A stretch of DNA of 64,000 bases, taken from contig CAXYYS010000001.1 in NCBI GenBank assembly GCA_964293585.1, forward strand, positions 5,755 through 69,754. The letters run 5' to 3'. The stretch comes from an uncultured Acidaminococcales bacterium (lineage in GTDB: Bacteria; Bacillota; Negativicutes; Acidaminococcales; Acidaminococcaceae). Position numbers and translations under genes: made by a program. Numbering within the stretch: position 1 is the first letter of the stretch; the number at the start of each line of letters is the position of its first letter. Below the pieces are notes generated by a model. That model was given only the letters and a program-made list of their open reading frames with translations. It did not search any database and was not told where the DNA came from. This document shows positions 1 to 64,000 of the stretch, piece after piece.

Positions 1-861
1 ACTTTAATGTGTCCTCACTGCGCCGTGAGCCTGGTTTACCACGAGGCGGGCCAGGTGATGCGCTGTCATTACTGCGGCAACGAGTTCCCCGTGCCTACGG
101 AATGTCCTCAGTGCCACAGCAAACGGATTAAATTTTTTGGCACCGGCACCCAGAAAGCGGAAAAAGAAATCCGGGAGCTGCCCGGCGTGCGCATCCTGCG
201 TATGGACCAGGATACCACCGGGGGCAAGCTGAGCCACGAGAATATCTTGCGCAACTTTGCCCTGGGCCAGGCCAACGTGCTTTTAGGCACCCAGATGGTA
301 GCGAAGGGCCATGATATTCCCAACGTGACCCTGGTAGGCATCCTGGCGGCGGACAGTATTTTAAATTTGCCGGACTTCCGGGCGGGAGAGCGGGCCTTCA
401 GCCTGATCACCCAGGCCGCGGGACGGGCAGGACGGGGCGAGTTGAAAGGCCGGGTGGTCTTGCAGACTTATGACCCGGAGAATGAAGTGATTCAGCTGGC
501 GGCGAAACAGGACTATGACGGTTTTGCCAAGCTGGAGCTGGAGAACAGGAAAGAATTAGGCTATCCGCCTTTTGCCCAGGTGCTGAAGCTGGTAGTCTGG
601 CATCAGGACGAGCTGGAAAGCGGACGCCAGGCCCAGGCGGTGGCAGACTTTTTAAAACAGGTGGCGGCAAAGGAACAGCTGCCCCAAACCGAGATTGCCG
701 GGCCTTTCCCGGCGCTGGTGCCCAAGGTGCGTGATCTGTACAAGACCAACGTGCTGGTAAAGAGCGGGCGGCTGGACGTGTTAAAGGATGCCCTGCTCCA
801 GTCCCAGTTCCGGCAGCAGCCCAATGTGTATTTTGACGTGGACCCGTTAAGCATGCTGTAA
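1..861 (+). CDS. priA: Primosomal protein N-prime (PriA helicase), C-terminal part; the 5' end lies upstream of the window
   Basis: The frame is open from nt 1. Cys-rich zinc motifs are present (CPHC, CHYCG, CPQC), along with helicase C-terminal motifs (TQMVAKGHD, QAAGRAGR). It precedes def-fmt, as in Firmicutes. Confidence 0.9.
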   Translation, partial: TLMCPHCAVSLVYHEAGQVMRCHYCGNEFPVPTECPQCHSKRIKFFGTGTQKAEKEIRELPGVRILRMDQDTTGGKLSHENILRNFALGQANVLLGTQMVAKGHDIPNVTLVGILAADSILNLPDFRAGERAFSLITQAAGRAGRGELKGRVVLQTYDPENEVIQLAAKQDYDGFAKLELENRKELGYPPFAQVLKLVVWHQDELESGRQAQAVADFLKQVAAKEQLPQTEIAGPFPALVPKVRDLYKTNVLVKSGRLDVLKDALLQSQFRQQPNVYFDVDPLSML

Positions 862-890
862 GGTACAGTGCTTGTCACTGTACCTCTTTT
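862..890 (+). terminator. Intrinsic terminator after priA
   Basis: GGTACAGTG (862-870), loop CTTGT, CACTGTACC (876-884), then TCTTTT. Confidence 0.7.
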
Positions 891-898
891 GCATTCTA

Positions 899-907
899 TG
901 GTATAAT
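899..907 (+). promoter_or_regulatory. Extended -10 promoter element upstream of def
   Basis: TGgTATAAT (TG at 899-900, TATAAT at 902-907). No good -35 at 17-nt spacing. Confidence 0.4.
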
Positions 908-949
908 ATAATTTACGAATAATAGGTGTCAGTTTTCAGGAGGACAAGG

Positions 950-1498
950 ATGGCCAAGTTAAAGGTTTTGACAGCGGGCAACCCCGTTTTAAAGATGATT
1001 TCCCAACCGGTAGGTAAAGTAGATAAGAAGATTAAGCGTCTTTTAAAAGACATGGCGGAAACCATGTATAAAGATGATAACGGCGTAGGACTGGCCGCAC
1101 CCCAGGTGGGCATCCTGCAGCGCATGGTGGTTATTGACGTGGGGGATGAGCACGGGCTCATGGAGCTGATCAACCCGGTGATCACCAAGCGGGAAGGCAA
1201 GATCGTGGTAGGCGAGGGCTGTCTGTCCGTGCCGGATTTTGAAGGCGAGGTTGAGCGCAGCGCTTACGTGGAATGTGAATACTACGATACTAAGAACCAG
1301 AAGAAGTTTGTGGCGGCGGAAGGACTTTTAGCGGTGTGCATCCAGCACGAGCTGGACCATCTGGACGGCATCCTCTTTACGGACCGGGCCATTTCCATCA
1401 CCCCCAAGGAACAATCCCACACCCCGGCGGCGGAAGCCAAGCGCCGGGCCAATATTAACGGCCCCATCGCGGGACCGGCAGCGGCGCCGGCTAAATAA
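950..1498 (+). CDS. def: Peptide deformylase with a roughly 30-aa Ala/Pro-rich C-terminal tail
   Basis: Motifs GVGLAAPQ, EGCLS and QHELDH. ATG 950 is preceded by AGGAGG; the ORF-track start at 926 has no RBS. Confidence 0.93.
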   Translation: MAKLKVLTAGNPVLKMISQPVGKVDKKIKRLLKDMAETMYKDDNGVGLAAPQVGILQRMVVIDVGDEHGLMELINPVITKREGKIVVGEGCLSVPDFEGEVERSAYVECEYYDTKNQKKFVAAEGLLAVCIQHELDHLDGILFTDRAISITPKEQSHTPAAEAKRRANINGPIAGPAAAPAK

Positions 1499-1580
1499 GG
1501 GGACAGAAAAAAGAGCGTGGCGTTGCCAGGCGGTTGTGCAGAAAAATAGCGGCGCTTGTAGCGCCGTAACAGGAGCTAAT

Positions 1581-2534
1581 ATGTACAAGATTATTTTCAT
1601 GGGCACGCCGGACTTTGCGGTAGCCAGCCTGCGGGCCCTGGTAGAAAGTAAAAAATATGAGATCGTGGCGGTGGTGAGCCAGCCGGATCGCCCCCGGGGA
1701 CGGGGCAAAAAGGTTGTACCCACGCCGGTGAAAGCTTACGCGGCAAGCGTGGGCCTGACGGTGCTGCAGCCGGTCAAGGTCAAGACCCCGGAAGTGACGG
1801 CGCAGTTAGCCGCCTACCAGCCGGATTTTATCGTAGTGGCGGCTTTCGGCCAGATTTTATCCCAGGCCATCCTGGATATTCCTAAATTCGCCTGCGTGAA
1901 TGTGCATGCCTCGCTGCTGCCTAAATATAGAGGCGCGGCGCCGCTGAACTATGCCCTCATGAACGGCGAAAAGGAAAGCGGCGTGACCCTGATGCACATG
2001 GAAGCGGGCATGGATACCGGCGGCAGTTATGCCCAGGTGGTTGTGCCTATCACGCCGGAGATGACCAAGGGCGAGCTGGAAACTTTGTGCCAGGAGGCGG
2101 GCGCACAACTTTTACTGGAAAAGCTGGATGCTATTGCGGACGGCAGTTTAACTTTTACGCCCCAGGACGAGAGTAAGGCCACCAAGGCCACGCTCCTCAC
2201 CCGGGACATGGAACATCTTGACTGTACGAGAAGCGCCCTGCAGCTCCACGATTTGATCCGGGCCTTTAACCCGGAGCCGGGAACTTTTACCACCCTGCCT
2301 GACGGCAGGATGTTAAAGCTGTGGGACACCCGGGTGGTTCCGGGACTGGACGGGGTACCGGGCACGGTGCTCAGCGTCAGCAAAAAAACTTTTACGGTGG
2401 CATGCGGCCGGGACAGCCTGGAAGTGCTGGAAGTACAGCCCGAGTCCAAGAAGCGTATGCCGTCCCAGGTCTTTTTAAACGGACGGGGCGTCAAGGCCGG
2501 GGATCAGCTGGGAACGGCGTCCCTGTCTAAATAA
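1581..2534 (+). CDS. fmt: Methionyl-tRNA formyltransferase
   Basis: N-terminus MYKIIFMGTPDFA, plus SLLPKYRGAAP. ATG 1581 follows AGGAG; the ORF-track start at 1536 is an upstream extension. Confidence 0.93.
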   Translation: MYKIIFMGTPDFAVASLRALVESKKYEIVAVVSQPDRPRGRGKKVVPTPVKAYAASVGLTVLQPVKVKTPEVTAQLAAYQPDFIVVAAFGQILSQAILDIPKFACVNVHASLLPKYRGAAPLNYALMNGEKESGVTLMHMEAGMDTGGSYAQVVVPITPEMTKGELETLCQEAGAQLLLEKLDAIADGSLTFTPQDESKATKATLLTRDMEHLDCTRSALQLHDLIRAFNPEPGTFTTLPDGRMLKLWDTRVVPGLDGVPGTVLSVSKKTFTVACGRDSLEVLEVQPESKKRMPSQVFLNGRGVKAGDQLGTASLSK

Positions 2535-2605
2535 GGCGTACCGGCAATGTCCGGGACGCGGTGTAAGTCTTGCAAGTGAAAGAATTGAGGTAAGCAGTAA
2601 GTTTT

Positions 2606-3409
2606 ATGGATACTAACGAAATCATGCTCAGTAAACCGAAAAAGCGTATCTTTCTGGCACTGATCCTGTGCAGCACTCTCCTGACGGCAGTGGTGCTCTA
2701 CATGGTCTGGAAGGTGACAGGTCCGGGTCTGAATTCTATCAGCGCCTGGCTGCCGGCCTTGTTCGGCCTGGCGGTGCTCTGCTTTGTGCTGGCCCTGCTC
2801 TTAGGCGAAGTCGGCATCGTGCTGGGTATTTTGGGCATGCCCATCTTGAAGCCTGTGTATTTTTGGGCCTGGAAGGCGATTAACATCCTGTTCCCCTTTG
2901 CCATCGGCCTGGGGCGCATCTTTAATATCAGCCGCCAGAAGATTCAGCAGTCTTTTATCGAAGTGAACAACAACCTGGTACGCCAGCATCACATCAAGGT
3001 GCCGGCCAACCGGATCTTAATTTTGACGCCCCACTGCCTGCAGCGGGACACCTGCATCTATAAGCTGACCCGCAACGTGGAAAACTGCCACCAGTGCGGC
3101 CAGTGCAACGTGGGCCAGCTTTTGGCGCTCTGCCATAAATACGGACTGCACCTGGTAGTGGCCAGCGGCGGTACCCTGGCCCGGCAGATGGTGATGCAGG
3201 CCCGGCCCAAGGCTATCGTGGCGGTAGCCTGCGAGCGGGATCTGACCAGCGGTATCCAGGACGTGTTCCCGGTACCGGTGCTGGGTGTGTTTAACGAAAG
3301 ACCTTTTGGCCCGTGTTTTAATACCCGGGTAGATATGGAGAAAGTAGAAACCGCCATCTTAAGTTTCATGACGGACGAGGACAAGCATGCTAAAGAAAAA
3401 TCCGCCTAA
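2606..3409 (+). CDS. DUF116-family membrane protein (Cys-rich, function unknown)
   Basis: N-terminal TM helices are followed by LTPHCLQ..C..NCHQCGQC..VASGGT..VAVACERDL..GPCFNT, the pattern typical of DUF116. It occupies the conserved position between fmt and rsmB. Confidence 0.75.
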   Translation: MDTNEIMLSKPKKRIFLALILCSTLLTAVVLYMVWKVTGPGLNSISAWLPALFGLAVLCFVLALLLGEVGIVLGILGMPILKPVYFWAWKAINILFPFAIGLGRIFNISRQKIQQSFIEVNNNLVRQHHIKVPANRILILTPHCLQRDTCIYKLTRNVENCHQCGQCNVGQLLALCHKYGLHLVVASGGTLARQMVMQARPKAIVAVACERDLTSGIQDVFPVPVLGVFNERPFGPCFNTRVDMEKVETAILSFMTDEDKHAKEKSA

Positions 3410-4895
3410 ACCGCCGCGCCAGACGACTACCAAAAAGCAGCCGCCAAATGCGCGTATGACGGCGATTAAGATTATCAACCGTATCCTGAAGGACGGGGCG
3501 TATAGCAACCTGGTCCTGAACGAGATGTTGCCGGAAGCCGGTTTAAGCGACCTGGACCGGCGTTTTGTCACGGAGCTGGTGTACGGCACCGTGAAGACCC
3601 TGGGAACCCTGGACTGGATCCTGGAACATTTTGTGAGCCGGCCGCTGGCTTCCCTGGAACCGGAGACCCGGAATATTTTGCGCCTGGGCGTGTACCAGAT
3701 TTATTTTCTGGACCGGGTGCCGGTAAGCGCTGCCGTCAACGAGAGCGTGAACCTGGCCAAACATTTTGGTCATCCTGGCATCGTGAAGTTTGTGAACGCG
3801 GTACTCCGGAGCAGCGTGCGGCAAAAAGCTACGTTAGACTGGCCGGAGCAGGCCAAGGCGCCGCTGCAGCATTTAGCGTTAACGGCGTACCATCCCGAAT
3901 GGCTCTTGCGCCGCTGGGAACAGGAATTTGGTTTGGCAGACACGGAAAAACTCTGTGCCTTTGATAATGCACCGGCGCCGCTGACCCTGCGGGCTAATAC
4001 CCTGGTCACCACCAGGGCAGAACTGCTGGAAAAGTTAACCGCGGACGGTTTTACGGCTCAGGCGTCTACCTGGAGCCCGGACGGTATCGTGTGCACGAAG
4101 ATACCGTCCCTGAAAGCTTTGTTTAACAAATATTACAATGGTTTTTATATCCAGGACGAAAGTTCCATGCTGGCAGGGCGGGTGCTGAACCCCAAACCCG
4201 GCAGCACGGTTATTGATATGTGCAGCGCCCCGGGGGGCAAGACCACCCATATGGCGGTGCTGATGGAAAACAGGGGCCAGGTCCGGGCCTGTGATATTTA
4301 TCCCCACAAGCTGGATCTGATTAAGGCCAATGCCGCCCGTCTGGGCCTGAAGAATGTCTATACGTTCCTGCAGGACGGCACGCAGGTGCGGGAAACCTGG
4401 GTGGGCAAGGCGGACTATGTGCTGGTGGACGCACCCTGCAGCGGCTTAGGCGTGTTAAACCGCCGGGCCGAGGCGCGCTGGACCAGGACGGAAGCAGATT
4501 TGGCGGCTTTCCCGCCCTTGCAGCTCCAGATTCTGGAGACGGCGGTGCAGTATGCGAAACCGGCCGGCCAGATTTTGTATAGCACCTGTACCCTGGAGTC
4601 TGCGGAAAATCACGGTCTGGTGGCGCGCTTTTTAGCCGCGCATCCGGACTGGCATTTAGCCGGGTTCAAACATCCCCTGACCGGGGAAACGGTCACCGAG
4701 TTACAACTGTTGCCTCAGCGTGACGGAGTGGACGGGTTCTATCTGGCTTTGCTGGCAAGAACCGCGCCGGCGGCTGAAACTACTAAAGCAACTGAGACGG
4801 CGGTGACTGAAACTGCTAAAGCAACTGAGGCGGCATCTGAAACTATTAAAGCAACTGACACGGCGGCGCCTGACACTGCCGGCGCAGCGGAATAA
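3387..4895 (+). CDS. rsmB: 16S rRNA (cytosine967-C5)-methyltransferase RsmB, with a Thr/Ala/Glu repeat tail
   Basis: NusB-like N-terminal domain; SAM motif DMCSAPGGKT; catalytic DAPCSG and YSTCT motifs. Confidence 0.9.
   Translation: MLKKNPPKPPRQTTTKKQPPNARMTAIKIINRILKDGAYSNLVLNEMLPEAGLSDLDRRFVTELVYGTVKTLGTLDWILEHFVSRPLASLEPETRNILRLGVYQIYFLDRVPVSAAVNESVNLAKHFGHPGIVKFVNAVLRSSVRQKATLDWPEQAKAPLQHLALTAYHPEWLLRRWEQEFGLADTEKLCAFDNAPAPLTLRANTLVTTRAELLEKLTADGFTAQASTWSPDGIVCTKIPSLKALFNKYYNGFYIQDESSMLAGRVLNPKPGSTVIDMCSAPGGKTTHMAVLMENRGQVRACDIYPHKLDLIKANAARLGLKNVYTFLQDGTQVRETWVGKADYVLVDAPCSGLGVLNRRAEARWTRTEADLAAFPPLQLQILETAVQYAKPAGQILYSTCTLESAENHGLVARFLAAHPDWHLAGFKHPLTGETVTELQLLPQRDGVDGFYLALLARTAPAAETTKATETAVTETAKATEAASETIKATDTAAPDTAGAAE
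4776..4871 (+). repeat. Three tandem 30-33-nt coding repeats at the 3' end of rsmB
   Basis: The unit GAAACTnCTAAAGCAACTGAnnCGGCG starts at 4776, 4809 and 4839. It encodes ETTKATETAVT / ETAKATEAAS / ETIKATDTAAP. Confidence 0.85.
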
Positions 4896-4913
4896 TTTTA
4901 CGAGGAGTATATT

Positions 4914-5981
4914 TTGAAAAAAGAAATTTTTGGTTTAACCTTAGCCGAACTGCAAACGGAACTGGCCGCCCTGGGCCTGCAAAAATTCAGGGCCAGCCAG
5001 GTGTTTCAGTGGCTGTATGTGAAGTCGGAGTTTGACTTTCACAAGATGACCAACCTGTCCCCGGCGGATAGGGAAAAACTGGCGGCGGCTTTTAGCGTGC
5101 TGCCGGCGGAGATTAAAATTTTACAGGAACAGCGCAGCGCCGATGGCCTGACCACCAAGCTGCTGCTGGAGATGACCGACGGCAACGCTATCGAGACCGT
5201 GCTCATGCATCATGATTACGGCTACAGCGTCTGCGTGTCCAGCCAGGCCGGCTGCGCCATGGGCTGTGCTTTTTGCGCCAGCGGTCTGCACGGCTGCGCC
5301 CGTAATTTGACTAAAGCCGAGATCATGGCCCAGGTCTATCTGTTTAACGGCCGCCTCCGGGATGAGGAAGGCCGGGTCAGCCGCATCATCGTCATGGGCA
5401 GCGGCGAACCGCTTTTAAACTTTGAGAATGTCTTAGGCGCCCTGGACTTTTTACACGATCCGGCGGCAGCGGGCATCAGTTACCGCAACATGACCCTGTC
5501 CACCTGCGGCATCGTGCCGGGTATCAAACGCCTGGCAGCATTGGGCCAGCCTTTTAACCTGGCTATCTCCCTGCATGCGGTGCGCCCGGATCTGCGGAGC
5601 GAGCTCATGCCGGTGAACAAGACTTATCCCCTGACCGAGGTGCTGGCGGCGGCGGAAGAATATGCCGTCAAGACCGGACGCCAGGTAACGTACGAATATA
5701 TCCTGCTGGCAGGCAAGAACGACAGCGAAGCGGATGCGGAGCTATTAGGCGATTATATGCGCTTTAAGCATGCGGCCGTGAACCTGATTCCTGCCAACCC
5801 GGTGCCGGAAAAAGGTTTCCTGCGTCCGGGCAAGAAAAAGCTGGAGCGTTTTGTGGCCGCCCTGGAAAAGCGCCGGGTCCATGTGACCGTGCGCCGGGAG
5901 ATGGGCGCGGATATTAACGCGGCCTGCGGCCAGCTGCGGGCTCAGCATCTGGAGCAACCGGAACCGAAGCCGGAAGCGTAA
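4914..5981 (+). CDS. rlmN: 23S rRNA/tRNA (adenine2503-C2)-methyltransferase RlmN (radical SAM)
   Basis: CxxxCxxC motif (GCAMGCAFCASG) and the GSGEPL motif. TTG start at 4914, 6 nt after GAGGAG. Confidence 0.9.
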   Translation: MKKEIFGLTLAELQTELAALGLQKFRASQVFQWLYVKSEFDFHKMTNLSPADREKLAAAFSVLPAEIKILQEQRSADGLTTKLLLEMTDGNAIETVLMHHDYGYSVCVSSQAGCAMGCAFCASGLHGCARNLTKAEIMAQVYLFNGRLRDEEGRVSRIIVMGSGEPLLNFENVLGALDFLHDPAAAGISYRNMTLSTCGIVPGIKRLAALGQPFNLAISLHAVRPDLRSELMPVNKTYPLTEVLAAAEEYAVKTGRQVTYEYILLAGKNDSEADAELLGDYMRFKHAAVNLIPANPVPEKGFLRPGKKKLERFVAALEKRRVHVTVRREMGADINAACGQLRAQHLEQPEPKPEA

Positions 5982-6013
5982 AAGTTTACCATTTAAATTG
6001 AGGAGCAAGGGAA

Positions 6014-6751
6014 ATGCCAGTCATCAGTAAGACCCATATCGGTTTAGTCAGAAAAAATAACGAAGATAGTTTGTTAGTCCGGGAACCACACCTGTTTGCC
6101 ATCGCGGATGGCATGGGCGGGTATGCGGCCGGCGAAGTGGCCAGCAAGGAAGCGCTGAAAGTTTTGGACCAGGAAGCCCCCAGGTTTTCCGGCCTCAGCG
6201 GTCAGGGTCTGATGGATGCCCTCCGGCACACCATCAGCAAGATCAACATGGCCGTGTACGAGCTGGCAGCCAGCAAACCGGAGTATCATGGCATGGGTAC
6301 CACCATCACAGGTGTTTACCTGCCGGGGCACGGCGAAGCCTATGCCTTTAACGTAGGCGACAGCCGGTTGTACCTGTGGCACCGGGGCAGCCTGGTGCAG
6401 ATTACCAAGGACCATTCCCTGGTCAGCGAGCTGGTGGCTAAAGGGGAAATTACCAAACAGGAAGCTTTTACCCATCCGGAAAAGAACCTGCTCACCAAGG
6501 GTATCGGTGTGGAAAAATACGTGGAAGCGGATATTTTCCAGCTGGATGTGGCGGCGGAAGATACGCTGCTCCTGTGCAGTGACGGGCTTTCGGATATGCT
6601 CCGGGATACGGAGATGGAACAACTGTTGCACATTAACGGCGGCCTGCAGGCTAAGAGTGATGCCCTGCTGGAGCAGGCGCTCTTAAACGGCGGCCGGGAC
6701 AATATTTCTTTTATTATCATTGGCTTAAACGACAGCCGGGAGGTGGACTAA
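6014..6751 (+). CDS. prpC: PP2C-family Ser/Thr protein phosphatase (Stp/PrpC)
   Basis: NEDS, ADGMGG and CSDGL..GG.DN motifs. It lies immediately upstream of the PASTA kinase. Confidence 0.9.
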   Translation: MPVISKTHIGLVRKNNEDSLLVREPHLFAIADGMGGYAAGEVASKEALKVLDQEAPRFSGLSGQGLMDALRHTISKINMAVYELAASKPEYHGMGTTITGVYLPGHGEAYAFNVGDSRLYLWHRGSLVQITKDHSLVSELVAKGEITKQEAFTHPEKNLLTKGIGVEKYVEADIFQLDVAAEDTLLLCSDGLSDMLRDTEMEQLLHINGGLQAKSDALLEQALLNGGRDNISFIIIGLNDSREVD

Positions 6752-6752
6752 G

Positions 6753-8672
6753 ATGGAAGCAGGCAAGATCCTGAGAGGACGCTACGAGATCATCAAGCCG
6801 ATAGGTTTTGGCGGCATGGCCGATGTCTATCTGGCCCGGGACGTACTTTTGGACCGCCGGGTGGCTGTGAAAGTTTTAAAGGACCAGTTCCTGAAGGACA
6901 AGAGCCAGCTGGCTCAGTTTGAGCGGGAAGCAAAATCGGCGGCCCGGCTTATCCACCCTTCTATCATCAATATTTTCGACGTCTGCGAGGAGGACGGCAT
7001 CCACTATATCGTCATGGAATACGTGGAAGGCATCACCCTGAAGGCGTACGAGGAGCAGAAAGGCCGGCTGGAAATACCTCAGGCGGTCAGCATTGCGGCG
7101 CAGCTGGCGGCGGCGCTGCAGCATGCCCATAAACATAATATTATTCACTGCGACATTAAGCCCCAGAATATCCTGTTAGCGGAAGGCCTGGTGCCCAAGA
7201 TTGTGGACTTCGGCATTTCCCGCATGGTCAGCGACGAGACCATGGTCTTTAACGCCAACGTGGTGGGCAGCGTACATTATTTTTCGCCGGAGCAGGCTCA
7301 GGGCGAAGCGGTAACGGCCCAGTCTGATATTTATTCTTTAGGCGTGGTGCTGTACGAGATGATCGCCGGCCAGGTGCCGTTTGACGGCAGCACGGCCCTG
7401 GCGGTAGCCCGTATGCATATCGAGGCGGAGCCGGAACCTTTGGCTACCTATGTGAAAGACGTACCGCCCCGCTTGCAGCATGTGATTGATAAGTCGTTAG
7501 CCAAAAGTCTGGCGGAACGCTACCAGACGGCGGAAGAGATGCGCCGGGATTTGCTGGCGGTGAAAGCTGATCTGATCGGCGAAGACGTAGACGTAAATTA
7601 CCATAGCGGCTACACGGAACCGCTGGAACCTGTAGGCCCGGAAGTGGCTGATTTCCAGGGCGAGGAGGACGCCACCCGGGTGATGAGCCCGGTACCTGCC
7701 AGGGAAGAACTGGCAGTTGTGGATGCCAAAGCCGCCCGGAAAAAGAAAATCAAGAAGATACTCATGTACTGCCTGAGTGCTTTTATCGTGCTCTGCGTAG
7801 CTCTGGCCGGGTATTTTACCTATACCACGCCTAACGTGGAAGTACCGGCCGTAACCGGTATGACCGTGGTGGAAGCACAGAAAGTCCTGGAAGATGCTGG
7901 CTTTAAGATTAAGTTAAAAGAAGAATATGATGCCAGCGTGACCCCGGGGACGGTTATGAAACAGGATCCGGCGCCCAAGACCATGAAGAAGAGCGGCGCC
8001 GTCGTGACCATCACCATCTGCCGCGGCCTGGAACTTTTGACCGTGCCCAATGTGACCGGTCAGACCCTGGAGCAGGCCAAGCAGAACCTGGAAGCAGCCG
8101 GCTACAAAGTTGGCAACGTGACCAAGACCTGGGACAGCAGCAAGAGCAAGGATGTAATCCTGAAGCAGTCGCCCAAGGCGGACAGCAAACTGCCTAAAGG
8201 TACGGCTATCGACCTGGTGGTAAACCAGAAGGAAGACGAAAAACCCAAGAAGGCGCAGATGCCTAATATCGTAGGCCTGTCCCTGGATAACGGCCAGGAC
8301 AAGCTTATCGCCCTGGGACTGAATATCGGCGAGCTGAAGACCGTGGACAGCGAGAAACCGGCTAATATCATCGTCGGTATGTCTCCGGAAGCGGGTACGA
8401 CGGTGAGCAGCGAGAGCAAGATTTCTCTGACTATTTCCAGCGGCAAGAAACCGCCGGCACCGGCTACCAACACCCAGTACGTGGAATTTGTGGTACCGGG
8501 TACGGGCGACCATGCGGTGCAGATTTTTGTAAAAGATGCCCAGAAGCAGTGGGTAGCTGCCGACGGCAAGTATAAGGGCGGTACCCGGGTGCGGCAGAAA
8601 CTGACCTTGTCCGGACCGGCCAAGGTACAGTTCTTTGTGGACCAGAAATTGCTGGAGGAAAAAAGTCTGTGA
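6753..8672 (+). CDS. prkC: Ser/Thr protein kinase with a TM segment and three PASTA repeats (PrkC/PknB type)
   Basis: Hanks kinase motifs (GGMADVY, VAVK, HCDIKPQN, DFG, SPEQ). A TM helix follows, then three VP.V.G....A...L repeats. Confidence 0.92.
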   Translation: MEAGKILRGRYEIIKPIGFGGMADVYLARDVLLDRRVAVKVLKDQFLKDKSQLAQFEREAKSAARLIHPSIINIFDVCEEDGIHYIVMEYVEGITLKAYEEQKGRLEIPQAVSIAAQLAAALQHAHKHNIIHCDIKPQNILLAEGLVPKIVDFGISRMVSDETMVFNANVVGSVHYFSPEQAQGEAVTAQSDIYSLGVVLYEMIAGQVPFDGSTALAVARMHIEAEPEPLATYVKDVPPRLQHVIDKSLAKSLAERYQTAEEMRRDLLAVKADLIGEDVDVNYHSGYTEPLEPVGPEVADFQGEEDATRVMSPVPAREELAVVDAKAARKKKIKKILMYCLSAFIVLCVALAGYFTYTTPNVEVPAVTGMTVVEAQKVLEDAGFKIKLKEEYDASVTPGTVMKQDPAPKTMKKSGAVVTITICRGLELLTVPNVTGQTLEQAKQNLEAAGYKVGNVTKTWDSSKSKDVILKQSPKADSKLPKGTAIDLVVNQKEDEKPKKAQMPNIVGLSLDNGQDKLIALGLNIGELKTVDSEKPANIIVGMSPEAGTTVSSESKISLTISSGKKPPAPATNTQYVEFVVPGTGDHAVQIFVKDAQKQWVAADGKYKGGTRVRQKLTLSGPAKVQFFVDQKLLEEKSL

Positions 8673-9547
8673 GTGAAGGCAGGGTTCTTAAAGCCTACAA
8701 CAGTTTTTATTACGTGGCCGCCGGCGGCGTAACTTACACCTGCAAGGTGAAGGGACGCATGAAACAGGAACGGTTTTCCCTGTGTCCCGGCGACCTGGTA
8801 ACTTTTGACCAGGACGGTACGGCGGGCATGATCACGTCCGTGCTGCCCCGGCGCAACTTTATGACGCGGCCCACGGTGGCGAACCTGGATGCGCTGGTGC
8901 TGACCATGGCGGTGGCGAAACCACTTTTCAGCCCGCTGATCCTGGATAAGCTGCTGGTGCTGGCGGCTACGCACAAGATGCCGGTGCTGCTGGCTTTGAA
9001 CAAGATGGATGCGGCCGTGCCGGAGGAGGCGCAGGCCCTGGTACAGATTTACCGGCAGGCCGGGTACCGGGTCTTTCCTGTCTCGGCTAAAACCGGCGCC
9101 GGCATCCCGGAACTGCAGGCGGCGCTGGCCGGTAAGATCACGGCTTTCGGCGGCCCCAGCGGTGTGGGAAAATCTTCCCTGATGAACGCCCTGGACCCGG
9201 AGCTGGCTCAGCAGACCGGCGCTTTAAGCGAAAAGATCAGCCGCGGCAAACACACTACCAGGTTTACGACCCTGGTACCTTTTAACGGCGGCTACCTGGC
9301 AGACACACCCGGGTTTGGCAATGTGTTCCTGGAAGGGGTGGAGCTGGGGGACCTGGCCGGTTATTTTCCGGAATTTGCGGCCTACGCACAGGAGTGTAAG
9401 TTTACTCCCTGTACTCATGACCATGAAAAGATTTGCGGCGTGAAAAACGCCGTGGCGGCAGGCAGGATTGCCCGCAGCCGTTATGCTTCGTATCTGGCCC
9501 TGCGGCAGGAACTTACCGCGGCCGGGGAAAGGATGTACCGCAAATGA
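8669..9547 (+). CDS. rsgA: Ribosome small-subunit-dependent GTPase A
   Basis: Circularly permuted GTPase motifs (NKMD ... GPSGVGKSS) and a C-terminal zinc motif CKFTPCTHDHEKIC. The GTG start overlaps the prkC stop (GTGA). Confidence 0.9.
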   Translation: MSEGRVLKAYNSFYYVAAGGVTYTCKVKGRMKQERFSLCPGDLVTFDQDGTAGMITSVLPRRNFMTRPTVANLDALVLTMAVAKPLFSPLILDKLLVLAATHKMPVLLALNKMDAAVPEEAQALVQIYRQAGYRVFPVSAKTGAGIPELQAALAGKITAFGGPSGVGKSSLMNALDPELAQQTGALSEKISRGKHTTRFTTLVPFNGGYLADTPGFGNVFLEGVELGDLAGYFPEFAAYAQECKFTPCTHDHEKICGVKNAVAAGRIARSRYASYLALRQELTAAGERMYRK

Positions 9548-10206
9548 TTAAGATTGCTCCGTCAATCCTCTCGGCAGATTTTTCTAAGTTGGGCGAGGAA
9601 ATTAAAAAGATTGAGGCGGCAGGTGCGGACTGGGTCCACATCGACGTCATGGACGGGAACTTTGTCCCTAACCTGACTTTTGGCGCTCCCGTGGTAAAAA
9701 AGCTGCGCCCGGTGACCCAGCTGCCTTTTGACTGCCACCTGATGGTGGAACATCCGGAAACTTATATTGATGCCTTTGTGGAAGCCGGCGCCGATATGAT
9801 CGTGGTCCATGCGGAAGCGACCCAGCATCTGCACCGCTGCCTGCAGGCAATTCATGCCCACGGCATTAAGGCCGGGGTAGCTTTGAATCCGGCCACCTCT
9901 TTGAGTACCATCGAGTGGGTGATGCCGAATGTGGATTTGTTTTTGCTGATGACGGTGAACCCGGGCTACGGCGGCCAGAGTTTTATCACAACCATGCCGC
10001 CCAAGATCACCCAGCTGCGGCGTATGTTGCAGGCGGCCGGGCTGAATACGGATATCGAGGTGGACGGCGGCATTAACAAAAAGACGGCGCCACTGGTAAT
10101 TGCGGCCGGGGCCAATGTGCTGGTGGCCGGGTCCTATGTGTACGGCGCGGCTGATACCAAAGAAGCCATCGCTACTTTGCGCAGCGGTTTAGGCGAGAAC
10201 TGCTGA
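9544..10206 (+). CDS. rpe: Ribulose-phosphate 3-epimerase
   Basis: N-terminus MIKIAPSILSADF, plus HIDVMDG and VDGG. ATG 9544 overlaps the rsgA stop (ATGA). The ORF-track start at 9433 is an out-of-frame overlap extension. Confidence 0.93.
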   Translation: MIKIAPSILSADFSKLGEEIKKIEAAGADWVHIDVMDGNFVPNLTFGAPVVKKLRPVTQLPFDCHLMVEHPETYIDAFVEAGADMIVVHAEATQHLHRCLQAIHAHGIKAGVALNPATSLSTIEWVMPNVDLFLLMTVNPGYGGQSFITTMPPKITQLRRMLQAAGLNTDIEVDGGINKKTAPLVIAAGANVLVAGSYVYGAADTKEAIATLRSGLGENC

Positions 10207-10244
10207 AGCCAGGTGCTTCACAGAATCTTCTCAGGTCGTGCTGT

Positions 10245-10273
10245 TGACAGTACCGGTACCACTCATTATAATG
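10245..10273 (+). promoter_or_regulatory. Consensus sigma-A promoter of the rib operon
   Basis: TTGACA (10245-10250), a 17-nt spacer, then TATAAT (10268-10273). Confidence 0.8.
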
Positions 10274-10288
10274 AATATTGTAAGAACG

Positions 10289-10394
10289 TCTTTGGGGTTG
10301 GGAGCGTTTCCCTACCGGCGGTAAAGTCCGCGAGCCTTCGGGCATGATCCGGTGCGATTCCGGAACCGACAGTATAGTCTGGATGAAAAAAGAC
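10289..10394 (+). promoter_or_regulatory. FMN riboswitch (RFN element)
   Basis: P1 is GTCTTT...AAAGAC. Conserved blocks are present: GGGAGCGTTTCCCTACCGGCGGTAAAGTCCGCGAGC, GGTGCGATTCCGGAACCGACAGTATAGTCTGGATG. It lies upstream of ribD. Confidence 0.9.
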
Positions 10395-10410
10395 AGGACT
10401 GGCTAAGACA

Positions 10411-10446
10411 AGCGGTAAACCCCACAGGGGGTTTGCCGCTTTTTTA
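10411..10446 (+). terminator. Riboswitch expression-platform terminator
   Basis: AGCGGTAAACCCC / GGGGGTTTGCCGCT stem followed by TTTTTT. Confidence 0.85.
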
Positions 10447-10545
10447 TATGGTAGGGAAGGCCGCTGCCGGAAAAGCTGCGGTAGTAGTAAAGCTGGAGGC
10501 CGTTGCCAGGCGGTGGCGGTCTTACAGGTAGAGGAGGCTGACAGG

Positions 10546-11649
10546 ATGACCGATTTAGAATATATGCAGTTGGCGCTGGAACTGGCCCGGCAGGCGGAAG
10601 GCGAAACCAGTCCCAATCCTATGGTGGGCTGCGTCATCACCGACGCGGCGGGGAACATCGTGGGCCGGGGTTATCATCACAAGGCAGGGGAAGCCCACGC
10701 CGAGGTGAATGCCCTGGCGGATGTCAGGAAACACAAAGCCATGCCCCATACGGCTTATGTGACCCTGGAACCCTGCAGCCATTTTGGACGGACCGGTCCC
10801 TGCTGCGATGCCTTGCTTAGGGCAGGTATTAAGCGGGTGGTAGCGGCCCAGGAAGATCCTAATCCCAAGGTGTGCGGCCAGGGTTTTGCCCGGCTCCGCG
10901 CCGGCGGGGTCCAGGTGGAAGTGGGGCTATGTGAGGCGGAAGCCCGCCGTTTGAACGAACATTTTTTACGCTGGGTCACCACCCGGCGTCCTTTCGTCAG
11001 CTTAAAGTATGCCATGACCCTGGACGGGAAACTGGCCACGGCCGCCGGTGACGGGCAGCAGGTCACTGGCAGGGAGGCCCATGTGGAGGCGCATTATTTG
11101 CGCAAGATCCATGATGCCATCCTGGTAGGTATCGGCACCGTCCTGGCAGACGATCCGGAACTGACCACCCGGCTGGTGCAAGGTAAAAATCCGGTGCGGA
11201 TCGTGCTTGACAGCCAGGCCCGTATCCCGCTCACAGCACAAGTTTTGCAGGGCGGCACGACCACGATTATTGTGGTGGGACCAGAGGCGCCGGCGGCTAA
11301 GCTGGAACTGTTAGCCAAGCTGCCGGAGGTAGAGGTTTTAACTTTACCGGCGCCGGCAGGTAAATTGGATTTAGGAAAACTTTTAGATATTTTAGGTGAG
11401 CGCAAGCTGACCAGTCTGCTGGTAGAAGGCGGCAGCCAGGTCCACGGCAGTTTTGTGGATGCCGGACTGGTGGACAGGATTTATGCTTTTATCGCTCCCA
11501 AGGTGGTAGGCGGCGCAGCAGCACTGCCGCCCATTGGCGGTACGGGTCTGGCGGCTATGGCGCCGGGACTGCCGGTAGCCGTGGATACCACCAGGGTTTT
11601 AGGTAAAGATTTTTTGATCACAGGCCGGGTGACGGCCGGGGAGGTCTGA
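10546..11649 (+). CDS. ribD: Bifunctional diaminohydroxyphosphoribosylaminopyrimidine deaminase / 5-amino-6-(5-phosphoribosylamino)uracil reductase
   Basis: Deaminase motifs HAE and PCxxxxxxxxC (LEPCSHFGRTGPC), then a reductase domain. ATG 10546 follows GAGGAGG. Confidence 0.92.
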   Translation: MTDLEYMQLALELARQAEGETSPNPMVGCVITDAAGNIVGRGYHHKAGEAHAEVNALADVRKHKAMPHTAYVTLEPCSHFGRTGPCCDALLRAGIKRVVAAQEDPNPKVCGQGFARLRAGGVQVEVGLCEAEARRLNEHFLRWVTTRRPFVSLKYAMTLDGKLATAAGDGQQVTGREAHVEAHYLRKIHDAILVGIGTVLADDPELTTRLVQGKNPVRIVLDSQARIPLTAQVLQGGTTTIIVVGPEAPAAKLELLAKLPEVEVLTLPAPAGKLDLGKLLDILGERKLTSLLVEGGSQVHGSFVDAGLVDRIYAFIAPKVVGGAAALPPIGGTGLAAMAPGLPVAVDTTRVLGKDFLITGRVTAGEV

Positions 11650-11650
11650 A

Positions 11651-12331
11651 ATGTTTACAGGATTAGTAGCGGAGCTGGGCACGGTGCTCAGCCTGACGGA
11701 AGATGCACAGACCTGCCGCCTGGCCGTGCGGGCCCGGCAAGTTTTACCGGGTCTCAAACTGGGCGACAGCATAGCGGTGAACGGTGTGTGTCTGACGGTG
11801 GTGGTCTTAACCGGCAGCAGTTTTACAGCGGATGTGATGCCGGAAACTTTGCGCAGCAGTAATTTAGGCCAGCTGAAACCTGGCAGTAAGGTAAACCTGG
11901 AGCGCACGCTGCGTCCGGCGGACGGGCTGGATGGTCATCTGGTGCTGGGTCATGTGGAAGGCATCGGTACCATTGCCGGTATTACCAGGGAAGGCAATGC
12001 GGAAGTGTTCCGCATCACCGCGCCGGCAGATTTGCTGCGGTATATTATCCCCAAGGGTTCTATCGCCGTGGACGGCATCAGCCTGACCGTGACCACGGTG
12101 ACAGATCAGGATTTTGGCGTTTCCCTGATTCCCACCACCAGGAAAAGTACGACCCTGGGAGAGAAGGGCGTGGGAGGACAGGTAAACCTGGAAACCGATA
12201 TCCTGGCCAAGTATGTGGAGCGGATGCTGGCGGCGCGTTTTAGTCAGACGGCCGCAGCCGGCGGGTCTCGCCGTACCCAGGTGGAAAACGCAGGTCTGAC
12301 CGCGGAATTTTTAGCCAAAAATGGTTTTTAA
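11651..12331 (+). CDS. ribE: Riboflavin synthase (alpha chain)
   Basis: N-terminus MFTGLV.E.G and a duplicated lumazine-binding repeat ([13 protein letters not shown] / [12 protein letters not shown]). Confidence 0.92.
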
Positions 12332-12411
12332 AAGCAGCAGGTCCTGCTGGTCCGGCAGGCCTGGCTGTACAGATAAACAGTAATTTTACAGAGAGAACAG
12401 AGGAGTTCAAG

Positions 12412-13632
12412 ATGGAAAATTTTAAATTTAACACGGTGGAAGAAGCTATAGCCGCTATCAAGGCAGGCCAGATGGTCCTGGTTACTGACGATGAGGACCG
12501 GGAGAACGAGGGCGACCTGATTACCAGCGCCAAACTCTGCACCCCGGAGCTAGTAAATTTTATGGCCAGGGAAGCCCGGGGGCTGATCTGTATGCCGGCC
12601 GCGCCGGAAATTATGGATAAGCTGCAGTTTGGCGCCATGGTGGCCAATAACACGGATAACCACGAGACAGCTTTTTCCGTGTCGGTGGATTATAAGGATA
12701 CCACCACCGGCATCAGCGCTTACGAGCGGGCCCGTACCATGCAGATGTGCGCGGACCCGGCGGTCCAGCCCGGCGATTTTCGCCGTCCCGGTCACTGCTT
12801 TCCGCTACGTTCCCGGGCAGGCGGCGTCTTAGTCCGCACCGGCCACACGGAAGCGACCACGGATTTGTGTAAGCTGGCCGGTCTGCCGCCGGTAGGCTTG
12901 TGCTGCGAGATCATGAAGGACGACGGCCATATGGCCCGGGTGCCGGATCTGATTAAATTTGCCCGGAAACACCAGCTGGTGTTTATTACGGTGGCAGAAC
13001 TGGTAGCCTACCGTAAGGCTCACGAAAAGATGGTGCACCGGGTAGCGGAAGCAGCCCTGCCCAGCAAGTACGGCACCTTCCGTATCATCGCCTACGAAAA
13101 CGACCTGGACGACCTTTGCCATGTGGCTCTGGTCAAGGGCGACGTCAAAGGAAAGAAAGATGTGCTGGTGCGGGTTCATTCCGAATGTCTCACCGGCGAT
13201 GCTTTCGGCAGTTTGCGCTGCGACTGCGGCGACCAGCTGGCCACGGCTTTAAAGATGATTGAAAAAGAAGGCTGCGGCGTGGTGGTGTACATGCGGCAGG
13301 AAGGCCGCGGCATCGGCCTGGCCAATAAGATTCGCGCCTACGCCCTGCAGGATCAGGGTCTGGATACGGTGGAAGCCAATGTACGTTTAGGTTTTGCCCC
13401 GGATTTGCGGGACTACGGTCTGGGCGCCCAGATCCTGGCGGATTTAGGCCTGACCAGTATCCGGCTTATCACCAACAACCCGGCGAAACGGGCGGGACTT
13501 TCCGGGTACGGCATCACGGTTTCGGACCGGGTGCCCATCATCATGGAGCCCAACCATTATAACGAACATTATCTGGAAACCAAGGAAGACAAGATGGGGC
13601 ATAAGCTGCATCTGCCTCAGGAAGGGAAGTAA
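12412..13632 (+). CDS. ribBA: Bifunctional 3,4-dihydroxy-2-butanone-4-phosphate synthase / GTP cyclohydrolase II
   Basis: DHBP synthase motifs ([15 protein letters not shown]) and GCH-II motifs ([19 protein letters not shown]). Confidence 0.93.
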
Positions 13633-13637
13633 GCGTC

Positions 13638-14717
13638 ATGGCTAAGCCAGGAAATAAGAAACAGCTGCTGCCGGTACTTCTGGCAGCGGTGTTGATGTGG
13701 GGTCTGCCCTGGGCTAACGTTCAGGCGGCTAAGAAACCGGTTATTACCGCGCCCACTACTTCGGTGGCGGAGCTGCAGGAAGTTCTGGCTATCGAGGCCC
13801 AGGAACAGCCTGCGGCGGTTTCTGCCTACGAGCAGCCACTGGTGCATCCCGTCCGGGAACGTGGCTATCTCTGGCGCTACGAAGGCACCGGCACCGGGGG
13901 ACTGCCACGACGTTTCCGTACGGAACAGTATCCGTTAGCCAAAGCGGCCTGGACTCCCAGTACGGAAGGTCTGGCTGCCTTGCGCGTTTCCGGCAGCGCC
14001 AATCCGGGACGCAATGAGTTTAAACCCCTGCTGCAGACTTTACGCACGGCGGCAGGCCAGGGACCCATCTATATCGTGGATTTGCGCCAGGAAAGCCACG
14101 GGTATCTGAACAACGAAACCGTCAGCTGGTACGGCAAGGATAACCGGTCCAACGTAGGTTTAAGCACGGCAGCTATCCTGCAGGATGAAGCTCAGCGCCT
14201 GGCGGCTGCGCAGGGTAAGACCGTGGCGGCTACAGCTTTTGGCTGGGGAAAACCCACGGGAGGCAAAACTTTTACCGTGACCAGTTCCGAGACGGAAGCG
14301 GCAGCGGTGCAGGCAGCCGGCGGGCATTATGTCAGGTTCACCCTGACGGATATGCTGGCGCCTCAACCGGATCAGGTAGATGCCTTTTTGAAGTTTTACA
14401 AGCGTCTGCCTAAAGATGCCTGGCTGCATTTTCACTGTCAGGCCGGTATGGGACGGACGACGACTTTCATGACCATGGCGGACATTCTCCGCAATGCGGA
14501 CCGGGTGCCGGTGGAAGACATCGCAGCCCGGCAGTATCTCCTGAAGGGCGTGAACCTTTTGGAAGGCGGCAAGAAGGACAGCGACGACTGGCACGAGCTG
14601 GCGGCGGTGGACCGGGCCCGTTTCATCAAATATTTTTATGATTATGTGCAGGCGTATCCCCAGCTGAATAAGAGCTGGTCCGCCTGGTTGAGCAAACAAG
14701 CAGCAGTAAATAAATAA
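13638..14717 (+). CDS. Secreted protein-tyrosine-phosphatase-like phytase (PTP-like inositol polyphosphatase family)
   Basis: Sec signal MAKPGNKKQLLPVLLAAVLMWGLPWANVQA/AKK. CX5R(S/T) P-loop HFHCQAGMGRTT, with a TD general-acid region 30 aa upstream. From memory, the C-terminal region resembles Selenomonas ruminantium PhyA-type enzymes. It sits 5 nt after ribBA and 43 nt before ribH. Confidence 0.75.
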   Translation: MAKPGNKKQLLPVLLAAVLMWGLPWANVQAAKKPVITAPTTSVAELQEVLAIEAQEQPAAVSAYEQPLVHPVRERGYLWRYEGTGTGGLPRRFRTEQYPLAKAAWTPSTEGLAALRVSGSANPGRNEFKPLLQTLRTAAGQGPIYIVDLRQESHGYLNNETVSWYGKDNRSNVGLSTAAILQDEAQRLAAAQGKTVAATAFGWGKPTGGKTFTVTSSETEAAAVQAAGGHYVRFTLTDMLAPQPDQVDAFLKFYKRLPKDAWLHFHCQAGMGRTTTFMTMADILRNADRVPVEDIAARQYLLKGVNLLEGGKKDSDDWHELAAVDRARFIKYFYDYVQAYPQLNKSWSAWLSKQAAVNK

Positions 14718-14760
14718 GTAAATAAATAAACAGCGTTTAAAATGCAGAGGAGGAAACAAC

Positions 14761-15225
14761 ATGCAAACTTTAGAAGGAAAATTAACCGCGAAAAATATGA
14801 AGGTGGCCATCGTGGTGGCCCGTTTTAACGAATTTATCACCAGCAAACTTTTAGGCGGCGCTTTAGACTGCCTGACCCGTCACGAGGCGGAGGATAAGAA
14901 TATTACCGTGGCCTGGGTGCCGGGTGCTTTTGAGATTCCCCTGGCTGCCCAAACTCTGGCCGCTACCAAAAAGTACGATGCGGTAATCTGCCTGGGCGCA
15001 GTGATTCGCGGCGCTACCCCGCATTTTGATTATGTGTGTGCCGAAGCTTCCAAAGGTGTGGCCCAGGTAGCTTTGCAGCAGCAGGTGCCGGTGGCTTTCG
15101 GTATCCTGACCACGGATACGATCCAGCAGGCCGTGGAACGCGCCGGCACCAAGAGCGGCAACAAGGGTACGGACGCAGCGATGAGCGCCATGGAGATGGT
15201 GAACCTGCTGCGGCAGGTAAAATAA
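14761..15225 (+). CDS. ribH: 6,7-dimethyl-8-ribityllumazine synthase
   Basis: Motifs [14 protein letters not shown] and G.TPHFDYV. RBS GAGGAGG. Confidence 0.93.
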
Positions 15226-15226
15226 T

Positions 15227-16093
15227 ATGGCCCAGTTACCGGATATCTTAACCATGGGTACGGCGTCGGGCGTACGTATTTACGCCACCCGTACCACGAA
15301 TTTGACCCGTACTATTACCGAAAGGCATAAATGTTCCCATGTGGCCAGCGCCGCTTTAGGCCGGGCTATGGCCGGCGCCCTGCTGTTTGCCGCCACCATG
15401 AAGGACGGGGAGCGGGTTGGGCTGCGCTTTAAAGGCGACGGTCCTATCGGCGAGGTGGTAGCCGACGCAGAGAATTTCTGTGTGCGGGGCTATGTGGGCA
15501 ACCCGGATGTCTATCTGCCGCCCAAGAACGGCAAGCTGGATGTGGGCGGCGCCGTAGGTGCGGGCACTATTACCGTGACGCGCTACCGCAAGAATGCGGC
15601 GCCTTTTACCGGTTATGCCAACCTGGTCAGCGGCGAGATTGCCAATGATCTGACCAGTTATCTTTACACCTCGGAGCAGACGCCTTCTTCAGTGGCCCTG
15701 GGGGTTCTGGTAGCGCCCAGCGGTCAGGTCCTGGAAGCAGGCGGCTACTTTATCCAGGCGCTGCCGGATTGTGACGAGCACACCCTGGATATCCTGGACG
15801 CCAACGTGCGCCGTCTGCCCTATGTTTCCCAGATGCTGGAACTGGGGTACGGCCCGGAAAAGATGATTGAGCTTCTGGGACGCGGTCTGGAAACCCATAT
15901 TCTGGAAACAAAACCGGTGCAGTTTAAATGCCGCTGCAGCCGGGAACGGGTTTTACAAACTTTGGCGACGCTGCCGGCGAAGGATTTACAGGAGCTGGGG
16001 CAGGATGCCAAGACGGAAGTACATTGTCCTTTCTGCAACGAGACCTACCTGTTTAGCAAGGAAGAGATCCAGGCGTTGGCACAAGCTGAATAG
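15227..16093 (+). CDS. hslO: Hsp33-family redox-regulated chaperone
   Basis: C-terminal zinc centre CRCSRER ... CPFCNETY. It starts 1 nt after the ribH stop. Confidence 0.88.
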   Translation: MAQLPDILTMGTASGVRIYATRTTNLTRTITERHKCSHVASAALGRAMAGALLFAATMKDGERVGLRFKGDGPIGEVVADAENFCVRGYVGNPDVYLPPKNGKLDVGGAVGAGTITVTRYRKNAAPFTGYANLVSGEIANDLTSYLYTSEQTPSSVALGVLVAPSGQVLEAGGYFIQALPDCDEHTLDILDANVRRLPYVSQMLELGYGPEKMIELLGRGLETHILETKPVQFKCRCSRERVLQTLATLPAKDLQELGQDAKTEVHCPFCNETYLFSKEEIQALAQAE

Positions 16094-16101
16094 AAACTTT
16101 G

Positions 16102-16133
16102 GGACCAGCGGCTTTCCGGCGGCTGGTCCTTTT
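16102..16133 (+). terminator. Intrinsic terminator after hslO
   Basis: GGACCAGC (16102-16109) pairs with GCTGGTCC (16122-16129), followed by TTTT. Confidence 0.7.
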
Positions 16134-16154
16134 GCGCCGGCCGGTAAATTCTAC

Positions 16155-16184
16155 TTGACAAAAACGAACAACCGTTTGTATAAT
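16155..16184 (+). promoter_or_regulatory. recA sigma-A promoter
   Basis: TTGACA (16155-16160), an 18-nt spacer, then TATAAT (16179-16184). Confidence 0.75.
16165..16178 (+). promoter_or_regulatory. LexA (Cheo/DinR) SOS box inside the recA promoter spacer
   Basis: CGAACAACCGTTTG fits the Firmicute consensus CGAACnnnnGTTYG. Confidence 0.75.
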
Positions 16185-16220
16185 AAGGACAAGGATAGTT
16201 CTCACAGGAGGTAAAGATTA

Positions 16221-17297
16221 ATGGCAACAACTGAACGCGATAAAGATAAACAGCGGGCGTTAGACAGCGCCATGCATCAGATTGAAAAAGATTTTGGCAA
16301 AGGCTCCATCATGAAGTTAGGCGAAGCCAGCGCCAAGATGAACGTGGAAGTCATCCCCACCGGGGCCCTGACCCTGGATATTGCCTTAGGCGTTGGCGGC
16401 ATCCCCCGCGGACGTGTGACCGAGATTTACGGTCCTGAATCTTCCGGCAAGACCACCGTGGCCCTGCATATGATCGCTGAAGCCCAAAAACTGGGTGGCT
16501 ATGCGGCATTTATTGATGCGGAGCATGCTCTGGATCCGGAATACGCCAGACATTTAGGCGTGGACGTGGATAATCTGCTTATCAGCCAGCCGGATAACGG
16601 CGAACAGGCTCTGGAAATTTGCGACGCCCTGGTACGCAGCGGCGCCATCGATATTATCGTCATCGACTCCGTGGCGGCGCTGGTACCTCGCGCCGAGATT
16701 GAAGGCGAGATGGGCGATTCCCATGTAGGTTTGCAGGCACGGCTGATGAGCCAGGCCCTGCGTAAACTTACCGGCATCATCTCTAAATCCAAGTGCGCCA
16801 CCATCTTCATCAACCAGATCCGTGAGAAGGTGGGCGTCATGTTCGGTAATCCGGAAACGACCACCGGCGGCCGGGCGCTCAAATTCTATTCTACCATCCG
16901 GCTGGAGGTGCGCCGTATTGAGACCATCAAGAACGGTACGGAAAGCATCGGCTCCCGCACCCGGGTCAAGGTAGTAAAGAACAAGGTAGCGCCTCCCTTC
17001 AAGCAGGCGGAATTCGATATTCTCTACGGTGAAGGCATCTCCACCGAAGGCTGTATCGTGGACCTGGCGGCGGACATGGACATCATCCAGAAGAGCGGCG
17101 CCTGGTATTCCTATAATAATATGCGTATCGGCCAGGGCAAGGAAAAAGCCCGGGATTATCTGAAAGAGAATCCTCAGGTCTGCAAGGAAGTTGAGAAAAA
17201 GGTGCGTGACCTGACCATTAATAAAGTGGTAAGCGAAAGTGCAGGTGCGCCTGAAGATGCCGTGGCAGAAACCAAAGAAGAGCCTGACGACAAGTAA
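16221..17297 (+). CDS. recA: Recombinase RecA
   Basis: Walker [10 protein letters not shown]; FIDAEHALD; the sequence is highly canonical throughout. Confidence 0.98.
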
Positions 17298-17766
17298 TCA
17301 GGTTTATGAGTTTGCCTTAAAGCTGTTAGGCAACCGGGATTACAGCGAGCAGGAGCTGCGCAGCCGTTTACTAAGGCGGGGCGCTGCGCCCGAGTTTTGT
17401 GACCAGGCGGTGGCCAAACTGAAGGAGTATCATCTGCTGGATGAACAACGATACGCCCAAAAGGTGTATGAGGCCTGGCTGGACAAAAAAGTGTACGGCC
17501 GGCTGCATCTGCAGGCGGAACTGGTAAAAAAACAGGTGGAACCCCAGTATGTGCCGGCGATTCTGGCACAGTTTACCGGGGAGCAGGAAGAGGCAAGGGC
17601 CCTGGCAGCTTTTGCGGTGCTGGCCAGACGCAAGGACCAAAAATATGATTGTACCACGGAAAAAGGTGTGGCAGCCCTGGTTCGTTATCTGACCAGCCGC
17701 GGTTTTTCCGCACCGGCGGTGCACCGGGTCCTGGCGGAGGCCAAAAAACAGCTTCTGGAGCAGTGA
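17257..17766 (+). CDS. recX: Recombination regulator RecX (start uncertain: 17239 GTG, 17245 GTG or 17257 ATG)
   Basis: Three-helix repeat protein ([36 protein letters not shown]). It overlaps the recA 3' end and lies directly downstream of recA. Confidence 0.8.
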
Positions 17767-17775
17767 ATTTTTAGA

Positions 17776-17806
17776 GAACAGGCGTTACAGGCGCCTGTTC
17801 TTTTTT
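17776..17806 (+). terminator. Intrinsic terminator after recX
   Basis: GAACAGGCG / CGCCTGTTC stem followed by TTTTTT. Confidence 0.85.
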
Positions 17807-17841
17807 ATTAGGTCTTTAGTACGATAATTCTCGCCTTTTAC

Positions 17842-17870
17842 TTGACTTTTGGACCTATTTTATTTACAAT
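17842..17870 (+). promoter_or_regulatory. Sigma-A-type promoter upstream of the rny leader
   Basis: TTGACT (17842-17847), a 17-nt spacer, then TACAAT (17865-17870). Confidence 0.65.
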
Positions 17871-17877
17871 TATATTG

Positions 17878-17997
17878 TCCAATCGTGTGTAATTAATGTT
17901 TGATGTTTCCTGCTTAGGCAGGAAGGCCCCGCATTAACTAAAGGGGCGGTTTTGCTTATTCCAAAAGGGGCAGCACGAGTTTGTTGCCCGCTTTTTT
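17878..17997 (+). ncRNA. Candidate ~120-nt structured leader or sRNA ending in an intrinsic terminator, upstream of rny
   Basis: Hairpins: TTCCTGC-TTAG-GCAGGAA (17907-17924), GCCCC...GGGGC (17926-17947), and GGGCAGCA-CGAGTT-TGTTGCCC followed by GC-T6 (17968-17997). It ends 12 nt before the rny SD. Confidence 0.35.
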
Positions 17998-18025
17998 ATG
18001 TTAGAACAGGGGGAGGTGAAAGTAA

Positions 18026-19561
18026 ATTTTAGGAACGATTATTGCCGTTATTGTAGCTGTTATCGTGGGTGTAGGTGGCGGTTACCTGGTACGCAAGAAT
18101 ATTGCGGAAGGGAAGCTGGCCAGCGCGGAAGAACGCGCAGACCGTATGCTCAAGGAAGCACAGCTGCAAATTGACGCGAAAAAGAAAGAATCTTTGCTGG
18201 AAGCAAAGGATGAGATTCACAAACAACGTACCGAAATGGAACGTGAGAATAAAGAGCGCCGCATCGATCTGCAACGTCAGGAACGCCGCCTGGTTCAAAA
18301 GGAGGAAAACCTGGACAAGAAGATTGACGCTTTCGAAAAGAAAGAGGAGCATCTGAACTTAAAAGAAACCAAGCTCAATGCTACTCAGGAGAAAGTGGAC
18401 GCGCTTTACCAGAGACAACTGCAGGAGCTGGAAAGACTTTCCGGACTCAGCAGTGAAGACGCCAAGAAGGAGCTCCTTGCCGCCGTGGAGGAAGATGTCC
18501 AACACGACACTGCCAAGATGATTAAGGACATGGAGCAGAAGGCGAAAGATGAAGCGGACATGAAGGCCCGGGATATTATTTCCACGGCCATCCAACGTTG
18601 CGCCGCAGACCACGTGGCTGAAACTACGGTTTCCGTGGTGGATCTGCCGAACGACGAGATGAAAGGCCGGATCATCGGCCGGGAAGGCCGCAACATCAGA
18701 ACCCTGGAAACCCTGACTGGTATTGACTTGATTATCGATGATACTCCGGAAGCGGTTATTATTTCCGGTTTTGATCCCGTTAGACGGGAGGTTGCACGTA
18801 TTGCCCTGGAGAAACTGATTAACGATGGCCGTATCCATCCTGCCCGTATTGAGGAAATGGTGGAGAAGGCTCAGAAGGAAGTAGAGCAGAGGATTAAGGA
18901 AGCCGGCGAACAGGCCACCTTCACCGTAGGTGTGAACGGTCTGCACCCCGAACTGATTAAGCTTCTGGGACGCTTAAGATATCGTACCAGCTATGGCCAG
19001 AACGTACTCAATCATTCTGTCGAGGTGGCTAATCTGGCAGGCATCATGGCTGCTGAGTTAGGCGTGGATGTAACCCTGGCTAAACGTGCCTGTTTACTAC
19101 ATGATATCGGTAAAGCCGTGGACCACGAGATGGAAGGTTCCCATGTGGAACTGGGTGTCCAGGTGGCCAAGAAGTATCACGAATCTGAGAAAGTTATTAA
19201 CGCTATCGCATCCCATCACGGGGATACGGAAGCCACTTGTGTGGAATCCGTGCTGGTAGCCGCAGCGGATGCAGTTTCTGCAGCACGCCCCGGCGCCCGC
19301 CGCGAGACTTTGGAAAGTTACCTGAAACGTTTGACGCGATTGGAAGAAATCTCCGAATCCTTCGACGGTGTGGAAAAGTGTTATGCTGTCCAGGCCGGCA
19401 GGGAAATCAGGATTATGGTTAAACCCGACGTGATCGATGACACCAAGGCAGTGCTCTTGGCGCGCGAAATTTCCAAGAAGATTGAGGAGGAAATGGAGTA
19501 TCCCGGTCAGATCAAGGTGGTTATCATCAGAGAGACCCGGGCTATTGATTACGCTAAATAA
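18026..19561 (+). CDS. rny: Ribonuclease Y (probable non-canonical ATT start at 18026; first canonical codon is GTG 18065)
   Basis: KH domain (GREGRNIR) and HD domain (LLHDIGKA). The N-terminal TM helix ([24 protein letters not shown]) exists only if translation starts upstream of 18065. SD GGAGGTGA (18012-18019) lies 6 nt before ATT 18026; in-frame TAA at 18023. Confidence 0.9.
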
Positions 19562-19573
19562 TTGCAGTTTTAA

Positions 19574-19602
19574 AGCCGCAGGCTTTTGTCTGCGGCTTTT
19601 TT
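19574..19602 (+). terminator. Intrinsic terminator after rny
   Basis: AGCCGCAG / CTGCGGCT stem followed by a T-run. Confidence 0.85.
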
Positions 19603-19603
19603 A

Positions 19604-19612
19604 TGTTATAAT
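19604..19612 (+). promoter_or_regulatory. Extended -10 element upstream of the zinc-ribbon ORF
   Basis: TGtTATAAT (TATAAT at 19607-19612). Confidence 0.45.
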
Positions 19613-19649
19613 ATAATATATTTGATTTTAAACTGGTGGAGGTTAGAGC

Positions 19650-20102
19650 ATGAAGATAGATGGTGCCGGCGGTTGTTTTGAAAACAGGATGTACGAGATT
19701 TCCCGGCAGGTGGCCTGGAAATTTGTCAAGGAATGTATCCGGGAGATGGATCTGGCCGTGGAAACTCTGGACGAGCAGAATTGTCTGGCCAGCGGCAAGT
19801 TAAAGAAGGATGAAGGTACCGGCATCTTTGCCATGCTGTTCCAGAACAATCATCATAAATTGTTCCAGGCGGCGGTACAGGAAGTGAAGGATGAAGGTAC
19901 GGTCCAGGTAGTTTTTGATGTGCATAAGAAAGTACCGACAGCTTATCAGTGGAGCAAGCAGGATGAAGAGGTCACGGATTTTTACGACCGCTTTGACCAA
20001 AAGCTGGAAGAATATCTGCATTTTGCAATCTGCCCTCATTGTAAGACGAAGGTGGACCGGAAGGTTAAGTTCTGTCCTAACTGCGGCAAGGCTATGCAGT
20101 AA
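19650..20102 (+). CDS. Hypothetical protein with a C-terminal zinc ribbon
   Basis: ATG lies 8 nt after GGAGG. C-terminus is CPHCKTKVDRKVKFCPNCG. No recognisable family in the N-terminal 125 aa. It has its own promoter-like element and terminator. Confidence 0.6.
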   Translation: MKIDGAGGCFENRMYEISRQVAWKFVKECIREMDLAVETLDEQNCLASGKLKKDEGTGIFAMLFQNNHHKLFQAAVQEVKDEGTVQVVFDVHKKVPTAYQWSKQDEEVTDFYDRFDQKLEEYLHFAICPHCKTKVDRKVKFCPNCGKAMQ

Positions 20103-20103
20103 A

Positions 20104-20140
20104 TAAAAAAACCAAATGCTGTACGGCATTTGGTTTCTTT
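20104..20140. terminator. Bidirectional terminator between the zinc-ribbon ORF and rpmB
   Basis: AAACCAAATGC-TGTACG-GCATTTGGTTT, flanked by an A-run upstream and a T-rich tract downstream. Confidence 0.8.
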
Positions 20141-20150
20141 AATATCAGTC

Positions 20151-20456
20151 TTATTTTGCTTCTTCAGCTTGGGGAGCTTCAACAGCTTCAGCCTTAGGAG
20201 CTTCAACAGCTTCGGCCTTGGGAGCTTCAGCTTTGGGAGCTTCAACAGGTGCAGCGACCGGAGCAGCCTGAACACGGGTTACTTTACCGGAACGCAGGCA
20301 GCTGGTGCAAACATTCATGGCTTTAACCTGATTGTCTACAACAACCCGTACCCGTTGGATATTGGGTTTCCAGGTCGTCCTGCTCTTTCTATTGGAGTGG
20401 CTGACCTTGTTGCCGGCCATAGCGCCCTTACCGCAGATCTCACATGTGTTGGACAT
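20151..20456 (-). CDS. rpmB: 50S ribosomal protein L28 with a 39-aa Ala/Pro/Glu/Lys repeat C-terminal extension
   Basis: The first 62 aa are MSNTCEICGKGAMAGNKVSHSNRKSRTTWKPNIQRVRV... RBS AAGGAGG. The ORF-track start at 20543 is an upstream extension. Confidence 0.9.
   Translation of the reverse strand: MSNTCEICGKGAMAGNKVSHSNRKSRTTWKPNIQRVRVVVDNQVKAMNVCTSCLRSGKVTRVQAAPVAAPVEAPKAEAPKAEAVEAPKAEAVEAPQAEEAK
20172..20247 (-). repeat. Tandem coding repeats (24/24/15/14 nt) in the rpmB 3' extension
   Basis: + strand: GGAGCTTCAACAGCTTCAGCCTTA / GGAGCTTCAACAGCTTCGGCCTTG / GGAGCTTCAGCTTTG / GGAGCTTCAACAGG. Encodes VEAPKAEA-type units. Confidence 0.85.
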
Positions 20457-20571
20457 TTCACTTAACCTCCTTGCACAGACTAGTTTGGGTCTTTGTTGCA
20501 AATTTAACAAAAATATCTTACCATAGCAGGCACATAAAAGCAAGTTTTATTTTGATGGGGAGCGTGAAAAC

Positions 20572-22641
20572 ATGAAATGGTGGCAGGAAAGCATCGGCAC
20601 TTTAAAGGGCATCGGTCCTAAAAGGGTAGAAGCTTTTGCCCGTTTAAATATCCAGACGATCGGCGATCTTTTAAACTTTTATCCCCGTCTGGACAGCTAT
20701 ATTGATAATTCCAAGATTTTGACCATCAGGGAACTGGCTACGGATGGTTCCCTGCAGCTATTTAAGGCTACGACCCTGCGGGCGGTGGAACGTTACAGTG
20801 CCGGCGGCAGGCGTTATGCCATGGTGACCGTGCGGGATGAGACCGGCTACGCCACCTTGTTTTTGTTTGGCGCCCAGACCTATGTGGCCCGGCAGTTAAA
20901 ACCGGATTTGGAAATCCTGGTTCGGGGCCGGGTGAAACCGGGACGCAGTACCAAGACCGTCAGTGAGATCATGTTCCAGATTTTAGACGCTAAACACGGC
21001 GATACACTGCAGGGCATCCAGCCGGTGTATAACCTGACGGAATCCCTGACGCAGACAGTCCTGCGGCAGAGCGTGCGCCGGGCTTTAGAACTGGCGGTAA
21101 AACTGGGCAGCCCGGAAACCATCCCGGAACCCTTCGTGAAAAAGTACGGTTTCTTAAACCGGCTGGCCTGTCTGCAGAACATTCATTTTCCGGAGAGTAT
21201 GGCCAAGCTGGCGGCAGCAAAACGGCGGCTCATTTACGAGGAGCTGTTCCTGCTGCAGTGCGGCTTGTTGTTAAACCGGGAACATAATCACGATAACCGG
21301 GAAGGTATCAAGCACGGTCCCGACGGTAAGTTGGTAGCGGCGCTGCTTCGAGGTTTTCCTTTCCGCTTGACCGCGGCCCAGCAAAAAGCCTGGCGCGAGA
21401 TTAGCGATGACATGGAAGGACGCCAGTCGATGCACCGGTTGTTACAGGGTGATGTCGGCAGCGGCAAGACGGCTCTGGCGGCGCTGGCCTTGGCCAAGAC
21501 CGTGGAAAATGGTTTTCAGGGCTGCCTGGTGGCGCCTTCCAGCATCCTGGCTCATCAGCATCTGGAAACACTGCAGCAATTTTTCCAAGGCACCGGGGTG
21601 CGGCTGGCCCTGCTGACCAGCGCTACCAAAGCTGCGGAGCGGGAGCAGATTCTTGCGGCGCTGGCGGATGGCAGCTTGCAGATCCTTATCGGCACCCATG
21701 CTTTGCTGCAAGACGATGTGCAGTTTGCCCAGCTGGCCCTGGTGGTCACGGACGAGCAGCACCGCTTTGGCGTGAATCAGCGGGCAGCGCTGGTAAATAA
21801 ATCCGGGTACGCTCCGGATACCCTGGTCATGACGGCTACGCCCATTCCCCGGACCCTGGCTCTCACCGTGTACGGGGATGTGGATCTGTCCATCATGAAG
21901 GGGATGCCGCCGGGACGCAAACGGGTTCAGACTTTGTGCTATACCGGCGAGATGCGGGACCAGGTTTATGCCGGTCTGGTCCGGCAGGTCCGGGCAGGCA
22001 GGCAGGCCTATGTGGTCTGTCCATCCATCGAAGAGGTGGAAGGCAGTGACCTGGCCAGTGTCAACGATGTGTTTGTGCATTTAAAACGCACCTGGCTGAA
22101 AGATATTCCCTGCGCCCTCCTGCATGGCAAACTGAAAAACAGTGAGAAAGAAGCCATCATGACGGCTTTTGCCGCAGGCGAGCTGAAAGTGCTGGTGACC
22201 ACCACGGTCATCGAGGTGGGGGTCAATGTTCCCAACGCCACCCTGATGATCGTGGAGAACGCGGACCGGTTCGGTTTGGCCCAGATTCACCAGCTGCGGG
22301 GCCGGGTAGGACGGGGCGAGCAGCAGTCATACTGCGTGCTGGTGACGGATAATCTGGCGCCGGAAGCCCTGGCCCGTTTAAACGTGCTCCATAGCTGCAG
22401 CGATGGTTTTGAACTGTCGGAGAAAGATCTGGAACTGCGGGGCGCCGGCCAGTTGTTCGGACTCAGGCAGCACGGCTTGCCGGATCTGTATGTGGCGGAT
22501 ATCCTGCGGGATACGGATGTGCTGGTTGCCTGCCGCCAGGATGCCCAGAAAGCTTTAGCCAATCCGGCGCTGCGGGCCCAGGTTTTGACCGCGGTGGAAA
22601 ATCAGTTCGATGCCCGTTTTGCCAATATTTTTAAGAACTGA
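20572..22641 (+). CDS. recG: ATP-dependent DNA helicase RecG
   Basis: Wedge domain plus SF2 helicase motifs (GDVGSGKT, DEQHRFG, TATPIPRT, QLRGRVGRG). Confidence 0.93.
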   Translation: MKWWQESIGTLKGIGPKRVEAFARLNIQTIGDLLNFYPRLDSYIDNSKILTIRELATDGSLQLFKATTLRAVERYSAGGRRYAMVTVRDETGYATLFLFGAQTYVARQLKPDLEILVRGRVKPGRSTKTVSEIMFQILDAKHGDTLQGIQPVYNLTESLTQTVLRQSVRRALELAVKLGSPETIPEPFVKKYGFLNRLACLQNIHFPESMAKLAAAKRRLIYEELFLLQCGLLLNREHNHDNREGIKHGPDGKLVAALLRGFPFRLTAAQQKAWREISDDMEGRQSMHRLLQGDVGSGKTALAALALAKTVENGFQGCLVAPSSILAHQHLETLQQFFQGTGVRLALLTSATKAAEREQILAALADGSLQILIGTHALLQDDVQFAQLALVVTDEQHRFGVNQRAALVNKSGYAPDTLVMTATPIPRTLALTVYGDVDLSIMKGMPPGRKRVQTLCYTGEMRDQVYAGLVRQVRAGRQAYVVCPSIEEVEGSDLASVNDVFVHLKRTWLKDIPCALLHGKLKNSEKEAIMTAFAAGELKVLVTTTVIEVGVNVPNATLMIVENADRFGLAQIHQLRGRVGRGEQQSYCVLVTDNLAPEALARLNVLHSCSDGFELSEKDLELRGAGQLFGLRQHGLPDLYVADILRDTDVLVACRQDAQKALANPALRAQVLTAVENQFDARFANIFKN

Positions 22642-22892
22642 TTTTTTCCCGGACCGTACCCGGGAACTACAGCCGCTTGAACTACTGCCGCCGGTCAGGC
22701 CAATCCAGCCACCGGTGAAGTTTTTGTAAACAGGCTTGCATTTGCCGGGGAGCGTGTTATGATTATCTTACTAGCGGTTCACTGCCGCGGTGGTACGCCT
22801 GCAGTTAAAAGAGACGTCTGCCGTGCCGGTGCCGCGAAAGTAGTAAATGTTAAGTTGTAGCTCCGGCGGAGCTATATAAATAGAAGGATTTT

Positions 22893-23681
22893 ATGGAAAC
22901 ACCAAAAGATGTGCAACAACAAACAAAGATACAGCCTGCACCGGTACCGGTAAAGCAGCCATGGTATGAGAACCCGGACGGCGTGACCAAGATTGTGGCC
23001 CTGGTCCTGCTGGTAATTTTGTGCGCGGTGGTGTATTTCTGCTGTGGTAATTTTGTGGAAAAAACTTTCCGCCTGGCCATTAGCGGCAATGTGTCCGCCC
23101 TGGCGGCTTATCTGCGTTCCTTCGGCCCCTGGGCCGTGGCTATCAGTTTCTTTATCGATGTGCTGATCAACTCAGGCAGCGTCTTTCCCTCCATCTTCAT
23201 GTCCACGGCTAACGGCCTTATCTTCGGCCTGCCTCTGGGCATCTTAATTTCCTGGCTGGCAGAGACGACCGGCGTGGTTATCAGCTTTCTGCTCATGCGT
23301 TTCTTTTTCCGCAACAGTGCGGAAGGTATCATTAAAAAAGCGCACCGGTTGCAGGACATTGATAATGCCAGCGCCAAGAACGGCATCTACTGGATGACTT
23401 TTGCCAGGGCGCTGCCGTATTTTCCTTCCGGCATCCTGACGGCGGTGGGCGCCGTGAGCCGGATGAGCATCAAGGATTATGTTATTGCCAACCTGATTGG
23501 TAAGTTCCCTTCCACAGCCCTGGAAGTCGTTATCGGCCATGACGTGGTAAACCTGCGGGCGCATAGCGTGCGGCTTACGGTGTTGGTCATCGTGGCAGCG
23601 GCAGTTTTTTACCTGATTAACAAATATGTGTTGCGCAAAAAGGCGGCGGAGGACCCCAAACCGGCGCCACCCGAAGAATAA
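22893..23681 (+). CDS. TVP38/TMEM64 (DedA-related, SNARE-associated) family membrane protein
   Basis: Multi-TM protein. Motif pattern F....P.....S...G.IFG and LPYFPSGI....GAV, typical of the family. Confidence 0.7.
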   Translation: METPKDVQQQTKIQPAPVPVKQPWYENPDGVTKIVALVLLVILCAVVYFCCGNFVEKTFRLAISGNVSALAAYLRSFGPWAVAISFFIDVLINSGSVFPSIFMSTANGLIFGLPLGILISWLAETTGVVISFLLMRFFFRNSAEGIIKKAHRLQDIDNASAKNGIYWMTFARALPYFPSGILTAVGAVSRMSIKDYVIANLIGKFPSTALEVVIGHDVVNLRAHSVRLTVLVIVAAAVFYLINKYVLRKKAAEDPKPAPPEE

Positions 23682-23684
23682 AAC

Positions 23685-23728
23685 ACACCCTGCTTGCGGT
23701 TGCTAAAACCGTAAACAGGGTGTCTTGT
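23685..23728. terminator. Hairpin between convergent genes (TVP38-family gene and hydF)
   Basis: ACACCCTG (23685-23692) pairs with CAGGGTGT (23716-23723), with additional inner pairing. T-rich flank. Confidence 0.55.
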
Positions 23729-23740
23729 TACCCGGGAAAG

Positions 23741-24952
23741 TTAATCCAGCTTGGCGGCCAGGTCCGGGAAGATACTGAGGCTGCGTTTTAAGATGCCGTG
23801 CATGTAGGCGATGGCCAGGCCGTAGTTGGTCATAGGAATCTGCTGGGCCGCAGCTTCACGGTAGCGGTGCTGCATCTCTTTTTCGTTCAGCATGCAGCCG
23901 CCACAGTGGATGATCAGTTGGTAGCGGCTCAGGTCGGCGGGGAATTCACCGCCGCTGGTCCAGGCAAACTGCAACTTTTTGCCGGTAAAGTTTGTCACCC
24001 AGCCGGGCATCTTTACGGTGCCGATATCATCGCACTGGCGGTGATGGGTACAGCCTTCGGAAATCAGGACCTGGTCTCCGTCCCGGAGTTTTTTTAAGGC
24101 CAGGACACCGGCTACGGCGCCGGCCAGGTTGCCTTTATGCCGGGCCATGAGGATGGAGAACGAGGTTAACGTGATGGCTGCCGGCGTGTCGGCATTTACC
24201 TTTTTAAAAGCCTGGCTGTCCGTGATGACCAGCTGGGGCGGCGTTTTTAAAGCAGCCAGGGTCTGACGTAAACTATCTTCTTTCGTGACCAGAGCATGGG
24301 CGCCGGCGTCCAGGATATCCCGGATGGTCTGCTGCTGGGGCAGGATGAGCCGTCCTTTGGGAGCGGCGCTGTCCACCGGTACCACCAGGACTACCATGTC
24401 GCCTGGATGCAGCAGGTCGGCCACGATGGGTACGGTCTGGGTCTCGGGATTAAGCCGGGCCAGCGTTTCTTTTAAGTCTTTGATGCCGGCTTTGGTGGTG
24501 CTGCTGACCTGGCAGCTGACGACGCCGGGCACTTCCGGCAGGTTCAGGTCGCCGGCCAGATCGCATTTATTGTAGACCAGGACCACGGGCAGTTGGCGTG
24601 CCCGGACCTGATCCAGGAATTGCTTTTCTTCCTGGCCCAGTCCTGCGGCAGCTTCTACTACCAGGACTACGATGTCTGTTTTTTGGAGAACCTGATAAGC
24701 TTTCCGGACGCGCTGGGTTCCCAGTTCGCCTTCATCATCAATGCCCGGGGTATCGATAAACATTACCGGTCCCAGGGGGAGAAGTTCCATGGCCTTGTAA
24801 ACCGGGTCCGTGGTGGTGCCCAGGACGGGGGAAACGATGGCCAGTTCCTGGCCGGTCAGGGCGTTGATGAGGCTGGACTTACCGGCATTGCGTTTACCAA
24901 AGATACCAATATGCACCCGCTCTGAGGCAGGGGTGGCGTTTAAGCTGCTCAT
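23741..24952 (-). CDS. hydF: [FeFe]-hydrogenase H-cluster maturation GTPase HydF
   Basis: GTPase motifs GKRNAGKSS, DTPG and NKCD. C-terminal cluster-binding motif CTHHRQC ... HCGGC. ATG 24952 lies 7 nt after AAGGAAG. Confidence 0.85.
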   Translation of the reverse strand: MSSLNATPASERVHIGIFGKRNAGKSSLINALTGQELAIVSPVLGTTTDPVYKAMELLPLGPVMFIDTPGIDDEGELGTQRVRKAYQVLQKTDIVVLVVEAAAGLGQEEKQFLDQVRARQLPVVLVYNKCDLAGDLNLPEVPGVVSCQVSSTTKAGIKDLKETLARLNPETQTVPIVADLLHPGDMVVLVVPVDSAAPKGRLILPQQQTIRDILDAGAHALVTKEDSLRQTLAALKTPPQLVITDSQAFKKVNADTPAAITLTSFSILMARHKGNLAGAVAGVLALKKLRDGDQVLISEGCTHHRQCDDIGTVKMPGWVTNFTGKKLQFAWTSGGEFPADLSRYQLIIHCGGCMLNEKEMQHRYREAAAQQIPMTNYGLAIAYMHGILKRSLSIFPDLAAKLD

Positions 24953-25081
24953 AGTAACACTTCCTTGCAAGTTGACTGAATTTGTTTTATGATACGTACG
25001 ACGATAGTCTGTTGCTACCGTACTTTTATATTATACAACGGGCGGGCCTGGGAGAAAAGACCTAACCGGGGAGGAAAGAAG

Positions 25082-26233
25082 ATGCCGGTGCCACGTAAAA
25101 TTTTAATCATGGCCGCGCCTTTGGGCACGGGACATAAGATGGCGGCGGCTACCCTGGCCAGGGAAGCTGCCCGGCAGGGCTTTGCCGTGGTGACGGCGGA
25201 TGTGTTTAGTTTTTTGCCGGGCTGGCTGGGACGGCTGGTGCTGGCTGGCTATAGCCTCCTGTTGGCCTGGTGGCCGGCAGGCTACGCTATGATGTACGGC
25301 TGGGGTAACCGCCAGGCTGGTTCCCTGCGGCTGCGCTCCTGGCTGAACCAGTTTTTGGCTAGCCGGGCCCGGGCTTTTTTGACCCGGGAAAAACCGGAGC
25401 TGGTTCTGGTAACTCATGCCACGGCAGCCGGCATCCTGACAGCTTATAAGGCCAGGTACGCACCGGACTTGTATCTGGCCGGGGTCGTTACGGATTTTGT
25501 GGTCCACCGGTGGTGGCTTTATAAGGGTATCGATACTTATTTTACGGCTACGGAGACGGCGGCGGCTCAGTTGCGGCAACTGGCGGCGCAAACTTTACCC
25601 GCCCTGCCGGAAGTTCTGGTCACCGGTATTCCCATCCGCCGGCATTTCAGCCGCATGACCTATCTGTATGCCCGGGAACAGTTCCACTGGGAACCTGGGA
25701 CCTTGGTGTGCCTGCTTTTAGGCGGCGGGGCCGGGCTGCTGCCCATGGAAGACATCGTGGCAAAAATCCGGGCGGCGTATCCTAAACATTTACAGCTGGT
25801 GGCCGTTACGGGAACGAATACGGATCTGGCCGCCAGTCTCAGCAAATATCCCGGCATTACTGTCTACGGGTACACGGACCAGCTGCCGGATCTTTTGATC
25901 GGGGCGGACGTGGTGGTAACCAAGGCCGGAGGTTTAACTTTGGCCGAGGCGGTGGCTGCCGGTCCGGAAATTATTATCTACAAGCCGCTGCCGGGACAAG
26001 AGCAGGGCAACACGGCCTACTTTACCGGTCAGGGGCTGGCCAGTCTGGCCCGGACACCGGAAGAGGTGCTGCGCTATCTGCAAAATTATCAGCGCCAGCC
26101 GGAACCGGAACGGGCGGCCCGGCTGCATAAACGGCAGGAGGCGGCCCGGCCTTTGGCGGCTCAGGATATTATCCGCCGGCTGCGGGAAAAAGAAGCGGCG
26201 GCGCCCGGCAAACAAGCTGGAAATTTTTTGTGA
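25082..26233 (+). CDS. MGDG-synthase-family glycosyltransferase (diacylglycerol glycosyltransferase, UgtP-like)
   Basis: N-terminus KILIMAAPLGTGHKMAAATL, plus a GT28-type C-terminal domain (VVTKAGGLTLAEA). ATG 25082 follows GGGGAGG. Confidence 0.75.
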   Translation: MPVPRKILIMAAPLGTGHKMAAATLAREAARQGFAVVTADVFSFLPGWLGRLVLAGYSLLLAWWPAGYAMMYGWGNRQAGSLRLRSWLNQFLASRARAFLTREKPELVLVTHATAAGILTAYKARYAPDLYLAGVVTDFVVHRWWLYKGIDTYFTATETAAAQLRQLAAQTLPALPEVLVTGIPIRRHFSRMTYLYAREQFHWEPGTLVCLLLGGGAGLLPMEDIVAKIRAAYPKHLQLVAVTGTNTDLAASLSKYPGITVYGYTDQLPDLLIGADVVVTKAGGLTLAEAVAAGPEIIIYKPLPGQEQGNTAYFTGQGLASLARTPEEVLRYLQNYQRQPEPERAARLHKRQEAARPLAAQDIIRRLREKEAAAPGKQAGNFL

Positions 26234-26323
26234 ACTTTGCGTAAGCTCTTGACTTGCAAAATTAAAGTATGTTATCTATAATAGGAAGTATATTTTTTGG
26301 CAGTCCTTGGAAGGGGGAGTTAA

Positions 26324-27415
26324 GTGGAACGATTTTATTGGGCGGCGCTCAGCGCTTTTCCCGGACTGGGGCTTAAAAATATTCCGGCCCTGGTGGATTA
26401 TTTTGGCAGTGCCCGGGCGGCGTATACAGCCAGCCGGGAAGATTACCTGGCCACGGGTTTACCTTTAGAGCCGCGGCGTCTGGGAGCCTATCTTAAGAAC
26501 CGGCGGCCCGGATATCCGGAGGAGCTGGCGGAGTTTTGCGCCAGGCAGCATCTGCAGGTCCTGTGTTATGCTGACCGGGACTATCCGGAGCAGCTGAAGC
26601 AGACGGCCATGCCGCCGGTGGCACTCTATATCAGGGGCAGCCTGCCGGATTTACAGCAGGGTCTGGCGATGGTAGGTTCGCGTAACGCTTCAGAATATGG
26701 TCTGCAAGTGGCCCGGGCTTTTGCCGCAGATTTAAGCGCGGCAGGTCTGGTGATTATCAGTGGTGGAGCCAAGGGCATCGACACCGCGTCCCACGAAGGG
26801 GCGCTTACAGGTGGCGGTCCCACAGTTGCTGTTCTTGGCTGCGGTATTGACATTACTTATCCCGCAAGGAATGCGTCTCTTTTTGCCCGTATCAGCGAAA
26901 ATGGCGCGGTGCTCAGCGAATTTCCGCCGGGTACGCCGCCTCTCGCCGGTAATTTTCCCCAGCGCAACCGTATTGTCAGCGGTCTGGCCCGGGGACTCCT
27001 GGTAGTGGAAGCCGCTAAACAAAGCGGCGCCATGATTACCGTGGGTTTTGCCCTGGAGGAGGGGCGGGATGTCTTCTGCGTTCCCGGCAGCATCTTTTTG
27101 CCTAACAGCGCCGGCTGCCACAGCCTGATCAAGGCCGGGGCCCGGCTGGTGGACAGGCCGGAGGATATCCTGGAGGAACTGCTGCCCAGGCAGCCGTTAG
27201 TCAGGCACGGACCTTCGCTGTTTAGTGCACCGGATTTGGACCTGACGCCTACCGGTCAGAAACTTTTACAGCTTTTAAGTGCGCAGCCGCAGCCACTGGA
27301 AGAAATTTTAGAAAAGACCGGGCTGGACCTGGCCACCGTCAGCAGAGAGTTATTGGATTTACAATTAAAAGGCGCGGTGGCAATGCTGGCCGGCCAAAGA
27401 TTTTATCGGATTTAG
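26324..27415 (+). CDS. dprA: DNA-processing protein DprA (Smf)
   Basis: Rossmann-like core (GSRNASEYG, ISGGAKGIDT.H, FPQRNRI.SGL). It lies upstream of topA, as in Bacillus. Confidence 0.9.
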   Translation: MERFYWAALSAFPGLGLKNIPALVDYFGSARAAYTASREDYLATGLPLEPRRLGAYLKNRRPGYPEELAEFCARQHLQVLCYADRDYPEQLKQTAMPPVALYIRGSLPDLQQGLAMVGSRNASEYGLQVARAFAADLSAAGLVIISGGAKGIDTASHEGALTGGGPTVAVLGCGIDITYPARNASLFARISENGAVLSEFPPGTPPLAGNFPQRNRIVSGLARGLLVVEAAKQSGAMITVGFALEEGRDVFCVPGSIFLPNSAGCHSLIKAGARLVDRPEDILEELLPRQPLVRHGPSLFSAPDLDLTPTGQKLLQLLSAQPQPLEEILEKTGLDLATVSRELLDLQLKGAVAMLAGQRFYRI

Positions 27416-27439
27416 TAAGTACCGTTTTAGGAGGATGAC

Positions 27440-29674
27440 ATGGCTAATAATTTAATCATCGTAGAGTCTCCTACCAAGTCCAAGACCATCGCTAAGTTTT
27501 TGCCCAAGACGTATGCGGTCACGGCTTCCATGGGACATTTGCGCGATTTACCCAAAAGTTCTTTCGGCGTGGACCTGGAGCATGATTTTGAGCCCAAGTA
27601 CATCAATATTCGCGGCAAGGGCGATTTAATCAAGGACCTGAAGGCCAAGGCCAAGAATGCCAAAAAGATTTATCTGGCAACAGACCCTGACCGCGAAGGT
27701 GAAGCTATCAGCTGGCATCTGGCTTATCTTTTAGGCCTGGATACCAAGGCTGTCTGCCGGATCGAGTTCCACGAGATCACGGAGACAGCGGTGAAGAATG
27801 CCTTAAAGAATGCTCGTGCCATCGATATGGATATGGTGGATGCCCAGCAGGCACGCCGGATCATTGACCGCATCGTGGGTTATAAACTGAGCCCGCTGCT
27901 TTGGCGCAAGGTTCGCAAAGGCTTAAGCGCCGGCCGTGTACAATCCGTGGCCGTGAAGATTATTGCGGACCGGGAAAAAGAAATCAAGGCTTTTGAGCCG
28001 GAAGAATATTGGACGCTGCAGGTCAAGCTGCGTCAGGATGCCAAGGCAGCTATCTTTGCCGCCGACGTGGTTAAATTTAAGAATGAGAAACTGACGCTGC
28101 ATAACGCGGAGGAAACCCTGCAGGTAGAAAAAGCTTTGGCCCGGGCCGCCTACCAGGTGGAAGAAGCGGTACGCAAAGATGTGCGCCGCCGCCCAATGCC
28201 GCCGTTTACTACCAGCAGCCTGCAGCAGGAAGCCGGCCGTAAGTTAAACTTTACTACCAAGAAGACCATGATTGTGGCCCAGCAGTTGTACGAAGGTATC
28301 AACGTGGGTAAGACCGGGTCCGTGGGTATGATCACGTACATGAGAACGGACTCTGTCCGTATGGCAAACGAGGCCCGTTTAAGTATCCGCGACCATATCA
28401 AGCAGGTGTACGGCGCTGCTTACTGTCCGGATAAGGCTAATTTTTTCGCCACCCGCCAGAGCGCCCAGGATGCTCACGAAGCTATCCGTCCCACGGCAGT
28501 GGAACGCACCCCGGCGGAAATGGAAAGATACCTGAGCAAGGACCAGTATAAGCTGTACAAGCTGATCTGGAACCGGGCCGTAGCCAGCCAGATGGCGGAA
28601 GCCGTGTACGAGAGTACCACCCTGAATATCAAGGGCGGCGAGTACGGGCTGCGTGCCAGCGGCAGTGTGTTGAAATTTGACGGCTATTTAAAACTGGCCG
28701 ATAAGAAGGAACAGGGAGATTCCCGGGAAGTTCCCTATATTCCGGCTCCGTCTCCGCTGGAACTGTACAAGGTTGTACCCGGCGAACAGCATTTTACCGA
28801 ACCGCCTCCACATTACACTGAAGCGGCGTTAGTTAAAGAGCTGGAAGAAAAAGGCATCGGCCGTCCTTCCACCTATGCACCTATCATCCAGACTATCCAG
28901 GACCGTGGTTATGTGGTCCGGGAAGGTAAGAAACTCTTAGTGACGGAACTGGGTCTGACGGTGGTGGATCTGCTGACGCAGTATTTTAAGGATGTCATCA
29001 ACATTCCTTTTTCCGCCGAGCTGGAAACCGAACTGGATGAGATTGCCGAGCATAAGGAAGACAAGCTGGCCATCTTAAAGAAATTTTATGATCCTTTCTC
29101 TAAGCTGCTGAAAGTGGCAGAAGTAGCCATCCCCAAGGTGGACCTGCCCGTGGAAGTCAGCGATGTGAAATGTGAAAAATGCGGTCGTATGATGGTGGTC
29201 AAGGAAGGCCGGTACGGTAAGTTCCTGGCCTGCCCTGGTTTCCCGGAGTGCCGCAACACGAAACCCATCCTGGTCAAGGCCGGGGTGAAATGTCCTGACT
29301 GCGGCGGTGAGGTCATCGTCCGCAAGACCAAGACCGGCCGTATTTTCTACGGCTGCTCTAATTATCCCACCTGCAAGTTTACGTCCTGGGATAAACCTTC
29401 GGCTACGGAAAAATGCCCGGAGTGCGGCCATTATATGGTGGAACATCTGGAACGGGGCGGCAAGATTAAGCTGTACTGCTCCAACGTAAAATGTCCCAAC
29501 GCTCTGCCGCGGCATACGGTACGTCATAAGGTGACCACGGCTTCCGTCTTAGGGGTGAAGCATGTGGTCAAGAAACGCCGGGCTGCTAAAGGCACGGCAA
29601 GAAAGACTGCGGCAACAGCCACCAAGAAGCGCACCGGTGCGCGGACGGGTGCCGGCCGCAAGCAGGCTCAGTAA
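27440..29674 (+). CDS. topA: DNA topoisomerase I, with C-terminal Cys4 zinc ribbons and a basic tail
   Basis: TOPRIM domain (LIIVESPTK, ATDPDREGE), active-site region YMRTDS, and multiple CxxC...CxxC ribbons. Confidence 0.97.
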   Translation: MANNLIIVESPTKSKTIAKFLPKTYAVTASMGHLRDLPKSSFGVDLEHDFEPKYINIRGKGDLIKDLKAKAKNAKKIYLATDPDREGEAISWHLAYLLGLDTKAVCRIEFHEITETAVKNALKNARAIDMDMVDAQQARRIIDRIVGYKLSPLLWRKVRKGLSAGRVQSVAVKIIADREKEIKAFEPEEYWTLQVKLRQDAKAAIFAADVVKFKNEKLTLHNAEETLQVEKALARAAYQVEEAVRKDVRRRPMPPFTTSSLQQEAGRKLNFTTKKTMIVAQQLYEGINVGKTGSVGMITYMRTDSVRMANEARLSIRDHIKQVYGAAYCPDKANFFATRQSAQDAHEAIRPTAVERTPAEMERYLSKDQYKLYKLIWNRAVASQMAEAVYESTTLNIKGGEYGLRASGSVLKFDGYLKLADKKEQGDSREVPYIPAPSPLELYKVVPGEQHFTEPPPHYTEAALVKELEEKGIGRPSTYAPIIQTIQDRGYVVREGKKLLVTELGLTVVDLLTQYFKDVINIPFSAELETELDEIAEHKEDKLAILKKFYDPFSKLLKVAEVAIPKVDLPVEVSDVKCEKCGRMMVVKEGRYGKFLACPGFPECRNTKPILVKAGVKCPDCGGEVIVRKTKTGRIFYGCSNYPTCKFTSWDKPSATEKCPECGHYMVEHLERGGKIKLYCSNVKCPNALPRHTVRHKVTTASVLGVKHVVKKRRAAKGTARKTAATATKKRTGARTGAGRKQAQ

Positions 29675-29686
29675 AATTTTAGAGAG

Positions 29687-29740
29687 CACGGGGTGCAGGT
29701 GCCAGTCCGTGAGGACAACCTGTCCACCTCGTGTTTTTTT
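29687..29740 (+). terminator. Long hairpin plus T7 between topA and trmFO (terminator or attenuator)
   Basis: CACGGGGTG (29687-29695) pairs with CACCTCGTG (29725-29733). Inner pairing CAGGT/ACCTG. Followed by TTTTTTT, immediately before the trmFO RBS. Confidence 0.65.
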
Positions 29741-29749
29741 GGAGGAAAT

Positions 29750-31069
29750 ATGCAACCTGTACATGTGATTGGCGCCGGTTTAGCCGGCAGTGAAGCCACG
29801 TACCAGCTGGCCAAGTATGGCGTACCTGTAATCTTGCACGAGATGCGTCCGGCACAGTCGGACCCGGCCCACAAGACCGGCGATTTTGCCGAGCTGGTCT
29901 GCAGTAATTCCCTGCGGGCCGCCAATGTGGAAAATGCCGTGGGGCTTTTAAAAGAAGAGATGCGTCGTCTGGACAGTGTCATCATGCGCCAGGCGGATGC
30001 CTATCAGGTACCGGCCGGAGGAGCTTTGGCCGTGGACCGGGAAGGTTTTGCCGCCGGGGTGACGGCAGCTGTCCGCAGCCTGCCCCAGGTCACCGTGGTG
30101 ACGGAAGGAGTCACGGATCTGTCCAAACTGGAAGGTACAGTGGTGGTGGCCAGCGGTCCTTTAACCTCGCCGGCTTTGTTTGCCCATATTCAGACGCTGA
30201 TCAGCGCCGGCTATTTATACTTTTTTGATGCGGCTGCGCCCATCGTGGCAGCAGATTCGCTTAATTATGACAAGATCTTTAAAGCTTCGCGCTATGATAA
30301 AGGCGAGGCGGCCTATCTGAACTGTCCTTTTTACACCAAGGAAGAGTACCTGGCTTTTTGGGAGGCGCTGGTTCATGCCGAGATGGCACCGGTCCACGAT
30401 TTTGAGACGGGTAATGTCTTTGAAGGCTGTATGCCTATTGAAGAGATGGCGGGGCGGGGCGAGGACACCATGCGTTTCGGTCCGTTGAAACCGGTAGGCC
30501 TGGTGGATCCACGGACAGGGAAGGAAGCTTATGCGGTGGTGCAGCTGCGTCAGGATAATGCGGCAGGTACCCTGTATAATATCGTAGGCTTCCAGACGCA
30601 TTTAAAATGGCCGGAGCAGAAACGGGTCTTCGGGATGATTCCCGGCCTGGAACAAGCGGAGTTCGTACGCTACGGGGTGATGCACAAGAATACCTATCTC
30701 AATTCGCCCCGGCTGCTGGATGACAAGTTTAACCTGCGGCAAAGTCCGCGCCTCTATTTTGCCGGCCAGATGACCGGTGTGGAAGGCTATGTGGAAAGTG
30801 CGGCTTCAGGATTAATGGCCGGTATCCATGCGGCCAGGTCCGTACTGGGACTTCCGCCGGTAACTTTCCCGGTAGAAACAGCCCATGGCGCCCTGGCACA
30901 TTATATCAGTAATCCCGCTGTGGAAAAATTTCAGCCCATGAATGTAAATTTTGGCTTACTGCCGCTCTTATCACAAAGAATTCACAAAAAGAAAATTAAA
31001 AATGCTTTAATTGCAGAACGGGCCTTAGCAAGCCTGGATACGGTGTTAGCCTCTTTAAAAATGCGCTAG
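29750..31069 (+). CDS. trmFO: Methylenetetrahydrofolate--tRNA-(uracil54-C5)-methyltransferase TrmFO
   Basis: N-terminal FAD motif [11 protein letters not shown], plus ELVCSNS. ATG 29750 follows GGAGG. topA-trmFO-xerC synteny. Confidence 0.92.
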
Positions 31070-31077
31070 GAATGCCC

Positions 31078-31106
31078 TTGTAAATTGGCTGCAATTGTAG
31101 TATAAT
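31078..31106 (+). promoter_or_regulatory. Sigma-A-type promoter upstream of xerC
   Basis: TTGTAA (31078-31083), a 17-nt spacer, then TATAAT (31101-31106). Confidence 0.55.
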
Positions 31107-31166
31107 GATAAAAATTCGAAAAATTCATGCAGAGCCGGGTTTGCCAGAAAAAAGGGGGCGGAACAG

Positions 31167-32087
31167 ATGTCTGAAGCTGTGCCGACAGAACCTGTTGTTG
31201 TCTCTTTTTTAAATTATCTGACGGTAGAAAAAAACTGCTCGCCCTTAACGGTGACTAATTATCGTAAGGACATCCAGGTTTTTCAAACGTATCTGGCAGC
31301 TAAGGGCTTTACTGATTTTACCTGGCCGTCCCTGACGGTTTTACAGATTCGCGGCTACCTGGCCTATATGAGCGACCAGCAATTTGCCCGCCGTACCATT
31401 GCCAGAAGGATTTCTTCTCTGCGCAGTTTTTATAAGTACCTGGTGCGGGAAGGCAAGATTGCCCAGAATCCTTTTACCAAGGTGCGTTCTCCCAAGCTGG
31501 ATAAACGGCTGCCTTCTTTTTTGGAAGAGGGGGAGATCAACGAGATCCTGGATTTGCCGGATCAGAGTTCGCCGCTGGGCTTACGGGACCAGGTGGTCCT
31601 GGAATTGTTGTATGCTACCGGATGCCGTGTATCTGAACTTGTGGGACTCAAATTGTCCAGCGTGGATACCGGTAATCTTTTTGTCCTGCTGCATGGCAAG
31701 GGCAACAAGGAACGTATCGTGCCCATCGGCCATAAATGCCGTACGGCGCTGTTGGCTTACTACAAGGAAAGCCGCAGGGTGCTCATGGCTAAATACCAGG
31801 TGGCGGAACACCAGAAAGTACTGGTCAACAGCCGGGGCGGAGCCTTAACGGACCGCAGCGTCCGCCGCATCCTGGACAAGTATGTACGGGCCCTGGCTTT
31901 GCGCAAGCATGTAAGTCCTCATACCATCCGGCATACTTTTGCCACGCATCTGCTGGAACACGGCGCCGATTTGCGGACCGTGCAGGAACTTTTGGGACAT
32001 GCCAATCTTTCCACGACCCAGATTTATACTCATGTTACGACGGAGCGCATCGCTTCTGTTTATAAAAAAAATTTTCCCCGTGCTTAA
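31167..32087 (+). CDS. xerC: Tyrosine recombinase XerC (CodV-like)
   Basis: Catalytic residues are in context: TGCRVSEL (R), HTIRHTFATHLL (HxxR), GH...TQIYTH (H, Y). Confidence 0.9.
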   Translation: MSEAVPTEPVVVSFLNYLTVEKNCSPLTVTNYRKDIQVFQTYLAAKGFTDFTWPSLTVLQIRGYLAYMSDQQFARRTIARRISSLRSFYKYLVREGKIAQNPFTKVRSPKLDKRLPSFLEEGEINEILDLPDQSSPLGLRDQVVLELLYATGCRVSELVGLKLSSVDTGNLFVLLHGKGNKERIVPIGHKCRTALLAYYKESRRVLMAKYQVAEHQKVLVNSRGGALTDRSVRRILDKYVRALALRKHVSPHTIRHTFATHLLEHGADLRTVQELLGHANLSTTQIYTHVTTERIASVYKKNFPRA

Positions 32088-32127
32088 GTCAAGTTGCTTG
32101 TAAAAATTTATTGAGGAGGGTAATGAA

Positions 32128-32895
32128 GTGAAATTACTGGATAAGACAAGAAAGATTAACCACTTGCTGCAACAAGGCGAAAAAGTGGAATTTGATGTGG
32201 TAGCCAAATTGTTGCAGAACCTGGTGAATGCTAACGTTTATATCATCAATACCAAGGGTGATATTAAAGGTTATGCTTTACAGGATAAGTTTGAATGCGA
32301 CATCATGCGGGAGCAGGTACTGGCCCACATGCATTTCCCGGCCGGCTATATGAATTTTGCCATGGGTTCCAGCGAGACGATTTCCAACATCAGCCATACG
32401 GAACATGATTGCACTTTCGTAGGCGGCACCAAGTGCCCGTATGGCAACAAACGTACCACGATCGTGCCCGTCTTTGGCAAGGGCGAACGGATCGGTACCC
32501 TGATCCTGGCCAAGTATGACCGTGATTTTACCGAAGATGATCTGCTGCTGGGCGAATATGCTTCCGCCGTCCTGGGCGTAGAAATTTTGCATGACCAGGC
32601 CAGCGAACTGGAAGCTGTGATGCGTAAAAAAGCCATGGTGCAGATTGCCTTTTCCACCTTAAGCTTTTCCGAGTGGGAAGCCATCGTCAATATCCTGAGC
32701 GAACTGAAGGGCAACGAAGGCATCCTGGTTGCGTCTAAGATCGCGGACCGGGTAGGAATTACCAGGTCGGTCATCGTTAACGCTATGCGCAAGTTTGAAA
32801 GCGCCGGTCTGATTGAAACCAAGTCCCTGGGAATGAAAGGTACCTGGATCAGGGTGAAAAACGAATATCTATTGGACGAAATCAAGAAGAAATAA
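32128..32895 (+). CDS. codY: GTP/BCAA-sensing global regulator CodY
   Basis: N-terminus (M)KLLDKTRKINHLLQ; C-terminal wHTH ASKIADRVGITRSVIVNA.RK.ES. GTG start 8 nt after GAGGAGGG. Confidence 0.93.
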   Translation: MKLLDKTRKINHLLQQGEKVEFDVVAKLLQNLVNANVYIINTKGDIKGYALQDKFECDIMREQVLAHMHFPAGYMNFAMGSSETISNISHTEHDCTFVGGTKCPYGNKRTTIVPVFGKGERIGTLILAKYDRDFTEDDLLLGEYASAVLGVEILHDQASELEAVMRKKAMVQIAFSTLSFSEWEAIVNILSELKGNEGILVASKIADRVGITRSVIVNAMRKFESAGLIETKSLGMKGTWIRVKNEYLLDEIKKK

Positions 32896-32952
32896 GGAAT
32901 TTCACCACGGTAAACTTCTTTTTCATGATTGTTCAAAAAAAATTCACAAAAT

Positions 32953-32988
32953 AAACGGGAACGGTACGCCGTTTCCGTTTATTTTTTT
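32953..32988 (+). terminator. Intrinsic terminator after codY
   Basis: AAACGGGAACGG / CCGTTTCCGTTT stem followed by ATTTTTTT. Confidence 0.85.
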
Positions 32989-33036
32989 AGGAAAATACTG
33001 TATAATGGAGTAGTGATTCACTAGGTGGAGGTTACC

Positions 33037-33657
33037 ATGCTCGATTTTAGTTCTATGCTATACCGGATTCCGGCTTTGCTTATCGCCTTAACTTTCCATG
33101 AGTATGCCCACGCTCTGGCGGCGGATGCCATGGGAGATAAGACCCCGCGTTTCATGGGCAGGCTGAGCATCAATCCGCTGGCACATTTAGATATCATGGG
33201 CACGCTGCTCCTGGTCCTGGCCGGTTTTGGCTGGGCCAAGCCCGTACCTATCAATCCTAATAATTTCCGCAACTACCGGGAAGGAATGATCAAGGTTTCT
33301 TTTGCCGGGGTAGGCGCTAATTTATTCCTGTGTTTTCTTTCGGTGTTCATCATGCTGGGTATGACCAAGTTTCAGGTTCTGACCAACGGCACCCAGGAAT
33401 TTTTATATTGGACCATGTTGTACAATGTCTGGTTTGCCTTTTTTAACCTGATTCCTATCCCGCCACTGGACGGGTCTCAGCTTTTAGGACAATTTTTACC
33501 GCCGAAGATGGCTTATGATTACGAGAACCTGGTAGGACGTTACGGTTTTGTTATTCTTATCGTCATCGTCTTTAGCGGGCTCAGCAACCTGGTCATCGGA
33601 CCGTTGTCCTCGGCGTTCGTACGCCTGTGTTACACGGTGGCGCATTTAATCTTTTAA
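33037..33657 (+). CDS. Site-2 protease (M50) family membrane metalloprotease
   Basis: HEYAHAL zinc motif in a TM helix; second motif NLIPIPPLDG. ATG 33037 follows GGTGGAGG. Confidence 0.8.
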   Translation: MLDFSSMLYRIPALLIALTFHEYAHALAADAMGDKTPRFMGRLSINPLAHLDIMGTLLLVLAGFGWAKPVPINPNNFRNYREGMIKVSFAGVGANLFLCFLSVFIMLGMTKFQVLTNGTQEFLYWTMLYNVWFAFFNLIPIPPLDGSQLLGQFLPPKMAYDYENLVGRYGFVILIVIVFSGLSNLVIGPLSSAFVRLCYTVAHLIF

Positions 33658-33678
33658 TTTATGGGAGGGGTTTGAGAA

Positions 33679-34671
33679 ATGTCTAAGGGAGTTATATTTA
33701 GCGGGATGCAGCCTTCCGGCCGTTTCCATCTGGGTAATTACATGGGAGCCCTGGAAAACTGGATCCGTTTACAGAATGAGTATGATTGTGTGTTCAGCAT
33801 CGTGGACCTGCATGCTTTGACCAGTTCTTATGACGATACCAGCAAGCTGCAGGATAATATCCGGGAAATGGCCATTGACTGGCTCAGCGCCGGTCTGGAT
33901 CCGGAAAAGAATATCATCTTCGTACAGAGCCATGTGAAGGAACATGCGGAACTGTGCCTGCTTTTAGGCATGAACACGCCGCTTTCCTGGCTGGAAAGGG
34001 TGCCGACCTATAAGGATAAGATTGTGAACCTGGGCAGCCAGGGTAAGGATATGCACACGTACGGTTTCCTGGGTTATCCGGTGCTCATGGCTGCGGATAT
34101 CCTTTTGTACCATGCCAACTTTGTTCCCGTAGGCGAGGATCAGGCGGCACATCTGGAGTTAACCAGGGAGATGGTACGCCGTTTCCACACCCTGTATCAC
34201 TGCAATATTTTCCCGGAACCTCAGCCGGTTTATTCCAAGGCCAAGGTTCTGCCGGGTATTGACGGCCGCAAGATGAGCAAGTCATACGGTAACACCATTC
34301 CTTTTGGTGCTTCTCCGGAAGAGGTTACGGCTTTGATTAACCAGATGGTGACAGATAAGACCCGTATCCGTAAAACTGATCCCGGTCATCCGGATGATTG
34401 CGTGGTCTTTAAGTTCCAGCAGGTCTTCAATACGGAAGAAGCGCCGACAATCTGTGAACGCTGCAAGGCCGGCGACATTGGCTGTGTAGCCTGCAAGAAA
34501 GCCCTGGCGGTTAAGATGAACGCTCTGCTGTCCGGGATTCATGCCAAGCGCCAGGAATTGGAAAAGAGACCTGACTACATCAAGGAAGTGCTGGATAACG
34601 GGGCTAAACGCGCCCAGGTTATTGCCGCTAAGAACATGGCTGAGATTAAGAAAGTCATGAACGTGCTGTAA
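33679..34671 (+). CDS. trpS: Tryptophan--tRNA ligase
   Basis: Class I motifs (SGMQPSGRFHLGNY for HIGH; KMSKS). Confidence 0.93.
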   Translation: MSKGVIFSGMQPSGRFHLGNYMGALENWIRLQNEYDCVFSIVDLHALTSSYDDTSKLQDNIREMAIDWLSAGLDPEKNIIFVQSHVKEHAELCLLLGMNTPLSWLERVPTYKDKIVNLGSQGKDMHTYGFLGYPVLMAADILLYHANFVPVGEDQAAHLELTREMVRRFHTLYHCNIFPEPQPVYSKAKVLPGIDGRKMSKSYGNTIPFGASPEEVTALINQMVTDKTRIRKTDPGHPDDCVVFKFQQVFNTEEAPTICERCKAGDIGCVACKKALAVKMNALLSGIHAKRQELEKRPDYIKEVLDNGAKRAQVIAAKNMAEIKKVMNVL

Positions 34672-34703
34672 GAACCCAAATATTCTAACTGAAGGCGGTC
34701 CTT

Positions 34704-35438
34704 ATGCCTGAATTAGCTATAAAAGTTCCGGATTTTGAAGGCCCTCTGGACCTTCTTATCCACCTGATTGAAAAAGATAAGCTGGATATTTATGATATTC
34801 CTGTTGCCTCGGTGACGGAGCAATATATCAACTATCTGCATACCCTGCAGGAGTTTGATATGGAGGTAGCTACCGGCTTTGTGGTCATGGCGGCCATGTT
34901 GCTGCAGATTAAATCCCGGATGCTGCTGCCTAAGGAACAGCGCAGTGACAACGGCGAGGAAGAAGCCGATCCCCGGCAGATGCTGGTGGATATGCTGGTG
35001 GAATACCGCCGGGTGAAAGATCATGCGGCGGCGCTTTTGGAACTTTACCACCAGGCCCGGCATTTTCATACCCGCCGGCCGCTTTTTGCCGGTAAGGTGG
35101 AACAGTACCTGCATCACTATCCGGTGACGGATTTATTCCAGGCTTTGGTCCAGCTGATGAGCGCCCGGGGCAGTGAGATTGCCTATGTGGAACGTCAGGA
35201 ATTTGATGTAGGACAGAAGATGGATGAGATTGTGGCGCTGCTGACCCGGCACCAGGAAGGGCTGGAATTTAAGGACGCCTTTGCCAGGACCGGAACTGCC
35301 AGTGAGCAGGTGGCTTCTTTCCTGGCCGTGCTGGAACTGCTGAAGCTGAAGGTCATCCGTATCCGTCAGGGCAGTGCCTTTGCACCAATTTATTTATTCT
35401 TGCGGCAAGGAGAAGATTGTGATGTGGCAGGACTTTAA
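34704..35438 (+). CDS. scpA: Segregation and condensation protein A
   Basis: N-terminus F.GPLDLLIHLIEKDKLDIYDIPVA, typical of kleisin ScpA. Followed by scpB. Confidence 0.9.
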   Translation: MPELAIKVPDFEGPLDLLIHLIEKDKLDIYDIPVASVTEQYINYLHTLQEFDMEVATGFVVMAAMLLQIKSRMLLPKEQRSDNGEEEADPRQMLVDMLVEYRRVKDHAAALLELYHQARHFHTRRPLFAGKVEQYLHHYPVTDLFQALVQLMSARGSEIAYVERQEFDVGQKMDEIVALLTRHQEGLEFKDAFARTGTASEQVASFLAVLELLKLKVIRIRQGSAFAPIYLFLRQGEDCDVAGL

Positions 35439-36084
35439 ACTGGGAGAAATTGAAGCTGTCCTTTTTGCAGCCGGGGAACCGGTAAGCGTGGCGCAGCTGG
35501 CTGAGATTCTCAGTCTGACCAAACCTCAGGTCTGGGAACTGGTAACGCAGCTGGGCGAAGCTTATAAAGATGAAAAACGCGGCCTGATGCTCAGAGAGGT
35601 AGGCGGTGGTTTTCAGCTCTGCACCAAAGAGGCGTTTGACGAAGCCGTGAATCAGCTGGCGGCTACAAAAGAATTGAAATTAACCAATGCCGCCATGGAA
35701 ACCCTGGCGATCATTGCTTTTAAACAACCTGTGACCCGCAGTGAGATGGAAGCCATCCGCGGCGTCAAGGTGGACGGGGTGGTAAATACCCTGCTGGAAT
35801 ACGGACTGATTGCGGAAGCAGGGCGGAAGGATACCGTGGGTAAGCCGATCATGTATGCTACAACGGCTAAGTTCCTGGAAACTTTCGGGATTAAATCCCT
35901 GGAAGATTTGCCCCGCCTGCCGGATGAAGCCCTGGGTACCAAGCCGGATAAGCCGGAAGAATTAAGTCTGTTGGATTTTGCCGAACCCGAGGCGGAGGAA
36001 CAAGCAGCCTCTGAGACGGGAGCACAAGTTGCTTCCGAAGCAGCAGAAACAACTGCTGCAGAAGCAGAACATCTTAAAGCCTAG
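35422..36084 (+). CDS. scpB: Segregation and condensation protein B, with an acidic Ala/Glu tail
   Basis: Motifs IEAVLFAAGEPVS, ETLAIIAFKQPVTR.E.E.IRGV and GKP..Y.TT. ATG 35422 overlaps the scpA end. Confidence 0.9.
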   Translation: MWQDFKLGEIEAVLFAAGEPVSVAQLAEILSLTKPQVWELVTQLGEAYKDEKRGLMLREVGGGFQLCTKEAFDEAVNQLAATKELKLTNAAMETLAIIAFKQPVTRSEMEAIRGVKVDGVVNTLLEYGLIAEAGRKDTVGKPIMYATTAKFLETFGIKSLEDLPRLPDEALGTKPDKPEELSLLDFAEPEAEEQAASETGAQVASEAAETTAAEAEHLKA

Positions 36085-36112
36085 ACGTGAGTCTACGCAG
36101 AAGTGAGGAAAA

Positions 36113-37000
36113 ATGGAAGAACGTTTGCAAAAAGTTTTAGCCGCCGCCGGAGTTGCTTCCCGGCGTGAAGCAGAGAAATTTGTTACCGGCGGGCGGGTCA
36201 AGGTGAACGGCAAGCTGGTTACGGAACTGGGCACCAAGGTCTCGGACCGGGATGTGATTACCGTGGATGGCAAGTCTATCCGGCGGGAAGAAAAGGTGTA
36301 CCGCCTTTTTTACAAACCCAGGGGCGTGGTCACAACCATGAAGGATCCGGAAGGCCGGACCTGTATCGCAGATTTTGTGCAGGATCTGCAGGCCCGGGTT
36401 TATCCCGTAGGCCGGCTGGATTATAATACGGAAGGCCTGCTCCTTTTAACTAACGATGGAGCACTGGCCCAGACTTTGACTCATCCCAGCCATGAATTTA
36501 CCAAGACCTACCAGGTGACGGTGCTGGGGCTGGTACCCCAGGAAAAACTGGACCAGCTGCGTCTGGGCGTGATGCTGGAAGATGGCATGACGGCACCGGC
36601 AGTAGTAACCTTACTGGGTTATGACAATGAGCGGGGCCTGACTAATTTTGAGATTACCATCCATGAAGGCCGGAACCGGCAGGTTCGCCGGATGTGTGAC
36701 TTTTTGGGTTATCCGGTTCGCAAACTGATGCGTACCAGGATGGGTCCCCTGACTTTACAGGGGATGCGCCGGGGTGATTCCCGGGAGCTGGATGAGTTTG
36801 AGGTTACCACCTTGCTGGAAGCAGCGGGGTTGTCCTGCGATTACGCAGAGGTCAAACCGGAACCCAGGCCGGCGGACCGGAGCGGCCGGGTGCCGGGCAA
36901 GAAACCTCAGGCGCCGGCGGCAACCTTTAAGAAAGCAGGTGCTAGTAATGATGACCACAGGGTTCGTAGTAGCCATAGACGGTCCGGCGGGCGCAGGTAA
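36113..37000 (+). CDS. rluB: Pseudouridine synthase (RluB/RsuA family) with an S4 domain and a basic C-terminal tail
   Basis: S4 domain (RLQKVLA.AGVASRREAE); catalytic region VYPVGRLDYNTEGLLLLTNDG. Confidence 0.88.
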   Translation: MEERLQKVLAAAGVASRREAEKFVTGGRVKVNGKLVTELGTKVSDRDVITVDGKSIRREEKVYRLFYKPRGVVTTMKDPEGRTCIADFVQDLQARVYPVGRLDYNTEGLLLLTNDGALAQTLTHPSHEFTKTYQVTVLGLVPQEKLDQLRLGVMLEDGMTAPAVVTLLGYDNERGLTNFEITIHEGRNRQVRRMCDFLGYPVRKLMRTRMGPLTLQGMRRGDSRELDEFEVTTLLEAAGLSCDYAEVKPEPRPADRSGRVPGKKPQAPAATFKKAGASNDDHRVRSSHRRSGGRR

Positions 37001-37619
37001 GAGCACAGTCGCCAGGCTGGTGGCCGAGGAACTGGGTTACGCCTATATTGATACCGGGGCCATGTACCGGGCGGGAACTTTGAAAATGATTAATTCCGGG
37101 ACACCTTTTTCACCGGAAGCGGTGGGACGGATTGCCAGGAATATACATATTTCTTTTAAACCGGATGGAAAGGTGAACCGGGTTTTTGCCGATGGCCTGG
37201 AAATTACGGAAGCTATCCGCAGTACTGCCGTTACGGATGCCGTTTCCAAGGTAGCAGCCCTGGGCGCGGTCCGGGAAGCCATGGTTGCCCAACAGCGGCG
37301 CCTGGGCCAGGAAGGTAATGTGGTGCTGGACGGCCGGGATATAGGTACGGTGGTTTTCCCTCAGGCCGGGTGCAAGATTTTTTTAACAGCCAGCGTGGCT
37401 GAACGGGCCCGCCGCCGTTACGAGGAACTGAAGGCCAAGGGGCAGCCGGTGGACCTGGAACAGATTAAGCACGATATTGAGGTGCGTGATAAAAAAGATT
37501 CCGAACGGGCCCTGGCACCGCTGAAACAAGCGGAAGACGCCGTCCTGGTTGACACCTCTGCCATGACTGTCACGCAGGTAGTGGCGGCAATCTTAAAGCT
37601 GGTAAGGGAGCGGCAATAA
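36948..37619 (+). CDS. cmk: Cytidylate kinase
   Basis: Motifs VVAIDGPAGAGKST, YIDTGAMYR and DGRDIGT. ATG 36948/36951; overlaps the last 53 nt of rluB in another frame. Confidence 0.92.
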   Translation: MMTTGFVVAIDGPAGAGKSTVARLVAEELGYAYIDTGAMYRAGTLKMINSGTPFSPEAVGRIARNIHISFKPDGKVNRVFADGLEITEAIRSTAVTDAVSKVAALGAVREAMVAQQRRLGQEGNVVLDGRDIGTVVFPQAGCKIFLTASVAERARRRYEELKAKGQPVDLEQIKHDIEVRDKKDSERALAPLKQAEDAVLVDTSAMTVTQVVAAILKLVRERQ

Positions 37620-38215
37620 TGCTGTACACGTTTTGCTGGTATCTCTTTAATATTATTTTTAAGTTTTGGCTGCGCTGGGATATTTGCGGTCTGGAAAATA
37701 TACCGGCCACGGGACCGGTGGTCCTGGCCAGTAATCATTTAAGCTTGCTGGACCCGCCGGTGGTGGGTACGGCTGCTAACCGTAAAGTTAATTTCATGGC
37801 GAAGTCGGAACTGTTCGAACCACCTATCTTCGGCCCGGCTATCCGCCGGATGGGAGCTTTTCCCGTCCACAGGGGGGCCGCAGACCGGCAGGCTATTAAA
37901 ACGGCCATCGGCCTTTTACAAAAAGGTGAGATTGTCGGTGTGTTCCCGGAAGGTACCCGCAGTAAGACGGGCGACCTGGGACGCGTAGGGGAAGGCGCTT
38001 TTATGATGGCAGCCTGGACCAGGGCGGCCATCGTACCGGTACTGATTACCGGCACGGATTTTAAACGTCATCCCGGCTGGCCCAAGGTGCAGATTGCCTT
38101 TGGTAAACCTCTGGCTTATAATACCACGGCTAAACCCAGCAAAGAAAATCTGGCAGTGATTACCAGGACCTGGGTGCAGGCTATGCATGAGTTGGAAGCC
38201 CAATATAAAAAATAA
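37619..38215 (+). CDS. plsC: 1-acyl-sn-glycerol-3-phosphate acyltransferase
   Basis: Acyltransferase motifs NHLSLLDP and FPEGTRS. The start overlaps the cmk stop (TAATG). Confidence 0.88.
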   Translation: MLYTFCWYLFNIIFKFWLRWDICGLENIPATGPVVLASNHLSLLDPPVVGTAANRKVNFMAKSELFEPPIFGPAIRRMGAFPVHRGAADRQAIKTAIGLLQKGEIVGVFPEGTRSKTGDLGRVGEGAFMMAAWTRAAIVPVLITGTDFKRHPGWPKVQIAFGKPLAYNTTAKPSKENLAVITRTWVQAMHELEAQYKK

Positions 38216-38258
38216 GCCGGGACTTTAGACGTCCGGCAGGAAGTTGGTTTATCCGCGT

Positions 38259-40367
38259 ATGGAAGTATTAGTTGCCCAACCCTGCGGTTTCTGTTACGGC
38301 GTGAAACGAGCGGTGGCCCTTGCTGAAAAAGCAGCGGCAGACCAGGTGCAGGGCGGTACTTATGGGCCCTTGATCCATAACCCGCAATTCATAGAGGCTT
38401 TAACCCAAAAAGGTATTCCCTGTAAAGACAGCCTGGAAGCTTTCAGACCCGGAGAAACAGTGATCATTCGTTCTCATGGGGTAGGGCCTGAAGTTTACGC
38501 AAAAGCCCGCTCTTTACAGTTAAACATTCTGGACGCTACCTGTCCCAATGTGCGCCTGGCGCAGCAAAAAGCCCATCAGGCAGCTTTAGATGGTTTTTTA
38601 CCCATCATCATCGGTGAAAAAAATCATCCGGAAGTAAAAAGTATTTTAGAATGGGCAGGAAAAACAGGTATCGTTGTAGAATATAATAAGGATATCTCAA
38701 TGATACCCACCACAGGCAGGTATGCGGTAATCATCCAGACGACCTTCGAACTGGCAAGGTTTGAAGAACTTCTGGCACTGATAAAGCAGACTCATCCCGG
38801 TGAGTATCGAGTAGAACGTACCATCTGTTTAGCTACGTCCCAGAGGCAGGAAGCCGCGGTTGAACTGGCAAAGCTGGTTGATGCGTTCGTCGTCATTGGT
38901 GGCAGGAATAGTGCTAATACCCGGCACTTGTTCCAACTGGTAAGTGAGCATTGTTCTAAGTGTTACCAGGTAGAAACTGCTAATGAGCTGAATCCCACAG
39001 TATTCCAGGGGTGCAAGAAAATCGGCATTACGGCCGGAGCCTCGACTCCGGACCGGCTAATTAAGGAGGCTGTAAGTGTGATGGAAGAGATTAAAGAAAA
39101 GTCTGAGTTTGAAAAGATGCTGGATGCGAGCATGGAGGATGTGAATGTATTCCCCGGCAAGCTCGTTAAAGGCAAAGTTATTATGAAAGATAAAGATGGT
39201 GCCTATGTTAATTTCGGTTACATGCGCGAAGGCATGATCAACTGGAGAGACTGGACTGCCAGCGAAGATACAGACGCCACCGCGGCTTCCGTTAATATCG
39301 GCGATGAAGTTGAAGCTGTTGTAGTTCCCGGTACCGCTAAGGAAGAATTTGTACGTTTGAGCAAGATCAGAGCTGAAAAAGAAGCTGCCTGGAAATTTGT
39401 GCAGCCTCTGGCTGAAGGCGAAAAGCGTCCCTGCACTGTTAAGGTGCTGCGCGTGATTAAGAGCCGCGGCAAAGACCGTGAGGCTCCCAAGCGTGTGGTT
39501 GGTCTGGGCGTTGCTGTGGAAGGCGTGGAAGGTTTCATGCCTGCTTCTCATGTAGAGCTGCGTCATATCGAAGACTTTACGCCGTATGTTGGCCAGGAAC
39601 TGCAAGCTGAGATTATCGAAGTAGATGTGGAGAAGAAACGTATCGTCGTTTCCCGCCGCGACCTGCTGAAGGCCGAGAAGGAAAATAAGCACCAGGAATG
39701 GTTAGCTAACCGTGAATCCCGCATCGCTGCTGCTAAAGAAGCCCGTGCTGCCCGCGAAGAAGCTGCTTATGCTTCCGTAGCTGAAGGCCAGGTTTATGAA
39801 GGCAAGGTTGTAAAGGTTGCCGACTTCGGCCTGTTCGTAGAAATTGGCGACGGTCTGGTGGGTCTGGTACATAACAGCGAGCTTTCCTACGACCGCAGCA
39901 AGAAAGCTGCAGACGTGGCTAAGGAAGGCGATACCGTGAAGGTCTTCGTCAAGAAGATTGACCAGGAGAACCACCGTGTGTCCTTGTCCATCAAGGCTAC
40001 GCAGGAAGATCCCTGGGTAGCAGCTGCTGCCGGCTTTGAAGAAGGCCAGCTGGTAGAAGGTACCGTAGACAGGTTCCTGCCTTTCGGTGCTTTAGTAAAA
40101 TTGAATGATACCGTAGAAGGTATGATCCACGTTTCTGAGATTAGCGAAGAACGCGTAGAGAAGCCCGAAGATGTGCTGAAGACCGGCCAGGTTGTGAAAG
40201 TGAAGATCATTAAGGTGGACAGAAGCCACCGTAAGATCGGCCTTTCCATTACCAAGGCTAAGGAAGATGCAGCTCAGGCCGAATACAATTCTTATATCTC
40301 GGAAGAGAAACCGGCCCTGTCCAACAATAACATGAAGGAACAGCTGGAAGAATTAAAGAAGAACTAA
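38259..40367 (+). CDS. ispH: Fusion protein: 4-hydroxy-3-methylbut-2-enyl diphosphate reductase (IspH/LytB) fused to four S1 RNA-binding domains (start 38259 ATG or 38244 TTG)
   Basis: N-terminal ~285 aa carry the IspH Cys motifs (GFCYGV, DATCPNV, TICLAT, ITAGASTP). The C-terminal ~420 aa contain repeated S1 folds (G..V.G.V....G..V..G...G.I). Single uninterrupted ORF. Confidence 0.88.
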   Translation: MEVLVAQPCGFCYGVKRAVALAEKAAADQVQGGTYGPLIHNPQFIEALTQKGIPCKDSLEAFRPGETVIIRSHGVGPEVYAKARSLQLNILDATCPNVRLAQQKAHQAALDGFLPIIIGEKNHPEVKSILEWAGKTGIVVEYNKDISMIPTTGRYAVIIQTTFELARFEELLALIKQTHPGEYRVERTICLATSQRQEAAVELAKLVDAFVVIGGRNSANTRHLFQLVSEHCSKCYQVETANELNPTVFQGCKKIGITAGASTPDRLIKEAVSVMEEIKEKSEFEKMLDASMEDVNVFPGKLVKGKVIMKDKDGAYVNFGYMREGMINWRDWTASEDTDATAASVNIGDEVEAVVVPGTAKEEFVRLSKIRAEKEAAWKFVQPLAEGEKRPCTVKVLRVIKSRGKDREAPKRVVGLGVAVEGVEGFMPASHVELRHIEDFTPYVGQELQAEIIEVDVEKKRIVVSRRDLLKAEKENKHQEWLANRESRIAAAKEARAAREEAAYASVAEGQVYEGKVVKVADFGLFVEIGDGLVGLVHNSELSYDRSKKAADVAKEGDTVKVFVKKIDQENHRVSLSIKATQEDPWVAAAAGFEEGQLVEGTVDRFLPFGALVKLNDTVEGMIHVSEISEERVEKPEDVLKTGQVVKVKIIKVDRSHRKIGLSITKAKEDAAQAEYNSYISEEKPALSNNNMKEQLEELKKN

Positions 40368-40376
40368 GTTTTAGAC

Positions 40377-40410
40377 GGGGGCGTTGTGCACAGCAGCGCC
40401 CTCTTTTTTT
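40377..40410 (+). terminator. Intrinsic terminator after ispH-S1
   Basis: GGGCGTTG...CAGCGCCC stem followed by TCTTTTTTT. Confidence 0.75.
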
Positions 40411-40435
40411 ACAGTAACGGAAGCAGGTGCAGCAG

Positions 40436-41515
40436 ATGAAAACAAGGGAACAGAGAAAGCTGGAACATCTTCACTACGCCCTTACCCTGGGCGACAGCAA
40501 ACAGAGCGCCGGTTTTGAGGATGTACAGTTCCTGCATGATTGTTTAAGTCAGGTGAATCCCGACCGGGTGGACCTTACCACCAGGGTGGCGGGTATTAAA
40601 CTGGAAAGCCCGCTGTTTATTGACGCTATTACCGGTGGTGCCGATGCGGTGACCACGATTAATAAACAGCTGGCCCGGGTGGCGGCCCGGACCGGGATAG
40701 CCATGGCTGTGGGCAGCCAGTACGGGGCGGTACGGGACCGGAGCTCGCAAAAAAGTTTCGCCGTAGTCCGCAAGGAGAATCCCGACGGGGTAATCTTTGC
40801 CAATGTCAGCGCCCTGGCTACGCCGGCAGAGGTAGAACAGGCGGTAGCGATGCTGAACGCAGCCGCGGTAGAAATCCATCTGAATGTGGCCCAGGAATTA
40901 TTCATGCCCGAAGGCGATCATGACTTTGCGGCTTTATGGACTAATTTGCAGCGCTTGCGGGAACAGGTTACGGTGCCTATTATCGTTAAGGAAACGGGGT
41001 GCGGCATGGCGGCTGCTCAAATCCAGCAGTTACAGGCAGCCGGTTTTAACTGCCTGAATGTGGCCGGTGCCGGTGGCACCAGTTTTGCCGCTATTGAAAC
41101 TGCCCGGAGCGGCGATGTAAGACGGCGCCGTTTTGCCAACTGGGGTATTCCTACAGTCTGGAGCTTGTTAGAAGCACGCCGGGTAGTGGCTACGGGTACG
41201 TCCATCCTGGCCACGGGCGGTATCCGGGATGGCTGGCAGGCAGCCAAAGCCCTGGCGTTAGGCGCTGCTGCCGTGGGTATGGCCGGTAACATCCTGGCCT
41301 TGCTGGAGCCGCCGGAAGGTTTAGCGGCAGGCAGCAGTAACGAAATTAATGCGGTAGAACGTACGATTACCACGGTTGAAGAGATGCTGGCGGATCTTGA
41401 GGACATCATGGTCCTGACCGGTGCCGCCACCATTAAAGATTTACAGCAGGTACGCCTGATCTTTACTGGACGCACCCTGGCCTATTTACAAAACAGGAGC
41501 CTGGAACATGCATAA
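40436..41515 (+). CDS. fni: Type 2 (FMN-dependent) isopentenyl-diphosphate delta-isomerase
   Basis: Motifs RKLEHL, MAVGSQ, VKETG.G and GGIR.G.D.AKALALGA, typical of IDI-2. Confidence 0.88.
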   Translation: MKTREQRKLEHLHYALTLGDSKQSAGFEDVQFLHDCLSQVNPDRVDLTTRVAGIKLESPLFIDAITGGADAVTTINKQLARVAARTGIAMAVGSQYGAVRDRSSQKSFAVVRKENPDGVIFANVSALATPAEVEQAVAMLNAAAVEIHLNVAQELFMPEGDHDFAALWTNLQRLREQVTVPIIVKETGCGMAAAQIQQLQAAGFNCLNVAGAGGTSFAAIETARSGDVRRRRFANWGIPTVWSLLEARRVVATGTSILATGGIRDGWQAAKALALGAAAVGMAGNILALLEPPEGLAAGSSNEINAVERTITTVEEMLADLEDIMVLTGAATIKDLQQVRLIFTGRTLAYLQNRSLEHA

Positions 41516-42560
41516 TTTTGCCTTACCGCTTTTTTTGCAAGTGAAACGCAATGCCGTGGGGCAATTGCGGGAGAACTTAAAATTATATCTGCCGGAACTG
41601 GTGCAGCGCCGGTTTCTGGTGCTGACCACGGCCGGTCTCTTACAAACGCTGGCGCCCAAGGTAAAAATTTTGCTGGCACAAATACCTGACTACCAGGTGG
41701 AGACGGTGGCCGCCAGTTCTTTCGATTTTGCGGTCCAGGTGGCCAAGCAGGTAAGCATGGGCGGATTTGGCGCCGTGCTGGGACTGGGTGGCGGCACCGC
41801 TTTGGATACGGCCAAATATGCTGCCTATGTGGCAGGGGTTCCTTACATCGCCATTCCTACCACGCTGAGCAACGATGGCGTTTGTTCGCCGGTCAGCGTT
41901 CTGTTTGCAGAGGGCGGGCGTAAACATAGTTTTACCAGTAAGATTCCCGACGGCTTGTTAATAGACACCGATATCATCTTAAAGGCGCCCCGGGTGCTTA
42001 TGGAAGCCGGAGTGGGCGATATCCTGAGCAATTATACGGCTTTGTTTGACTGGCGGCTGGCCTGCCGGGAAAATGGCGAACGTCCTAACGATTTTGCCTA
42101 TCTCTTAAGCGCGCAGGCCGTGGATGCCTTGCTGCATTCCCGGGTACAGACTTTTGAAAGCATCGAGGGCGTCAAGATGCTGGCCGAAGCTCTGGTCCTG
42201 GGAGGACTCAGCATGTCTATCGCCGGGAATTCCCGTCCCTGCAGCGGCAGTGATCATTTGTTCTGCCACGCCCTGGACGAACTTTACGATCACCACCTGC
42301 CCCATGGCATCGTGGTGGCAATCGGAACTATCGGCGCCTGCATCCTGCAGGGTCGTCCGTACCAGCCGCTGGTAGCTTTTTTAAAGGCCTACGGTATTGA
42401 TATTAATCCGGAGCACAGAGGCATCACCAGGGAGATGTTTATCAAAGCCTGGCTATATGCGCCGACCGTGCGGAAAGAACGTTATACGATCCTGAATAAA
42501 ACTCGGTTGACGGCAGCAAAATTTAATAAGATTTATGATGTGATGTTAAGTGAATGTTAA
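41508..42560 (+). CDS. sn-glycerol-1-phosphate dehydrogenase-like enzyme (AraM/EgsA branch of the iron-containing ADH / glycerol dehydrogenase superfamily)
   Basis: Motifs GLGGGTALDTAKYAA, PTTLSNDGVCSP and SGSDHLFCHALD ... LPHG (metal ligands). ~350 aa. The start overlaps the idi2 stop by 8 nt (ATGCATAA). Confidence 0.6.
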   Translation: MHNFALPLFLQVKRNAVGQLRENLKLYLPELVQRRFLVLTTAGLLQTLAPKVKILLAQIPDYQVETVAASSFDFAVQVAKQVSMGGFGAVLGLGGGTALDTAKYAAYVAGVPYIAIPTTLSNDGVCSPVSVLFAEGGRKHSFTSKIPDGLLIDTDIILKAPRVLMEAGVGDILSNYTALFDWRLACRENGERPNDFAYLLSAQAVDALLHSRVQTFESIEGVKMLAEALVLGGLSMSIAGNSRPCSGSDHLFCHALDELYDHHLPHGIVVAIGTIGACILQGRPYQPLVAFLKAYGIDINPEHRGITREMFIKAWLYAPTVRKERYTILNKTRLTAAKFNKIYDVMLSEC

Positions 42561-42572
42561 GGAGGAGGGTTT

Positions 42573-42998
42573 ATGGAATTTTTAAAGGTGGATGAACGGC
42601 ATTATCTGGTGCGCCTGGTACGGGGTGAGGAAATCGTGGCGTCTTTAAAGACCCTGGCCCTGCAGGAAAAGATTAAGCTGGCCATGGTCCAGGGATTGGG
42701 TGCTATTAATGACCTGACCGTGGGCGTCTTCGATACGGCGACCAAGGAATACAAGGCTAACCATTTTACCGGTGCTTTTGAGATGTTATCCCTGACAGGA
42801 ACTATCGACACTATGGACGGCGCATTCTACAGCCATTACCATATTGCCGTAGGCGATAAGGACGGGCATGCCTGGGGCGGACATTTGAACGCCGCCTATA
42901 TCAGTGCTACCTGTGAATTGATCCTGACCATCCTGCCCGGACAGATCGACAGGTTTAAGGATCCCCAGGTGGGCTTGAACTTGTGGAAGCTGCACTAA
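42573..42998 (+). CDS. PPC (DUF296) domain protein
   Basis: Matches the PPC/DUF296 pattern: Y.VRL..GEEI...L...A.......A.V.G.GA......G.FD.....Y....F.G..E.LSL.G.I ... HLH. Confidence 0.65.
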   Translation: MEFLKVDERHYLVRLVRGEEIVASLKTLALQEKIKLAMVQGLGAINDLTVGVFDTATKEYKANHFTGAFEMLSLTGTIDTMDGAFYSHYHIAVGDKDGHAWGGHLNAAYISATCELILTILPGQIDRFKDPQVGLNLWKLH

Positions 42999-43064
42999 AC
43001 ACGTCAGTTAAGTGTGACGCCGGTTTGAAAGCCGGTTCTCTAAAAAAATAGTGTGTCTCATTAA

Positions 43065-43099
43065 AACACCCCGCTCAGCAGTAGCTGCAGCGGGGTGTT
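43065..43099 (-). terminator. Intrinsic terminator of the minus-strand lipase operon
   Basis: AACACCCCGCT / AGCGGGGTGTT 11-bp stem. The U-tract is on the minus-strand side (TTTTAA). Confidence 0.75.
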
Positions 43100-43102
43100 G
43101 TG

Positions 43103-43852
43103 TCAGGACTTATGTTTGTGTTCGTGGTACAGGTAAAGGGCAAAGAGCAAGACCAAGATGATGCCGCCGCCGTAAGCAGCTTTTTGTGCCAGGGGACTGA
43201 GAGGTTTGCCTCCTTGAGCTTCACGCATCTGTTGCATCTGTACTTCCGGTTCCGGCAGCAGATAGATGATATTGTCCACTACTTTTTTGGTATCTGCATC
43301 AATGAGGGGCTTTTTATCTTTGGTACCGCTGCCGCAGACCAGGATTACTGTCTGGTCGCGGATCGTACCGATGATATGTACGTATAAACCGGCGCCATAG
43401 GTACCGTCAGCAATGGCATACCAGGCTGCTTTTGTATTATAACGGGAGATGTCGCCGACTTTGATATTGTAACGTTCCCACATGTTCTGCTTAAAAGAAT
43501 TAATATAAGACAAATTACTGAACAAGTTTTCGTGCAGACGCAGGTCAAAGATGTCCAGGGTATAAGAGTTCACGGCGGTATAGATTTTAATCTCGGTGCC
43601 GGTCTTAGGATTATAGGCATCCAGGTCCGGATCGGGTACGGTAGTATAAGGCGGCAGCTGTTTATGGAAAGCTGCCAGCTCATCCAGGGAGTTTTGGGTG
43701 GCGGCGTCCGGCTGGACCACGATATAGCCTTCAGGGAAAGAAGTCTTGGTATCCGTGCCGGGAATCAGCAGGGGCCCGGCGGCATTGGCCGAGACCAGCC
43801 CCTGGCCACTAAACATCAGCAGTAAGGCTAAGACCCAGAAAAATTTTTTCAT
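43103..43852 (-). CDS. Hypothetical exported protein with an N-terminal signal peptide and a C-terminal TM anchor
   Basis: Signal MKKFFWVLALLLMFSGQGLVSANA/AG. C-terminal GGGIILVLLFALYLY followed by HEHKHKS. The start overlaps the lipase stop (TAATG). Confidence 0.6.
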   Translation of the reverse strand: MKKFFWVLALLLMFSGQGLVSANAAGPLLIPGTDTKTSFPEGYIVVQPDAATQNSLDELAAFHKQLPPYTTVPDPDLDAYNPKTGTEIKIYTAVNSYTLDIFDLRLHENLFSNLSYINSFKQNMWERYNIKVGDISRYNTKAAWYAIADGTYGAGLYVHIIGTIRDQTVILVCGSGTKDKKPLIDADTKKVVDNIIYLLPEPEVQMQQMREAQGGKPLSPLAQKAAYGGGIILVLLFALYLYHEHKHKS

Positions 43853-45333
43853 TACCAGTTCTGTATCCTTTCTTTATTGAGGAAGGGAAGTTGGGCTGCT
43901 AAATCTTTTTGGCAGTTCAGCATATCATACATGGCTGTCTGAACCACGCCTTTATCATAGGTAACATGACTGCCGCTGGCATTCATGGTGAGCAGGCTGC
44001 CGTCGGGGATATTAAAGACCGCCTGGTTCAGGGTGGTGTAATATTTAGCGGTTTGTCCCGCTTGTTTCAGTCCGGCTTCCAGGACAATCAGGTAGCGGGC
44101 TTTTTTGGCCGTGGCCAAGGTTAACAGTTCTTGTAAATTTGACGTCTCCAACTGGTCTTCCGCACTGGTGAGAAAAGTATAACGCGGCAGCAGGCTTTTG
44201 TATTCATGGATGACAAAGCGCAGGATATCGGGCGTGTAGCGGGTGTCGGCCTCTTTGCCTAACGGACGGGCTACCACGGCTACCAAAGGCGCGGTACCGG
44301 TTAATTGTTCTTCCGGGGTGTGGTGCAGGTAGCCCAAGGCAATACCCTCATCCACGGTGTCGTAGTAATATTTTACCGCATAGTCATAATACAGGGAAAT
44401 AGGATGGGACATATCCGAATATTTATTGGACAGGGGAAAGATAATCTCCTTACCGAACTGGGTATAGTTATTGCCGGTGGCATACAGGATCTTGGGAACG
44501 ATATCATGGGTATTACGTACCCGGAGCAGGTTGATCTTGTCGCCGTATTCCTTGGCAAAGGCTTCATTACCCACAGCCGGGGCACCGAAGGTAACCACCG
44601 GGAGCTGGTCTTTGTTCACGCCCATGGCTACCAGGCGTTCCGCAAATAAAGTCGCAGCCGCGCCGCCCAGGCTATGGCCGGTAATCAAAACCCGCAGCTT
44701 GGGATTATGTTGGAGCAGGTTTACCAGGTCATCGGGTTTACCATCCAGGTTTAAATCAACCTTAAGGTCAAAACCGGAACGTACATACTGGTCAAAACCG
44801 CGATGGACCTTGGGGTAGTTTCCTTTTTTGGCGGGTAAGCTGGCAATCCGGGCAAACTCGGCCGGCGTCTTGCCGCCATAATTAACCTGGTCAAATTTAA
44901 AATTTTGCCGCCAGTCGCCCAGGGTACTGCTGCCGCGAAAGGCGATGATACCCAGATCCGTGCCGTCCGGCTGAGCGGGATGCGTCGCAATCATAAAGTT
45001 AGTGGTGACGCCATCTTTTTTCACAATCTGGGGACTGATTTCCCAGCCATACTCGCCCAGATATTCATATTCCAGGGCGGAAGCTTTATTTTTATACGTA
45101 CCGGCGCAGGCACCTGCCGCCAGAGAGATAAGGCGGGCATTATCATAAGCCGTGGCAAACTGAGAGCGGGTCAGTTGCGGCGTCTTCTTTACCACCGGAG
45201 TTTTTACGGTCGCCGTAGCGGCTGGTACGGTAGCTGACACTGGCTGCGTGACAGTACTGGCTGCCAGTACCGGTGCTTGCCAGAAACTGAGTACGCAGCA
45301 GGTTAAGATGAGAGCATGGTTAAGTTTGTTCAT
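43852..45333 (-). CDS. Secreted class-3 (fungal-type) lipase family protein with an extra ~170-aa C-terminal domain
   Basis: Signal peptide MNKLNHALILTCCVLSFWQAPVLA/AS. Nucleophile elbow ITGHSLGGA, followed by a THDIVP Asp and a SHP His. ATG 45333 follows GAGGAG. Confidence 0.75.
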   Translation of the reverse strand: MNKLNHALILTCCVLSFWQAPVLAASTVTQPVSATVPAATATVKTPVVKKTPQLTRSQFATAYDNARLISLAAGACAGTYKNKASALEYEYLGEYGWEISPQIVKKDGVTTNFMIATHPAQPDGTDLGIIAFRGSSTLGDWRQNFKFDQVNYGGKTPAEFARIASLPAKKGNYPKVHRGFDQYVRSGFDLKVDLNLDGKPDDLVNLLQHNPKLRVLITGHSLGGAAATLFAERLVAMGVNKDQLPVVTFGAPAVGNEAFAKEYGDKINLLRVRNTHDIVPKILYATGNNYTQFGKEIIFPLSNKYSDMSHPISLYYDYAVKYYYDTVDEGIALGYLHHTPEEQLTGTAPLVAVVARPLGKEADTRYTPDILRFVIHEYKSLLPRYTFLTSAEDQLETSNLQELLTLATAKKARYLIVLEAGLKQAGQTAKYYTTLNQAVFNIPDGSLLTMNASGSHVTYDKGVVQTAMYDMLNCQKDLAAQLPFLNKERIQNW

Positions 45334-45430
45334 GATGATTACTCCTCGTTGTAAGTCAAATGTAAAAGGCAGTTCTTGTTCAATTATACACATCTCTTTC
45401 GGAGAGCGCCACAAATATTTTGGCGTTGTA

Positions 45431-45439
45431 TGTTATAAT
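45431..45439 (+). promoter_or_regulatory. Extended -10 element upstream of the PL7-like gene
   Basis: TGtTATAAT (TATAAT at 45434-45439). Confidence 0.4.
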
Positions 45440-45466
45440 CGTACTAAAGAAAATGTGGAGGCAGAG

Positions 45467-46225
45467 ATGGATTTACGAAAATTATTTTTACTTCTGGCCG
45501 CCCTGGTCATCCTTTTCTTACAGCCGCTGTGGGAGCGTCCCAAGCTTAATCCGGAGCTGCCGCCCGGCGGTAATTTTGACTTGACGGCTTTTAAGTTGCA
45601 ATTGCCTGTGGCACAAGAGGGCAGGATGCAGGAAATTTTACCGGCCGTCTTAGCCGGCAGACAAGGGTTTACTAACAGTTATTTTTACACGGACCGGCAG
45701 GATGGTTCCATGACCATGATGGTACCCAAAACCGGCGCGGTTTCTCCCAACTCCCGGCATTGCCGGACCGAACTGCGGGAAATGACCGAAGGCTGGCTGC
45801 CTTTTGGCGTCCATACCCTGGAAGCCACCGTGCGGGTAACTCAGGTACAGAACCACACGGTGCTGGGACAGATTTATCAGGCGGGAGCGGTGCATAAACC
45901 ATTATGCCTGCTGGCCTATTTTGCAGACGGGACAGTGAAGCTGATCATGAACCGGGACCCGGCAGGCGGACAGGCTGTGACTACCGAGGTGGCGAAGGTA
46001 CAGCCCGGAGCACAGTTTAAATATGTCCTGGAGCTGAGTGACCTGAACCTGGCGGTGAATGTGGACGGGCGCACTACCAATCTGCAAGTGCCGCTGGTTT
46101 ATGGCGGCAAAAAGTTTTATTTTAAAGCCGGCAACTACGACCAGGATTCCCAGGCTGGACCTGTTGCAACCCTTCCTGACGCCGAGGTACATTTTTATCA
46201 GCTCGCACTCAAACATCAGGGCTAA
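45467..46225 (+). CDS. Polysaccharide lyase family 7 (alginate_lyase2)-like exported protein
   Basis: N-terminal hydrophobic signal or anchor. Motifs FDLTAFKLQLP, RTELREM, GQIYQ (in place of QIH) and FYFKAGNYDQ. ATG 45467 follows GGAGG. Confidence 0.65.
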   Translation: MDLRKLFLLLAALVILFLQPLWERPKLNPELPPGGNFDLTAFKLQLPVAQEGRMQEILPAVLAGRQGFTNSYFYTDRQDGSMTMMVPKTGAVSPNSRHCRTELREMTEGWLPFGVHTLEATVRVTQVQNHTVLGQIYQAGAVHKPLCLLAYFADGTVKLIMNRDPAGGQAVTTEVAKVQPGAQFKYVLELSDLNLAVNVDGRTTNLQVPLVYGGKKFYFKAGNYDQDSQAGPVATLPDAEVHFYQLALKHQG

Positions 46226-46245
46226 GCGAAAACTGTTCTGAGTTT

Positions 46246-47625
46246 TTAAATTCTGGGCTGATTGTCACTTGTGCCGGAGGGGCTGCCGGTAGAAAATTTT
46301 CTCTGGACATAGAGCAGCCTGCCTGCTTGCAGGATAGCGGAAATTAAGATGCCCAGGATCAGTCCCTGCCAGTAGCCATAAGGACCGTGGCCCCGTCCCA
46401 CGTCTAAGTAGTAACCCAGCGGCAGGCAGAGGCCCCAATAGGCAATCAGGGAAGCGACAAAACCAAATTTGACATCCTTGTAACCGCGCAGGATTCCCTG
46501 GATGGGGGCAGCAGTGGCGTCAAGCAGCTGGAAAAAGGCCGCATAGAAAAGAAAATGCTGGGTCAGGATGAGCATGGAACCGTGGGCGCCGTAAAATAAA
46601 GCGATATACCGGCTGCCGGCCAGTAAAATCACGACAAACAAGAGTGCCAGGGTCAGATTGGCGCCGACGCCTATCTTGGCATAATGTACGGCGCTGGCAT
46701 AACGTTTGGCTCCTACTTCTACGCCGATGATGATGGTTAAAGCCAGGGAAAAGCTTAGCGGCAGCATATACAGGAGGCCTTCAAAATTAATGGCGGCTTC
46801 GTGGGCGCCGATAGTTTCCGTGCCAAACTTGGCCATGCATAAACCGACGATACCCCAGATGCTGGTCTCTAACAGGATGGCCAGTCCGGAAGGGATACCC
46901 AGGCGCAGATGTTCTTTGAGCAAGGCCAAGGAAAACGGCTGCCGCTGTTCCAGGTGTAAAGCCTGGAGGGGCGGTAATTTTTTTAACAGCAGGATAAAGG
47001 CCAGCATGAGCAGCCAGCAGGTAATGGATGTACCGTAACCAGCGCCCGGTCCTCCCAGGGCCGGGAACCCGCATTTGCCGAAAATGAGGATATAATTAAA
47101 GAACACATTGACCGGAAAGGTCAACAAAAATAATTTCATGGTCAGTTGAGGATAGCCCAGGGTGTCTACCAGGGAACGCAGGATGATGTTGATGAAGAAC
47201 GGGATGATGCCCCAGGCTACACCGGCCAGATATTGGAGGGCGATAGTATGCACCGCAGGCGTCAACTGTAACTGTTGTAAAAGCGTATCCAGGGTCAGTA
47301 CGCCCGTCACGATAATGCCCAGGCCCAGACCACAGGCCAGGTAGATGCCGTTCCAGAAACTGCCGCTGATAGCTTCCCGTTTACCTGCTCCCAAAAATTG
47401 GGCGACAATTGGCGTCAAGGCCATCAGGATACCATTCAAACCGGTGAAGACCGGCATCCAGATATTACCGGCGATAGCCACACCGGCCAGGCTTTCAGCG
47501 CCGGCATGACCGCTCATGACCGTATCGGCCACGCTCATACCCATGATAGTTATCTGGGTAATGAAAATGGGCAGCATGACCTGCAGGATATTTTTAAGTT
47601 TGGCGGAGGTGTTTTCTAAGTGCAT
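46246..47625 (-). CDS. MATE-family efflux transporter
   Basis: 12-TM protein of ~459 aa with a duplicated MatE pattern (P....Q...M....VD....G). Confidence 0.8.
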   Translation of the reverse strand: MHLENTSAKLKNILQVMLPIFITQITIMGMSVADTVMSGHAGAESLAGVAIAGNIWMPVFTGLNGILMALTPIVAQFLGAGKREAISGSFWNGIYLACGLGLGIIVTGVLTLDTLLQQLQLTPAVHTIALQYLAGVAWGIIPFFINIILRSLVDTLGYPQLTMKLFLLTFPVNVFFNYILIFGKCGFPALGGPGAGYGTSITCWLLMLAFILLLKKLPPLQALHLEQRQPFSLALLKEHLRLGIPSGLAILLETSIWGIVGLCMAKFGTETIGAHEAAINFEGLLYMLPLSFSLALTIIIGVEVGAKRYASAVHYAKIGVGANLTLALLFVVILLAGSRYIALFYGAHGSMLILTQHFLFYAAFFQLLDATAAPIQGILRGYKDVKFGFVASLIAYWGLCLPLGYYLDVGRGHGPYGYWQGLILGILISAILQAGRLLYVQRKFSTGSPSGTSDNQPRI

Positions 47626-47713
47626 GGGTCCTTGTCCTTGTGCTTTCCTTCAAATTAAACTATACTGGTATTAAACAGTGGCTAAACAGGTCTATTGTAC
47701 CGTACCTCAAAAT

Positions 47714-47725
47714 TAGTTGCAACTA
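47714..47725. promoter_or_regulatory. Perfect 12-bp palindrome upstream of mntH (candidate metalloregulator operator)
   Basis: TAGTTGCAACTA with AT-rich partly symmetric flanks (AAT...TTT), 84 nt upstream of the mntH ATG. Confidence 0.35.
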
Positions 47726-47808
47726 TTTGCCCGGCAGTTTTAAGGCCGGGTGTTTATTTAAAAAGTAGAAAGGAACTGCAGGCAGGTGTAACCTGCCGTT
47801 AACTGAAA

Positions 47809-49071
47809 ATGATAAATAAAATTCGCGCTTTTTTCCAGGACCATGATCTGACCAGTTTCCGGGCCCGGGAATTTTTAAGTTATTTGGGACCTGGCATCCT
47901 GGTCACGGTAGGTTTCATCGATCCAGGTAACTGGGCCAGTAATATGGCGGCAGGTGCCGACTACGGCTACACGCTGCTCTGGATGGTAACTTTGAGTACC
48001 ATTATGCTGATTCTGTTACAACACAATGCTGCCCATCTTGGCATTGTGACCGGCGATTGCTTGTCCGAAGCTGCTACGAGATATTTGCCGCGGCCCCTGA
48101 GCAGGTTTGTTCTGGGTACGGCGATCCTGGCGGCTGCCGCGACGGTTATGGCGGAACTTTTGGGTGGTGCTATTGCGCTGCAGATGCTTTTTAACCTGCC
48201 GCTGACGGCCGGAGCGGTGCTTTTAGCAGGGTTCTGTCTCTATCTGCTCTGGTCTAACTCGTATAATAAGCTGGAGAAAATTATTGTAGCTTTCGTTTCT
48301 CTGATCGGTCTGAGTTTTTTGGCAGAACTGGCGCTGGTTAAGGTAGACTGGGGCGCTTCCCTGCAAAGCTGGGTAACGCCGGCCTTTCCTTCCGGTTCGC
48401 TGCTGGTGATTGCCAGTGTACTGGGCGCAGTGGTCATGCCGCACAATCTGTTCCTGCACAGCGAGGTCATCCAAAGCCGGCAGTGGAACCTGGAAAATGA
48501 GACTGTAATTGCCAGGCAGTTACGGTTTGAGTTTCTGGACACGTTGTTTTCCATGGGCATCGGCTGGGCGATTAACAGTGCGATGATTATCATCGCGGCC
48601 GTAGTTTTTTATACCTATCATTTACAAGTAACGGATTTAAAACAGGCCGTGGACATGCTCCGGCCCATCCTGGGCAACTATGCGGCCCTTCTTTTTGCCG
48701 TGGCGTTATTGTTGTCAGGTATCGCCAGTACAACTACTGCTTGTATGGCTGCCGGCAGTATCTTTGCCGGTCTGTTCGCAGAGCCTTATGATATTGAGGA
48801 CCGGCATTCCCGGGTAGGCGTACTGCTGGTTATAGTATTGGCCTTGATAAGTATTTTTCTGCTCCAGGATCCTTTCCAGGGTCTGATTTATAGTCAGATG
48901 GCCCTGTCCCTGCAACTGCCCTGGACTATCGGCATCCAGTATTATCTGACCAGTTCAGCCAGGGTCATGGGTAAATTTGCCAACAGTACCCGCAGTAAGA
49001 TCTTACTTGGTTTAATTGGTATTTTTGTGGTTATCCTGAATCTTTTTCTGCTAGGGGAGATGTTGTTTTAA
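47809..49071 (+). CDS. mntH: Nramp-family divalent metal (Mn2+/Fe2+) transporter
   Basis: Motifs GPGILVTVGFIDPGNW and VMPHNLFLHS, typical of Nramp/MntH. 11-TM topology. Confidence 0.88.
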   Translation: MINKIRAFFQDHDLTSFRAREFLSYLGPGILVTVGFIDPGNWASNMAAGADYGYTLLWMVTLSTIMLILLQHNAAHLGIVTGDCLSEAATRYLPRPLSRFVLGTAILAAAATVMAELLGGAIALQMLFNLPLTAGAVLLAGFCLYLLWSNSYNKLEKIIVAFVSLIGLSFLAELALVKVDWGASLQSWVTPAFPSGSLLVIASVLGAVVMPHNLFLHSEVIQSRQWNLENETVIARQLRFEFLDTLFSMGIGWAINSAMIIIAAVVFYTYHLQVTDLKQAVDMLRPILGNYAALLFAVALLLSGIASTTTACMAAGSIFAGLFAEPYDIEDRHSRVGVLLVIVLALISIFLLQDPFQGLIYSQMALSLQLPWTIGIQYYLTSSARVMGKFANSTRSKILLGLIGIFVVILNLFLLGEMLF

Positions 49072-49072
49072 A

Positions 49073-49104
49073 TTTGACTGATTATGTCTGATTTTGACTA
49101 ATTA
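49073..49104 (+). repeat. Two 12-nt direct repeats with 20-nt periodicity upstream of the orphan receiver gene
   Basis: TTTGACTGATTA (49073-49084) and TTTGACTAATTA (49093-49104). An extended -10 TGtTATAAT lies at 49129-49137. Confidence 0.4.
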
Positions 49105-49211
49105 AGCGCTTTTCTTCCTCACCCGTTTTGTTATAATAAAATCAAGCTCAATATCGAGTACGGACAGTAGCCTGATTTTAATTCTAAATCCCTAATGGGT
49201 GGGAGGTTATC

Positions 49212-49661
49212 GTGTTACACTTTCCTACTAAAAATAGCCAGCCTAAGTTTTCAGTGACCGACAGGTCCCGAGGTTTTGTAAAACCTTTAGTCCTGGTGGT
49301 GGAAGACCAGGAAATAAATGCCGATTTATTACGGCAATTATTACATAAAGTAGGTATTTGTTGCGCCTGGGCGCGCAACGGCGCAGAAGCGGTGGAGATG
49401 TTCCTGGAAGCAAGTCCGGGAACCTTCCAGGCCATCCTGATGGATATTCAGATGCCGGTAATGGATGGCATTGCTGCAACCAGGGTCATCCGGGGGCTGC
49501 CACGTTTTGATGCGGCGCTGGTTCCTATTATTGCCACCACGGCTTTACATGGTCAGGAAGAGAAAAAGAAGTTTTATCAGGCCGGCATGAACGGGTATAT
49601 GGGTAAACCTTATAGCCACGAAAAATTAATTGCTGCTTTGCAAAAGCATGCGTTAGCGTAA
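49212..49661 (+). CDS. Stand-alone response-regulator receiver domain protein (CheY-like)
   Basis: Motifs VLVVEDQEIN, ILMDIQMPVMDG, PIIATTA and KP. GTG start 5 nt after GGGAGG. No output domain and no adjacent kinase. Confidence 0.8.
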   Translation: MLHFPTKNSQPKFSVTDRSRGFVKPLVLVVEDQEINADLLRQLLHKVGICCAWARNGAEAVEMFLEASPGTFQAILMDIQMPVMDGIAATRVIRGLPRFDAALVPIIATTALHGQEEKKKFYQAGMNGYMGKPYSHEKLIAALQKHALA

Positions 49662-49668
49662 AATATCA

Positions 49669-49702
49669 GGAAGCTGAGGAAAAAACTTCAGCTTCCTTTT
49701 TT
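49669..49702 (+). terminator. Intrinsic terminator after the receiver gene
   Basis: GGAAGCTGA / TCAGCTTCC stem followed by TTTTTT. Confidence 0.85.
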
Positions 49703-49751
49703 GATGGCGGCAGCTAATAAAAAATGTTACAATAGTTAAAAGGAGGCTGCC

Positions 49752-50372
49752 ATGAAGAAACTGCTGTCGTTAGGAATTTTACTGATGCTGGTATTGCTTT
49801 GTGCCGGCTGTGCCCTGGGGGTAACACGTGCCCCTGGCGGGGTGCCGCAACCGGCGGTGCAGACCCTGGGCCTGGTTAAATTTACTTTCCCGGTATACCG
49901 CCAGGCTTCAGACCGGGAAGATCAGTTTGTTTTATGGCTGGAAGATCCTTGTACCGGTACTCACTTTAAAACTTTAGCGGTCACGTCTTATACGGCGACC
50001 CAGGGATTTAAAAAAGATCCCGGTATCCTACCGGTATGGGAGCAGCATGCAGGGATAGCTTTCATGACCGGTCCCAGGGAAAAAGATGTGAATGCCATGC
50101 TGGTGGCGACACCACCGGCAGGTATGCGAACCTATCTTTGGTATTGTGATAATGATGCAGGGACCGAGGCAATGCCGGCCCAAACTTATCATTATTATTT
50201 GGAAGGCAATAGCAAAAAAGCGGCGCATGTCCTGTACGCCGGTACGATCACGATTGGAAGCCAGCCTGATCAGAGCCAGGGACTGGCAGAAACGGTTCAG
50301 GGCGTACAACCTCAAGTAGTGGGCACGATCCATGCTACTTTCTTTCCCCGTGGTTACCGTCAGGCTTTCTAA
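49752..50372 (+). CDS. Putative lipoprotein, function unknown
   Basis: MKKLLSLGILLMLVLLCAGC is a lipobox-like signal. RBS AAGGAGG. There is a weak resemblance to DUF2271-type periplasmic proteins (FVLWLEDPCTG..FKTLAVT), not verified. Confidence 0.6.
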   Translation: MKKLLSLGILLMLVLLCAGCALGVTRAPGGVPQPAVQTLGLVKFTFPVYRQASDREDQFVLWLEDPCTGTHFKTLAVTSYTATQGFKKDPGILPVWEQHAGIAFMTGPREKDVNAMLVATPPAGMRTYLWYCDNDAGTEAMPAQTYHYYLEGNSKKAAHVLYAGTITIGSQPDQSQGLAETVQGVQPQVVGTIHATFFPRGYRQAF

Positions 50373-50384
50373 AATATTTACCGT

Positions 50385-50460
50385 AAAAAATACTTCCCCC
50401 GGTACCTGTTCACCAAAATTCGTTTCAAGCGACTGGTGAAAGGTGCGCGGAGGAAGTTTT
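50385..50460. terminator. Long imperfect hairpin between convergent genes (bidirectional terminator-like)
   Basis: ACTTCC...GTACCT.TTCACCA-loop-TGGTGAA.AGGTGC...GGAAGT, flanked by A6 upstream and T4 downstream. Confidence 0.55.
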
Positions 50461-50470
50461 GCACAGGCAG

Positions 50471-52216
50471 TTAATTTTTAGTGGCAGTCTTGCTTAATAA
50501 GGTTTGTACTTTTTCTGTTTCCGGGGTGGCGTAGTAGGTGGTTTGATGAGTGTAGATGACAAAACCCGGTTTACTGCCGGCCGGTTTTTTGACAAATTTA
50601 CGCTGGGTACAGTCTACTGGAACCTGGCTGCCGGAACGTCCCTTGCTGAAATAAGCGGCTAACAGTACCGCTGCTTGCAAGGCCGAGGTTTCCGGGGCAG
50701 GCAGGGAAGTTTTAATCAGCACATGGCTGCCGGGAATATTTTTCGTATGCAGCCAGTAGTCATTACCCGTGCCAACCTTAAAAGTTACATAATCATTCTG
50801 TTTATTATTCTTTCCAATATAGATGGTGGTCTGTTCGCTAAAATGCAGGCGCAGGGGAGTGGATTTTCCAGCCGCGGCCTGTTTCTTCCTGGGTACAGGT
50901 AAAAATCCCGCCTGGCGCAATTCCTGTTTAATATCTTCCACGTCCGGACGGGTGGTGGCCGAAAGCAGGCTGGCATCAATACTGTTCAGATAATCCAGGG
51001 TAGCTTGCGCACTTTGCAGCTGTCCCTGAATTTCTTCTTGCGCCCGTTTATATTTATTGTAACGTTTGTAATAATGCTGGGCATTGGCGGAGGGATTCAG
51101 ATTCGGATTAAGGCTGATCTGCAACAGTGCTCCTGTATAGATGCTGGGTAGTGCACATTGGGTTTGTCCCTGCTTCAGCTGATAGAGATTTGCCATCAGG
51201 GTATCGGCGATAAACTTCTGGTCTTCCGCTTTAGCGGCCGTGGCTAAATCACTCTGTAAGGCTTTTAACTTTTTTTGGAGTTTTTGAATTTCACCGGTAA
51301 CTGTTTTTTGCAGCACGTCGTGTTCCGGCAGCTGAATCGGTTCCAGATGGACGGCAAAGAGCAAGGCGTCATTAATCCCGGCAAAATTTTGGATACGGCT
51401 GCCAGCCGGTATAAAAGTTGCCTGGTACGGAAAAATAGTCTGGCAACGATTTTGTGCCGAAATGAGAACGCTAAAAATAGTACCGGCGGTCATTTCTTTT
51501 TGCAGTTTTGTTAAGGCAGCCTGTAAATTTTTACGATCCCCGGGTGTCAAAAAAGTAGCTTTTACAGGGATGCCTGCCCGGTAAAAAATTTGTTCGGCAC
51601 TGGCTTTGCCAATGCCGGTAGTAGTAGCGATAAAAGTATGCAAGAGAGTTTTATCCACAACATCTGGTAGTGACGTCACAATAGCGTCGGAATCAGTAGC
51701 CGAAATTGGCAGCCCTTTTTGGGGCGGCGGCAGGCAGTATTTTTGTCCGTGCAGGACGACCCGGTACGAATTTACCTGAGCCGAGATATGTTTTAAACTG
51801 TCGATGATATTTTCGTTTTCGGTCAGGATCAGGTTGGCATTTTTTCCGGTTAGTTCCACTACCAGTTTTTTGGTAATCAGTTTTGCACCGGCGCCTAATA
51901 AATCAATTTCAAAAATCAGGATCCGGTCCAAACCCACCTGGGAGATCTGGGTGATGCGTCCTTCTTCTAATTGTTTCCGAAGTAACATACAGAAAGCCGG
52001 AGGACTTTCCGGATTAACAGGCAGTCTAGCAGGTACATAGATGGCAGGGGCATTGCCGCTTAAATCCAGGAGCACGGCGGTGGTGTCCTGTTCCCGCCGC
52101 AGCTGTAACAGTACGGTCTGGCTGGCTGGCATGCTAATCTTATAAATGATACTGCCCAGGATTTCTTTCTTTAACATCACGGCCAGTTGGGCAATGGTGA
52201 TTCCTTCTAAATTCAT
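50471..52216 (-). CDS. rqcH: Ribosome quality-control protein RqcH (NFACT / FbpA family)
   Basis: NFACT-N domain, coiled-coil middle, and a C-terminal NFACT-R/DUF814 region (YWLHTKNIPGSHVLI). Confidence 0.85.
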   Translation of the reverse strand: MNLEGITIAQLAVMLKKEILGSIIYKISMPASQTVLLQLRREQDTTAVLLDLSGNAPAIYVPARLPVNPESPPAFCMLLRKQLEEGRITQISQVGLDRILIFEIDLLGAGAKLITKKLVVELTGKNANLILTENENIIDSLKHISAQVNSYRVVLHGQKYCLPPPQKGLPISATDSDAIVTSLPDVVDKTLLHTFIATTTGIGKASAEQIFYRAGIPVKATFLTPGDRKNLQAALTKLQKEMTAGTIFSVLISAQNRCQTIFPYQATFIPAGSRIQNFAGINDALLFAVHLEPIQLPEHDVLQKTVTGEIQKLQKKLKALQSDLATAAKAEDQKFIADTLMANLYQLKQGQTQCALPSIYTGALLQISLNPNLNPSANAQHYYKRYNKYKRAQEEIQGQLQSAQATLDYLNSIDASLLSATTRPDVEDIKQELRQAGFLPVPRKKQAAAGKSTPLRLHFSEQTTIYIGKNNKQNDYVTFKVGTGNDYWLHTKNIPGSHVLIKTSLPAPETSALQAAVLLAAYFSKGRSGSQVPVDCTQRKFVKKPAGSKPGFVIYTHQTTYYATPETEKVQTLLSKTATKN

Positions 52217-52346
52217 TTATTTTCTTCCTTTTGCTTACATTTACAGGTGTTTGCGGTTGCACTTAGTTCTTATTTACGCTATAATAAGAATACATTCCTT
52301 ATGGTTAGTATAACACAACTTATGCTATTCGTGCGGAGGTTTTGTC

Positions 52347-53105
52347 ATGAAACAAGTATTAATTTTTCTGGCCCTGTTGTGCTTGAGCCAAACCTGTCTG
52401 GCGGTTATGCCTGTCACGGATGATAATCTTCAGGCAGCAATGCGGTACGGTTTAGTACGGAGCAATAAGGCGGAGTTTTCGGATGACGATTTCCTGGCTC
52501 CCTGGACTGTTCCGGAAAGCGGCCTGACTAATCCTTACCGTTATAAAGAAAGAATTGTAGTCTATACGCCGTACATGCTGGCTACCCTGCAGGCCCGGAA
52601 TCTGACTGTTGCTAAGCAGCAGTTTTCGCTGGCGGATATTAAAAAATTTGTCCATGATTACGACGGTATCACTGTTATCGGCGCGGTGGTTAATACTCCG
52701 CTTTTGCTGAAAACCGGCGATTTTCACGTGGTGCTGGAACAGGGTCCGTTAACACTTTTACCTTATGCCAGCGATTTTTTAAAATCTTCCTATCTGGAGG
52801 GCCGGACTCCGGTAGCTACCGCCAAAGATTCAAAGTCAGCCTATCTGGAAGAACTTCGTTCCCGGGAGCAGGCGTTAAAGATGCAACTGCTGGCTCTGGA
52901 AAAGGACGAGCTTAAACCTGCTGACATCAATACTGCGGTAGCGACTAAGCCGTCTGCCACACTGACGGCCAAAGTGGCCAGGATTGATATGCAATATTAT
53001 TTTGATAATACCAAGTTTGATCCGGCTAAACCGTATCAGATTAAGATTAGTGATTCTTACTGTGGATCACGGACTTTTACTGTTTTACCGGCCAGGTTAA
53101 AATAA
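52347..53105 (+). CDS. Hypothetical exported protein
   Basis: Signal MKQVLIFLALLCLSQTCLA/VM. RBS GGAGG. No recognisable family. Confidence 0.55.
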   Translation: MKQVLIFLALLCLSQTCLAVMPVTDDNLQAAMRYGLVRSNKAEFSDDDFLAPWTVPESGLTNPYRYKERIVVYTPYMLATLQARNLTVAKQQFSLADIKKFVHDYDGITVIGAVVNTPLLLKTGDFHVVLEQGPLTLLPYASDFLKSSYLEGRTPVATAKDSKSAYLEELRSREQALKMQLLALEKDELKPADINTAVATKPSATLTAKVARIDMQYYFDNTKFDPAKPYQIKISDSYCGSRTFTVLPARLK

Positions 53106-53153
53106 GCTGGCCCGTAATTAAAAAATGGCTTTTACACTATAAGGAGGATTACC

Positions 53154-54053
53154 TTGCTGCATAGTATGACAGGTTTTGGCAGGGGCAGTTACCGGGACGA
53201 GGATTTTTCTGTGGTAGTAGAGATTAAATCTGTTAACCACCGGTATTCGGAATTTGCCATCCGGATGCCGCATTATTTAAACGCCCTGGAAGATAAGATT
53301 AAAAAAAGTGTTTTGCAGAGATGCTCCCGCGGACGTTTTGATATTTTTATCACAGCGTTGAATTCCCGGCATGAGGCGGAAGAAATCCTGGTGGACAAGG
53401 GTTTGGCCCAGGCTTATCATAAAGCTTTACAGGAAATCGGTACGGCTATCGGTGCGCCGGAGGTAACTTTTAACACGCCTGCCGAAATTTTATATTTAAG
53501 CCGCTGTCAGGATGTGCTGAACGTAGCTGAAGGCGTGGTGGATGCAGATTCACTCTGGCCCAAGGTAGAGAAGGCCCTGACCCAGGCGCTGGATATTTTA
53601 GTGGCCATGCGGGAAGCAGAAGCTGCTAATATCGTGCAAGATTTTTTAAAGCGGGCCGATATTATAGAAGCTATGCTCCAGCAAGTGGAAAAACGGAGTC
53701 CGGCTACGGTACAGGAATATGAAGGTAAGTTGCGGGAACGCGTAGAACGCCTGCTGGCGGAAAATAATGCTCAGCTTGATCCCCAGCTCATCCTGCAGGA
53801 AGTGGCTGTTTTTGCGGACCGTACCAGTATCACGGAAGAATGTGTACGCCTGCATAGTCATTTGAAACAGTTGCGTCAGTTCCTGAGCGGGTCCGGTCCT
53901 GTAGGCCGGAAACTGGATTTCCTGGTGCAGGAGATTAACCGGGAAGTGAACACTATTGGCTCTAAGTGCAATGATTTTGAGTTATCTGCCCAGGTGGTGG
54001 ATATGAAGGCCGAGGTGGAAAAAATCAGGGAGCAGGTTCAGAATATTGAATGA
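53154..54053 (+). CDS. yicC: YicC/YloC-family stress-induced endoribonuclease
   Basis: N-terminus (L)LHSMTGFGRG, VEIKSVNHRY, and a C-terminal DUF1732 region (DF..QE.NRE.NTIGSK). TTG start after AAGGAGG. Confidence 0.88.
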   Translation: MLHSMTGFGRGSYRDEDFSVVVEIKSVNHRYSEFAIRMPHYLNALEDKIKKSVLQRCSRGRFDIFITALNSRHEAEEILVDKGLAQAYHKALQEIGTAIGAPEVTFNTPAEILYLSRCQDVLNVAEGVVDADSLWPKVEKALTQALDILVAMREAEAANIVQDFLKRADIIEAMLQQVEKRSPATVQEYEGKLRERVERLLAENNAQLDPQLILQEVAVFADRTSITEECVRLHSHLKQLRQFLSGSGPVGRKLDFLVQEINREVNTIGSKCNDFELSAQVVDMKAEVEKIREQVQNIE

Positions 54054-54120
54054 TGCCATTTAAAGGTTGCCTTTAAGTGGTGCTGATAAAGTGGTTTAAA
54101 TTTAAGGAGGATGTTTATTC

Positions 54121-54399
54121 ATGGGTATCAAGTTATTGAACATTGGGTTTGGAAATATTGTGGCGGCCAACAGGATTATTTCCATCATCAGTCCGGAATC
54201 GGCCCCGATTAAGCGTATTATCCAGGAAGCTCGCGAAAAAGGTATGCTTATTGATGCTACCTATGGCAGAAGAACCAGGGCAGTGGTTGTTACCGATAGC
54301 GGCCATGTGGTATTGTCCAGTATCCAGCCGGAAACGGTGGCTAACAGGTTGTACGACGATGAAGACGAGCAGGAACATCCTGACAAGGATGAAAAATAA
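54121..54399 (+). CDS. remA: Extracellular matrix/biofilm regulator RemA (DUF370)
   Basis: NIGFGN.V.A.RI..I..P.SAPIKR ... DAT.GR.TR..V, the typical RemA/YlzA pattern. Confidence 0.88.
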
Positions 54400-54417
54400 G
54401 ATGGAGGCTCACTTACT

Positions 54418-55044
54418 GTGAAACCAAACGGTTTGCTGTTAGTTATTTCCGGTCCCAGCGGTGCCGGCAAGGGAACTATCTGTCAGCTGCTGCGGGAAAA
54501 GCTGCCGGAACTGGCCTACTCTGTTTCTGTTACCACCCGGAGTCCGCGTAAGGGCGAGGTGGATGGTAAAGATTATTTTTTCAAAACTGAGGCCGAAGTG
54601 CGGAAGATGATTTTTGAAGGTCAGCTTCTGGAACATGCTGAGGTGTACGGTCATATTTACGGCACGCCGAAACCCTATGTGATGGATTTGCTTTCCCAGG
54701 GCAAGGACGTGTTATTAGAAATTGATATCCAGGGTGCGCTGCAGATTAAAAAGGTTTTTCCCAGCGGCGTCTTTGTCTTTATCGTTCCTCCCAGTCTGGA
54801 GGAGCTAAAGGCCCGGATCTATAAACGCGGTACCGATACTCTTGATACCATTAAAGAACGTTTAAGCTCGGCCACCAAGGAACTGACTTATGCGAATGCT
54901 TATGATTATATCATTATTAATGATGTAGCTGCGAAAGCTACGCAAAAAGTCCTGACCATCCTGGAAGCGGAACGTTACCGCGCGGACAGGACCTATATGC
55001 TGGTGGACGATATTATTAAACAAGGTGAACATGCCGGCAAGTAA
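54418..55044 (+). CDS. gmk: Guanylate kinase
   Basis: Motifs ISGPSGAGKGT and TTR.PR.GE.DG.DY.F. Confidence 0.92.
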   Translation: MKPNGLLLVISGPSGAGKGTICQLLREKLPELAYSVSVTTRSPRKGEVDGKDYFFKTEAEVRKMIFEGQLLEHAEVYGHIYGTPKPYVMDLLSQGKDVLLEIDIQGALQIKKVFPSGVFVFIVPPSLEELKARIYKRGTDTLDTIKERLSSATKELTYANAYDYIIINDVAAKATQKVLTILEAERYRADRTYMLVDDIIKQGEHAGK

Positions 55045-55076
55045 ATTGCCGCAAACAGATAAGGAGTGATGGAAGT

Positions 55077-55265
55077 ATGTCGATGGTTGATCCTTCTATT
55101 GATTATTTAGCAACAAAGGTTGACAGCAAGTACACGCTGGTGATCATGGCGGCCAAACGGGCCCGGGAACTGACCGTTCCTGGCCAGAATCTGCCGGAAA
55201 AGGAAGTTAGTATCGCGCTGAAAGAAATAGCTACGGATGAGCTGACGTACGCACGCGCCAAATAG
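55077..55265 (+). CDS. rpoZ: DNA-directed RNA polymerase subunit omega
   Basis: 62 aa; KYTLVIMAAKRAREL motif; gmk-rpoZ synteny. Confidence 0.88.
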   Translation: MSMVDPSIDYLATKVDSKYTLVIMAAKRARELTVPGQNLPEKEVSIALKEIATDELTYARAK

Positions 55266-55336
55266 GAACCGGATAGCTGCCGGTTTGTTCGGGTGCAGTT
55301 TGACAACCGTAGTATCAGACAGGGAGAAAATTGTGC

Positions 55337-56539
55337 ATGTTGAAAGGTAAAAAGATTGTTTTAGGCGTAACCGGGGGCATTGCCATCTATAAAGTGGTGG
55401 ACCTGGTAAGTAAATTGCGCAAACAGGGAGCCGAGGTCCGGGTCATGATGACCGAACACGCGGTTCAGTTTGTGACGCCGTTATTATTTCAGGAGATTAG
55501 CGGTCATAAGGTTGCCAGCACCATGTGGAGCGGCAACGATGAGTTTAACGTAGAACATATCGCCCTGGCCGAATGGGCGGATTTATTTTTAGTGGCGCCG
55601 GCTACGGCTAATATTTTAGCCAAGATGGCGGTGGGTCTGGCGGATGAACTGGTTTCTACCGTTCTTTTAGCAGCTAAAAAGCCTATTATCGTGTGCCCGG
55701 CTATGAATACGGGCATGCTGGAAAATGCCGCTACGCAAGCTAATCTGCAAACTTTAAAAAGGCGGGGGGTCACCGTGATGGAACCGGACGCAGGTTTTTT
55801 GGCCTGTGGTGTAACCGGTGCCGGCCGTTTGCCGGAAGTGCCCTCCATTATTGCTTTTTTGGAAAATTTCTTAGCGCAGCGGGAAGGCGATATGCGGGGG
55901 CTGAAGGTTATGGTTTCCGCAGCCGGTACCAGGGAACCCATTGATCCGGTACGTTTTGTGGGTAACCGCAGCAGCGGTAAGATGGGTTATGCTATTGCCC
56001 GGTGCGCCTCCTTGCGGGGAGCACAGGTCACTTTGATTTCCGGTCCCAGTGCTTTAACGCCGCCGCCCAATGTGCAGGCTGTCCAGGTAGAAACTACCCA
56101 GCAGATGCTGGAAGCCTGTGAAAAAGTTTATCCAGAGGTGGATGTGGTCATCATGGCAGCTGCCGTGGCGGACTACCGTCCCCATGATGTGGCAACCCAG
56201 AAGATTAAAAAGAAGGATGAAGATGCCCTGACCGTGGTCATGGATAAGAATCCGGATATTTTAAAAACTCTGGGAGCGGAGAAAAAGCAGCAGTTCCTGG
56301 TCGGCTTTGCCGCCGAGACCCAGAACCTGCTGGCTAATGCCAGGGAAAAAGTGCAGAAGAAAAATTTGGATATGATCGTGGCCAACGATGTGACCATGGC
56401 CGGCGCCGGTTTTAATGCCGACACTAATGTGGTCAAGTTCTTATATGCCGACGGACAGGTGGAGGAACTGGCCAAGATGAGTAAGGATGAGGTAGCCCGG
56501 GAACTTTTAGACAGGGTCTTGGCCCGCCGTCAACATTAA
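55337..56539 (+). CDS. coaBC: Bifunctional phosphopantothenoylcysteine decarboxylase / phosphopantothenate--cysteine ligase
   Basis: Flavoprotein domain (GVTGGIAIYK, PAMN..M) plus a CoaB domain (AGGTREPIDPVRF..N.SSGKMG). Confidence 0.92.
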   Translation: MLKGKKIVLGVTGGIAIYKVVDLVSKLRKQGAEVRVMMTEHAVQFVTPLLFQEISGHKVASTMWSGNDEFNVEHIALAEWADLFLVAPATANILAKMAVGLADELVSTVLLAAKKPIIVCPAMNTGMLENAATQANLQTLKRRGVTVMEPDAGFLACGVTGAGRLPEVPSIIAFLENFLAQREGDMRGLKVMVSAAGTREPIDPVRFVGNRSSGKMGYAIARCASLRGAQVTLISGPSALTPPPNVQAVQVETTQQMLEACEKVYPEVDVVIMAAAVADYRPHDVATQKIKKKDEDALTVVMDKNPDILKTLGAEKKQQFLVGFAAETQNLLANAREKVQKKNLDMIVANDVTMAGAGFNADTNVVKFLYADGQVEELAKMSKDEVARELLDRVLARRQH

Positions 56540-56618
56540 GAAAACTGTTGCCGTTAGTTGTTCACAAAAAGTTTGCTAATATTTCTGCCCTTAAAGCCTG
56601 TTTTTAGCATCCAGACTC

Positions 56619-56647
56619 TTGTAATACTGTAATATTTGTTATATAAT
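56619..56647 (+). promoter_or_regulatory. Sigma-A-type promoter of the metK leader
   Basis: TTGTAA (56619-56624), a 17-nt spacer, then TATAAT (56642-56647). Confidence 0.6.
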
Positions 56648-56667
56648 TCACTTGTAATTAAATATGG

Positions 56668-56772
56668 CTCATCAAGAGCGGTGGAGGGACTGGCCCGGTG
56701 AAACCGCAGCAACCATTAGCGTCTATGCAGGCGCTAAAAGGTGCTAAGTCCTGCGAGTAATCGTGAGATGAG
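56668..56772 (+). promoter_or_regulatory. SAM-I riboswitch (S-box)
   Basis: P1 is CTCATC...GATGAG. Conserved core: AAGAGCGGTGGAGGGACTGGCCCGGTGAAACCGCAGCAACC ... GGTGCTAAGTCCTGC. It lies upstream of metK. Confidence 0.9.
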
Positions 56773-56789
56773 ATTGCAAGAAATTGTAA

Positions 56790-56818
56790 GTGTTCTCTCA
56801 CAAAGAGAACACTTTTTT
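56790..56818 (+). terminator. S-box expression-platform terminator
   Basis: GTGTTCTCT-CACAA-AGAGAACAC followed by TTTTTT. Confidence 0.88.
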
Positions 56819-56863
56819 ATTCTCAAAGAGCCATGTGTCGCTAAAGAGCGAAAGGAGTTCATT

Positions 56864-58042
56864 ATGAAAAGCTTTTTTACGTCTGAGTCAGTAACAGAAG
56901 GTCATCCGGATAAAATTGCAGATCAAATTTCTGATGCTATCCTGGATGCCATCCTGGCTAAGGATCCCATGGGCCGGGTAGCCTGTGAGACCGTGGTAGC
57001 CACAGGACAAATTCATATCGTAGGTGAAATTTCTACGGATTGCTATGTTGATATCGGTAAGATTGCCCGCCAAACGGTCATTGACATTGGTTATGACCGT
57101 GCCAAATATGGTTTTGATGGCAATACCTGCGGCGTCCTGGTTTCCATCGATGAACAGAGCAGCGACATCGCCCTGGGTGTGGATAAGGCGCTGGAAGCCA
57201 AGGAAGGCAAAGCTGCCACTGAAGAAACCGGTGCTGGTGATCAGGGCATGATGTTTGGTTATGCGTGTGACGAGACACCGGAATTGATGCCGCTGCCTAT
57301 TTCTCTGGCGCATAAACTGGCGCGCCGTCTGACCCAGGTCAGGAAAGATGGTACCTTGAATAACCTGCGTCCGGATGGTAAAACTCAGGTGACCATTGAA
57401 TATGAAGACGACAAACCGGTACGGGTAGATACGATCGTTGTCAGCACCCAGCATGCACCGGAGGCACAACAGGAACAGATTGCCAGAGATATCCGGGAAT
57501 ATGTGATTAAACCTGTAGTTCCGGCAGCTATGTTAGATGAAAACACTAAATATTTTATTAATCCTACCGGCAGGTTTGTTATTGGTGGACCCCAAGGAGA
57601 CAGCGGGCTGACCGGCCGGAAAATCATTGTGGATACCTACGGCGGTATGGCCAGACATGGCGGCGGTGCTTTTAGCGGTAAGGACCCCACTAAAGTTGAC
57701 CGCAGTGCTTCTTATGCCGCCCGGTACGTGGCTAAGAATATCGTGGCCGCAGGCCTGGCTAAACGCTGTGAATTACAGTTGGCTTATGCCATCGGCGTAG
57801 CACAACCTGTTAGTATCCATGTAGAAACTTTTGGCACTGGTAAAATTGCTGATGATAAGATCGTGGAACTGGTAAAGAAGAATTTCTCGCTGACCCCTTC
57901 CGGTATTATCAGGACTTTAAATCTGCGTAGACCTATCTATAGACAGACCGCGGCCTATGGTCATATGGGCCGTACGGATATAGATTTACCCTGGGAGCAT
58001 ACGGATAAGGCCGCTGCTTTAAGAGAGCAGGCAGGTTTATAA
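56864..58042 (+). CDS. metK: S-adenosylmethionine synthetase
   Basis: Motifs [25 protein letters not shown] and [12 protein letters not shown] 56864 follows AAAGGAG. The ORF-track start at 56741 lies inside the riboswitch. Confidence 0.97.
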
Positions 58043-58058
58043 TTTGTAGATAACTGGC

Positions 58059-58100
58059 AAAACAGGGAATGCTGCAGCAGCAGTTTTCCCTGTTTTTTTT
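58059..58100 (+). terminator. Intrinsic terminator after metK
   Basis: AAAACAGGGAA ... TTCCCTGTTTT followed by a T-run. Confidence 0.85.
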
Positions 58101-58166
58101 GTTTTTCTTATTATTTTTACAGCTAAATTTGAAGAAAAAGCAGGAGTTTTTCCCGGCAGTAGCGTA

Positions 58167-58180
58167 TACTATATATAGTA
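58167..58180. promoter_or_regulatory. Perfect 14-bp palindrome upstream of ccpN
   Basis: TACTATATATAGTA. Its left part overlaps a possible -10 (TATACT). Confidence 0.3.
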
Positions 58181-58187
58181 AACTTTT

Positions 58188-58210
58188 ATATTAGCAGAGC
58201 ATGCTAATAT
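58188..58210. promoter_or_regulatory. 9-bp inverted repeat just upstream of the ccpN start
   Basis: ATATTAGCA-GAGCA-TGCTAATAT, 14 nt before GTG 58224. Confidence 0.3.
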
Positions 58211-58223
58211 CACAGGGGCGGGG

Positions 58224-58889
58224 GTGTGCAAAATAGCTTTAAGTTTAAGGCAAAAAAAGATTGCTGAAATTGTGCGCCAGGAAGGACCTATCACTGGTGA
58301 GCATATTGCCAGACAGCTGGATGTGACCAGGGCGGCGTTAAGAAGCGACCTGGCAATTTTAGTTATGAGCGGGATCCTGGATGCGCGCCCGAAGGTCGGT
58401 TATTTTTATACCGGTAAAAATACCTTGGGGATGCTGCAGGAAGAAATTTCTGTGATTACAGTGGGACAGGTCATGAGTGTGCCTGTGGTCATCGGTACAG
58501 ATAAGAGTGCCTATGACGCCGTAGTCAGTATGTTCATAGATGATGCCGGCTCAGTTTTTGTGGTTGATGAAAATGGTTATTTGAACGGCGTAGTCAGCCG
58601 TAAAGACCTGCTCAAAGCTGCTACTAATAATAACGGTGATTTAAAAGATTTACCCGTGGCTATGGTCATGACCCAACTGTCCAAAATCGTAATGGTTCAT
58701 CCGGAGGACTCTGTTGCCAGTGCCGCCAGGAAGGCTATTGATAATGAGATTGACAGCTTGCCGGTAGTTAAGGTCATTAATGCAAAAGCCAAAACTTTTG
58801 AAGTTGTTGGCAGAATTACCAAAACGAATTTTACCAGGTTGCTGGTAGATTTAGCAGAAGGCAAGGGAGGTAATTATCATAGCCGCTAA
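58224..58889 (+). CDS. ccpN: HTH plus tandem-CBS transcriptional repressor (CcpN family)
   Basis: N-terminal HTH (RQKKIAEIVRQEGPITGEHIARQLDVTRAALRSDL) and two CBS domains. Followed by the PDRP gene, as in the B. subtilis ccpN-yqfL pair. Confidence 0.8.
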   Translation: MCKIALSLRQKKIAEIVRQEGPITGEHIARQLDVTRAALRSDLAILVMSGILDARPKVGYFYTGKNTLGMLQEEISVITVGQVMSVPVVIGTDKSAYDAVVSMFIDDAGSVFVVDENGYLNGVVSRKDLLKAATNNNGDLKDLPVAMVMTQLSKIVMVHPEDSVASAARKAIDNEIDSLPVVKVINAKAKTFEVVGRITKTNFTRLLVDLAEGKGGNYHSR

Positions 58890-59724
58890 TCAGAATGTTA
58901 AAACACCTATTATTTATGCTGTGTCTGACTCTATCGGTGAGACGGCAGAAAGCGTGGTAAAGGCTACTACCAGTCAATTTGTAGACCAGGAATTTGATGT
59001 CTTCCGGGTGCCGTATGTAAAAAGCAAGGAACAGGTCGACAAAGTTATGGCCGAAGCTGCGGCTGAAAAAGCTATGGTATGTTATACAATCGTCCTGCCG
59101 GAATTACGCCAGCATCTGGCTGATAAGGCTATGGAGTTGGATGTGAAGGTTGTAGATGTCCTGGGACCGATGCTCAGGGTCATTGAAGGTAACTGGGGCC
59201 TGCTGCCGAAAAATCAAGCCGGTCTGGTTCATGCCCTGGATCATGAATATTTTAAACGTGTAGAAGCTGTAGAATTCGCAGTTAAATATGATGACGGTAA
59301 AAATCCTATGGGTCTGGCCAAGGCAGACGTGGTTCTGATTGGTGTTTCCCGTACATCCAAGACGCCTTTGTCCATGTATCTGGCCAATAAACAGATTAAG
59401 GTAGCCAACGTACCGCTCGTACCGGAAATTAATCCGCCGGCGGAATTATTTAAAGTACCGCCCAAGAGAATCATCGGCCTGCTTATTGATCCTTTCAAAC
59501 TAAATTCTATCCGTTCGGCCAGGCTGAAGACCATGGGACTTTCGGATAAGGCAGCTTATGCTGACATGGGCAGGATTAACGAAGAACTGGAATATGCTCA
59601 GGCTATCATGAGAAGGGTACATTGCAAGATTATCAATGTTTCCAACCGGGCTATTGAAGAAACGGCCGGCCTGATCCTGGATTATATTCAGGGCAATGAG
59701 CATCATTTAAACGATACCAAATAA
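58879..59724 (+). CDS. Pyruvate, phosphate/water dikinase regulatory protein (PDRP, DUF299, YqfL-like); start uncertain (non-canonical ATA/ATC/ATT at 58873-58879; first canonical codon is GTG 58921)
   Basis: Motifs YAVSDSIGETAE, and GVSRTSKTP (P-loop). The conserved beta-strand KTPIIYAV lies upstream of the only canonical start. SD AAGGGAGG is at 58863-58870. Confidence 0.8.
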   Translation: MAANQNVKTPIIYAVSDSIGETAESVVKATTSQFVDQEFDVFRVPYVKSKEQVDKVMAEAAAEKAMVCYTIVLPELRQHLADKAMELDVKVVDVLGPMLRVIEGNWGLLPKNQAGLVHALDHEYFKRVEAVEFAVKYDDGKNPMGLAKADVVLIGVSRTSKTPLSMYLANKQIKVANVPLVPEINPPAELFKVPPKRIIGLLIDPFKLNSIRSARLKTMGLSDKAAYADMGRINEELEYAQAIMRRVHCKIINVSNRAIEETAGLILDYIQGNEHHLNDTK

Positions 59725-59740
59725 ATGCTGGGCCAATAAA

Positions 59741-59768
59741 AGAACCCCCGCCTTAAGCGGGGGTTTCT
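59741..59768. terminator. Bidirectional terminator between the PDRP gene and the LptA-like gene
   Basis: AGAACCCCCGC-CTTAA-GCGGGGGTTTCT. Confidence 0.75.
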
Positions 59769-59799
59769 TCAACTAATCTTTGTCGTTCTTTTACTGCCG

Positions 59800-60267
59800 T
59801 TACTGGAACTGTTTATTGATCACGTTATAAGCCACGGTACCCTGACGGGCTGCACCGTTTACCATAACATTGCCATTAAAGGTAGCAATCTTACTGTCCC
59901 AGTTAAAGCTGCCCTGGTTAGAATTAATGTTGGTAGCTCCTTCGGTAAAACGGCAGTTGCCGCTGCAGTAAGCAGTGCTTTCATTGCCGATGACGTTGAC
60001 CTGGTCACAGTAGAAGGAAATATCGTTGTCGGAAAGACGCACATTGCCGGAAGCCTGTACCGTTAACTGGTACATGTGGACGGTGGCATGGTCGGCAATA
60101 ATTACCTGGCCCGGCAACCTGACGGTCACATTACCATCCAGCTGATAGATACCGGTGAGGGGATTAAACTGCGTGTTATCAGCCGAAACTTCCGGTCTGG
60201 CAGCCAGTGCCAGGGAAGGCAGGAAAAGTGCCAGGAGCAGACTGACGAGTATGAAGACTTTTTTCAA
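59800..60267 (-). CDS. Periplasmic OstA/LptA-like beta-jellyroll protein (putative LPS-transport component)
   Basis: TTG start 7 nt after AAGAGGTG. Signal (L)KKVFILVSLLLALFLPSLALA/AR. Repeated G.V.V/L...I.AD motifs resemble the OstA N-terminal domain. Confidence 0.5.
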   Translation of the reverse strand: MKKVFILVSLLLALFLPSLALAARPEVSADNTQFNPLTGIYQLDGNVTVRLPGQVIIADHATVHMYQLTVQASGNVRLSDNDISFYCDQVNVIGNESTAYCSGNCRFTEGATNINSNQGSFNWDSKIATFNGNVMVNGAARQGTVAYNVINKQFQ

Positions 60268-60377
60268 TATACAACACCTCTTTATCAAACCTATTGTAGG
60301 TTATGCACGCAGATTTAGCAAGCATTGTTCTTTGTGTTTGCAAAAAAATCACGAACAATTTATTGAAGGAGTTTGCC

Positions 60378-61361
60378 ATGAACGTACGTGAGCTGACAGA
60401 ACAACTGGAAAGCAAAAATTTAAAGACCTGGGCTACACAAAGTGCCGGAGCTGCCAGGGAAACACCTGAGCAGGACGATGATTTACGGACGACTTTTCAG
60501 CGGGACCGGGACCGCATTATTCATTCTCTGGCTTTCCGGAAATTGAAGCATAAAACACAGGTCTATCTGGCTCCCGGCGACCAATACCGGACCAGGCTGA
60601 CTCATAGTATGGAAGTTAGTCAGATTGCGCGTACCATCGGCAGGTCCCTGCGCCTGAATGAGGATTTAATCGAGGCTGCTGCTCTGGGCCACGATTTAGG
60701 ACATACGCCTTTTGGCCATGCCGGGGAAAAGGCCATCACTGATTATTTTGGCCATTTTCATCATAACGAACAGAGCCTGCGGGTAGTCCGTTATTATGGC
60801 CGCAAGGGCCGAGGACTAAACTTGACCCTGCCGGTTCAGGACGCAATCCTGTGCCATACGGGAACTAAGCAGCCGTCTACGCCGGAAGGCGAGGTAGTGC
60901 GTTTTTCTGACCGGATGGCTTATCTTTGTCACGATTTTGATGACGGTTTAAAAGTTGGCATCATCACTTCGGATAAGCTGCCCGGCATGGTCGCCATGCG
61001 TTTGGGTACAGGACCGACCCAGATGCTGGATTTATTAGTGCACGATGTGGTGGCACAATCGCAAGGGCAGCAGCATATTGCCATGAGCCCATATTTTTTG
61101 GAGGCTCAGGAAGAATTTCGCAATTTTATGTTTGATTATGTTTATTTGAGTCCGGTCCTGGAAAAAGAACATACCAAGGCGGCTCATGTGGTGCATTGTC
61201 TCTTGGATCTGTTCCTGGAGCAAAGTCAGCTTTTGCCAGTGGAGGTCCAGTTGTTATTTGACCGTTTCGGCAAACAACAAGCGGTTATTGATTATGTGGC
61301 AGGCTTGACGGATATTGGTGCGATTAACCTCTTTAACAAATACTTTGTCCCAAGAATTTAA
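60378..61361 (+). CDS. dgt: dGTP triphosphohydrolase-like HD-domain protein
   Basis: Motifs F.RDRDRIIHS.AFR.L..KTQV, TRLTHS.EVSQIAR and GHDLGHTPFGH. ATG 60378 follows GAAGGAG. Confidence 0.82.
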   Translation: MNVRELTEQLESKNLKTWATQSAGAARETPEQDDDLRTTFQRDRDRIIHSLAFRKLKHKTQVYLAPGDQYRTRLTHSMEVSQIARTIGRSLRLNEDLIEAAALGHDLGHTPFGHAGEKAITDYFGHFHHNEQSLRVVRYYGRKGRGLNLTLPVQDAILCHTGTKQPSTPEGEVVRFSDRMAYLCHDFDDGLKVGIITSDKLPGMVAMRLGTGPTQMLDLLVHDVVAQSQGQQHIAMSPYFLEAQEEFRNFMFDYVYLSPVLEKEHTKAAHVVHCLLDLFLEQSQLLPVEVQLLFDRFGKQQAVIDYVAGLTDIGAINLFNKYFVPRI

Positions 61362-61443
61362 GATAATTTGCATGAAAAAAAGGATTTTTTTCTTTAATAT
61401 TGAATATATTTAGAAGATAGTAGTGATGATAGAGGAGCTAAAA

Positions 61444-63246
61444 ATGGCAGGTATGAATGATGATTTTAAGGAAAAGGTGCGCCAGAGCTCCGATATTATC
61501 GATGTTATTTCCGGATATGTGCCTTTAAAAAAGAAAGGCCGGGACTACTGGGCTTGTTGTCCTTTTCATGGAGAAAAGACGCCTTCTTTTTCCGTAAGCA
61601 AGGAGAAGCAATTCTTTTATTGCTACGGTTGTCATGTGGGTGGCGATGTCTTTGAGTTTGTCCGGAAGATAGAAAATTGCACTTTCCCGGAGGCTTTAAA
61701 AGTGCTGGCGAACCGTGCGAATATTCCTATTCCTGAGTTTAAGAAGACTGCGGAAGACAGGGCGCGGGAAGCACAGCAGGCCAGCCTGGAACATGTGAAT
61801 GAGATTGCCGCACGTTATTTTGTGGCTTGTCTGCAAAAAACGGCTTTTGGGAAAAAAGCTTATGCCTATCTGCAGGGACGGGGTATTACCGATAAGACCA
61901 TTGCTGATTTTTCCTTAGGTGCAGCTTTGCCCAGCTACCATTCTCTGCTTTTAAATCTGCAGAAACATGGTTGTTCTGTGCAGGATATGGCCCAGGCCGG
62001 GCTTATCCGGGAACGAGAAGGCAGATACCATGACCTGTTTTTTAACCGGGTCATGATTCCTATCAAAGATGCCCGGGGCAAGGTCGTGGCTTTTGGCGGC
62101 CGGGTGCTGGATGACGGGGTGCCTAAATATTTGAATACCGGCGAGACGGCTCTTTTCCAAAAAAGGGAAATCCTGTTCGGTTTGGATATAGCGATTAAGG
62201 CCATCCGTACCAAGAGACTGGCCGTGGTGGTGGAAGGCTATATGGATGCCATCAGTCTCCACGCTGCCGGTATTGATTATGCGGTAGCTTCTTTGGGGAC
62301 AGCTTTTAGCAAGGAACATGCCAAGCTTCTTGCCAGGCTGGTGGACACCGTGGTCTTGTCTTATGATAGTGATGATGCCGGCAAAAGAAATGCCGTACGG
62401 GCTGTAAGTATCTTGAAAGAAGCAGAGGTTCCCGTAAAGGTTTTAACAGTTCCGGAAGTTAAGGATCCTGATGAATATATACGGAAGTATGGTAAGGATG
62501 AGTTCGAAAGGCTGGTGGCTACTGCACTGGACGGTACTGAATTTCAAATCCGCTATACTATCGGGAAAAATAATAATGAGAATTTAGCAGGAAAAGTTAA
62601 AACTGTGTCGAATTTAATACCATTCCTTATTGAGAGTAAAAATGCCATTGCCAGAGCTGGTTATGTGCGGCTAATCGCGCAACTGCTCACGATAGATGAA
62701 GAATTAATCAACGGAGAGTACCGGAGAGCGGCAGGTAAAAATAAAAATGCCGAGGTTGCAGCATTTCCGGCACATAATTTCCGGGAACAGCAAACCCTGA
62801 TGGCCTGGGAACAGGCAGAAAGAAAACTTTTAGGTGTCTTCATCCATGTTTCAGCTTTACTACCTGAGTATCAAGATGAAATTATCCGGATTGGTTTTGT
62901 AAATCCTGCACGGCAGTCTATCTTTACAACCCTGCAATCCTTAGTTGGCAAGTCACAGCAAGAAATTGCCAGTGAGCTTTTCACCAGTGAGGATGAAGGT
63001 GTGAAGCAGGAAGTAGCGTTAATCCTGACAGATGATGTGGAAAATGAGGCTACCCCTGAACGTGCCGGTATCATGGCGCGTGATTGTCTTAAGCAGATGG
63101 AGAAAAATAAGCTGGAAAAAGTGTTTGAAGAACATAGCAGGCAGGCAGATGCTTATGAAAGAGCCGGCGATCCCAGGTTCATGGAAGAACTGCAGAAGAG
63201 CCAGGCTATTAAGGATAAGATAAAGAGGCTTTATGGTGACGACTAA
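61444..63246 (+). CDS. dnaG: DNA primase
   Basis: Zinc finger CPFHGEKTPSF..........YCYGCH; TOPRIM domain (VVVEGYMD, YDSDDAG). ATG 61444 follows AGAGGAG. Confidence 0.93.
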   Translation: MAGMNDDFKEKVRQSSDIIDVISGYVPLKKKGRDYWACCPFHGEKTPSFSVSKEKQFFYCYGCHVGGDVFEFVRKIENCTFPEALKVLANRANIPIPEFKKTAEDRAREAQQASLEHVNEIAARYFVACLQKTAFGKKAYAYLQGRGITDKTIADFSLGAALPSYHSLLLNLQKHGCSVQDMAQAGLIREREGRYHDLFFNRVMIPIKDARGKVVAFGGRVLDDGVPKYLNTGETALFQKREILFGLDIAIKAIRTKRLAVVVEGYMDAISLHAAGIDYAVASLGTAFSKEHAKLLARLVDTVVLSYDSDDAGKRNAVRAVSILKEAEVPVKVLTVPEVKDPDEYIRKYGKDEFERLVATALDGTEFQIRYTIGKNNNENLAGKVKTVSNLIPFLIESKNAIARAGYVRLIAQLLTIDEELINGEYRRAAGKNKNAEVAAFPAHNFREQQTLMAWEQAERKLLGVFIHVSALLPEYQDEIIRIGFVNPARQSIFTTLQSLVGKSQQEIASELFTSEDEGVKQEVALILTDDVENEATPERAGIMARDCLKQMEKNKLEKVFEEHSRQADAYERAGDPRFMEELQKSQAIKDKIKRLYGDD

Positions 63247-64000
63247 ACAGGCTAAGACAAAAAAAGTGCATATAGCGCCTAAAAAGACCCTGCGTTCTCC
63301 CCGTACAACTACCGAGGCAACTGCCACTAAACTGGTCAAAGATACTTCGGTGTTACGTATGCAGGAAGAGGCAGCTGCACGGGAAGCTGTTGCTGAGGAA
63401 CTTGTTCAGGAGAAACCTGAAGCAGCTGTTTCTATGCCTAAAAAAGTAGTCACGGGGCAACATCTGCCCGATAAAAAAACTAAAATTAAGTCTAAGGTTA
63501 AAGATAAGGGAACAATGACTAAAACAAAGAAAACCACACCGGTTGTGAAAGAAGAACAAAATAAGAAGCAGCAGGTTCATACCACCGCGGCAAAAATTGC
63601 TTCTAAGACAGACAAGGATGTTAAGAGCAAAGCTGCTGCAACTGCCTCAAAAAAGGCGGCACCTGTAGCTAAGAAAAACACTGCGTCTAAGAAGACTCCT
63701 AAAAAAGCCCCGAAAGCGGAGACTACTGTTGCCGTTACTACAGATGAAACTGCAGAGAACACTGAGGCTACGGTGCTTACACCGGAGCGTCTGGCAGAGT
63801 TTGATGCCAAAGCTAAGGCCAATGGCGGCTCACTTTCTTTCTCAGAGATTAATGATATTCTGCAGTCAGACGAAAATTCTGTGGAAATTATCGAAGCTGT
63901 CTATGCTTATGCCGCAAAAAAGAATTATGCCATCCTGGATGATACAGAAGAAGATGTGCCGCCTGTCGATGATGATGGCGAGGGCAAAGATGCTGAAAAC
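63233..64000 (+). CDS. rpoD: RNA polymerase sigma factor RpoD/SigA, 5' part, with a long Lys/Ala/Thr-rich N-terminal extension; continues beyond the window
   Basis: The frame is open for 256 codons from ATG 63233 (which overlaps the dnaG end) to nt 64000. It is absent from the ORF track because no stop falls in the window. A region 1.1-like segment (SLSFSEINDILQSDENSVEIIEAVYAYAAKKNYAILDD) begins near codon 198. dnaG-rpoD synteny. Confidence 0.8.
   Translation, partial: MVTTKQAKTKKVHIAPKKTLRSPRTTTEATATKLVKDTSVLRMQEEAAAREAVAEELVQEKPEAAVSMPKKVVTGQHLPDKKTKIKSKVKDKGTMTKTKKTTPVVKEEQNKKQQVHTTAAKIASKTDKDVKSKAAATASKKAAPVAKKNTASKKTPKKAPKAETTVAVTTDETAENTEATVLTPERLAEFDAKAKANGGSLSFSEINDILQSDENSVEIIEAVYAYAAKKNYAILDDTEEDVPPVDDDGEGKDAEN

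Follow-up and report, generated by a model that had tools for sequence, protein, structure and literature searches.

We analysed a 64-kb stretch of DNA (64,000 nucleotides, hereafter the window) from an uncultured Acidaminococcales bacterium, which carries a riboflavin (rib) locus on its + strand. The locus opens with a promoter that matches the consensus at 12/12 positions (TTGACA-17-TATAAT, 10244-10272), followed by an FMN riboswitch aptamer (RF00050, 10284-10398; matched over the full length of the model with 101.6 bits, gathering score 66.2, E 2e-22) and an expression platform consisting of an intrinsic terminator and U-run (10410-10449). The terminator hairpin (10410-10441) has a 14-bp stem, 8 pairs of which are GC, and runs into TTTTTT (dG -25.8 kcal/mol, z -6.3). 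Downstream lie ribD (deaminase/reductase, 10546-11649; Pfam RibD_C 3e-50, dCMP_cyt_deam_1 7e-20), ribE (riboflavin synthase with two lumazine-binding domains, 11651-12331; Pfam Lum_binding 4.5e-53 in two stretches), ribBA (DHBP synthase/GTP cyclohydrolase II, 12412-13632; Pfam DHBP_synthase 2e-84, GTP_cyclohydro2 2e-75), a gene that we call X (13638-14717), which encodes a 359-aa, putatively exported protein of the PTP-like inositol-phosphatase family (PF14566), ribH (lumazine synthase, 14761-15225; Pfam DMRL_synthase 5e-63) and hslO (Hsp33 chaperone, 15227-16093; Pfam HSP33 2.5e-84), which begins 1 nt after ribH. A hairpin followed by UUUU after hslO (16101-16134; 12-bp stem, dG -24.8, z -2.1) is the likely operon terminator, and a 12/12-consensus recA promoter (16155-16184) is located downstream of it.

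Organization of the rib operon and predicted FMN control

With an aptamer above its gathering score, a terminator platform and rib genes downstream, the locus is an RF00050-regulated rib operon, and the apparent transcription unit runs from the promoter, riboswitch and first terminator through ribD-ribE-ribBA-X-ribH-hslO to the second terminator. The start of ribD is likely ATG 10546 and not the GTG of the longest ORF (10513), because the gene is called at 367 aa in L001, L002 and L004. At the other end, the unit probably closes with hslO, whose spacer to ribH is 1 nt in the X-bearing lineage versus ~13-210 nt in relatives. Neither the revised ribD start nor hslO figured in the original prediction.

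The ATG of X (13638) follows the ribBA stop (13630-13632) after 5 nt, with its Shine-Dalgarno sequence, GGAAGGGAAG, located within ribBA, and the X stop (14715-14717) is separated from the ribH ATG (14761) by 43 nt. Both junctions were unstructured (z +0.96 and +0.41), no hairpin or T-run was found at either of them, and a consensus scan of the + strand from 10441 to 16109 detected no promoter-like or terminator-like sites. Aptamers homologous to that of the window precede ribD in L002, L004, L006 and L015; L002 has the same rib promoter element, L006 a variant that matches at 10/12 positions, and the operon layout of the window recurs in both of these loci. Given spacers of 5 and 43 nt, junctions free of structure and a region in which no promoter-like or terminator-like site was found, we infer that X shares the transcript of the rib genes and is hence repressed by FMN.

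The original prediction had read the gene order ribD-ribE-ribBA-X-ribH, its coordinates, its spacers and the Shine-Dalgarno sequence from the DNA, and these were reproduced by ORF and Pfam analysis. The FMN riboswitch that it placed ahead of the operon was recovered as RF00050, and its statement that neither X spacer holds a hairpin or T-run agreed with the folding z-scores and the site scan. Its proposal of co-transcription and FMN repression gains support from the matching architecture of the window, L002 and L006.

Family, fold and catalytic residues of X

The ORF of X is intact, and the search against PTP-like phytase profiles that had been suggested for it returned PF14566 with 98 bits (cutoff 27), the match spanning the whole profile (positions 1-158 of 158). 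Strong PDB sequence matches were PTP-like inositol phosphatases throughout (E ~1e-108 to 1e-28), among them 3f41 (9e-108) and 1u24 (3e-60). The AF2 model of X (pLDDT 85, pTM 0.80) had 1u26_B as its top match in Foldseek (TM 0.84, E 1e-28), and every one of the top 35 matches belonged to the same family. The model and the Foldseek matches also showed the PTP core together with the partial beta-barrel 'phytase' domain.

The P-loop HCQAGMGRTT (14433-14462, residues 266-275), with nucleophile Cys267 and Arg273, fits the HC(X)5R(S/T) signature and aligns with H251-T259 of PhyAsr, the InsP6 phytase of Selenomonas ruminantium. All members of the clade of rib-linked X proteins and 100/100 other homologues share its H, C, A, G, G, R and T. 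In T237-D238, Asp238 (codon 14349-14351) aligns with the PhyAsr general acid D223; it is invariant in the clade and found in 99 of 100 other family members, and the general-acid loop reads DMLAP in X versus DHVWP in PhyAsr. Judged by these intact residues, X is predicted to be an active cysteine phosphatase that belongs to the PTP-like inositol-polyphosphatase family. The PF14566, PDB and Foldseek matches bear out the earlier assignment to PTP-like phytases of the Selenomonas/Mitsuokella type, and the P-loop and upstream TD acid motif named with it were confirmed by the alignment to PhyAsr.

Two other identities were set aside. Against the XopH-type type III effector 1-phytase family (NCBIfam NF041348), X scored 157.9 bits with an equivalog cutoff of 500, which indicates a homologous domain only. 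The polymorphic-toxin DSP-PTPase PF22785 (Tc-R-P; 'phosphatase domain-containing putative toxin') matched with 34.2 bits over 62 residues around the P-loop and was rejected because PF14566 scores far higher over the same stretch; no toxin-module or immunity genes were found near X.

Export signal and substrate-contact residues

X begins with a Sec-type signal peptide (13638-13727, aa 1-30; predicted cleavage VQA/AK), judged by hydropathy and a motif heuristic and not by SignalP. A basic n-region (MAKPGNKK) is followed by an 11-residue hydrophobic core (mean Kyte-Doolittle 3.0) and an A-x-A-type site. Equivalent export-type N-termini were seen in 10/10 clade members, in the sister group and in most other relatives inspected, so that the export signal noticed at the outset proved to be a conserved feature. 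In the AF2 model, residues 1-70 form a low-confidence leader and linker. These features suggest that X is exported via Sec to the periplasm or outer surface of its diderm Negativicute host (Acidaminococcaceae).

The domain of X is strongly basic, with a pI of ~9.4 and a net charge of +7 (clade pI 9.3-9.7). At InsP6-contact positions of PhyAsr, X keeps R80, R91, K205, K313 and R326, of which R91 and K313 are variable within the clade. PhyAsr K305 and Y309, which we take to be further InsP6-contact positions in the PhyAsr complex, are H (H/N/T across the clade) and A (A/K/Q/E across the clade) in X. The basic residues of PhyAsr that bind the distal phosphates of InsP6 are R57, R68, K83, K189, K299 and K301 (PMC3981807). 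The K83 position is deleted in X, whose loop has a gap of 8 residues, and K301 is replaced by S (S/G/P/I across the clade). In the general-acid loop of the clade, W226 is replaced by A/G, a change shared by 1 of 100 other homologues and thus almost clade-unique, which could mean an altered substrate. Residue mapping and charge together did not separate the readings of the substrate considered below.

Conservation and origin of X in the operon

The order ribBA-X-ribH-hslO-recA was found on metagenomic contigs whose X proteins are 99, 87, 86, 82, 61, 52 and 49% identical to that of the window. The ribBA-X junction was always ≤6 nt or overlapping (overlap in L004 and L006), and the X-ribH spacers of L002 and L015 were AT-rich and 111-115 nt long. 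X is under purifying selection (dN/dS 0.17-0.22, with dS saturated), and its GC and GC3 equal those of the neighbouring genes. The 11 rib-linked X proteins form an exclusive monophyletic clade. In a scan of a genome collection, the only named carrier was L015, an Acidaminococcaceae MAG, and two distant non-rib homologues were detected in Pectinatus and Megasphaera.

The arrangement is thus conserved in one small lineage. The nearest relatives have no X and otherwise share the synteny, and 0/69 sampled operons outside the lineage carried a coding insert between ribBA and ribH. In a related human-gut species, this junction contains non-coding repeat inserts of 386-637 nt, which marks it as insertion-tolerant. 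A decayed X was sought in these spacers by tblastn (E up to 10), and only noise was obtained; the spacers consist of non-coding repeat units. The results point to one old, lineage-specific insertion, and a recent horizontal transfer was rejected on the neighbour-like GC/GC3, saturated dS and monophyletic clade. The original prediction had held that the regulatory link would fall if X were a recent insertion absent from the operon of its relatives. The insertion is not recent, as rib-linked X proteins diverge to 49% identity and dS is saturated; X is nevertheless restricted to one lineage and traces to a single event. Because the insertion was a single event, guilt-by-association for X amounts to one independent observation.

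The other Negativicute homologues examined lie at different loci, for example downstream of SLH-porin gene arrays. Two apparent flavin contexts were discounted. A 44%-identical homologue (L011) is convergent to an FMN riboswitch-ribU-HD operon, and since relatives of the protein lie elsewhere, this was treated as chance. A sister-group member (L100) lies two genes from a TAT-exported flavodoxin, whose place is taken by a PTS gene in L101 and L102.

Interpretation of X in the rib operon

We favour, with a probability of roughly 55%, the reading that X is an exported phytase-type enzyme that was brought under FMN control by insertion and has no role in riboflavin biosynthesis. A single insertion into the ribBA/ribH junction, in the ancestor of this small lineage, would have brought the gene in, and purifying selection would have retained it. 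Since neither a promoter nor a terminator specific to X could be recognised, the gene would be transcribed from the rib promoter and turned off together with ribD-ribE-ribBA-ribH-hslO once FMN closes the riboswitch terminator. By family analogy, the Cys267 thiolate in the P-loop would attack the phosphomonoester, Arg273 would bind the phosphate, and Asp238 would protonate the leaving group and then activate water, by which phosphate would be freed from the phospho-cysteine intermediate. The most likely job of such an enzyme would be the family's usual one, the dephosphorylation of inositol polyphosphates or other external phosphoesters, and the flavin link would be regulatory, a consequence of the landing site, and not chemical.

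The presence of hslO in the same unit shows that this rib operon is not functionally pure. However, FMN riboswitch regulons normally comprise genes for riboflavin synthesis and transport, which makes an unrelated passenger unusual, and X has been kept with tight, translationally coupled junctions across genus-level divergence. The distal InsP6-binding positions at which the clade has lost or varied the PhyAsr residue (K83, K301, K305 and Y309) and the near clade-unique change at W226, with its possible effect on the substrate, also speak against a conventional phytase, and weak internal promoters may escape a consensus scan. FMN riboswitch regulons are usually seen as pure sets for synthesis and transport, and a member gene is commonly given its function from its neighbours. 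A passenger X would be a clean case of a functionally unrelated gene that has long been kept under riboswitch control; it would warn against annotating by association alone and make phytase expression dependent on flavin status.

The leading alternative, which we regard as rather unlikely, is that X was recruited as a periplasmic FMN phosphatase that converts external FMN to riboflavin for uptake by an inner-membrane transporter; FAD would also be used, as FAD-derived FMN after pyrophosphatase action, and the riboswitch would turn X on exactly when intracellular flavin is scarce. The predicted FMN repression and export of X fit this scheme, as do its long retention under purifying selection and its tight coupling to ribBA. 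The loss of distal polyphosphate-binding residues, together with the W226 change to A/G, could make room in the pocket for a bulky monophosphate ester. Salvage components within rib operons have a precedent, as ribM/pnuX are located inside actinobacterial rib operons. Some family members are also broad-specificity enzymes, as reported for PhyAmm D1 (PMC3981807). On the other hand, the association traces to only one independent evolutionary event, the domain of X is as basic as those of bona fide phytases, and the apparent flavin adjacencies of other PTP-like phytases (L011, L100) are not conserved in relatives. No riboflavin transporter or second FMN riboswitch was found in the 64-kb window, in which about half of the ORFs had Pfam domains and more were identified via the near-identical contig L001, and this absence of a flavin transporter among the identified ORFs also counts against salvage. 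No PTP-like phytase using FMN was reported in the literature searched. Furthermore, Bd1204, a structurally atypical family member, is strictly InsP6-specific; this precedent makes substrate inference from residues unreliable, and residue loss is no guide to specificity. In its fullest form, in which a re-purposed PTP-fold FMN phosphatase lets vitamin synthesis and extracellular salvage be switched on from one transcript, the idea is unlikely. If X acted on flavins, it would represent a salvage step unknown so far, in which a PTP-fold phosphatase in the periplasm supplies riboflavin for uptake by diderm Firmicutes; no enzyme of an FMN regulon would have been known to be exported before, and the PTP-like phytase family would gain its first role in vitamin salvage. 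The literature searched contained no prior description of a link between a PTP-like phytase (or phosphatase) and riboflavin or the FMN riboswitch, and no paper combined the two subjects, in agreement with the original view that the link was undescribed.

It is improbable that X, perhaps with ribH-hslO, is also or mainly expressed from a weak promoter in the 3' part of ribBA, in which case FMN control would be partial or absent and the position of X only topological. The B. subtilis rib operon, which contains internal promoters, offers a precedent; in L006, ribBA contains a 10/12 promoter-like site that lies ~165 nt ahead of X, and the 111-115-nt AT-rich X-ribH spacers of L002 and L015 could hold a ribH promoter. 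Against this, the operon of the window has no + strand promoter-like site, promoter-like counts do not exceed the shuffled expectation, neither X junction has a terminator or significant hairpin, and X is joined to ribBA by a 5-nt spacer with its Shine-Dalgarno sequence inside ribBA, or by gene overlap in L004 and L006.

Finally, it is very improbable that X is the missing dedicated cytoplasmic phosphatase for 5-amino-6-ribitylamino-uracil 5'-phosphate (ARPP) in riboflavin biosynthesis, as the original prediction had considered: the gene lies precisely within the operon, between ribBA and ribH, and the pathway phosphatase varies among organisms and is dedicated in none studied (PMC13151069), but the Sec-type signal peptide (by the heuristic used here), shared by the whole clade, its sister group and most of the further relatives examined, contradicts the idea and strongly disfavours a cytoplasmic enzyme, residues 1-70 appear in the AF2 model as a leader and linker of low confidence, and the closest relatives, with the same operon and no X, must use another enzyme. 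The PTP fold of X also differs from those of the known enzymes, since a 2026 review assigns this step only to HAD, histidine-phosphatase and IMPase enzymes (PMC13151069). X can thus be dropped as a candidate for the ARPP phosphatase step, which is still poorly defined.

Comparison with known systems

PhyAsr (PDB 1U24, 1U26, 3MMJ), whose host is a Negativicute like that of X, shares 41% identity with X over 301 columns (rmsd 2.6 Å). The two proteins have in common the fold (TM 0.84), the P-loop, the general acid, an N-terminal export signal and a basic catalytic domain. Compared with PhyAsr, X lacks 8 residues in the K83 loop, has lost K301, K305 and Y309, and carries M for H224 and A for W226 in the general-acid loop. 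Unlike PhyAsr, X also carries an additional linker next to the leader (~40 aa, including a conserved helix) and is embedded in an FMN-riboswitch operon. The best sequence match of X is PhyAmm of Mitsuokella multacida (PDB 3F41, 4WU3; E 9e-108). Its C-terminal repeat has an HCQAG-GRTT P-loop as in X, and its N-terminal repeat (HCYAGMGRTT) shares the M with X and likewise has no W226. In contrast to the single-domain X, PhyAmm carries two catalytic repeats in one ~620-aa chain, and its genomic context differs.

The operon itself resembles the Firmicutes rib operon of the B. subtilis ribDEAHT type, in placing promoter, RFN aptamer and intrinsic terminator before ribD-ribE-ribBA-ribH, whereas the window adds two non-pathway genes, the putatively exported X between ribBA and ribH and the terminal hslO. 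The B. subtilis ARPP phosphatase is located outside the rib operon (PMC13151069). The known ARPP phosphatases (the HAD enzymes YigB/YbjI, YcsE/YwtE/YitU and PyrP2, and the Aquifex histidine-family phosphatase and IMPase) are phosphomonoesterases like X and are tied to riboflavin synthesis functionally or by hypothesis. These enzymes are cytoplasmic and have other folds and mechanisms, whereas X is predicted to be exported and to use a cysteine nucleophile.

X encodes a catalytically intact member of the PTP-like phytase family

To place X, the 359-codon ORF at 13638-14717 (+ strand), we searched sequence, profile and structure collections. X matched the whole Pfam profile of the PTP-like phytases, PF14566 (98 bits; cutoff 27). 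Its best solved relative by sequence was the Mitsuokella multacida tandem phytase (3f41, E 9e-108), and Selenomonas ruminantium PhyAsr (1u24) matched at E 3e-60, with Desulfovibrio, Bdellovibrio and Legionella members ranking after these two. An AlphaFold2 model was built from an alignment of 47 homologues (mean pLDDT 85, pTM 0.80; residues 1-70 low-confidence). In Foldseek, PhyAsr was its top match (TM 0.84 on target, rmsd 2.6 Å, 41% identity), and the first 35 matches were all PTP-like inositol phosphatases. The PhyAsr P-loop (H251-C252-x-A-G-x-G-R258-T259) corresponds to HCQAGMGRT at residues 266-274 of X and its general acid D223 to D238; these residues were invariant in the 11 rib-linked X proteins and conserved in 99-100 of 100 other homologues. 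The family match and the conserved P-loop and general acid indicate, at the level of sequence, that X is a catalytically intact family member, in agreement with the original prediction of a Selenomonas-type enzyme with P-loop HCQAGMGRTT and an upstream acid Asp. Weaker matches to XopH (157.9 bits; cutoff 500) and to toxin-type PTP domains reflected the common domain only.

The N-terminus of X comprised a basic n-region, a hydrophobic core and a VQA/AK site, consistent with the Sec signal proposed earlier. By heuristic judgement of N-termini, an equivalent leader was present in all members of the rib-linked clade and in all sister-group members inspected; among the further Negativicute homologues inspected only P0043 lacked one, and its cluster also contains a longer, 366-aa form. 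Beyond the leader, the clade carries a ~40-residue linker with a conserved helix, AP-x2-SVAELQEAL. Export of X appears, from these predicted leaders, to be ancestral and retained.

X lies in an apparent FMN-controlled transcription unit

Pfam identified the genes flanking X as ribD, ribE (two lumazine-binding domains), ribBA (DHBP synthase plus GTP cyclohydrolase II) and ribH, giving the predicted order ribD-ribE-ribBA-X-ribH, and hslO (Hsp33) begins 1 nt past ribH. The ORF list and raw sequence reproduced the coordinates first assigned to X: it starts 5 nt beyond the ribBA stop (TAA, 13630-13632), its purine-rich Shine-Dalgarno sequence, GGAAGGGAAG, is located within ribBA, and 43 nt separate its end from the ribH ATG (14761). 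Upstream of ribD lie a perfect rib promoter (TTGACA-17-TATAAT, 10244-10272), the expected FMN riboswitch (Rfam, 10284-10398; 101.6 bits, gathering score 66.2) and a 14-bp hairpin with a U-run (10410-10449; dG -25.8 kcal/mol, z -6.3). The Hsp33 chaperone gene hslO (15227-16093) is followed by a 12-bp hairpin with UUUU (16101-16134; dG -24.8), past which stands a second perfect promoter, for recA. No further promoter-like or terminator-like site was found on the + strand from the riboswitch hairpin through hslO, and neither X junction was more stably folded than shuffled sequence (z +0.96 and +0.41), as anticipated for spacers free of hairpins and T-runs. These spacers, signals and unstructured junctions point to an apparent single unit, P-riboswitch-ribD-ribE-ribBA-X-ribH-hslO. 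Because no signal lies in the 1-nt gap after ribH and a hairpin with a U-run follows hslO, the FMN-controlled unit of the X-bearing lineage appears to end with this gene.

Relatives have ~13 to 210 nt between ribH and hslO. Longest-ORF starts were too long for two window genes: ribD probably starts at ATG 10546, not GTG 10513 (367-aa gene calls in relatives), and rpe near 9544, overlapping the rsgA stop, not at TTG 9433 (220-aa gene calls in relatives). A SAM riboswitch (RF00162, 56666-56774, 81.4 bits) was also detected upstream of a 433-aa ORF (56741-58042).

X arrived once and was retained

Relatives' loci were found by exact-protein look-ups and a genome-collection scan. The arrangement ribBA-X-ribH-hslO-recA was present on contigs with X identities of 99% (L001), 86% (L002, L003) and 82% (L004), and on deeper contigs at 61% (L005), 52% (L006-L008) and 49% (L009, L010); the scan added an identically arranged copy at 87% in L015, a MAG named Acidaminococcaceae bacterium UW_MP_ACID4_1. 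An FMN riboswitch preceded ribD in L002, L004, L006 and L015, and the promoter/terminator layouts of L002 and L006 agreed with the window. Across X-bearing contigs the ribBA-X junction was always ≤6 nt or overlapping, and identities were 88-100% for RecA, ~77-100% for RibH and down to 49% for X. The apparently longer X-ribH spacer in L001 (9164-9282), which contains a stretch of Ns and repeats the ribH start, is a scaffolding artefact.

Pairwise dN/dS of X was 0.17-0.22 in the less saturated pairs (dS of deeper pairs was saturated), compared with 0.02-0.04 for ribH and ribBA, 0.01-0.02 for recA and 0.13-0.16 for ribE. GC (0.58) and GC3 (0.644) of X equalled its neighbours' values, and a neighbour-joining tree built from 129 family sequences placed the 11 rib-linked proteins in an exclusive clade.

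Scanning metagenomes with RibH gave 80 loci. The nearest of them, mostly human-gut contigs, lacked X and kept ribD-ribE-ribBA-ribH-hslO-recA synteny (identity: RibH 76-82%, RibBA 83-88%, RecA 83-85%). Among the 69 loci holding both genes, none had a coding insert between ribBA and ribH (median spacer 77 nt). This spacer was 79 nt or 386-637 nt in one related human-gut species (L020-L041), the longer forms containing a non-coding hairpin unit, GGGCGTTTTTTGGATRCTTTTTGCCGCCC, once or several times, and no trace of X (examples: L027:3134-3766; L021:4395-5000, with the unit tandemly duplicated). The unit looks like a small intergenic element of mobile or repetitive type within a riboswitch-controlled operon. 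The X-free syntenic relatives, the absence of inserts and the repeat-filled spacers indicate an insertion-tolerant junction, at which X arrived once, long ago, in one lineage; the recent insertion considered as an alternative to the original prediction is contradicted by X being kept down to 49% identity.

Homologues below ~45% identity to X were located away from the rib operon. At three loci of other Negativicutes (L013, 1724-9056; L014; L099, 293-6085), a canonical single-domain phytase gene directly follows an array of three or four tandem SLH-porin genes; this context fits an outer-membrane-associated role. The L098 homologue adjoins a TetR/ABC module. The sister group has a conserved module of three overlapping genes (L100:6315-8529; L101 and L102:5313-7517) encoding an unknown ~228-aa protein, the PTP-like phosphatase (~310 aa, signal peptide) and a transglutaminase-core protein. 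This module directly follows dxs, tlyA and the NAD kinase gene. On contig L011, an FMN riboswitch (106 bits) heads a two-gene operon (9042-10437, - strand), which encodes a RibU-like ECF S-component and a 163-aa protein that has an HD domain and is not placed in any family. A PTP-like phytase gene (8001-8999) lies convergent to this operon. Being an FMN-controlled phosphohydrolase, the HD protein may be a hydrolase related to flavins.

Role of X and comparison with known phytases

We favour, at a probability of roughly 55%, X as a family-typical exported inositol-phosphate/phosphoester phosphatase, which insertion into the rib operon would have placed under FMN control by position; the inclusion of hslO gives a further indication that this operon is functionally mixed. 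The main rival, periplasmic dephosphorylation of FMN by X for riboflavin salvage, fits its regulation and localisation and would explain its long retention. However, it rests on one evolutionary event, and two other family-flavin gene links, the L011 phytase beside the ribU operon and the L100 homologue near a TAT-exported flavodoxin, were rejected as independent links, neither being conserved in relatives; we consider salvage unlikely. The ORFs examined in the 64-kb window were housekeeping genes and included no riboflavin transporter, and the rib leader was the window's sole FMN riboswitch. Cytoplasmic dephosphorylation of 5-amino-6-ribitylamino-uracil 5'-phosphate was rejected, being incompatible with the conserved predicted export, and close relatives with the same operon do without X; known enzymes for this step have other folds (PMC13151069). 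What remains is a putative extracytoplasmic phosphomonoesterase whose expression would follow the rib promoter and FMN riboswitch; a flavin-related reading has the smaller share of the probability, and the association goes back to one event confined to one lineage.

At PhyAsr substrate-contact positions, X retains R80, R91, K205, K313 and R326, and its domain is strongly basic (pI 9.4; clade 9.3-9.7). Unlike PhyAsr, the clade lacks K83 through an 8-residue deletion, present also in half of the family, and has variable residues at K301, K305 and Y309 (we take K305, Y309 and K312 to be contact positions in the PhyAsr-InsP6 complex). H224 is M or Q in most clade members and kept in two, and W226, beside the general acid, is A/G, a change almost unique to the clade. 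Contact residues in PhyAsr include R57, R68, K83, K189, K299 and K301 (PMC3981807). Lost contacts should not be taken as lost phytase activity, because the atypical member Bd1204, whose site is smaller and less basic than any other in the family, is still strictly InsP6-specific (PMC3981807); sequence alone does not settle the substrate of X.

Full-text literature searches found no paper linking a PTP-like phytase to riboflavin or an FMN riboswitch, as the original prediction had supposed, and no description of a phosphatase in an FMN regulon. The X protein is an unremarkable addition to a known family. What is new is a variation on a well-known operon architecture, in which an exported enzyme from outside the pathway is embedded in an FMN-riboswitch rib operon and apparently regulated by it.

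Follow-up and report, generated by a model that had tools for sequence, protein, structure and literature searches.

A predicted glycerol-1-phosphate-dehydrogenase-like gene overlapping idi2 in an uncultured Acidaminococcaceae bacterium

Does the overlap of a gene for type 2 isopentenyl-diphosphate (IPP) isomerase with one resembling the sn-glycerol-1-phosphate (G1P) dehydrogenases (G1PDHs) signify a bacterial pathway that joins isoprenoids to G1P? The question is raised by a compact operon in an uncultured member of the Acidaminococcaceae (Negativicutes) from wastewater, in which idi2, a G1PDH-like gene, and a PPC/DUF296 gene lie directly 3′ of ispH-S1 (Table 1); "the window" is the whole stretch of DNA analyzed, 64,000 nucleotides. 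A preliminary description of this locus had proposed that IDI-2 and the G1PDH-like enzyme feed a PcrB/GGGPS-type prenyltransferase making polyprenyl-glyceryl phosphate, with the PPC protein as a third partner. Whether bacteria make G1P matters for the "lipid divide" that separates them from archaea, and one member of the Acidaminococcaceae, Phascolarctobacterium faecium, is abundant in the gut.

Table 1. Features of the idi2 locus, in window positions
Feature	Position	Strand	Basis or remark
ispH-rpsA(S1) fusion, HMBPP reductase and S1 domains	38244..40367	+	NF000907, 638.4 bits (cutoff 624)
Intrinsic terminator-like hairpin and T-run	40377..40410	+	between ispH-S1 and idi2; scan and RNA fold
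idi2, type 2 FMN-dependent isopentenyl-diphosphate isomerase, 359 aa	40436..41515	+	TIGR02151, PF01070
Overlap of idi2 stop and G1PDH-like start, ATGCATAA, 8 nt (translational coupling)	41508..41515	+	direct sequence reading
G1PDH-like (EgsA-like) dehydrogenase, predicted NAD(P)H-dependent, 350 aa	41508..42560	+	PF13685 Fe-ADH_2, NF002022
Spacer GGAGGAGGGTTT, 12 nt, with Shine-Dalgarno (GGAGG) for the PPC gene	42561..42572	+	direct sequence reading
PPC/DUF296 protein, 141 aa	42573..42998	+	PF03479, E = 1.7e-31
Structured region, probable bidirectional terminator	43019..43099	.	between the convergent PPC gene and a minus-strand gene (43103-43852)

The identities first given to the three genes are borne out by Pfam and NCBIfam profiles, and the junctions are as first described: idi2 shares ATGCATAA with the next gene, so that the tight coupling of the two is real; the middle gene stops at 42558-42560, and GGAGGAGGGTTT leads to the PPC start codon; and a hairpin followed by seven Ts does come after ispH-S1. 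Judged by its profile matches, idi2 encodes a genuine type 2 IPP isomerase: the predicted product scores 332.7 bits against TIGR02151 (cutoff 281.3), residues 6-344 aligning with profile positions 1-337 of 338, and its match to PF01070 FMN_dh (E = 1.8e-19) is that of an alpha-hydroxyacid-dehydrogenase-type TIM barrel. The gene opens with the ATG at 40436 (with an alternative open GTG at 40427), closes with TAA at 41513-41515, and is called at the same length on independent contigs. The PPC protein matches PF03479 over nearly the whole profile (109.4 bits, residues 9-122 on positions 1-116 of 117), and its nearest solved structures, 2dt4, 2h6l, and 3htn, are all uncharacterized.

The ispH-S1 open reading frame (707 aa; PF02401 and four S1 domains in a Pfam scan) ends shortly before the terminator-like hairpin, whose GC-rich 11-bp stem has 7 GC pairs and is followed by TTTTTTT, hairpin and T-run together covering 40377-40403. 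Since only about 25 nt separate this terminator from the idi2 ATG, a sigma-70 promoter of the unit's own cannot fit; transcription entering the three genes likely originates upstream with ispH-S1, and would reach them mainly by read-through at its terminator. Metatranscriptome contigs, which are unstranded and may have DNA content, span both internal junctions of the unit, and none spans 40330-40396 in the terminator region. The identical three-gene arrangement recurs on independent metagenome contigs, and an Rfam search at the unit returned zero regulatory RNAs. GC content and skew are without anomaly and give no sign of a recent horizontal insertion. Downstream, the structured region folds at -46 kcal/mol (z = -7.0 against shuffles), and its strong stem at 43065-43099, read on the minus strand, is followed by TTTTAATG.

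The middle protein had been placed in the G1PDH branch rather than with GldA-type glycerol dehydrogenases, and profile scores, PDB E-values, invariant residues, Foldseek, and the tree all agree. Specifically, i) the protein matches PF13685 Fe-ADH_2 (E = 1e-29; DHQS-like/Fe-ADH_2 fold), and scores 245.9 bits with the NCBIfam G1PDH model NF002022 against 90.5 with the GldA model, but does not reach the curated NF002022 cutoff of 413 bits for an EgsA equivalog; ii) a PDB search returns 5fb3 (6e-47) and 4rgq (3e-43) well ahead of GldA (about 1e-22 or weaker), and identity is 39% to the M. jannaschii G1PDH, 37.5% to that of P. calidifontis, and 24.8% to E. coli GldA; iii) the predicted metal ligands D171, H250, and H266 are invariant in a 17-sequence family alignment and fall in the G1PDH ligand columns, the Asp/His/His set having been described previously (PMC6737245); and iv) every column invariant in seven accepted G1PDHs is kept, including those that differ in E. 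coli GldA (D-G..S-P, D-W, S-R-P-x-S-G, H254, R322, and R325), a comparison of conservation across accepted G1PDHs, in which four of the seven references were taken from the OCR text of a published alignment and AraM was later confirmed against 9h4x. The motifs GLGGGTALDTAKYAA, PTTLSNDGVCSP, and SGSDHLFCHALD noted previously are all present in the translation, and alignment with E. coli GldA (PTIASTDAPCSALS) confirms the contrast drawn between D-G..S-P and D-A-P. Because the NF002022 cutoff is missed, we file the protein in a G1PDH-like sister subfamily rather than as an EgsA equivalog; relatives P0027, P0080, and P0105 likewise score 239-257 bits, and the name already given by JGI to close relatives is "glycerol-1-phosphate dehydrogenase [NAD(P)+]".

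An AF2 model of the protein (pLDDT 92.8) finds its best Foldseek matches in 3ce9 and the archaeal G1PDHs (TM 0.78-0.90). In a neighbor-joining tree that included the exact AraM sequence, with bootstrap values obtained by bipartition counting, the family groups with 3ce9, the archaeal enzymes, and a Streptomyces G1PDH, nearer to G1PDHs than to GldA, DHQS, or ADH, although the deep nodes are weak (55-64% support) and the position of B. subtilis AraM is unstable. We conclude that the protein belongs to a Firmicute-wide subfamily sister to archaeal EgsA; an EgsA-like family is already known in Firmicutes, and the window gene is a further member.

Gene neighborhoods in relatives indicate how the unit was assembled. 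The pairing of idi2 with the G1PDH-like gene is limited to the window's sublineage, where it occurs at seven related loci (L007, L008, L010, L015, L021, L029, and L058) as well as in the window, with junction gaps of -8, -4, +32, and +38 nt; the genes overlap, by 8 or 4 nt, in five of the seven, at 51-59% IDI-2 identity. The clade containing the pairing has 90% bootstrap support, and the pairing arose once. Nor is the partnership obligatory: Phascolarctobacterium and another relative keep the order cmk-plsC-ispH/S1-idi2, followed by glmS or recG, with the G1PDH-like gene located elsewhere. The gene after the G1PDH-like gene also varies, being a peptidase M18 gene in Succiniclasticum-like loci, and PPC stands here in just two cases, the window species and its nearest relative at 94% identity (L007), so that neither a conserved three-gene unit nor a conserved PPC partner is found. 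The stable partner of idi2 across the Acidaminococcaceae is ispH, not the G1PDH-like gene; the latter was appended to an ancestral ispH-S1-idi2 module in a single sublineage, and PPC joined later still.

Elsewhere the G1PDH-like gene keeps different company. In Phascolarctobacterium it overlaps a DUF218/ElyC-like gene or comes after DedA, a few kb upstream of uppS-cdsA-dxr; the ElyC-like and DedA families are linked to polyprenyl-phosphate handling. A sister clade (45-46% identity, 100% bootstrap) has the order TagF or LicD, G1PDH-like, NTP_transferase, HAD-IIA, in cassettes that lie inside polysaccharide loci and whose genes overlap by 4-14 nt; both nucleotidyltransferase and HAD-IIA genes are present at L027, L030, and L091, and the nucleotidyltransferase only at L028, on a short contig. 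Across 80 genomes we found no universal operonic partner: partners are lineage-specific, the enzyme being coupled in other lineages to ElyC-like DUF218, to DedA, to TagF/LicD with nucleotidyltransferase and HAD-IIA, or to Mur-ligase genes.

How much, then, should be read into the overlap with idi2? Its persistence at such IDI-2 divergence could mean that the gene is truly coupled in function to isoprenoid metabolism, and the retention of stop/start overlaps across several species-level genomes that diverge at the family level suggests selection for co-expression. This weighs against the view, which we think unlikely, that the three genes are functionally unlinked, their adjacency a historical outcome of insertion behind a strong housekeeping operon and their overlap a mark of a compact genome, even though the single origin of the pairing, the exchange of PPC for peptidase M18, and the unlinked presence of both idi2 and the G1PDH-like gene in Phascolarctobacterium are all as that view would have them. 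The same persistence would suit a PcrB/GGGPS-type pathway, whether on the pattern of the Bacillus acetyl-carrier route (AraM-PcrB-YvoF-LhaT) or of an archaeal-type ether lipid, as would the position of the unit within a plsC-ispH-idi2 lipid/isoprenoid cluster and the proximity of the Phascolarctobacterium gene to uppS-cdsA-dxr and to ElyC-like or DedA genes. The Bacillus route is real and its function now known, G1P being converted to heptaprenylglyceryl phosphate as an acetyl carrier for lipoprotein N-acetylation (PMC12345273). We nevertheless hold such a pathway to be the least credible of the readings weighed here: searches of the 64-kb window and of about 97 related loci turned up no PcrB/GGGPS homolog, and thus no linked PcrB-type prenyltransferase (a PcrB query verified as 100% identical to PDB 3vzx gave only spurious tblastn matches, with E at least 0.06); no PF01884 or UbiA domain was found among the window open reading frames scanned with Pfam; idi2 is anchored to ispH, and in Phascolarctobacterium has no G1PDH-like gene beside it; PPC is not conserved; and PcrB ether lipids have been confined to Bacillales by one paper (PMC8262930), if assigned to Firmicutes generally by others (PMC7888582). 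The inference of a pathway from the coupling of idi2 to the G1PDH-like gene is therefore weak, and an archaeal-style ether-lipid pathway is without support in the data found.

The sister-clade cassettes raise another alternative, that the enzyme is a Gtp1-like reductase producing free glycerol from dihydroxyacetone, or glycerol phosphate for CDP-activated glycerol, and so contributing not to lipid backbones but to decoration of the capsule, LPS, or teichoic type. Wang et al. (2010, J Bacteriol) reportedly assayed pneumococcal Gtp1 as reducing dihydroxyacetone rather than DHAP, and the three-gene context of gtp1 matches that of the sister clade, on which basis we take Gtp1 to be a putative homolog. 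The pneumococcal gtp1-gtp2-gtp3 genes have been assigned to CDP-2-glycerol synthesis (PMC1391919). Around the window gene, however, there is no such cassette: the adjacent nucleotidyltransferase and HAD-IIA hydrolase genes are absent, no TagF or LicD gene lies near the unit, and the Acidaminococcaceae gene sits among core housekeeping genes rather than in a variable polysaccharide locus. Moreover, the window protein retains the arginines common to DHAP-using G1PDHs, which argues for a phosphorylated substrate, and we consider a Gtp1-like role improbable. A further possibility, rather unlikely in our estimation, is that in the Acidaminococcaceae the EgsA-like enzyme is the product of a core gene and makes G1P constitutively, either for heterochiral phospholipids via PlsY/PlsC or for a polyprenyl-glyceryl carrier whose synthesis would fall to a transferase not related to PcrB; if so, the idi2 overlap would mark a real link, in a diderm Firmicute, between G1P and the supply of isoprenoids.

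We lean, without great assurance, toward another reading: the G1PDH-like enzyme is predicted to be a DHAP reductase whose product, sn-G1P, feeds envelope or membrane lipid synthesis, and not a dedicated PcrB-type pathway. The protein would be a metal-dependent, NAD(P)H-linked reductase converting dihydroxyacetone phosphate to sn-G1P, an activity we infer because it is 37-39% identical to proven enzymes and retains all of their invariant residues. What the various lineages have in common would then be the provision of a glycerol phosphate to envelope or membrane lipid assembly. As to the fate of the product, stereo-promiscuous PlsY and PlsC might take up G1P to yield a fraction of G1P-backbone phospholipids, and/or G1P might be used for glycerophosphate decoration, though we propose this with lower confidence. 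PlsY and PlsC do accept G1P; both glycerophosphate enantiomers occur in some Gram-positive bacteria and some Negativicutes, Pectinatus and Megasphaera being Negativicutes whose lipids are reported to contain both; and AraM has been named as the sole known bacterial source of G1P (PMC13400652). The EgsA-like subfamily, which is spread widely through Clostridia, Bacillaceae, and Acidaminococcaceae, could be a bacterial source of G1P, and if G1P is really made, would account for heterochiral lipids, or envelope polymers containing G1P, in common bacteria of the gut and rumen. We stress that what we describe is a putative homolog, recognized by sequence, in a lineage-specific gene arrangement: a candidate for biochemistry, but not evidence of a new pathway.

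Several known systems invite comparison. The ispH(-S1)-idi2 module of the Acidaminococcaceae has the order cmk-plsC-ispH/S1-idi2 in the window as in its relatives; in Phascolarctobacterium idi2 lies 12 nt 3′ of ispH-S1 and is followed by glmS, whereas in the window a hairpin intervenes and two more genes follow idi2. The Gtp1-Gtp2-Gtp3 system of S. pneumoniae, which makes CDP-2-glycerol for serotype 15 and 23F capsules, has its like in the sister clade and not in the window, the sister-clade triad of G1PDH-like, nucleotidyltransferase, and HAD-IIA genes adjoining LicD or TagF-type transferases; the gtp names are those of PMC1391919. The best structural match to the window protein is bacterial and G1PDH-like, C. 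acetobutylicum NP_348253 (3CE9, deposited as "glycerol dehydrogenase"; TM 0.90), which aligns over the full length (E = 5e-46) at 29% identity but has S-S-P instead of S-R-P and Lys instead of R322; the lack of these two conserved arginines suggests that functions vary within the wider group. We know of no characterization of the 3CE9 protein.

Archaeal EgsA (M. jannaschii 4RGQ/4RGV and P. calidifontis 5FB3) shares with the window protein its fold (TM-scores 0.78-0.86), the Asp/His/His metal site, and the motifs GGG, D-G..S-P, D-W, S-R-P-x-S-G-S-(E/D)-H, and R-x-x-R-Y-T-I-L, but the window protein falls in a separate Firmicute clade (99% bootstrap) and its host is bacterial. B. subtilis AraM (PDB 9H4X) is a Firmicute G1PDH homolog with the same G1PDH-specific motifs, yet it stands further from the window protein than the archaeal enzymes do (21.6% identity, PDB E = 8e-22) and, unlike it, is Ni-dependent, carries insertions, and resides in the ara operon. 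Although members of the window's subfamily differ from AraM in having no PcrB nearby in the loci surveyed, the AraM-PcrB system provides a conceptual precedent for the use of bacterial G1P together with isoprenoids.

[quoted passage not shown] The idi2 stop and the start of the G1PDH-like gene at 41508 have ATGCATAA in common in the raw sequence, and a 12-nt spacer containing GGAGG separates the end of the G1PDH-like gene (42560) from the PPC gene, whose product has only uncharacterised relatives among solved structures. Between the PPC gene and a convergent gene, 43019-43099 is strongly structured (z = -7). The convergent minus-strand pair (43103-45414) encodes a secreted Lipase_3-domain protein (about 493-520 aa) and then a protein of 249 aa that has a signal peptide and a hydrophobic C-terminal tail but no Pfam match; this pair is kept only in L007, the locus of the nearest relative.

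Features of the unit and its upstream flank (plus strand)
Feature	Position	Size or placement	Evidence
ispH-S1 fusion gene	38244-40367	707 aa	NF000907, 638 bits (cutoff 624)
GC-rich hairpin and T7 run	40377-40403	3' end of ispH-S1	terminator scan/fold
idi2	ATG 40436 to TAA 41515	25-30 nt past terminator hairpin	TIGR02151, 332.7 bits (curated cutoff 281.3)
G1PDH-like gene	41508-42560		PF13685 Fe-ADH_2
PPC gene	42573-42998		full-length PF03479 PPC domain

The 350-aa middle protein belongs to an EgsA-like subfamily, and its affinity with the G1PDHs, as first proposed, is upheld by profiles, structures and alignment. Specifically, i) its best NCBIfam model is archaeal G1PDH NF002022 at 245.9 bits, below that model's equivalog cutoff of 413 bits, compared with 90.5 for glycerol dehydrogenase (GldA) and 27.7 for DHQS; ii) the PDB sequences rank as 5fb3 (P. 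calidifontis G1PDH, 6e-47), 3ce9 (C. acetobutylicum, 5e-46), 4rgq (M. jannaschii G1PDH, 3e-43) and then GldA enzymes at 5e-22 and weaker, with 9h4x, confirmed as B. subtilis AraM, at 8e-22; iii) Foldseek with an AF2 model (pLDDT 92.8) gives an agreeing ranking; and iv) in an alignment with 3 solved G1PDH-type proteins, 5 published G1PDH sequences (4 of them from supplement OCR text, the exact 9h4x sequence later standing in for AraM), E. coli GldA and AroB, the window protein keeps all columns invariant in 7 accepted G1PDHs, among them columns that differ in GldA (D-G..S-P rather than D-A-P, D-W, S-R-P-x-S-G, the second His, and R322/R325 of R-x-x-R-Y-T-I-L), while the Asp/His/His metal ligands D171, H250 and H266 are invariant across the family. 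Identity is 39% and 37.5% to two archaeal G1PDHs, 21.6% to AraM and 24.8% to GldA. Phylogeny bears the proposal out in part: in a neighbour-joining tree 17 Firmicute sequences form one clade (99% bootstrap), 3ce9 joins it at 64%, ahead of the archaeal and Streptomyces G1PDHs, but bootstrap values at the deep nodes are 55-64% and the placement of AraM is unstable. The best structural match, 3ce9, has S-S-P where every G1PDH has S-R-P, and Lys in place of the first C-terminal Arg; because of these replacements its substrate may differ from that of true G1PDHs. The most probable reaction of the subfamily is DHAP + NAD(P)H -> sn-G1P. Firmicute G1PDH homologues are already documented (PMC6431249, PMC5059525), and the subfamily already carries the G1PDH label in one annotation pipeline, close relatives being annotated as G1PDH by JGI and as "iron-containing alcohol dehydrogenase family protein" by NCBI.

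Conservation of the whole unit beyond the nearest relative was not found. Among 80 genome loci fetched with a family profile, in which the window's neighbour genes were then located, the order cmk-plsC-ispH/S1-idi2-G1PDH-like occurs in 7 distinct loci beyond the window's own, all within the window's sublineage (90% bootstrap). Where idi2 meets the G1PDH-like gene, the window, L007 and L008 have -8 nt and L015, L029 and L058 have -4 nt (ATGA), against +32 or +38 nt for L010 and L021, so that tight coupling is kept in five of the seven, with IDI-2 identity of 51-59% in the paired relatives other than L007. The window species and L007 alone have a PPC gene 3' of the G1PDH-like gene; in Succiniclasticum-like loci that position is taken by an M18 aminopeptidase. 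In Phascolarctobacterium, idi2 and the G1PDH-like gene are both present and unlinked, and the order is ispH-S1, 12 nt, idi2, then glmS; in another relative recG lies 3' of idi2. Since the pairing is confined to one sublineage and absent from Phascolarctobacterium, the stable association is ispH-idi2, onto which the G1PDH-like gene was joined once. The coupling to idi2 seen in some of the Acidaminococcaceae appears to be previously undescribed; it adds little alone, and the middle protein would make a sensible subject for a simple enzyme assay.

Many metagenome contigs encode exactly this middle protein in identical synteny; among genomes, an Acidaminococcaceae MAG comes closest (94% identity), and the sequencing runs containing the locus are mostly wastewater metagenomes. 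Metatranscriptome contigs, unstranded and possibly containing DNA, extend over the unit and bridge both the idi2/G1PDH-like junction (41388-41557) and the G1PDH-like/PPC junction (42443-43576 and 42461-42783), which fits co-transcription. None of them crosses the ispH-S1 terminator, and 40330-40396 is uncovered. Too little sequence lies between the terminator and the start codon of idi2 to hold a promoter, and read-through would therefore be the likeliest source of the unit's transcription. One contig (run X24), preceded by Illumina adapter sequence, starts exactly at 40397 in the 3' half of the terminator stem; it may mark an RNA 5' end or a processing site, or be chance.

Elsewhere in the window, an ordinary FMN riboswitch (RF00050, 101.6 bits, 10284-10398) lies upstream of ribD-ribE-ribBA (10513-13632), directly 3' of which is a PF14566 PTP-like phytase/dual-specificity phosphatase domain protein (13638-14717). 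Upstream of the topA-trmFO region are genes for a DedA/VTT membrane protein (22893-23681), HydF (23741-24970, minus strand) and an MGDG-synthase-like glycosyltransferase (24989-26233), a candidate glycolipid synthase. A SAM riboswitch (RF00162, 81.4 bits, 56666-56774) precedes metK, and as the mechanical ORF start at 56741 falls within the aptamer, metK must in fact begin further downstream.

The adjacency of idi2 and the G1PDH-like gene had been read as hinting at an isoprenoid-G1P ether-lipid or polyprenyl-glyceryl pathway, of the kind that uses PcrB. PcrB is described as a Firmicute enzyme (PMC7888582), and its pathway, in one paper, as restricted to Bacillales (PMC8262930). Searches by tblastn with two PcrB queries, one of them the B. 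subtilis sequence (100% identical to PDB 3vzx), gave no credible match either in the window or across about 97 fetched loci, and among the larger window ORFs Pfam (31 ORFs scanned, plus a precomputed table over the central 21 kb) identified housekeeping genes but neither a PF01884 nor a UbiA domain. The ether pathway is thus unsupported, because the adjacency is lineage-specific, the PPC gene is unconserved, no prenyltransferase is linked, and the contexts in relatives indicate envelope glycerophosphate chemistry; given the kept idi2 overlap, there is a real but small probability that the G1PDH-like gene is linked to isoprenoid metabolism. PlsY and PlsC accept G1P, and other Negativicutes are reported to have both glycerophosphate enantiomers in their lipids (PMC13400652), so any G1P-making bacterium is likely to load some of it into acyl phospholipids. 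We would, with modest confidence, take acyl phospholipids or glycerophosphate decoration to be the most likely fate of G1P here.

Clustering of all flanking ORFs of the subfamily loci yielded no universal partner gene; the common theme of the contexts, where there is any, is the cell envelope. In Phascolarctobacterium the G1PDH-like gene shares 1-4 nt with, or directly adjoins, a DUF218 gene that NCBIfam matches best to ElyC, an envelope biogenesis factor (L087:8001-9811; also L009, L011-L013, L020, L023 and L042), the pair lying upstream of rpsB-tsf-pyrH-frr...uppS-cdsA-dxr; alternatively it lies 3' of a DedA/VTT gene. This DUF218/ElyC-like pairing may be more telling for function than that with idi2. 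Lachnospiraceae neighbours include a ZIP zinc transporter, FeoB, amylase, a Mur-type ligase (8-nt overlap), DUF6056, and HAD or phosphopantetheinyl transferase. The ZIP-family gene is directly upstream in 11 Lachnospiraceae-type loci (L035, L037, L038, L040, L046-L048, L050, L051, L056 and L061), often with FeoAB nearby, and may be tied to the enzyme's metal requirement. Four loci of the sister clade (Clostridia and Bacillaceae, 45-46% identity, 100% bootstrap), namely L027, L028, L030 and L091, carry the gene in a cassette with the order TagF-type glycerophosphotransferase or LicD, G1PDH-like gene, NTP_transferase and HAD-IIA hydrolase; this cassette, noted in L041 too, has genes overlapping by 4-14 nt and, in L091 (7049-10580), lies within a polysaccharide locus. 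This cassette, and not the unit in the window, mirrors pneumococcal gtp1-gtp2-gtp3, of which Gtp1 has reportedly been assayed as a dihydroxyacetone reductase. By analogy, it suggests that activated glycerol phosphate for wall polymers is made by way of the G1PDH-like enzyme, much as the pneumococcal genes have been assigned to CDP-2-glycerol synthesis (PMC1391919).
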